Shown here: piece by piece, positions 1 to 8,410 of the stretch | How the letters are laid out: every line of letters begins with the position of its first letter | How positions within the stretch are numbered: the first letter of the stretch is position 1 | From: a virus | Taxonomy: Duplodnaviria > Heunggongvirae > Uroviricota > Caudoviricetes | Direction: 5' to 3' (one strand) | IMG/VR virus record: IMGVR_UViG_2690316318_000015 | DNA: 8,410 nt | Notes under the pieces: model-generated | Seen by the model: the letters and a program-made list of their open reading frames with translations, nothing else | Databases searched by the model: none | Told to the model about the DNA's origin: nothing | Translations under genes and position numbers: made by a program

Positions 1-458
1 GTGTCCGCCCCATAAACATTCATCGAAAACATTTGAACAATATGACCACTTGGTAACTGAAACCAGTTTTTAAAAAAAAAAAATGCAGACAGGGAATATA
101 AACCTTCACGGGAATCATAATCAGTCGTCATATAGTTAGACGTATTATCAGAAACAGTTTCTGTCGGTCTGGTAACCAGACGATAAGAGCCAGTGGTTGG
201 TGATCTGACCAGACCAAAACTTTCAACCAGAGTGGCTTTTTGAAAGCTTAATAATCCCCGACCACTGTCAGCTCCACGCCCGTCATCCCAGCCACGAATA
301 AACTCACCGCGTAAATCAGGTAATTTATTTGTTGGATAAGCCTTTGCCAGTTCCGGGTATTCTTCAGCAGAAAATGCCGCACCGTTGCATTTCAGCCAGC
401 CTGTTGGCGGTGTGACTGAAGGCCATGGAACAGGCACACCAACAGGTAATGCAGAGCC
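1..458 (-). CDS. Tail-fibre variable C-terminal segment (Sv1), silent copy next to pin copy 1; 3' end runs off the window start
   Basis: Minus-strand translation from the crossover site reads ...[66 protein letters not shown]...FGLVRSPTTGSYRLV...KNWFQLPSGHIVQMFSMNVYGADT, resembling remembered Mu S / P1 S / e14 Stf variable parts. A fortuitous ATG in the pin-upstream region (about 510-512) is in frame. No stop within the window. Confidence 0.55.
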
Positions 459-484
459 TTCTCCCAAACCAACGTTTATGAAAA
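459..484. other. pix-type recombination crossover site, copy 1 (TTCTCCCAAACCAACGTTTATGAAAA), 50 bp upstream of pin copy 1
   Basis: 26-bp imperfect dyad (half-sites TTCTCCCAAACC and TTTTCATAAACG around a central AA) in the position and form expected for Hin/Gin/Cin/Pin sites. The left half continues into a tail-fibre variable segment, the right half into the pin leader. Confidence 0.7.
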
Positions 485-533
485 TGCAGAAATAACGGCT
501 AACTGGCATCATCTCTGGTTTTTATTCAGAGGG

Positions 534-1094
534 ATGATCATGCTTATTGGCTATGTACGCGTGTCAACAAATGACCAGAACACCGATTTGCAACGTAATG
601 CACTGAACTGCGCGGGATGTGAGCGGATTTTTGAGGATAAAATCAGTGGAACTAAGTCCGACAGACCAGGACTGAAAAAACTGCTCAGGACATTATTGGC
701 AGGTGACACGCTGGTGGTCTGGAAACTGGACCGACTGGGGCGCAGTATGCGGCATCTTGTCGTGCTGGTGGAGGAGTTGCGCGAACGAGGCATTAACTTT
801 CGTAGTCTGACGGATTCAATTGATACCAGTACCCCAATGGGGCGCTTTTTTTTTCATGTGATGGGTGCCCTGGCTGAAATGGAGCGTGAACTGATTGTTG
901 AACGAACAAAAGCTGGACTGGAAGCTGCTCGCGCACAGGGACGAATTGGTGGACGTCGTCCCAAACTTACACCAGAACAATGGGAACAGGCCGGACGATT
1001 AATTGCATCAGGAGTTCCTCGCCAGAAGGTGGCGATCATCTATGATGTTGGTGTGTCAACTTTGTATAAGATGTTTCCTGCAGGGGATAAATAA
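534..1094 (+). CDS. pin: Serine-recombinase DNA invertase Pin (Hin/Gin/Cin/Pin family), copy 1
   Basis: 186-aa ORF; MLIGYVRVSTNDQ (catalytic Ser region), LVVWKLDRLGRS, GINFRSLTDSIDTSTPMGRFFFHVMGALAEMERELIVERT and a C-terminal helix-turn-helix are family hallmarks. GAGGG lies 5-9 nt before the second ATG (540), so the true start may be there (184 aa). Confidence 0.92.
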   Translation: MIMLIGYVRVSTNDQNTDLQRNALNCAGCERIFEDKISGTKSDRPGLKKLLRTLLAGDTLVVWKLDRLGRSMRHLVVLVEELRERGINFRSLTDSIDTSTPMGRFFFHVMGALAEMERELIVERTKAGLEAARAQGRIGGRRPKLTPEQWEQAGRLIASGVPRQKVAIIYDVGVSTLYKMFPAGDK

Positions 1095-1200
1095 AGTTAA
1101 AGTCACTTTGTGTACAAAAGAAAATAAAACAACAGCAACTTGTTGCAATTTTATCAATAAAAGTAGTATTGTCGTAAAAAATTGATTAAAGATTAATATT

Positions 1201-1576
1201 ATGCATGTTTTTGATAATAATGGAATTGAACTGAAAGCTGAGTGTTTGATAGGTGAAGAGGATGGTGTTTATGGTCTAATCCTTGAGTCGTGGGGGCCGG
1301 GTGACAGAAACAAAGATTACAATATCGCTCTTGATTATATCATTGAACGGTTGGTTGATTCTGGTGTATCCCAAGTCGTAGTATATCTGGCGTCATCATC
1401 AGTCAGAAAACATATGCATTCTTTGGATGAAAGAAAAATCCATCCTGGTGAATATTTTACTTTGATTGGTAATAGCCCCCGCGATATACGCTTGAAGATG
1501 TGTGGTTATCAGGCTTATTTTAGTCGTACGGGGAGAAAGGAAATTCCTTCCGGCAATAGAACGAAACGAATATTGA
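1201..1576 (+). pseudogene. mcrA: mcrA 5' fragment (first ~125 codons), then the ORF reads through antisense tail-fibre sequence to a stop at 1623
   Basis: First 125 residues identical to the full-length 277-aa ORF at 3649..4482; identity ends abruptly at 1576/1577. The remaining 15 codons are antisense of the tail-fibre segment. Confidence 0.85.
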
Positions 1577-2133
1577 CTGACCAGACCAAAACTTTCAACC
1601 AGAGTGGCTTTTTGAAAGCTTAATAATCCCCGACCACTGTCAGCTCCACGCCCGTCATCCCAGCCACGAATAAACTCACCGCGTAAATCAGGTAATTTAT
1701 TTGTTGGATAAGCCTTTGCCAGTTCCGGGTATTCTTCAGCAGAAAATGCCGCACCGTTGCATTTCAGCCAGCCTGTTGGCGGTGTGACTGAAGGCCATGG
1801 AACAGGCACACCAACAGGTAATGCAGAGCCTTCTCCCAAACCAAGGTTTTCGAGAGCCGTTTTCACCGTGCCATCCGATTTGATATCGCCAAACGGATTC
1901 TTGCGGCTTAACAGCAGCGCACGAAGCGCGGTAAGCAGCTGGTCATGCCGCCCCTTCTCCAGGCTGGCACCGGATGCCTCCACCACGCTGCAGAGTTCTT
2001 CCTGCAACATGTCAAAGTAGTCATCATCCAGATCGGTGGCAGGTGTGCCGGTCTGGGGGTTACCACGGGTAAAACCGTTCTTACCCGCGCCGAACTTATC
2101 CTTCTGCGCGGTTTTCGTGTCTATACGATGCAT
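1399..2133 (-). CDS. Chimeric tail-fibre ORF: constant N-terminal part (2133..1857) joined across a pix site to the first ~84 codons of variable segment Sv1 (1856..1577), then antisense-mcrA read-through (1576..1399)
   Basis: N-terminus [46 protein letters not shown]... is the start I associate with e14 StfP-type tail fibres. The crossover site encodes ...ALENLGLGE, followed by [51 protein letters not shown]. Homology to the Sv1 copy at 205..458 stops at 1577. Confidence 0.6.
1831..1856. other. pix-type crossover site, copy 3 (TTCTCCCAAACCAAGGTTTTCGAGAG), inside the tail-fibre reading frame
   Basis: Shares the TTCTCCCAAACCAA half with sites 1 and 2 in the same orientation; the other half continues into the tail-fibre constant part. 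Confidence 0.65.
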
Positions 2134-2136
2134 GGA

Positions 2137-2320
2137 TTACTCCGGATATTTAAAAATTACGTAGGTATGCGAAGGGCAGAGTTTGTTAAGCACACACTCG
2201 ACAACGGTGTCGCCCCAGATACGCAGTGCGGAATCACAGGGATCGCCACATGTCATCCAGGTGGTGTTGGTGGCGGCTGGCATGTTGACCTGCCAGTAAT
2301 ACCGCCATTCCGGCGCATTC
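2137..2320 (-). other. Possible 3' end of the phage tail gene upstream of the tail-fibre gene; very uncertain
   Basis: Minus-strand frame ...[61 protein letters not shown] ends one codon before the tail-fibre ATG. No recognisable motif; called from position only. Confidence 0.25.
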
Positions 2321-2569
2321 ACATCTTTCTGATTCTGCCTGTTGAATAAGTTCTTCATGTGATGGTTGAGGTATTTCAGCCCATGTGGGAAAACCATTTA
2401 CCCCTGCAACTCGGATTTTCCCTTGTGGCGGTTCCGCCATATATTTTACAGAAATGTTATCAGGAATATCTAATGCATCAGCGGGCCATGTTCCATTTAC
2501 TTCATAAGTATTTTTTAAATTAACAGCATAAAATGCATTTTCCGAAGGGGAATAAATATATTGATTCAT
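2234..2569 (-). pseudogene. Tail-fibre assembly chaperone (Tfa) gene, N-terminal ~82 codons only (2569..2324); the rest of the ORF is unrelated sequence
   Basis: AGGAAG Shine-Dalgarno then ATG directly after the Sv2 stop. Residues 60-81 (...[23 protein letters not shown]) resemble the conserved mid-region of P2 G / Mu U / lambda Tfa; the next 29 codons do not look Tfa-like. Confidence 0.5.
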
Positions 2570-2570
2570 A

Positions 2571-2960
2571 TTATCTTCCTATTGCGATAATCATAGTTCC
2601 ATACAAACCATTTCCGGTTGATACTTTTAAGGTTACTGATGTCCTTGTTGTCGTGTACCCCATAAGTTTAAAGGTCGGAGCAGCCGTTAATGTGCCATCA
2701 GACCATAAGGCACTAACAGCAAGTGCACCTGAAGGAAATGCAATAGGGAAATTACCAGTAGTTCCGTTAGTGTCCGCCCCATAAACATTCATCGAAAACA
2801 TTTGAACAATATGACCACTTGGTAACTGAAACCAGTTTTTGCCAGATGGAAATGCAGACATATCTGGTATCTGATTTTCTCCTGTTCCCACATTCCGTTT
2901 TGCCGCTTCTCCCAAACCAACGTTTATGAAAATGCAGAAATAACGGCTAACTGGCATCAT
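2571..2960 (-). CDS. Tail-fibre variable C-terminal segment Sv2, silent copy next to pin copy 2 (variable part 2571..2906; leader 2933..2960 comes from the pin-upstream region)
   Basis: Translation MMPVSRYFCIFINVGLGE-AAKRNVGTGENQIPDMSAFPSGKNWFQLPSGHIVQMFSMNVYGADTNGTTGNFPIAFPSGALAVSALWSDGTLTAAPTFKLMGYTTTRTSVTLKVSTGNGLYGTMIIAIGR; the C-terminus is typical of Mu/P1/e14 tail-fibre tips. Shares about 30 residues with the Sv1 copy at 1..91. Confidence 0.65.
   Translation of the reverse strand: MMPVSRYFCIFINVGLGEAAKRNVGTGENQIPDMSAFPSGKNWFQLPSGHIVQMFSMNVYGADTNGTTGNFPIAFPSGALAVSALWSDGTLTAAPTFKLMGYTTTRTSVTLKVSTGNGLYGTMIIAIGR
2907..2932. other. pix-type crossover site, copy 2 (TTCTCCCAAACCAACGTTTATGAAAA), 50 bp upstream of pin copy 2
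   Basis: Identical to site 1 and in the same orientation. Confidence 0.7.
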
Positions 2961-2981
2961 CTCTGGTTTTTATTCAGAGGG

Positions 2982-3542
2982 ATGATCATGCTTATTGGCT
3001 ATGTACGCGTGTCAACAAATGACCAGAACACCGATTTGCAACGTAATGCACTGAACTGCGCGGGATGTGAGCGGATTTTTGAGGATAAAATCAGTGGAAC
3101 TAAGTCCGACAGACCAGGACTGAAAAAACTGCTCAGGACATTATTGGCAGGTGACACGCTGGTGGTCTGGAAACTGGACCGACTGGGGCGCAGTATGCGG
3201 CATCTTGTCGTGCTGGTGGAGGAGTTGCGCGAACGAGGCATTAACTTTCGTAGTCTGACGGATTCAATTGATACCAGTACCCCAATGGGGCGCTTTTTTT
3301 TTCATGTGATGGGTGCCCTGGCTGAAATGGAGCGTGAACTGATTGTTGAACGAACAAAAGCTGGACTGGAAGCTGCTCGCGCACAGGGACGAATTGGTGG
3401 ACGTCGTCCCAAACTTACACCAGAACAATGGGAACAGGCCGGACGATTAATTGCATCAGGAGTTCCTCGCCAGAAGGTGGCGATCATCTATGATGTTGGT
3501 GTGTCAACTTTGTATAAGATGTTTCCTGCAGGGGATAAATAA
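2982..3542 (+). CDS. pin: Serine-recombinase DNA invertase Pin, copy 2 (identical protein to copy 1)
   Basis: Same 186-aa translation as 534..1094; sits in the canonical position between a tail-fibre variable segment and mcrA. Confidence 0.92.
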   Translation: MIMLIGYVRVSTNDQNTDLQRNALNCAGCERIFEDKISGTKSDRPGLKKLLRTLLAGDTLVVWKLDRLGRSMRHLVVLVEELRERGINFRSLTDSIDTSTPMGRFFFHVMGALAEMERELIVERTKAGLEAARAQGRIGGRRPKLTPEQWEQAGRLIASGVPRQKVAIIYDVGVSTLYKMFPAGDK

Positions 3543-3648
3543 AGTTAAAGTCACTTTGTGTACAAAAGAAAATAAAACAACAGCAACTTGTTGCAATTTT
3601 ATCAATAAAAGTAGTATTGTCGTAAAAAATTGATTAAAGATTAATATT

Positions 3649-4482
3649 ATGCATGTTTTTGATAATAATGGAATTGAACTGAAAGCTGAGTGTTTGATAG
3701 GTGAAGAGGATGGTGTTTATGGTCTAATCCTTGAGTCGTGGGGGCCGGGTGACAGAAACAAAGATTACAATATCGCTCTTGATTATATCATTGAACGGTT
3801 GGTTGATTCTGGTGTATCCCAAGTCGTAGTATATCTGGCGTCATCATCAGTCAGAAAACATATGCATTCTTTGGATGAAAGAAAAATCCATCCTGGTGAA
3901 TATTTTACTTTGATTGGTAATAGCCCCCGCGATATACGCTTGAAGATGTGTGGTTATCAGGCTTATTTTAGTCGTACGGGGAGAAAGGAAATTCCTTCCG
4001 GCAATAGAACGAAACGAATATTGATAAATGTTCCAGGTATTTATAGTGACAGTTTTTGGGTGTCTATAATACGTGGAGAACTATCAGAGCTTTCTCAGCC
4101 TACAGATGATGAATCGCTTCTGAATATGAGGGTTAGTAAATTAATTAAGAAAACGTTGAGTCAGCCCGAGGGCTCCAGGAAACCAGTTGAGGTAGAAAGA
4201 CTACAAAAAGTTTATGTCCGAGATCCGATGGTAAAAGCTTGGATTTTACAGCAAAGTAAAGGTATATGTGAAAACTGTGGTAAAAATGCTCCGTTTTATT
4301 TAAATGATGGAAGCCCATACTTGGAAGTGCATCATGTAATTCCCCTGTCTTCAGGTGGTGCTGATACAACAGATAACTGTGTTGCCCTTTGTCCGAATTG
4401 TCATAGAGAATTGCACTATAGTAAAAATGCAAAAGAACTAATCGAGATGCTTTACGTTAATATAAACCGATTACAGAAATAA
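3649..4482 (+). CDS. mcrA: McrA, methylcytosine-directed type IV restriction endonuclease (HNH nuclease), full length
   Basis: 277 aa, the length of E. coli K-12 McrA, and the N-terminus matches my recollection of it. C-terminal HNH motif CENCGKNAPFYLNDGSPYLEVHHVIPLSSGGADTTDNCVALCPNCHRELH. AT-rich relative to pin, sits next to pin as in e14. Confidence 0.9.
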   Translation: MHVFDNNGIELKAECLIGEEDGVYGLILESWGPGDRNKDYNIALDYIIERLVDSGVSQVVVYLASSSVRKHMHSLDERKIHPGEYFTLIGNSPRDIRLKMCGYQAYFSRTGRKEIPSGNRTKRILINVPGIYSDSFWVSIIRGELSELSQPTDDESLLNMRVSKLIKKTLSQPEGSRKPVEVERLQKVYVRDPMVKAWILQQSKGICENCGKNAPFYLNDGSPYLEVHHVIPLSSGGADTTDNCVALCPNCHRELHYSKNAKELIEMLYVNINRLQK

Positions 4483-4715
4483 AATTGTTTATTAAAGTCA
4501 CATTTAAGACGTAATACCCTACAGGGTAAAAATTTTCTCTGATCTTAACTTCTGCAAATGTTAACTGCTATTTTTATGCTAAAAATGGTTATCAAAACTC
4601 AAAAACACATGTTTATAATCAATGAGTTATAGAAATGCTAAGGGCTAATGAGTTATATGCAAATTAGTAAAATTATGTTGCTATCTCAAATAGTTACGAT
4701 TTAGTCATCTAACTA

Positions 4716-4829
4716 ATGCTGCGCCATATGGGTTGGACTGAAGCAGCTGACCTGATTGTTAAAGGTATGGAAGGCGCTAAACTGCTGAAATGTTCAGAGT
4801 TTGGTGATGCGATCATCGAAAATATGTAA
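4716..4829 (+). pseudogene. icd: Displaced 3' end of icd (icdC-like fragment) marking the prophage/chromosome junction
   Basis: Translation [37 protein letters not shown] matches the remembered C-terminus of E. coli Icd. No upstream icd sequence; followed by a hairpin terminator. Confidence 0.75.
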
Positions 4830-4852
4830 TTACCACATGTGTTAAATATTAT

Positions 4853-4880
4853 AACGGGCGTATAACACGCCCGTTGTTTT
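4853..4880 (+). terminator. Rho-independent terminator (icd terminator)
   Basis: 9-bp perfect stem AACGGGCGT / ACGCCCGTT, 5-nt loop, then GTTTT; 24 nt after the icd-fragment stop. Confidence 0.6.
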
Positions 4881-4962
4881 ATGATGATGTAAAATCTTCC
4901 CCAAAACTTCCCCAAAACTGGCTATTTTCTATGCTGTTTTGATATCTACGATAACCCGGTAT

Positions 4963-5895
4963 TTACAGAGTTTCCTCAAAGAATGGAGCTAATACTGAAA
5001 TCGCTTCAGCCACATAGGCTTTGCCGTCATAGAGGTCCATATGGTTAGCGCCTTCAACAATGTGATAGCGTTTATCCTGACTTGATGCTCGATCGTACAG
5101 GTCGTCACTCATCCATTTACTTCCTGCCAGACTGCCCGCCACAATCTGCATCGGCTGAGTCAGGTACACTTCCGCCATATGGTAAGCATCATAGGTAATC
5201 ATCTGGTTAAGGCTGCGCAAAGTAGCGTAACCCGGTGCTGTTGGATACTGCGCGCGAGAGGTGTGGTAATACTCCCAGGCCTGACGCAGTTCTTCGTTCG
5301 GCGCATCGGACTCTTTCATTGGCGCCAGTGGCATAATGGCGTATTCTCCGCTGCTAATATCGCTGGTTCGGGCGTTTGAACCCGCTTCAATGTGTGGCAG
5401 AGCATCAATAGATTTCACATTGTTTTCCCAACCATTGCGGAACATCGAACCAATATTGACCGCACTAACGGTGCCGATAGCCTTGATGCGGCGATCCTGA
5501 ATTGCAGCATTGGCTGTATATCCTGCACCAGCACAAATTCCCATCGCACCAATTCGGGCATTGTCGACATAAGAAAGTGTTGTCAGGTAATCAATTACGG
5601 CACTGACGTCTTCAGTACGAATGTATGGGTTTTCTAACTGACGCGGCTCGCCGCCGCTTTCACCTTGATAAGATGCGTCATAAGCAATAGTGACAAATCC
5701 CTTTTCCGCCAGTTTTTCGGCATAGGTTCCGGCCGTTTGCTCTTTAACGCCCCCACCAGGGTGAGATACCACAATTGCCGGATACTGACGGGTTTCATCA
5801 AATTGGGGAGGGAAATAGATCACAGCAGACAAAGAGATGGTTGGATTATTGCTGTTAGTGAAGCTGACTTTATTATTCATCATTCTGTTCCTCAT
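4963..5895 (-). CDS. Alpha/beta-fold hydrolase (dienelactone-hydrolase / S9-peptidase-like) with a likely Cys nucleophile
   Basis: 310-aa ORF; probable start at the second ATG (about 5883, 306 aa) which has an AGGA Shine-Dalgarno. VVSHPGGG oxyanion-type motif and nucleophile elbow GAMGICAGAGY (G-x-C-x-G), with a downstream EGANHMD His motif. Size and pairing with a 299-aa LysR gene recall K-12 ycjY/pgrR, but I cannot confirm that from memory. Confidence 0.8.
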   Translation of the reverse strand: MRNRMMNNKVSFTNSNNPTISLSAVIYFPPQFDETRQYPAIVVSHPGGGVKEQTAGTYAEKLAEKGFVTIAYDASYQGESGGEPRQLENPYIRTEDVSAVIDYLTTLSYVDNARIGAMGICAGAGYTANAAIQDRRIKAIGTVSAVNIGSMFRNGWENNVKSIDALPHIEAGSNARTSDISSGEYAIMPLAPMKESDAPNEELRQAWEYYHTSRAQYPTAPGYATLRSLNQMITYDAYHMAEVYLTQPMQIVAGSLAGSKWMSDDLYDRASSQDKRYHIVEGANHMDLYDGKAYVAEAISVLAPFFEETL

Positions 5896-5982
5896 GGCGT
5901 TGCCGGTTCGTTTTAACGGCTGGTGATATCACTATAGATATTGATCATTAAGTTGATTAGACCCAAAATCATGATTGGACCT

Positions 5983-5996
5983 ATCATTTAAATGAT
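5983..5996. promoter_or_regulatory. Perfect 14-bp palindrome ATCATTTAAATGAT in the divergent hydrolase/LysR intergenic region; candidate LysR-type regulator binding site
   Basis: Self-complementary and AT-rich, about 25 bp upstream of the LysR start, in the position where LysR regulators usually bind their own divergent promoter. Confidence 0.35.
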
Positions 5997-6020
5997 TAAT
6001 AGATTGTATAGAGATACTGA

Positions 6021-6919
6021 ATGAAGCGTGAAGAAATCGCTGATCTGATGGCATTCGTCGTCGTTGCAGAGGAGCGTAGCTTCACTCGCGCAGCAGTCCG
6101 CTTGGGCATGGCGCAGTCAGCTTTAAGCCAGATAGTGCGTCGTATAGAAGAACGATTGGGATTGCGGCTCCTGACGCGAACCACGCGTAGCGTTGTGCCA
6201 ACTGAAGCGGGCGAACATCTTTTATCTGTTCTTGGCCCGATGTTGCATGACATAGATTCAGCCCTGTCATCCCTGAGTGAGCTGCAGAATCGCCCATCCG
6301 GGACAATACGTATTACTACAGTAGAACATGCAGCAAAGACGATACTGCTACCAGCCATGCGCACATTCCTGAAATCGCATCCTGAAATTGATATTCAGCT
6401 TACCATTGATTATGGTTTGACCGATGTCGTTTCTGAACGTTTTGATGCAGGTGTCCGTCTGGGAGGGGAGGTGGATAAAGATATGATTGCCATTCGAATC
6501 GGGCCTGATATACCAATGGCTATTGTTGGCTCACCGGATTATTTTTCCCGCCGAAGCGTTCCAACGTCAGTGTCACAATTAATAGACCATCAGGCCATTA
6601 ATTTGTATCTTCCCACATCGGGTACAGCGAATCGCTGGCGATTAATACGTGGTGGACGTGAGGTTCGTGTTCGCATGGAAGGTCAGCTTTTACTGAATAC
6701 GATAGATCTGATCATTGATGCTGCAATTGATGGGCACGGATTAGCGTATCTACCTCATGATCAGGTTGAGCGGGCGATTAAAGAAAAAAACTGATACGTG
6801 TTCTGGATAAATTCACACCAGACTTACCCGGTTATCACCTGTACTATCCACACCGTCGGCATGCTGGCTCGGCATTCTCCTTATTTATAGATAGGCTGAA
6901 GTATAAAGGCGCTGTTTAG
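6021..6919 (+). pseudogene. LysR-family transcriptional regulator, interrupted by a +1 frameshift in an A7 run (6784..6790); intact length would be 299 aa
   Basis: N-terminal HTH (ERSFTRAAVRLGMAQSALSQIVRRIEERLGLRLLTRTTRSVVPTEAG) and co-inducer-domain layout. The ORF stops at 6794, but the +1 frame continues LIRVLDKFTPDLPGYHLYYPHRRHAGSAFSLFIDRLKYKGAV* to 6919, which is a typical LysR C-terminus. Confidence 0.75.
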
Positions 6920-7504
6920 TTTTGCTTGATGATACGTTGATTTCATTTTTCCCTTAACGTGTTCACAGTTCCTTTCGACGTTTTAGTTATTTTTTCTTCT
7001 TCATACAATGGCGGCAATTACTTTCTTTTATTTTTATTATCGTGGATGTTAATACCAGAACTTCTGACCCTACGATGCATGTTTTTTGTATATTATCTGT
7101 ATCAGGCAAAGAGTGGCGCAAATTGTGGATGGTGGGGGAGTATAACCCGGAAGAGTTTACATTTTTGAACGGTATTTTTTGTAATGTAAAGGAAAATCTG
7201 TGTCGGAATGATCGCTATTTGGGTGCAGATGGCAGAAGGAGTGGGGAAATAAATAATAATTCTACGATGATATTATTTGGTTGTATCGGTTAGTGATGAA
7301 CTCAGGTCGCCAGATGCTGCACTATCTCCGGCGTGGATGATGCTTTCAGTCTCAGACTTACTGACATCGCTCAATGGGATTCTTTCGTCCTCAGTGAGCG
7401 CATCGAAACCATAACTAACCAATTGAATAGCCTGCAAGAGTATGTGAGATCACAGTGTTCATATTAGAAAAGTCTTATCATAAGATTTTTTATATGGATG
7501 CATT

Positions 7505-7891
7505 ATGTCTCAATACGCTCGTGCCGCTTTAATTGCTTATAATTTGGTTGCCGATAAATCAATGTCTCCTCGTGAGGCTTGGGACGCCGCTGTTGCTAAG
7601 GTTACAAAAAGCGAATCCTCAAGAAAGAAGGGATGCCCAAGGGCAACGTTTCTCGCCTTGGCGGATTGCGGTTATCTGAAGAATGTAGAACCACAGTATG
7701 GGGAGAAAAAAGGCGGTAAGTTGTACCAAAGGGCGGTTGAAGTTGCGAATCTGATTCTTGATTTACCCGGAATTAGCAAAGCTGAGTTAGTTGATAAAAC
7801 TTGCTATAAAGACGGGCAAGGGTCTTATGACATTGTGCTAACACTCGCTCAGTGCGGATTTCTCCAACGCCCTCAGCAAGATATTAAGTGA
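7505..7891 (+). CDS. Hypothetical protein, 128 aa, no family recognised
   Basis: Clean ORF with even codon usage, followed 8 nt later by a hairpin and T-tract. Two related Cys-containing motifs (FLALADCGYL and LTLAQCGFL) about 65 residues apart suggest an internal duplication. No clear Shine-Dalgarno. Confidence 0.5.
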   Translation: MSQYARAALIAYNLVADKSMSPREAWDAAVAKVTKSESSRKKGCPRATFLALADCGYLKNVEPQYGEKKGGKLYQRAVEVANLILDLPGISKAELVDKTCYKDGQGSYDIVLTLAQCGFLQRPQQDIK

Positions 7892-7898
7892 TTTATGG

Positions 7899-7921
7899 CC
7901 TCGCTGTTAGCGGGGTTTTTT
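7899..7921 (+). terminator. Rho-independent terminator after the 128-aa ORF
   Basis: 6-bp stem CCTCGC / GCGGGG (one G-U pair), loop TGTTA, then TTTTTT. Confidence 0.5.
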
Positions 7922-7930
7922 CATATCTGA

Positions 7931-8062
7931 ATCTCACCACCGGATGCACTGACTGGCTTCGTGGCTGTTTTCAACAGTGAGGAGGCATCGTGGCATCTCG
8001 TTGAAGACCCGCGGGGTAAGACTGTCAGTGGCGTGGCTTCAGGTAATGCGCTATCCCTTTAA
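7931..8062 (+). pseudogene. Remnant of a lambda-type tail-fibre assembly gene (tfa), internal ~43 codons only
   Basis: Frame reads [43 protein letters not shown], close to the remembered lambda Tfa mid-region (...[39 protein letters not shown]...). No start codon and the C-terminal half is missing. Confidence 0.65.
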
Positions 8063-8064
8063 AA

Positions 8065-8081
8065 GGGAGGTTATACCTCCC
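8065..8081. terminator. Hairpin GGGAGG-TTATA-CCTCCC containing the acetyltransferase stop codon; possible bidirectional terminator
   Basis: Perfect 6-bp GC-rich stem flanked by AAAA upstream and TTTCTTT downstream on the + strand. Confidence 0.45.
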
Positions 8082-8320
8082 TTTCTTTGCAAACGTTAAC
8101 TTTCTTAGTATAGCAAATCGAATTTGAGGGTATATCCTTATTTACAAATGTAAAAGCACCAATTTTTACATTATCACCTATAGTAATGTTATCTGCGATA
8201 ATACAGGAGTTCGCTCCAATATTTACATTGTCACCAATGCTAATTCTATTAGTATTGTTGTTTTTTAAGCCAATTGTTGTGTTTTGCCTTATATTGAAGT
8301 TTCTACCAATTGTGGCATAT
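8071..8320 (-). pseudogene. Hexapeptide-repeat (left-handed beta-helix) acetyltransferase, 3' fragment of ~83 codons, 5' end removed by the IS insertion
   Basis: Minus-strand translation YATIGRNFNIRQNTTIGLKNNNTNRISIGDNVNIGANSCIIADNITIGDNVKIGAFTFVNKDIPSNSICYTKKVNVCKEREV* has the [LIV]-G-x-x-x-x periodicity and a typical C-terminus. Very AT-rich. No start codon; the frame ends at the IS junction. Confidence 0.65.
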
Positions 8321-8410
8321 TGATCCTACCCATGTAATATGGACACAAGCCTAAGCGAGGTTCTGATTTTCAAATTGTTCCGGACTGAGACCGCCACACC
8401 AACTGTGCCG
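8321..8410 (-). mobile_element. Right end of an IS3-family element (terminal inverted repeat plus the last codons of transposase orfB); the rest lies beyond the window
   Basis: Reverse complement ...CAGTTGGTGTGGCGGTCTCAGTCCGGAACAATTTGAAAATCAGAACCTCGCTTAGGCTTGTGTCCATATTACATGGGTAGGATCA closely matches the remembered right end of IS3 (a few mismatches). Terminal TGATC...; minus-strand frame ends ...SWCGGLSPEQFENQNLA* with stop at 8351..8353. Confidence 0.7.

Follow-up and report, generated by a model that had tools for sequence, protein, structure and literature searches.

Three direct pix sites in an Escherichia albertii draft contig are best explained by mis-scaffolding of an e14-type Pin tail-fibre switch

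We analysed an 8,410-nucleotide DNA window from Escherichia albertii, in which a prophage integrated in icd very probably carries, at its right end, an ordinary e14-type Pin invertible tail-fibre switch that has been mis-scaffolded. In canonical order, the parts would be ymfQ, the constant tail-fibre part Sc, pix, the variable end Sv1 with tfa1 in the same direction, tfa2 and Sv2 in the opposite direction, an inverted pix, pin, mcrA and icd'. Pin, a serine invertase, would recombine the two inverted 26-bp pix sites at the central AA, and inversion would join Sc, ending in ...ENLGLGE, in frame either to Sv1 and tfa1 or to Sv2 and tfa2. The layout with three direct sites would have been made by the draft assembly, in which 1576 and 2323 are single-N gaps between joined pieces, and the piece between them probably received a wrong position and a wrong orientation. 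A mixture of isomers may have confused scaffolding and gap extension, producing duplicated stretches. An active e14-type switch would be expected in E. albertii and is already known in kind; the three-direct-site arrangement is not a biological state.

As the window reads, the motif TTCTCCCAAACCAA occurs at 459-472, 1831-1844 and 2907-2920, always on the + strand and never on the - strand; at least three matches were found in 0 of 200 shuffles (expected, 0.08). The pix sites are 26 bp long and consist of two imperfect inverted 12-bp half-sites around a 2-bp AA core, a layout likened to those of hix and gix. They comprise an Sv1/pin-type site at 459..484 (+; TTCTCCCAAACC AA CGTTTATGAAAA), an Sv1/Sc-type site at 1831..1856 (+; TTCTCCCAAACC AA GGTTTTCGAGAG), which encodes ...ENLGLGE on the - strand, and an Sv2/pin-type site at 2907..2932 (+; TTCTCCCAAACC AA CGTTTATGAAAA). 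Reverse-complemented, the right half-sites read TTTTCATAAACG (from CGTTTATGAAAA) and CTCTCGAAAACC (from GGTTTTCGAGAG). Exact repeats link 458-1576 to 2906-4024 (1119 bp, comprising pix and pin as well as ~375 nt from the start of mcrA), 205-472 to 1577-1844 (268 bp; the first ~85 Sv1 codons and a pix half-site) and 1-71 to 2770-2840. A 244-aa ORF at 1399-2133 (-) consists of Sc and ~85 Sv1 codons, followed by antisense mcrA. The initial annotation had named the parts correctly, i.e., a Pin-family switch with a constant part and two variable ends, and it had read the window accurately: our recount gave the same three direct sites and no inverted one, Sc is fused to the first ~85 Sv1 codons, and silent Sv1 and Sv2 ends each lie beside one of two identical pin copies.

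The window corresponds, over its full 8410 bp, to one complete public record, CYCK01000069.1, from the E. albertii assembly GCA_001286085.1. The strain's read set is probably ERR137811; a Logan contig of that set (L028) is 100% identical to 4788-8346, IS3 junction included. The two matched over 8410/8410 bases, and the only differences were at 1576 and 2323, where 'N' in the record reads 'A' in the window. Therefore, the "contig" is a three-piece scaffold (1-1575, 1577-2322 and 2324-8410); Sv1 only looks truncated and tfa2 only looks fused to ymfQ, since at both places there is a gap instead of a sequenced junction. Colinearity with relatives, mapped onto the genomes L007 and L002, is broken exactly at these two positions. 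At the first gap (J1, 1576..1576, no strand), the first 375 nt of mcrA (1201..1575, +; a duplicate of 3649-4023) stop; in L007, the flanks lie in mcrA at 10375 and in Sv1 at ~7679 on the opposite strand. At the second gap (J2, 2323..2323, no strand), the last ~62 codons of ymfQ (2137..2322, -), a Mu Gp48-like baseplate gene, stop, and the flanks correspond to ymfQ at 6933 and tfa2 at 8676 of L007. At 1576|1577 and at 2322|2324, the junction sequences contain nothing resembling pix and the flanks share no homology; Pin could therefore not have made the mcrA|Sv1 and ymfQ|tfa2 junctions. In exact-product look-ups, none of the 244-aa, 140-aa and 111-aa chimeric ORFs was on record; since the true products have X at the N codon, this outcome says nothing about whether independent assemblies contain J1 and J2. 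Presumably, no reads run across 1576 and 2323, and a scaffolder or gap-filler probably made the joins. As described for a common Illumina assembly-improvement pipeline, read-pair joins are written as N gaps, and SSPACE and GapFiller are greedy and capable of false joins (PMC5320598).

In all 13 relatives with the element (13/13), two copies of TTCTCCCAAACCAA were found, one per strand and 1848 bp apart; among the element-carrying records compared, three + strand motifs occurred only in the window's own record. The third pix site is an assembly duplicate. Both isomers were observed in these relatives: Sc-Sv2 of 212 aa (state A) in L002, L003, L006, L010 and L013, and Sc-Sv1 of 260 aa (state B) in L004, L005, L007, L008, L009 and L021. 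The two proteins share Sc through ...ENLGLGE, apart from one K/N difference (L002 vs L007), and then diverge, so that the constant part is in frame with either variable end. The pin gene is always on the strand of Sc, and McrA is identical across relatives of both isomers. Features of the Din (Hin/Gin/Cin/Pin) serine-invertase class are present, namely a recombinase with Resolvase and HTH domains, 26-bp dyad sites with a 2-bp core, two inverted sites around a variable segment (in 13/13 relatives) and both isomers. The class is also characterised by a Fis-dependent recombinational enhancer in the 5' part of the invertase gene; Fis sites are very degenerate, and a sequence scan for them would carry little meaning. 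Nothing but the two N gaps fixes which way round the middle piece lies; therefore, the direct sites of the window do not contradict the inverted-site feature. It had been proposed that the window represents a real non-canonical state in which Pin has no invertible substrate and a truncated chimera is the only fibre. This proposal is not supported, since the junctions that create such a state are both N gaps and the canonical inverted pair occurs in every element-carrying relative.

Taken alone, each of the three pieces reproduces a canonical junction that close relatives have in the same prophage (identity, 99.3-100%). Piece I is Sv1-pix-pin. Its Sv1 part (92..458, -; Pfam Collar), a silent copy beside pin, corresponds by translation to about codons 99-217 of the 260-aa Sc-Sv1 protein and is colinear with L002 from 8892 on (state A, 99.3%) and, in reverse, with L007 7791-7406 (99.5%). 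The pin copy (540..1094, +; Resolvase and HTH_7) is 100% identical to 2988-3542. The stretch 458-1576 maps to L007 9258-10376 (100%), and 92-1576 is colinear with the opposite isomer at L002 8892-10376 (99.3%). Piece II is the reverse complement of ymfQ-Sc-pix-Sv1; 1574-2322 maps in reverse to L007 7682-6933 (99.6%). It contains Sc (1857..2133, -), assigned from the ORF and its translation with ATG at 2133, and, downstream of Sc, the first ~85 codons of Sv1 (1577..1830, -), assigned from the repeat and from colinearity with L007. Piece III is tfa2-Sv2-pix-pin-mcrA, and 2324-8320 maps to L007 8676-14673 (99.95%). It begins with the first ~82 codons of tfa2 (2324..2569, -), a tail-fibre assembly gene encoding 147 aa in relatives (ORF, relatives' mapping and Pfam), followed by Sv2 (2571..2906, -; Gp53-like C-terminal type), silent beside pin as in state B. 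The pin gene (2988..3542, +) encodes a serine invertase of 184 aa with the Pfam domains Resolvase (1.9e-51, residues 3-135) and HTH_7 (4.1e-14, residues 138-181); annotated pinE of E. coli matches it at 95-97%. Full-length mcrA (3649..4482, +) encodes an HNH endonuclease of 277 aa (ORF, relatives' gene tables and Pfam). Pfam assigned the Sv ends to tail-fibre domains (Collar and Gp53-like_C) and the tfa genes to Caudo_TAP.

If the arrangement were real, the P region would be a partial tandem duplication or a shufflon-like intermediate in which pix occurs three times in direct orientation, pin is present twice and a truncated Sc-Sv1 is the sole expressed fibre. This would agree with the continuity of the window as given and its repeat period of 2448 bp. 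In addition, the record's gene table gives the same contig in 4 samples; however, these may be copies of one deposited assembly, not independent data. Against this reading, both junctions that it requires are N in the record, neither is of a kind that Pin makes, and neither occurs in any relative or in any complete E. coli genome; moreover, the duplicated stretches are 100% identical. We consider it highly improbable. Tandem duplication by microhomology was rejected, as the flanks overlap at neither 1576|1577 nor 2322|2324. Among 5426 complete E. coli genomes, not one (0/5426) had a single locus covering at least 80% of either 1-4700 or 1500-3000. E. coli 2012C-4221 (73% cover) was considered as support for the ymfQ/tfa2 junction and discarded; its cover is the sum of two pieces regardless of order, and mapping showed the canonical order Sc-pix-Sv2-tfa2. 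There is also very little probability that a genuine rearrangement in a subpopulation, with a pix-pin-mcrA' duplication and three direct pix sites, lies behind the window and that the N's are unresolved junctions rather than false joins. If so, the substrate of Pin would be set up for deletion, not inversion.

Mis-scaffolding of pieces from both isomers accounts better for the window. Sv1-pix-pin, Sc-pix-Sv1 and Sv2-pix-pin are all present, which is not compatible with one single-copy chromosome in one orientation. Because Sv1-pix-pin in piece I and Sv2-pix-pin in piece III exclude each other and yet come with 100% identical pin-mcrA stretches, both inversion isomers were most likely in the sequenced DNA, i.e., Pin would have been active in culture. 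Two explanations had been offered in the initial annotation; of these, the mixed-isomer assembly is supported, whereas the shufflon-like duplication intermediate is not supported, given the N-gap junctions and the two inverted sites in every element-carrying relative. Alternatively, a scaffolder may have merged two e14-like right ends, each fixed in a different orientation and stemming either from two prophages or from a segmental duplication, with no heterogeneity in the population. Sv1-pix-pin and Sv2-pix-pin are each present without N, and several relatives carry a second prophage adjoining icd, with integrase genes after icd' in L005, L006, L008 and L010. Nevertheless, no base differs between the pin-mcrA stretches (1119 bp) or between the Sv1 stretches (268 bp), relatives have one copy at icd, and a single type of Sc junction (Sc-Sv1) was assembled; such a two-copy origin is very unlikely.

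The start of the contig, 1-91, is a further chimeric patch. This fragment (-) derives from Sv2 and equals 2770-2860, except that positions 72-83 are an A12 run in place of GCCAGATGGAAA, in register, and it meets Sv1 at 91|92 (junction J0) with no N there. The junction was found in none of the 5426 complete E. coli genomes and was not colinear in any fetched relative. Only ~15 nt are shared at 91|92, whereas a mistaken jump by overlap-based extension typically needs a longer match. Since this junction is chimeric without an N, sequence written as contiguous in the record may be chimeric too, and the case that Sv1-pix-pin of piece I comes from real reads is slightly weaker. The case serves mainly as a caution: public draft "contigs" can be scaffolds, and single-N gaps vanish once N is recoded as a base. 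With both orientations in culture, invertible switches are at particular risk of being joined falsely and of having gap extensions duplicated.

The closest known system is the P (Pin) region of e14, a defective prophage in icd of E. coli K-12 (stfP-tfaP-tfaE-stfE-pinE-mcrA). The relatives share with it the order ymfQ, Sc-Sv, two opposed tfa genes, silent Sv, pin, mcrA and icd', as well as integration in icd, a serine invertase and 26-bp sites with a central AA. K-12-type genomes with annotated pinE and mcrA show ~95% DNA identity, whereas the host here is E. albertii; the layout of the window differs from that of e14 only because of scaffolding. Gin (Mu G segment), Cin (P1 C segment) and Hin (Salmonella H segment) are resolvase-family serine invertases that act on two inverted 26-bp sites of imperfect dyad symmetry, and Mu and P1 have alternative tail-fibre C-termini with matched assembly genes. 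Pin has the same domain architecture, as confirmed by Pfam; here, however, the fibre varies between Collar and Gp53-like_C domains. Shufflons (R64 Rci, sfx sites) likewise rearrange C-terminal ends of surface proteins through several recombination sites. They use a tyrosine recombinase and many sites (more than two), whereas the recombinase here is of the serine type and the relatives have two sites. As in e14, pin and mcrA are at the right end, followed by a 3' fragment of icd at 4716..4829 (+), the duplication of the right attachment site, which matches the icd 3' end of L012-L019; a 54-aa Iso_dh fragment is listed in the gene tables of relatives. The host flank comes after this fragment, and relatives without the prophage (L012, L014-L016, L018, L019 and L022-L026) have intact icd with the same flank directly after it.

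The window carries an e14-type Pin switch, of a kind that is already known. Pin (184 aa) carries Resolvase and HTH_7 domains, the alternative tail-fibre ends carry a Collar domain (Sv1) and a Gp53-like C-terminal domain (Sv2), and a dedicated Caudo_TAP assembly gene lies behind each end (tfa1 and tfa2, respectively); YmfQ resembles Mu Gp48, and McrA belongs to the HNH nucleases (all Pfam assignments). In Hin and Gin systems, two inverted sites are cut at a central dinucleotide by the invertase, and the segment between them is inverted. Here, inversion of the segment would swap the Sv–tfa pair that is expressed from the promoter and start codon of the constant tail-fibre part (Sc). The element belongs to the Pin/Gin/Cin/Hin invertase family, specifically with the e14 P region, and works in the same way. 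The shufflon analogy of the initial annotation does not apply to it, as the recombinase is of the serine type and the relatives have only two sites.

Relatives were gathered by exact look-up of the McrA of the window and the flanking DUF6979 protein; this yielded numerous contigs in which the prophage likewise sits at icd. Their order was invariant: ymfQ, Sc–Sv and tfa face forward, a second tfa and Sv oppose them, and pin, mcrA and the duplicated icd 3' fragment at the attachment site (icd') follow, with pin always on the strand of Sc. In state A (loci L002, L003, L006, L010 and L013), Sc–Sv2 (212 aa) and a 147-aa tfa product are opposed by a 200-aa tfa product and Sv1 (177 aa); in state B (loci L004, L005, L007, L008, L009 and L021), Sc–Sv1 (260 aa) and the 200-aa tfa product are opposed by the 147-aa tfa product and Sv2 (128 aa). 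Sc–Sv1 and Sc–Sv2 have the constant part in common up to and including ...ENLGLGE, the residues that the crossover site (pix) encodes, and diverge beyond it; the constant parts of L002 and L007 differ by only one K/N residue. Each of the 13 relatives with the element had two pix motifs and no more, one on either strand, at a spacing of 1848 bp.

Some of the related loci differ in content around the switch. A 257-aa GIY-YIG (LEM-3-like) nuclease gene lies on the opposite strand in the usual mcrA slot beside pin in L020 (5749-6522), and in a further locus at icd, L017 (5703-6476), the same gene has an integrase and a remnant of pin as neighbours; this looks like a nuclease cargo swap at the prophage end. 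In L003, a 190-aa phage portal-domain product (6546-7118) ends at the usual ymfQ end, directly upstream of the tail-fibre gene, and head genes replace baseplate genes upstream of the switch, suggesting that the prophage either lost a large internal segment or is a recombinant, with the switch kept.

A motif scan of the window found TTCTCCCAAACCAA at 459, 1831 and 2907, every copy on the + strand, with no further match when up to two mismatches were allowed; chance predicts 0.08 matches, and three were reached in 0/200 shuffles. The 26-bp site next to pin reads TTCTCCCAAACC-AA-CGTTTATGAAAA, and the one next to Sc reads TTCTCCCAAACC-AA-GGTTTTCGAGAG. Exact repeats join 458-1576 to 2906-4024 (1119 bp, spanning pix and pin and reaching ~375 nt into mcrA), 205-472 to 1577-1844 (a pix half-site and the first ~85 Sv1 codons) and 1-71 to 2770-2840. 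An ORF at 1399-2133(-) comprises Sc and ~85 Sv1 codons and continues into antisense mcrA. The motif scan, exact repeats and ORF calls show that the initial annotation described the sequence accurately.

The arrangement depends on two junctions. At J1 (1576|1577), mcrA nt ~375 abuts codon ~85 of the oppositely oriented Sv1, and at J2 (2322|2324), the last 62 ymfQ codons abut the first 82 tfa2 codons. Pix-like sequence and microhomology were looked for, and neither was present at J1 or J2; Pin cannot make these junctions. The public record of the window (CYCK01000069.1, L027) was reached through look-up of its frameshifted LysR protein; this NCBI record, part of assembly GCA_001286085.1, has a length of 8410 bp and so spans the entire window. 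Compared base by base, the two differ at 1576 and 2323 only, where the record has 'N' and the window has 'A', and these positions coincide exactly with J1 and J2. Because they are N, the record is a scaffold of three pieces (I, 1-1575; II, 1577-2322; III, 2324-8410), and the order and orientation of the pieces relative to each other are without contiguous-sequence support. Exact-product look-up of the chimeric ORFs returned 'not on record' because the real products contain X. Recoding N as a base conceals scaffold gaps from anyone reading the sequence alone and gives rise to ORFs that look like fusions.

Window 1-4700, or 1500-3000, was covered at ≥80% in one place in 0/5426 complete E. coli genomes. 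E. coli 2012C-4221 (73% match) was considered as a carrier of the window order and rejected; it has the canonical ymfQ-Sc-pix-Sv2-tfa2, of which window 1830-2925 is a circular permutation.

Window 2324-8320 (tfa2', Sv2, pix, pin, mcrA and host flank; state B right junction) matches L007 8676-14673 on the same strand at 99.95%, and 1574-2322 (ymfQ', Sc, pix and Sv1'; state B left junction, flipped) matches L007 7682-6933, reversed, at 99.6%. Window 458-1576 (pix, pin and mcrA') is 100% identical to L007 9258-10376, and 92-1576 (Sv1, pix, pin and mcrA'; state A right junction) is 99.3% identical to L002 8892-10376. The window is piecewise colinear with L007 and L002 and is thus stitched together from three pieces with canonical junctions that derive from both isomers. 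Flipping piece II brings back the canonical layout, with a gap of ~1 kb relative to L007 (~7683-8675), where the remaining Sv1, tfa1 and the 3' part of tfa2 would lie. The non-canonical state proposed initially is not a real feature, given N at J1 and J2 and two inverted sites in 13/13 relatives; a genuine duplication with direct sites behind the scaffold is highly improbable.

Piece I holds Sv1-pix-pin and piece III holds Sv2-pix-pin, with pin-mcrA 100% identical between them. No chromosome with one copy of the element can carry both arrangements, and it is therefore most likely that both orientations were present in the sequenced DNA. The alternative, two identical copies of the element, is considered very unlikely.

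Window 1-91 is Sv2 sequence equal to 2770-2860 apart from a 12-base A run (72-83), which replaces GCCAGATGGAAA of Sv2 in register. At 91|92, the Sv2 fragment is joined in frame to Sv1 (...EGLYS|LSAFFFFKNWFQ...). This junction was absent from all relatives and all complete E. coli genomes compared, and the public record shows no N at this point; the patch and its join are probably an assembly or gap-fill chimera. In a widely used Illumina assembly-improvement pipeline, joins from read pairs are written as N gaps, into which gap filling then extends; both tools are greedy, and false joins are possible (PMC5320598). As a general principle, N-gap joining with gap filling accounts for the perfectly identical duplicates beside both N gaps of the record, and the pipeline behind GCA_001286085.1 may differ.

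The host is Escherichia albertii, on the basis of the description of GCA_001286085 (PMC8715443), a window flank ~95% identical to E. coli and the NleG context in relatives. Window 8321-8410 is the terminal part of an IS3-family element (93-97% identity to transposase regions annotated as IS3-family in E. coli), which breaks a hexapeptide-repeat transferase gene (79 aa vs 180 aa in relatives); the last base of the contig falls within this element, and a Logan contig from ERR137811 (L028) ends at the identical junction. The LysR/pgrR-like gene (6021-6794) has lost one base of an A run at 6783 (A7 vs A8 in L007), which truncates the regulator to 257 aa vs 299 aa. Records of the 257-aa product comprise 10 contigs, drawn from several independent runs and including prophage-free strains; the truncation is accordingly a true trait of the lineage and no sequencing error. 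Finally, ~44 bases just past the duplicated icd 3' fragment (window ~4767-4774) are missing in the window and L007 and present in most relatives (L002, L004, L012 and others). The alignment pieces at this break overlap by 8 bases; the pattern suggests that a small segment was deleted between short direct repeats in the attachment-site scar.

Follow-up and report, generated by a model that had tools for sequence, protein, structure and literature searches.

Apparent duplication of pin and the 5' end of mcrA in an Escherichia albertii e14-like prophage: very probably a product of scaffolding

The window analyzed here, the whole stretch of 8,410 nucleotides, contains the invertase gene pin and the beginning of mcrA twice, and we asked whether the second copy belongs to the bacterial chromosome or to the way in which its sequence was put together. 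The identity previously noted between 459..1576 and 2907..4024 falls inside an exact repeat, 458-1576 = 2906-4024, of 1,119 bp as written in the window. Because base 1576 is an N in the deposited record, the sequenced identity is 458-1575 = 2906-4023, or 1,118 bp. Chance is far too weak to give an exact repeat of 1.1 kb, and two further exact repeats follow the same pattern (205-472 = 1577-1844, 268 bp; 1-71 = 2770-2840).

The gene and site identities given in the preliminary description (pin, mcrA and the crossover sites) were correct; the Pfam domains of the two genes are Resolvase and HTH_7 for pin and HNH for mcrA (Table 1). The mcrA piece of the first copy is without the HNH domain and gave no Pfam match; many assemblies of E. 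albertii and of E. coli encode the exact full-length McrA protein. The stretch at the right attachment end aligns to the 3' end of the intact icd in the prophage-free loci L003 and L005 and also to the remnant of icd that E. coli carries, and the strain of origin has an e14-like prophage within icd. Rfam at gathering thresholds returned no match anywhere in the window.

Table 1. Features of the window, left to right
Feature	Position	Strand	Evidence or remark
Stray fragment of Y-type (Gp53-like_C) tail-fibre C-terminal module	1..91	-	= L012 5265-5355
X-type (tail-collar) variable C-terminal module of tail fibre	92..457	-	Pfam Collar; collinear with L004 4995-5360, state a; final 113 bp missing
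Crossover site copy 1, pin-side sequence CTTCTCCCAAACCAACGTTT	458..477	.	
pin invertase gene, first written copy	540..1094	+	Pfam Resolvase 1.9e-51 (catalytic domain) and C-terminal HTH_7 4.1e-14; 100% = 2988-3542
mcrA first 375 bp, first written copy	1201..1575	+	= 3649-4023
Scaffold joint 1	1576		N in deposit, A in window; comparison with deposited record
X module first 253 bp, repeated	1577..1829	-	= 205-457; = reverse complement of L012 3569-3821
Crossover site copy 2, tail-fibre-side sequence CTTCTCCCAAACCAAGGTTT	1830..1849	.	
Constant N-terminal part of tail-fibre gene (stfP/ycfK-like)	1850..2133	-	100% = L012 3265-3548; 96-97% identity to E. coli ycfK
ymfQ (Mu Gp48-like), last 186 bp	2137..2322	-	Pfam Phage_Mu_Gp48 below curated cut-off, as the piece is only a fragment
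Scaffold joint 2	2323		N in deposit, A in window; comparison with deposited record
Y-cognate tail-fibre assembly gene, 5' part (82 codons)	2324..2569	-	Pfam Caudo_TAP; collinear with L012 from 4819
Y-type variable C-terminal module of tail fibre	2571..2905	-	Pfam Gp53-like_C; L012 5066-5400
Crossover site copy 3, pin-side sequence	2906..2925	.	
pin invertase gene, copy in normal context	2988..3542	+	Window 2324-8320 vs L012 99.95%
mcrA full-length (HNH endonuclease)	3649..4482	+	Pfam HNH 2.2e-15
Duplicated icd 3' end and downstream sequence, right attachment end of prophage	4767..4882	+	

The deposited record at the two breakpoints

In the draft Escherichia albertii assembly GCA_001286085.1, the window corresponds to contig CYCK01000069.1 over its entire 8,410 bp. 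Bases 1576 and 2323 alone differ between deposit and window, and these sole two N of the contig coincide with the two breakpoints of the supposed duplication. A single N left at a joint is a convention of scaffolders and gap-fillers, one that the consulted papers on SSPACE and on scaffolder evaluation do not mention. The presence of N at both positions means that no determined sequence ever crossed either joint; continuous determined sequence is absent from both novel junctions. What had been described as a non-homologous junction inside mcrA (1576/1577) is a single-N scaffold joint rather than a sequenced junction, and the same applies to the junction suspected near 2320, which we place at 2322/2324. 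The preliminary description had named the lack of any read across the junctions as the sign of a mis-assembled contig; in effect this is what the record holds, the assembler having had no sequence across either joint. Microhomology and recognizable features are likewise absent at the breakpoints, as expected where extension simply stops. We therefore consider it very likely that the window is not continuous chromosome but a scaffold in which single N placeholders link three contigs, and that the duplication of pin and of the 5' part of mcrA (mcrA') is artefactual. The statement that these genes are present twice holds for the text string and fails for the genome, where the second copy is almost certainly not a real feature.

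Chimeric DNA molecules formed during library preparation or amplification and then faithfully assembled would be in keeping with three joins that are all blunt and link nearby sequences. Any one such molecule is rare and would fall short of the coverage that assembly requires, and their junctions, if read, would be bases rather than N, making this origin extremely improbable.

The left end of the window behaves differently. Bases 1-91 duplicate 2770-2860 save nine bases, 72-80, which are all A where the other copy has GCCAGATGG; the result is a run of 12 A at 72-83 that keeps the length and, in frame, would turn PSG into FFF. This fragment adjoins the X module at 91|92 without any N, and sequence continuous across 91/92 was absent from all 5,426 complete E. 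coli genomes. It is probably a chimeric contig end.

Comparison with related loci

Apart from the first 91 bases, each of the three pieces (92-1575, 1577-2322 and 2324-8320) aligns end-to-end with one of two related loci of normal, single-pin arrangement, L004 or L012, at 99.3-100% identity. L004 and L012 each carry two 20-nt imperfect inverted repeats, 95% complementary and 1,832 nt apart, beside the invertase gene. Pin, a predicted serine invertase, would invert the 1,832-bp segment between the repeats. The related loci occur in two corresponding states: in state a (L004, L021, L022, L025 and L029) the constant head of the tail fibre is fused to the Y module (Gp53-like type), and in state b (L012, L023, L024 and L026-L028) to the X module (collar type).

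The first contig of the scaffold (1-1575) begins with the stray 91-base fragment and reads X-site-pin-mcrA', the state-a arrangement, with window 92-1576 matching L004 4995-6479. The second (1577-2322) reads X'-site-constant head-ymfQ' and derives from state b in reverse, with window 1574-2322 matching the reverse complement of L012 3076-3825. The third (2324-8410) reads tfaY'-Y-site-pin-mcrA-flank, again state b, and its bases 2324-8320 match L012 4819-10816 at 99.95%. Together, the pieces hold three of the four possible segment junctions, drawn from both orientations; in one single-copy locus, a junction of X with pin (state a) rules out a junction of X with the constant head (state b). Only direct copies of the crossover site occur within the window, since another contig holds the left part of the prophage.

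All 15 related pin-bearing loci that were fetched have a single pin, and all 14 related loci with mcrA have one copy of the pin-mcrA 5' region; the earlier remark that canonical e14 has one pin was likewise correct. Neither joint is spanned in the 5,426 complete E. coli genomes, in which the best matches end at window 1574 and 2323, and a 33-mer over 1576 had 0 matches in the viral_contigs scan. A 31-mer from the constant head of the tail fibre was found in one E. coli contig only in the scan of genome_contigs, a collection that does not include the source assembly. Short-read contigs often break at the crossover site: the contig of locus L030 begins within it, and 35 of 92 index blocks with this McrA held no contig longer than 2 kb. 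Exact-protein look-ups of the chimeric open reading frames of 140 aa (1201-1623) and 244 aa (1399-2133) gave no match, probably because these frames hold an N codon in the deposit. Window 4788-8346 recurs at 100% identity in contig L019, which comes from an independent assembly of run ERR137811; on the strength of this match, ERR137811 is possibly the run behind GCA_001286085.1.

Routes to the written structure

An artefactual origin is best explained as follows. The sequenced culture was most likely a mix of cells in both Pin orientations, and cells in both states would have supplied reads backing alternative continuations at each crossover site. Greedy scaffolding with gap extension, of the Velvet, SSPACE and GapFiller kind, would then have set the alternatives in series, with contig edges lengthened one read after another for as long as the estimated gaps lasted and one N left per joint. 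In this way the same reads would have yielded two written copies of pin and of the initial 375 bp of mcrA, and this would account for their perfect identity. The use of these programs is suggested by the single N at each joint, by the style of the accession and by the possible match to an ERR run. SSPACE and GapFiller as used in a Sanger pipeline are greedy, can produce false joins and give joined contigs N gaps (PMC5320598), and GapFiller lengthens the two edges of a gap by single bases, with closure only if the extensions overlap (PMC3446322). As counterpoints, 1.1 kb is a long way for a gap-filler to extend an edge, and the model does not account in detail for the join at 91|92 or for the run of A at 72-83, both of which lack an N.

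We next weigh the possibility that the chromosome truly has the depicted structure, with a segmental duplication of pin-mcrA' and of ymfQ' with the tail-fibre head and with one base unread per junction. On paper, the order and orientation from base 92 can be derived exactly from a state-a locus by tandem duplications of 1,076 and 1,372 bp and two Pin inversions between crossover sites, and read-pair links for this order were presumably available to the scaffolder. Both junctions are N, however, although ordinary reads would cross real ones and a zero-length gap would be closed. A real duplication also predicts the assembly gene tfaX and a complete X module at the left, in place of which we find a third odd join, 91|92, and the overwritten A-run; three or more rare events would have to occur independently within 4 kb, and the structure has no parallel in the 5,426 complete E. 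coli genomes or the 15 related pin-bearing loci. Taken together, these points make a real duplication highly improbable. The specific route of two tandem duplications and two Pin inversions was rejected on the N joints, the extra 91|92 join and the lack of precedent, and a tandem-inversion duplication with remodelling deletions was rejected because it needs still more events. By eye, 7 nt separate the mcrA breakpoint from the centre of a weak site-like stretch, and the X breakpoint coincides with no site centre; action of Pin at secondary sites was also rejected.

The isolate might instead harbor two complete e14-like elements in opposite states, in tandem at icd or with the second elsewhere, such that the scaffold order is wrong and the two pin genes are real. 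Junctions of both states are indeed present in the assembly, and the written copies are 100% identical, as for a recent double lysogen. Yet mixed orientation in one culture accounts for these data with no additional element, and flipping during growth is to be expected of Pin-type switches; a single element is found in all 15 related pin-bearing loci, and the window contains no phage-phage attachment junction. We consider a double element very unlikely. Of the three origins offered in the preliminary description, namely recent duplication, ongoing gene conversion and assembly artefact, the evidence favors the third.

Implications and comparison with known systems

The value of this case is practical more than biological. 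A mixed invertible segment in a culture can lead a short-read pipeline to write a neighboring gene twice, and the conversion of N to A in plain sequence both conceals the gap characters and creates false chimeric open reading frames, here of 140, 244 and 111 aa across 1576 and 2323. Scans for recent duplications need to check the original record for N at repeat boundaries. If the proposed mixture of orientations holds, the e14-like prophage of this E. albertii strain would have had its Pin switch flipping in the sequenced culture.

The artefact resembles the duplication produced by uncollapsed alleles (haplotigs), in that coexisting versions of a locus are both kept, in series, and the shared sequence is doubled perfectly; here, N marks the joints. 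It differs in that the 'alleles' would be two site-specific inversion states in a haploid bacterial culture rather than heterozygous chromosomes, and in that one piece is placed in reverse orientation.

Were two pin genes and four crossover sites true of the isolate, through local duplications or a tandem double lysogen whose real junctions the N joints hide, the two-state e14 tail-fibre switch would become a multi-isomer inversion system. This would recall Min of plasmid p15B and the R64 shufflon, with four crossover sites, two invertase genes and several isomers. The multiple sites of those systems are sequenced and conserved, whereas the extra sites here occur only across N joints in one draft scaffold, and we give this reading very little probability.

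The closest comparison is with e14 Pin of E. coli K-12, a member of the Din family (Hin, Gin, Cin, Pin). Common ground lies in the position in icd, in the gene order, which is that of related single-pin loci (ymfQ, constant head, site, two opposed C-terminal modules with assembly genes, site, pin, mcrA and icd remnant), and in a segment, 1,832 bp long in L004 and L012, that lies between 20-nt imperfect inverted repeats and is found in both orientations among isolates; the pin-mcrA region of the window is 94-97% identical to that of E. coli. The present prophage differs in its host, E. albertii, in the ycjY/pgrR-like genes that lie beyond icd instead of iraM, and in its variable modules, which are a pair of collar-type and Gp53-like sequences. 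A further difference, the three direct site copies in the window, would be an effect of assembly rather than of biology.

Undetermined bases in the source record

The window corresponds to the complete contig CYCK01000069.1 (locus L018) of the draft assembly GCA_001286085.1, annotated as E. albertii in GenBank (PMC8715443), and not to a slice of a finished chromosome. Only two of 8,410 positions, 1576 and 2323, set deposit and window apart: the deposit has N at each, where the window has A. At 1576, the end of the first repeat copy, mcrA sequence gives way to that of X, the collar-type variable tail-fibre C-terminal module, and at 2323 ymfQ ends and an assembly gene begins. The preliminary description had placed junctions inside mcrA at 1576 and near 2320; these positions match the breakpoints, but with N at both in the deposit, sequencing never covered either junction. 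Three contigs, 1-1575, 1577-2322 and 2324-8410, make up the record, which is a scaffold. Scaffolding and gap-filling tools leave a single N where a gap could not be closed. Open reading frames crossing these positions, 1201-1623 (140 aa) and, on the minus strand, 1399-2133 (244 aa) and 2234-2569 (111 aa), are artefacts of the N-to-A conversion.

Self-comparison of the window showed that 458-1576 equals 2906-4024 at each base (1,119 bp), and 205-472 repeats exactly as 1577-1844 in the same pattern. Predicted reading frames and domains bore out the gene identities proposed earlier, namely an invertase written twice, a full McrA and a cut-off McrA copy (see table).

Three pieces from two orientations of one segment

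The pieces were mapped on two normal single-pin relatives carrying the two orientations of the Pin-invertible segment, L012 (GCA_039992795.1, state b) and L004 (state a), which both have 1,832 nt between 20-nt imperfect inverted repeats. State b reads head (the constant N-terminal part)-site-X, tfaX, then tfaY and Y, the Gp53-like_C-type module, on the opposite strand, site, pin and mcrA, whereas state a reads head-site-Y, tfaY, then tfaX and X on the opposite strand, site, pin and mcrA; tfaX and tfaY are the cognate assembly genes. The longest piece differs from L012 by two mismatches and one 1-base gap.

Pieces and genes of the window, with matching regions in single-pin relatives
Feature	Window	Matching region	Content or domains	Assignment
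Piece 1	92-1576	L004 4995-6479	X on minus strand, site, pin, mcrA'	state-a right junction
Piece 2	1577-2322	reverse complement of L012 3076-3821	ymfQ', head, site, X'	state-b left junction, reversed
Piece 3	2324-8320	L012 4819-10816	tfaY', Y, site, pin, mcrA, flank	state-b right junction
Serine invertase pin, 184 aa	540-1094		Resolvase + HTH_7	
Serine invertase pin, second written copy, 184 aa	2988-3542		Resolvase + HTH_7	
mcrA first 125 codons, copy	1201-1575		without HNH domain	
McrA, HNH endonuclease, 277 aa	3649-4482		HNH	

By these alignments, the scaffold carries three junctions, drawn from both states, out of the four that one invertible segment can form. The X-pin and X-head junctions cannot coexist in one single-copy locus, but they can where Pin flips the segment within a culture. 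A double lysogen with two elements in different states, in which both pin genes would be real and the scaffold order still wrong, has a slim chance of being the explanation; pin is single-copy in all 15 pin-bearing loci fetched, and close relatives include both state a (n=5) and state b (n=6).

The 20-nt crossover sites (458-477, 1830-1849 and 2906-2925) are of types that differ by one base, C or G at site position 16, which always travels with the outer flank, on the pin or the tail-fibre-head side. In the Hin/Gin family, exchange occurs at the central AA dinucleotide of the site, and by this analogy the behaviour of the differing base would fit strand exchange at that dinucleotide.

The first 91 bases copy part of the Y module (2770-2860; exact over 1-71 and 2770-2840, again in the pattern of the pin-mcrA' repeat) with nine bases overwritten by A: a 12-A run at 72-83 stands for GCCAGATGG(AAA), leaving the length unchanged, which would turn PSG into FFF in frame. 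This fragment abuts X bluntly at 91|92, and a mismatch follows nine bases later. Run and join are written as literal bases, not N, in the deposit, and none of the E. coli genomes searched spans the join; the fragment probably represents a chimeric contig end or a poor fill of a 9-base gap.

Breakpoints, assembly route and the status of the repeat

Inspection of both breakpoints revealed no microhomology, site-like centre or repeat, unlike the usual leavings of tandem duplication in enterobacteria. Among 5,426 complete E. coli genomes queried with window 1400-2500, no record crosses either joint, and the best matches cover only 1574-2323, the natural ymfQ-head-site-X stretch. Read-by-read extension of contig edges until an estimated gap is exhausted would be expected to leave such featureless breakpoints. 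Large Sanger batches were assembled with Velvet, then SSPACE and GapFiller, both greedy and capable of false joins, with N gaps put between joined contigs (PMC5320598); GapFiller adds single nucleotides to both gap edges in turn and closes a gap only when the extensions overlap (PMC3446322). We infer that GCA_001286085.1 may stem from this pipeline.

A real duplication, with the depicted structure present in the chromosome, is logically possible but very unlikely. Two tandem duplications, of 1,076 bp and 1,372 bp, plus two Pin inversions would turn a state-a locus into the piece order seen from base 92 onward. Such a history needs several rare events, calls for tfaX and an intact X module on the left, neither of which the contig shows, and above all predicts ordinary reads over both junctions, which the assembler evidently lacked. 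Library chimeras, which would have left no N, are a next to negligible source of the joins. The duplicated pin and mcrA start is genuine as text, but almost certainly has no biological reality. Only one biological inference is worth keeping, namely that the culture sequenced probably contained both orientations.

The public contig L030 begins exactly within a crossover site, and in 35 of the 92 index blocks containing this exact McrA, no contig exceeds 2 kb, about the distance from site to attachment repeat. Breaks at this point are thus frequent in short-read assemblies, as a segment mixed in culture would lead one to expect, and this suggests that mixed orientation is widespread among cultures. 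An independent assembly of run ERR137811, probably of the same isolate judging by sequence, includes a contig that begins in the icd repeat and matches window 4788-8346 at 100% identity.

Right flank and relation to the e14 switch

The flank (icd remnant, α/β-hydrolase, LysR regulator, DUF6979 and so on) is the normal icd neighbourhood of E. albertii-type genomes, with or without an e14-like prophage. The genes adjoining icd (4883-7017) share 95% identity with ycjY and pgrR of E. coli, whereas iraM adjoins icd in the fetched E. coli loci L001 and L002, so this neighbourhood differs between the two species. An A7 run at 6784-6790 (A8 in relatives) cuts the pgrR-like LysR-type regulator to 257 aa from 299; at least 10 contigs of other samples encode the same truncated protein, so this is a real lineage allele and not a sequencing error. 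In the E. albertii-type loci L011 (5749-6522) and L008 (5703-6476), a 257-aa GIY-YIG (LEM-3-like) gene on the opposite strand replaces mcrA after pin, and the right end of the e14-like element accordingly appears to act as a variable slot for nuclease genes. A single mcrA follows a single pinE in the K-12-type e14 locus, and what underlies the window is e14's already known Pin/P-segment switch, in this case in E. albertii.

What the first reader, a model, noticed from the sequence alone, without database searches (positions are those of the whole stretch)
7294..7925. 128-aa protein of unknown family with an internal duplicated Cys motif, in an AT-rich island among prophage debris
ORF 7505..7891 looks like a real gene (balanced composition, adjacent terminator) but I cannot place it in any family. 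It sits between a degraded AT-rich stretch and a tfa remnant, a typical location for phage moron or accessory genes such as defence or anti-defence factors and small regulators. A possible small acidic ORF on the minus strand just upstream (about 7294..7460, TTG start only, ...LVSYGFDALTEDERIPLSDVSKSETESIIHAGDSAASGDLSSSL...) could be a partner, but that is weak.
Basis: inference. Interest (0 to 1): 0.5.

Follow-up and report, generated by a model that had tools for sequence, protein, structure and literature searches.

The report
Uncharacterised DUF6979 gene, prophage remnant
The 128-residue ORF is a real, selectively maintained gene of the catalogued but functionally unknown DUF6979 family, normally carried next to the lysis genes of lambda-like phages and here the only intact survivor of an old prophage remnant fixed in the Escherichia albertii chromosome; the proposed minus-strand partner ORF is an artefact.

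Summary
ORF 7505..7891 (+) is a real gene with an intrinsic terminator (7897-7917). The exact protein is already annotated "DUF6979 family protein" in Escherichia albertii. In lambdoid phages (SfI, mEp460, many E. coli prophages) the gene flanks the lysis cassette. Here the cassette has decayed: 7326-7467 holds 3' fragments of Rz and embedded Rz1 on the + strand, so the "acidic minus-strand ORF" is their antisense shadow. A tfa fragment follows at 7935-8054. The remnant lies at a fixed site near icd, whether or not the neighbouring e14-like prophage is present, and the ORF is constrained (pN/pS 0.31 against 0.84 for the Rz fragment). The internal duplication is real at profile level (hhalign E 1e-5): two three-helix, HTH-like repeats. 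Only Cys44 is conserved, within an invariant K-x-C-P motif, so there is no Cys4 metal site. The family is basic (pI ~9.3), has no conserved partner across 54 lineages, and has no whole-fold analogue in PDB or BFVD. Most likely it is an autonomous small nucleic-acid-binding accessory protein with a reactive cysteine. Its function remains unknown, and a defence or anti-defence role is neither supported nor excluded.

The parts
7505..7891 (+). DUF6979-family gene (128 aa plus stop): two tandem three-helix repeats (residues ~3-58 and ~72-120) and an invariant K42-x-C44-P45 at the N-cap of helix 43-54
   Evidence: ORF; Pfam PF22399 99.9 bits, full length; phrog_5039 E 4e-65; exact match to E. albertii proteins; AF2 pLDDT 87.3 and 87.6; conservation; pN/pS 0.31
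7897..7923 (+). intrinsic-terminator-like hairpin (GGCCTCGCT-GTT-AGCGGGGTT) followed by a T-run, 6 nt after the stop codon
   Evidence: conserved in the E. coli prophage copy (alignment A1)
7326..7467 (+). 3' remnant of the Rz i-spanin gene (last ~44 codons, ORF 7333..7467); homology to E. coli prophages starts at 7326
   Evidence: phrog_13 E 8e-10, profile positions 111-153 of 154; DNA alignment A1; blastn 7326-7939 = L001 6001-6615 at 91.9%; called as a PF03245 Phage_lysis fragment in other E. albertii strains
7328..7414 (+). 3' remnant of the embedded Rz1 o-spanin gene (+1 frame relative to Rz), with the proline-rich stretch mutated (PPPPPAWMMLPAPDLLTPLNGI becomes ALSPAWMMLSVSDLLTSLNGI)
   Evidence: phrog_3198 E 2e-5, profile positions 38-64 of 68; intact Rz1 in E. 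coli M18 for comparison
   Evidence: overlaps two + strand coding frames; the homologous antisense ORF is open inside the intact Rz/Rz1 of E. coli M18, and both hit phrog_17757 (unknown function); no Pfam, NCBIfam or PADLOC hit
7469..7481 (.). perfect 6-1-6 palindrome TCTTATcATAAGA in the 37-nt spacer between the Rz stop and the DUF6979 start; significance unknown
   Evidence: read from the sequence and found as the best inverted repeat upstream; identical in the E. coli copy; upstream palindromes are not clearly a family feature
7935..8054 (+). tail-fibre assembly (tfa) gene fragment; right-hand piece of the same decayed lambdoid prophage
   Evidence: 84% identity to annotated tail fiber assembly protein genes in E. 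coli; 80% identity to the tfa gene of the E. coli M18 prophage that also carries DUF6979

Best explanation
The ORF encodes a member of the DUF6979 / phrog_5039 family, a stand-alone accessory gene that lambda-like temperate phages carry in the late operon beside the lysis cassette (after Rz, or between the Q antiterminator and the holin). In this E. albertii window the surrounding prophage has decayed to fragments (Rz', Rz1', tfa'). The DUF6979 gene and its terminator have been kept intact under purifying selection at a fixed chromosomal site near icd, so it is a domesticated phage gene. These points are shown. The inferred mechanism is that it acts alone, without a dedicated partner, by binding nucleic acid or another polyanionic or nucleotide ligand. 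Binding would use a conserved patch formed by the basic loop S-x-S-S-R-K-K-G, the invariant Cys44-Pro45 at a helix N-terminus (a position that favours a reactive thiolate) and the invariant Trp26. In phages it would be made late, together with the lysis proteins. What it achieves biologically (regulation, protection of phage DNA, counter-defence) is not known.
For: - Family membership: Pfam 99.9 bits, full length; phrog_5039 E 4e-65; 595 clusters at 50% identity in an exhaustive search, nearly all 120-140 aa single-domain proteins; exact protein annotated DUF6979 in E. albertii.
- Phage position: S-R-Rz-orf65-HNH in phage SfI; mEp460; nine isolated lambdoid phages; E. coli prophages; upstream of the holin in Edwardsiella and other prophages.
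- Remnant status and fixed locus.
- Selection: all 18 haplotypes intact; pN/pS 0.31 between E. albertii and E. coli alleles against 0.84 for the adjacent Rz fragment.
- Structure: two independent AF2 runs, pLDDT 87.3 and 87.6, identical secondary structure; the only two beta-bridge residues are L58 and L120, so they must pair with each other.
- Internal repeat: hhalign E 1.1e-5.
- Basic character: median pI 9.28 and net charge +5 over 228 proteins.
- Invariant residues: C44 100%, P45 99%, K42 and W26 98%.
- No partner.
Against: - No experiment or paper exists for the family.
- Helix 43-54, which would be the 'recognition helix' of repeat 1, is largely hydrophobic and carries conserved acidic or small residues on its other positions (family consensus CPrxaFLgLce.G). 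That is atypical for a DNA-reading helix.
- No convincing sigma-70 promoter lies just upstream in the window, so expression in E. albertii is unproven.
- pN/pS of 0.3 is only moderate constraint, and the Rz comparison rests on few sites.
Confidence: 0.4

Rival explanations
1. It is a small thiol-dependent enzyme or carrier rather than a nucleic-acid binder. Cys44 at the helix N-cap, flanked by Lys42 and Trp26, would be a catalytic nucleophile, redox-active or persulfide-carrying residue, or a ligand (for example heme or metal) attachment site, acting on a small molecule or a host protein.
For: Cys44 is conserved in all of 229 sequences across many phyla, with Pro45, Lys42 and Trp26 at 98-99%. 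The conserved loop S-x-S-S-R-K-K-G is an insertion specific to repeat 1, as expected for an added active-site loop. The helix that follows is mostly hydrophobic, not a typical DNA-reading helix. Reactive cysteines at helix N-termini followed by Pro are known in peroxiredoxins and TusA (from my general knowledge, not tested here). Many chromosomal contexts are metabolic.
Against: There is no sequence or structural match to any enzyme family. At about 125 aa and all-helical, the protein has no obvious cofactor-binding fold. The second common Cys (position 53, 76%) lies nine residues further along the same helix, on the opposite face, so there is no chelating or disulfide pair (inference from helix geometry). 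The strongly basic pI across the family fits polyanion binding better.
Confidence: 0.2
2. It is a phage counter-defence or defence factor: a single-gene module expressed from prophages or late in infection that blocks, or provides, immunity such as restriction-modification.
For: It occupies the two classical accessory-gene slots of the lambdoid late operon and is patchily distributed (248 of 5426 E. coli genomes). In some lineages it lies at the 3' end of a type I R-M operon with a GmrSD-like gene, next to MZB (DUF1998) and PLD-nuclease genes, or among ParDE and Fic genes in a prophage. Scattered immediate neighbours include SIR2, S_4TM, NERD and colicin-immunity domains. It is retained in a dead prophage.
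Against: No PADLOC model matches. No neighbour family recurs in 54 independent lineages. Many contexts are plain housekeeping operons. It is not acidic like DNA-mimic anti-restriction proteins (pI ~9). It is absent from plasmids. No literature exists.
Confidence: 0.2
3. It is a late-stage phage helper tied to lysis or packaging, for example a cytoplasmic regulator of holin or spanin timing or a cofactor of the terminase/HNH machinery, and the E. albertii copy is simply a not-yet-decayed leftover.
For: In every enterobacterial phage or prophage examined it flanks the lysis cassette and is co-oriented with it, 37-38 nt after Rz. In SfI the next gene is the packaging-associated HNH endonuclease.
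Against: The family is widespread in non-phage chromosomal contexts across many phyla. It sits next to different, unrelated packaging modules. Most lambdoid phages lack it: only 9 records in the phage collection and 4.6% of E. coli genomes carry it. In E. albertii it is kept intact under purifying selection although Rz, Rz1, the holin and the terminase genes are gone.
Confidence: 0.1

Closest known systems
DUF6979 (Pfam PF22399) / phrog_5039 proteins, e.g. phage SfI orf65 (AFR52507.1) and E. coli prophage WP_039264502.1
   Same: Full-length homologues (78-92% identity to the enterobacterial copies): same length, same invariant W26 / K42 / C44-P45 / G56, the same terminator, and the same position after Rz in intact phages.
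   Different: The E. albertii allele is 128 rather than 124 aa because the usual TAA stop is CAA. It sits in a decayed remnant rather than a functional prophage. Compared with the wider family, the enterobacterial branch lacks the common Cys53, Asn71, Tyr76, Trp96 and Gln107.
Late-operon morons of lambdoid phages (lambda bor after Rz; stx and orphan methyltransferases between Q and S)
   Same: Same two genomic slots, patchy presence among related phages, its own terminator, and somewhat lower G+C than the host. That bor, stx and similar genes occupy these slots is from my general knowledge.
   Different: No sequence or fold relationship. bor is a lipoprotein on the opposite strand, whereas this is a cytoplasmic basic protein co-oriented with the late operon, and no own promoter was detected.
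Bipartite or tandem helix-turn-helix DNA-binding modules (Tc3 / Sleeping Beauty transposase paired-like domains; winged-helix regulators such as MarR and Lrp/AsnC)
   Different: Scores are in the twilight zone and only per half-domain. No whole-protein match and no Pfam HTH hit. There is a nine-residue conserved loop in place of the tight turn between helices 2 and 3 of repeat 1, and helix 3 is hydrophobic with an invariant Cys-Pro N-cap.
Cys4 zinc-binding small phage regulators (e.g. the P2 Ogr / P4 Delta type), as implied by the 'duplicated Cys motif'
   Same: Small phage-encoded protein with four cysteines in two pairs in this particular allele.
   Different: Three of the four cysteines are not conserved even within Escherichia and Salmonella, and the model is all-helical with no zinc-knuckle. 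It is not a member.

Membership tests
Pfam DUF6979 (PF22399) | Score above the curated gathering threshold (27 bits) over the full-length model | tested here: met
   99.9 bits, E 1.5e-28, residues 1-121 on profile positions 1-127 of 127; all 44 diverse homologues also match
PHROG phrog_5039 (phage protein family, unknown function) | Significant full-length HMM match | tested here: met
   E 4.4e-65, 218.5 bits, 1-124 of 124
DUF6979 family signature derived here | Invariant W26, K42, C44-P45, L52 and G56, and the two-repeat architecture | tested here: met
   All present in the window protein; repeats supported by hhalign E 1.1e-5 and by two AF2 models
Helix-turn-helix / winged-helix DNA-binding superfamily | Significant sequence-profile match to an HTH family | tested here: not met
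   No HTH family above threshold; a single member hits HTH_27 at E 0.22
Helix-turn-helix / winged-helix DNA-binding superfamily | Demonstrated DNA binding | not testable with these tools
   Only indirect evidence: family median pI 9.28
Cys4 / zinc-ribbon type metal-binding proteins | Three or four conserved Cys/His ligands with conserved spacing | tested here: not met
   Only C44 is conserved. C55 becomes S, C100 becomes G, and C117 becomes Y, H, G or K in close relatives. The family-wide second Cys (position 53, 76%) is Ala here
Known anti-phage defence systems (PADLOC-DB v2) | Match to a defence-system protein model | tested here: not met
   0 families at E <= 1
Known anti-phage defence systems (multi-gene) | Conserved partner gene or operon | tested here: not met
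   No neighbour cluster in more than 3 of 54 lineages; no Pfam family in more than 2 of 106 immediate neighbours
Phage moron (accessory gene unit) | Lies between conserved phage modules and is absent from many related phages | tested here: met
   Between Rz and the packaging genes, or between Q and the holin; present in 248 of 5426 E. coli genomes and 9 phage records
Phage moron (accessory gene unit) | Own terminator | tested here: met
   Hairpin plus T-run at 7897-7917, conserved in E. coli
Phage moron (accessory gene unit) | Own promoter, allowing expression from the repressed prophage | tested here: inconclusive
   No consensus-like sigma-70 site within about 250 nt upstream on the + strand; the only + strand site is at 7229-7257, and the number of sites found is no more than the shuffles give
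Rz / Rz1 spanin genes (for the flanking 7326-7467 stretch) | Full-length i-spanin with N-terminal transmembrane segment, and o-spanin with lipobox | tested here: not met
   Only the C-terminal ~44 codons of Rz (profile positions 111-153 of 154) and ~27 codons of Rz1 (38-64 of 68) remain. These are remnants, not genes

The most novel reading that the evidence does not exclude
DUF6979 could be a new class of stand-alone, thiol-dependent nucleic-acid-binding protein with a previously unseen pseudo-dimeric tandem three-helix fold. Temperate phages would express it late to protect or mark their DNA, or to interfere with host immunity or regulation. Bacteria (E. albertii, and lineages where it ends R-M operons) would have repeatedly domesticated it. 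The invariant Lys-x-Cys-Pro / Trp site would then be a new kind of reactive-cysteine nucleic-acid or nucleotide-binding site.
Probability: 0.12. Interest if true: 0.6.

Novelty: already known. Interest (0 to 1): 0.3.

Why it matters
As it stands this is an ordinary annotation case: the protein is already catalogued (Pfam DUF6979, phrog_5039, labelled as such in RefSeq), and the apparent partner ORF is an artefact. Its modest value lies in what is now documented about an uncharacterised family:
- It is broad: at least 595 clusters at 50% identity, across many phyla and in phages.
- It always stands alone, with no conserved partner gene.
- It has an internally duplicated HTH-like architecture with no whole-fold analogue in the PDB or BFVD.
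- It carries an absolutely conserved Cys-Pro at a helix N-terminus.
- It has been kept intact in a dead prophage fixed in E. albertii.

These features make it a reasonable, cheap target for functional work on lambdoid late-operon accessory genes. SfI and mEp460 are tractable phages for that work.

Tried and rejected
- NCBIfam and PADLOC scans of the protein and of the minus-strand ORF gave nothing meaningful.
- A profile search of the diverse alignment against PDB sequences gave only noise (E > 1, a caspase-4 peptide).
- A permissive Pfam scan (E <= 5) of 44 diverse members, looking for a recurring second family, found none.
- Domain fusions as functional clues: ten longer family members carry no second Pfam domain. 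The 350-aa extension of P0172 looked to me like a PD-(D/E)xK nuclease ('TPDFLVF..IIVEVYT') but has no Pfam or PDB match, so I dropped it as evidence. The N-terminal extensions of the others look like over-long ORF calls.
- Conserved partner gene: blastp clustering, phmmer at E < 0.05 and Pfam counts over the neighbours of 54 lineages found none. Only a CHP02642-family gene recurs upstream, in three enterobacterial prophage lineages.
- Autoregulation via an upstream operator: the 6-1-6 palindrome at 7469-7481 is real, but upstream inverted repeats are barely above shuffled controls across the family (mean arm 4.9 against 4.3). Not used as evidence.
- Zinc or metal site from the four cysteines: rejected, because three of them are not conserved.
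- Literature searches for DUF6979, PF22399, phrog_5039, Dd586_1316 and SfI_0065 returned 0 papers.
- The first prevalence figure (1823 genomes) was inflated by flanking Rz and tfa sequence. It is replaced by the ORF-only search, 248 genomes.

Full report
**1. The observation**

The window contains an ATG-started ORF at 7505..7891 (+) encoding 128 aa. A hairpin plus T-run follows at 7897-7917. G+C across 7200-7950 is 0.41-0.45. The protein contains L-A-x-C-G-[YF]-L twice (residues 52-58 and 114-120) and four cysteines. So the raw observation is correct.

**2. Family placement**

- Pfam DUF6979 (PF22399): E 1.5e-28, 99.9 bits against a 27-bit cutoff, covering 1-127 of 127 profile positions.
- phrog_5039, 'unknown function': E 4.4e-65.

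NCBIfam and PADLOC have no model for it. The exact sequence is already in public databases as 'DUF6979 family protein [Escherichia albertii]', on 70 contigs, with near-identical alleles on hundreds more. The window is therefore E. albertii DNA. An IMG/VR contig (L063) is the same locus. No paper mentions the family under any identifier I could think of.

**3. The flanks and the proposed partner ORF**

E. coli prophages carry a copy with 92% DNA identity over window 7326-7940. There the gene lies 38 nt downstream of a lysozyme gene and a 'lysis protein', which is an Rz-like spanin of phrog_13.
- Window 7326-7467 is the last ~44 codons of that Rz gene on the + strand (phrog_13, E 8e-10, profile positions 111-153 of 154).
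- The +1 frame holds the tail of the embedded Rz1 o-spanin (phrog_3198, E 2e-5), with its proline-rich stretch mutated away.
- The same antisense ORF is open inside the intact Rz/Rz1 of E. coli M18, and both copies hit phrog_17757 (unknown function), which from this evidence looks like a family of over-called antisense ORFs.

The minus-strand ORF is therefore an artefact, not a partner.

**4. Genomic setting**

Window 4767-8320 is collinear at 99.5% with E. albertii chromosomes that lack any prophage at icd. In those strains the gene order is:

icd, alpha/beta-hydrolase, LysR, YcgJ fragment, Rz fragment, DUF6979, hexapeptide acetyltransferase, NleG, QueH, OmpT.

The pin/mcrA/tail-fibre genes in the left half of the window belong to a separate e14-like element inserted at icd in some strains, including this window and L109. 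The Rz'-DUF6979-tfa' block is thus a distinct and presumably older lambdoid remnant, fixed in the species, in which DUF6979 is the only intact gene.

**5. Is the gene maintained?**

All 18 haplotypes sampled (E. albertii plus E. coli prophages) keep the ORF open. The E. coli alleles are 124 aa. The E. albertii alleles are 128 aa because the usual TAA stop has become CAA.

| Comparison | pN/pS |
|---|---|
| DUF6979, all alleles | 0.32 |
| DUF6979, E. albertii vs E. coli | 0.31 |
| Adjacent Rz fragment, between groups | 0.84 |

This indicates moderate purifying selection on DUF6979 and near-neutral drift next door. The caveat is that the Rz fragment is short and only two E. albertii alleles were sampled.

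**6. Position in phages**

In isolated phages the order is S-R-Rz-orf65(DUF6979)-HNH-genome end in SfI, and the arrangement is equivalent in mEp460, 4A7 and 'Lambda_4C10'. In IMG/VR prophage contigs the gene lies in one of two places:
- between Rz and several different, unrelated terminase modules, or
- between the Q antiterminator region and the holin (Edwardsiella prophage).

These are the two classic accessory-gene slots of the lambdoid late operon. That bor and stx occupy them is my general knowledge. An ORF-only search finds the gene in 248 of 5426 complete E. coli genomes, always single-copy and chromosomal, and never on plasmids.

**7. The family at large**

An exhaustive profile search finds 595 clusters at 50% identity with E <= 1e-3, nearly all single-domain proteins of 120-140 aa. 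Members occur in Proteobacteria, Bacillota (many in Paenibacillus), Acidobacteriota, Chloroflexota, Bacteroidota, Spirochaetota and others.

I called ORFs in 93 loci representing 54 independent lineages (80% identity clusters).
- No neighbour cluster recurs in more than three lineages by blastp or by phmmer.
- No Pfam family occurs in more than 2 of 106 immediate neighbours.

Contexts are correspondingly varied:

| Context | Locus / lineage |
|---|---|
| Prophage late region | enterobacterial prophages |
| 3' end of a type I R-M operon with a GmrSD-like gene | L117 |
| Next to MZB (DUF1998) and PLD-nuclease genes | L006-L009 |
| Among ParDE and Fic genes in a prophage | Edwardsiella |
| Ordinary metabolic or transport operons | Dickeya, Chloroflexia, Cedecea, a metagenome |

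The protein therefore works without a dedicated partner. Longer family members carry no second known domain.

**8. Sequence and structure**

Conservation over 229 sequences:

| Residue | Conserved in |
|---|---|
| Cys44 | 100% |
| Pro45 | 99% |
| Lys42, Trp26 | 98% |
| Leu52, Gly56 | 97% |
| Phe49 | 94% |

The other three cysteines of this allele vary even among Escherichia and Salmonella copies. The family's common second Cys (position 53, 76%) is Ala here, and it would lie on the opposite face of the same helix from Cys44. So there is no metal-chelating Cys motif.

Two independent AlphaFold2 runs, with 14 and 44 sequences, give the same confident model (pLDDT 87.3 and 87.6, pTM 0.84 and 0.82). 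The helices are 3-16, 22-33, 37-40 and 43-54 in the first half, and 72-86, 92-99 and 107-116 in the second. The only beta-bridge residues are L58 and L120, so they must pair with each other.

A profile-profile comparison of the two halves supports a true internal duplication (E 1.1e-5, 82% probability, residues 8-60 against 77-122). Repeat 1 carries an eight-residue insertion, which is the conserved S-x-S-S-R-K-K-G loop.

Structure comparisons:
- Foldseek finds nothing significant against the PDB (best E 0.95) or BFVD (best E 1.9).
- AFDB was unavailable.

The family is uniformly basic, with median pI 9.28 and net charge +5. The window protein has pI 9.03 and net charge +5.

**9. Interpretation**

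*Shown:*
- The ORF is a real, constrained gene and a member of DUF6979 / phrog_5039.
- It has a phage late-operon origin.
- It is the intact survivor of a fixed, decayed prophage.
- It has an internal duplication and no conserved partner.
- The minus-strand ORF is an artefact.

*Inferred, confidence about 0.4:* the protein is an autonomous, pseudo-dimeric, HTH-like binder of nucleic acid or another polyanionic or nucleotide ligand. Its functional site would be formed by the basic loop, the Cys44-Pro45 helix N-cap (a position favouring a reactive thiolate) and Trp26.

*Rivals:*
- a thiol-dependent enzyme or carrier (0.2)
- a defence or counter-defence factor (0.2)
- a lysis or packaging helper (0.1)

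None can be excluded computationally. The last is weakened by the family's wide non-phage distribution and by its retention without any lysis genes.

**10. Verdict**

This is an already catalogued but functionally unknown family member in an ordinary setting. The 'no family', 'Cys motif' and 'partner ORF' points are not. Interest is modest (0.3). The main open question is what the invariant Lys-x-Cys-Pro / Trp site does.

Noticed in passing
window 205-4024 (458-1576 = 2906-4024; 205-477 = 1577-1849): A 1119-bp perfect direct repeat carries the pin-type invertase gene plus the first ~376 nt of the mcrA-like HNH gene. The window therefore holds two invertase copies and one truncated plus one full mcrA. 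The tail-fibre/tfa segments between them are inverted relative to E. albertii strain L109. It looks like a duplicated or rearranged Pin-invertible region of the e14-like prophage, or an assembly artefact.
   Followed up: partly
window 4716-4774: A 59-nt stretch 95% identical to the 3' end of icd (L108 6171-6229) lies at the right end of the e14-like element. This is the expected attachment-site duplication; chromosomal collinearity resumes at 4767.
   Followed up: partly
window 6021-6794 (A-run near 6790): The LysR-family regulator gene is truncated to 257 aa by a one-base deletion in a poly-A run (A7 here, A8 in L063; 299 aa in L063 and other E. albertii strains). It is either a strain-specific pseudogene or a sequencing error in a homopolymer.
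   Followed up: partly
window ~8071-8320 (-) and 8321-8410: A hexapeptide-repeat acetyltransferase gene (180 aa and intact in other E. albertii strains; 'DapH/DapD/GlmU-related' in E. coli) is cut at 8320/8321 by the end of an IS3-family insertion sequence (95.7% identical to annotated IS3-family elements).
   Followed up: yes
window ~7042-7293 (+): ORF of 83 aa that corresponds in position to gene calls carrying a YcgJ-family (PF05666) hit in other E. albertii strains. It is probably another gene fragment between LysR and the Rz remnant. I did not scan the window ORF against Pfam; against PHROGs it gave only a weak hit (phrog_29029, E 0.036).
   Followed up: partly
window 7469-7481: Perfect 6-1-6 palindrome TCTTATcATAAGA in the short spacer between the Rz stop and the DUF6979 start, identical in E. 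coli prophages. It may be an operator or an RNA hairpin; upstream palindromes are not clearly enriched across the family.
   Followed up: partly
L117 1-7390 (JGI metagenome contig Ga0606624_0000001): A DUF6979 gene starts about 5 nt after hsdM, at the end of a type I R-M operon (HsdR, HsdS, a 266-aa unknown, a GmrSD_N/DUF262 protein, HsdM). This is the tightest link to an immunity system seen in any lineage.
   Followed up: no
L006-L009 ~2900-7800 (metagenomic mobile element with a Rad52-type recombinase): DUF6979 lies in a co-oriented run with a 580-aa MZB (DUF1998) protein, a PLDc_2 nuclease-like protein and three unannotated ORFs (142, 163 and 272 aa). This may be an uncharacterised defence-like cassette.
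   Followed up: no
protein P0172 (476 aa, metagenomic): The only substantial fusion in the family: an N-terminal DUF6979 followed by about 350 residues with a PD..(E)V-like motif ('TPDFLVF...IIVEVYT') that to me suggests a PD-(D/E)xK nuclease. It has no Pfam or PDB match.
   Followed up: partly
L001 5858-6112 (-) and window 7273-7437 (-): phrog_17757 ('unknown function') matches the ORF antisense to Rz/Rz1 (E 1e-15 in E. coli M18). That PHROG is probably a family of spurious antisense gene calls.
   Followed up: partly

Follow-up and report, generated by a model that had tools for sequence, protein, structure and literature searches.

Results

Gene content of the window

The DNA analyzed here, termed the window (8410 bp), represents the whole of contig CYCK01000069.1 from Escherichia albertii (assembly GCA_001286085.1). 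The species was assigned by the names given to proteins that are identical or 99% identical to those encoded here. In E. albertii, this region reads in the order icd, an e14-like prophage (present in some strains), a hydrolase gene, a LysR gene, ycgJ, an Rz remnant, a gene for a DUF6979 protein, a remnant of the tail fibre assembly gene tfa, an acetyltransferase gene, nleG, queH, ompT, and ymgF. A first-pass annotation of the window had proposed that the acetyltransferase gene is truncated by an IS3-family insertion next to the tfa remnant. The following features were located at the right end of the window:

7935-8054, plus strand: tfa remnant (phage tail fibre assembly), DNA 84-87% identical to tfa genes of E. 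coli, in convergent orientation to the acetyltransferase gene
8061-8085, no strand assigned: terminator-like hairpin with an 11-bp perfect palindrome, between the convergent tfa remnant and acetyltransferase gene; the acetyltransferase stop codon lies in the loop
8071-8320, minus strand: 3′ fragment of a gene for a 180-aa LbH (hexapeptide) acetyltransferase, comprising the last base of codon 98, codons 99-180, and TAA (8071-8073)
8318-8320, no strand assigned: TAT, left copy of a putative 3-bp target-site duplication; the flank in the window ends ..GGCATAT
8321-8410, minus strand: right end of an IS3-like element, TIR at about 8321-8360, starting with TG at 8321; the contig ends inside the element
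8351-8410, minus strand: 3′ end of the OrfB transposase gene, stop codon TAG at 8351-8353, last 19 codons at 8354-8410

The contig ends 90 bp within the IS, so that the far IS end lies beyond the window; apparently, the assembly stopped here because a short-read assembler could not resolve a multi-copy IS. The translation of the tfa remnant resembles residues ~47-85 of Tfa proteins from phage phiNP and Salmonella. The hairpin at 8061-8085 gave a predicted RNA folding energy of -19.2 kcal/mol (z = -3.2 against shuffled sequences) and was not called by a simple terminator scan. Probably, it terminates transcription from both sides, that of the tfa remnant and that of the convergent acetyltransferase gene. 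A search of the window against Rfam returned no match.

Several other genes of the window were inspected. The gene for the DUF6979 protein (128 aa, phrog_5039; 7505-7891) is undamaged, although flanked by the remnants of Rz (lysis; 7324-7467) and tfa, and is kept in all E. albertii loci examined. The e14-like prophage ends with a gene for a McrA-like HNH endonuclease of 277 aa (3649-4482). Behind this gene, 62 bp (4716-4777) are 94-95% identical to the DNA that comes immediately after the annotated icd gene in prophage-free relatives; such an arrangement is to be expected if the element had integrated at icd. Three direct repeats are contained in the left part of the window (1-4024): positions 458-1576 are 100% identical to 2906-4024 and carry the pin invertase gene and the 5′ part of mcrA, positions 205-477 equal 1577-1849, and positions 1-91 resemble 2770-2860 with an A12 run in place of 12 bases. 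Apparently, the contig runs two times through the invertible segment of the e14-like prophage that encodes tail fibre parts. The segment was doubled either by an assembly artefact or by a genuine duplication; in both cases a truncated mcrA copy (ORF 1201-1623) is left.

The LysR-family regulator (6021-6794) is cut to 257 aa as compared to 299 aa in most relatives, caused by an A-run at 6784-6791 that is shorter by 1 bp (A7 instead of A8). The same truncated LysR protein occurs in other lineages (L011-L015), and the near-identical IS-bearing strains L022 and L081 have A8. These observations point to a slippage-prone tract or to a homopolymer sequencing error.

The fragment and its intact allele

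The minus-strand frame 8071-8322 is open over 83 codons and terminates with the TAA at 8071-8073; the two other frames are rich in stop codons. The translation product (..YATIGRNFNIRQNTTIGLKNNNTNRISIGDNVNIGANSCIIADNITIGDNVKIGAFTFVNKDIPSNSICYTKKVNVCKEREV) alone matched Pfam Hexapep (PF00132) with 36.2 bits (E = 4e-9) and Hexapep_2 (PF14602) with 34.1 bits, both above the Pfam gathering cut-off of 27 bits. These tandem repeats place the product in the hexapeptide-repeat (LbH) acyltransferase superfamily, in agreement with the initial assignment of a hexapeptide acetyltransferase.

A search for the intact gene in related strains, as suggested in the first-pass annotation, revealed a gene of 543 nt encoding 180 aa at the corresponding position of many E. 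albertii genomes. The window was 98.6-99.98% identical to these loci. The fragment is 100% identical to the intact allele at L010:10567-10816, and the 100% identity to the 3′ end of the intact gene extends over window positions 8005-8320. Residues 1-98 of the 180 are absent from the window contig. In a DNA search of 5426 complete E. coli genomes, none covered the acetyltransferase part, so that E. coli was rejected as the source.

No minus-strand ORF of at least 40 aa with a canonical start was detected in the fragment 8071-8320, and an in-frame TAG is located inside the IS two codons upstream of it. Judged from its sequence, the 3′ fragment is a dead pseudogene remnant, because it lacks the promoter-proximal part of the gene and a canonical start, because the in-frame TAG of the IS lies just upstream, and because the lost 5′ part holds the residues that align with the catalytic Asp/His pair of CysE.

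The high AT content which had been pointed out for the gene was evident for the fragment (31% GC) and for the intact gene (32% GC), as compared to 45% for the adjoining genes and 43.5% for the whole window.

The breakpoint and the IS3-like element

The window-wide alignments to the first ten loci all ended at base 8320. The intact allele reads GGCATATCTTG across the site, that is, GGCATAT followed by CTTGTAATAAC; in the window, GGCATAT is followed by TGATCCTACCC. From 8321 onward, the window reads TGATCCTACCCATGTAATATGG.. and pairwise alignment showed that similarity to the IS starts exactly at 8321 with TGATCCTACCC, the upstream flanks being unrelated. The gene thus loses its 5′ portion at the very base at which the IS begins, just as had been proposed.

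The sequence past 8320 had been expected to belong to an IS3-family element. Indeed, 86 of the 90 bases (~96%) matched a 1257-bp IS3-family element of E. coli strain 317, from its terminal TGATCC onward; its transposase gene is labeled by PGAP as 'IS3 family transposase, frameshifted'. Genes annotated as 'IS3 family transposase' in hundreds of E. coli genomes match the 90 bases at ~96% as well. The OrfB end encoded in the window (..RHSWCGGLSPEQFENQNLA*) is identical to the C-terminus of the OrfB protein of the E. coli element. The transposase and acetyltransferase genes share one strand, and the former reads toward the fragment.

At the one end that is visible, TG at 8321 agrees with the 5′-TG...CA-3′ termini of IS3-family TIRs. 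The E. coli element carries TGATC(C/T)TACCCA at both ends, and a manual comparison revealed 28 matches in 45 positions between these ends; owing to mismatches in the repeats, an automatic inverted-repeat search on the E. coli IS remained empty. With its left end, the E. coli element matches canonical IS3. Members of the IS3 family measure about 1.2-1.5 kb, possess orfA and orfB linked by a programmed -1 frameshift with a DDE (rve) transposase in OrfB, and generate target-site duplications of 3-4 bp. For the element in the window, a length of ~1257 bp, an orfA/orfB structure, and the left end are predicted from the 96%-identical E. coli element. Exact scans of all GTDB species representatives detected neither a 31-mer of the IS end nor, among these representatives, the left gene/IS junction.

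The insertion site in other assemblies

The identical junction between gene and IS was present in the Logan assembly of ERR137811, which contains 26 nt of the IS, and in IMG genome 2695420514, which contains 62 nt. Furthermore, more than 20 sister assemblies of E. albertii break their contigs at the insertion site, with both halves of the gene undamaged and 100% identical to the intact allele. Nine left-flank contigs end ..GTGGCA(T), for example ..GGCAT; of the right-flank contigs, 14 start with CTTGTAAT.. and one with ATATCTTGTAAT.., and the right-flank starts were also recorded as CTTG.. or ATATCTTG... Over 5397 positions, a single difference separates the left-flank contig L022 from the window. 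The accession numbers of the partial proteins P0145 (97 aa) and P0147 (81 aa) are only 499-3973 apart, which implies that the same genomes hold both halves. The predicted N-terminal product of 99 aa corresponds to P0141, which is recorded only from a different assembly and ends at a contig edge. The best reading of these sequence comparisons appears to be a simple insertion common to a clade.

Independent insertions at a hot spot were also considered, prompted by contig breaks in strains with an intact and in strains with a frameshifted LysR gene. This reading was rejected, since the strains hardly differ apart from the LysR lesion, which amounts to a slip of 1 bp in an A-run.

Contig L019, a right flank from a sister assembly, begins with ATATCTTGTAAT.. 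(ATAT), and TAT is therefore the probable target-site duplication, as deduced from flanks that come from different assemblies. The exact right boundary is ambiguous, because the terminal ..CA of the IS coincides with a CA of the target. The TG terminus and the probable 3-bp duplication presumably conform to IS3. A simple insertion predicts that the far end of the IS is joined to ..TATCTTGTAATAACAATTCC, that is, to the rest of the gene and nleG; the far-side join would read ..GGGTAAGATCA-TAT-CTTGTAATAACAATTCC. A scan of the IMG/VR viral contigs did not find this predicted right junction, and none of the sequences searched showed a right junction with attached IS bases.

Enzyme class of the intact protein

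The intact protein scored below all curated NCBIfam cut-offs of the related families, namely EpsC (NF041874, 82.4 bits against a cut-off of 150), CysE (TIGR01172, 68.4 against 210.65; PRK11132, 41 against 397), and WcaB (TIGR04016, 52.2 against 194.65; PRK10191, 53.7 against 196), and was therefore not assigned to CysE, WcaB, or EpsC. No match to the SATase_N domain was recorded for the intact product.

In E. coli CysE, the catalytic pair Asp143/His158 is located in the motifs DIHP and DH(A)TG. Asp75 and His90 of the intact protein align with these motifs; among 41 homologues, His90 is invariant and position 75 is occupied by Asp or Glu. Both residues belong to the part which is missing from the fragment. 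AlphaFold predicted with confidence an N-terminal domain of four helices (residues 1-72), and the beta-helix with low confidence. Foldseek returned only CysE structures, with weak similarity (TM about 0.38). The fold evidence is thus regarded as supportive only. As judged from the glycosyltransferase genes that neighbor homologues, it is plausible that the intact enzyme acetylates a sugar or a surface polysaccharide such as the O-antigen.

Phage affiliation

A horizontal, possibly phage-borne origin had been suggested for the gene. The intact protein matched the phage protein family phrog_2154 with E = 4.9e-68 over practically the full length (residues 2-178 on profile positions 5-181 of 185). 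In IMG/VR, 324 relatives were found, and a Tfa homologue was convergent within 300 bp in 33 of the 79 loci kept. Homologues of the acetyltransferase (phrog_2154) typically occupy the ends of prophages and face a tail fibre assembly gene in convergent orientation (L034-L112; L032:1281-2429; L027:5261-7129). The gene sat of Citrobacter phage phiNP was listed as cargo ORF4, serine acetyltransferase, by Magaziner et al. (PMC6456863).

A homologue with 79% identity is encoded in a Salmonella prophage between an upstream phage glycosyltransferase gene (phrog_1962) and a Caudo_TAP gene. Additionally, a chromosomal homologue of C. rodentium (61% identity) lies 3′ of a family-2 glycosyltransferase gene, and an Enterobacter homologue adjoins a gene without assigned function. 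Taken together, the match to phrog_2154, the relationship to phiNP sat, and the placement beside tail fibre assembly genes make a horizontal, phage-borne origin of the acetyltransferase gene well supported at the level of sequence, as the first-pass annotation had supposed.

Other lesions in E. albertii

The acetyltransferase gene is broken in different ways in other E. albertii strains. An A6 run of the gene is longer by 1 bp in L004 and shorter by 1 bp in L014 and L015, and a T8 run has lost 1 bp in L011 and L013. A base change in L008 reduces the product to 55 aa, presumably by a premature stop codon. In the strains with these lesions the gene is located at about 10567-11109 or 12051-12593. 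Truncated products of 63 aa occurred on more than 100 contigs as compared to ~50 contigs for intact forms, among the matches listed. The IS insertion thus represents one of several ways, independent of one another, in which E. albertii is losing a dispensable cargo gene of prophage origin.

Discussion

We conclude with a probability of about 0.88 that an IS3-like element split a phage-derived acetyltransferase gene in a lineage of E. albertii by a simple insertion. Established parts of this reading are the position of the breakpoint, the identity of the IS, the existence of an intact allele, the affiliation of the gene with phages, and the lack of further lesions. The element would have transposed into codon 98/99 of a gene for a prophage-derived hexapeptide-repeat O-acetyltransferase of 180 aa; its target would be a gene adjoining a tail fibre assembly remnant, downstream of an e14-like prophage at icd. 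The insertion would separate the N-terminal helical domain and the first coils of the beta-helix, including Asp75 and His90, from the last 82 codons. In the strain studied here, the 5′ half would still be located beyond the IS, preceded by the TAT duplication.

Instead of being displaced by ~1.26 kb, the 5′ half, perhaps together with nleG and the DNA beyond, might have been lost or relocated when IS copies recombined with one another. The right junction was not seen in this strain, it was absent from the IMG/VR viral contigs, and the look-up of the 99-aa N-terminal product returned no contig from GCA_001286085.1 or ERR137811; a missing protein record is, however, to be expected if the 5′ piece was classified as a pseudogene during annotation. 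Near-identical sister assemblies still contain the 5′ half, undamaged and ending at the same site on another contig, and the accession pairs of P0145 and P0147 put both halves in the same genomes. We therefore regard an IS-mediated deletion or rearrangement as unlikely. It is hardly conceivable at all that the junction is a chimeric join of gene and IS made by the assembler and that the gene truly reads on uninterrupted through GGCATATCTTGTAAT. The suspicious direct repeats and the A12 filler in the left part of the contig do indicate an imperfect assembly near repeats, but the same junction was recovered in the Logan and IMG assemblies with different contig ends, the contigs of more than 20 independent assemblies end at this very position on either side, and the breakpoint matches the true IS terminus to the base.

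The order of events also has to be considered. The gene was independently broken by frameshifts or a premature stop in many other E. albertii strains, 63-aa products are widespread, and the surrounding prophage is degraded, as seen from the Rz and tfa remnants; the IS could thus be a secondary hit in a decaying prophage remnant whose acetyltransferase gene had become a pseudogene before the IS arrived. Yet in the IS-bearing lineage each half shows 100% identity to the intact allele, even in the A8 and T6 runs that are frameshifted elsewhere, which makes such a late arrival of the IS very improbable. With no other lesion in either half, the earlier proposal that the IS insertion was the inactivating event holds for this lineage, and we retain the simple insertion into an intact gene as the preferred reading.

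As an IS-split pseudogene at a contig end, the locus represents ordinary gene decay. For annotation, positions 8071-8320 are to be treated as a pseudogene fragment and the contig end as a collapsed IS3-like repeat. Both IS copies (7-11) and pseudogenes were reported to be scarce in E. albertii (PMC4700944). Since the insertion is clade-wide in a species with these properties, it could serve as a lineage marker.

A more far-reaching view would be that phrog_2154 acetyltransferases are lysogenic-conversion enzymes which O-acetylate the LPS receptor of their own phage, and that the repeated loss in E. albertii reflects selection or on/off switching of a surface modification and not neutral decay. 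This idea was raised by the frequent convergent placement of phrog_2154 genes and tail fibre assembly genes in viral loci, and we consider it speculative and rather doubtful. Phage phiNP adsorbs to glucose of the LPS core (PMC6456863). If true, lysogenic conversion would lead to superinfection exclusion or to an altered surface antigen. The phrog_2154 family, common beside tail fibre genes, is the only part of the present findings worth an experiment.

The components of the locus can be compared with known systems. The IS3 element of E. coli shares its terminal TGATCCTACCCA.. and its OrfB end ..HSWCGGLSPEQFENQNLA* with the element of the window and differs from it by four substitutions in 90 bp. 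The intact acetyltransferase has the left-handed beta-helix and the hexapeptide repeats in common with CysE, WcaB, and EpsC. It resembles CysE in particular by the Asp and His residues that align with the catalytic motifs, and the best PDB matches in sequence and fold are all CysE; in contrast, CysE is a protein of ~273 aa. Furthermore, the genes described here are found in a phage context or, in Salmonella and C. rodentium, with glycosyltransferase genes, and not in a context of cysteine biosynthesis.

The closest counterpart among phages is sat of Citrobacter phage phiNP, the product of which shows 83.8% aa identity to the intact protein of E. albertii, with 99% of the latter aligned. The sat gene is likewise located at the end of the genome (prophage), directly after the tail fibre assembly gene tfap and convergent to it. 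The similarity at the DNA level covers sat only and does not include the neighboring tfa; moreover, phiNP is an active phage with an intact gene, whereas a split gene in a prophage remnant is found here. The IS-disrupted surface-polysaccharide gene wbbL::IS5 of E. coli K-12 provides a parallel for the mode of loss: in both cases, a single IS knocks out a horizontally acquired, AT-rich gene.
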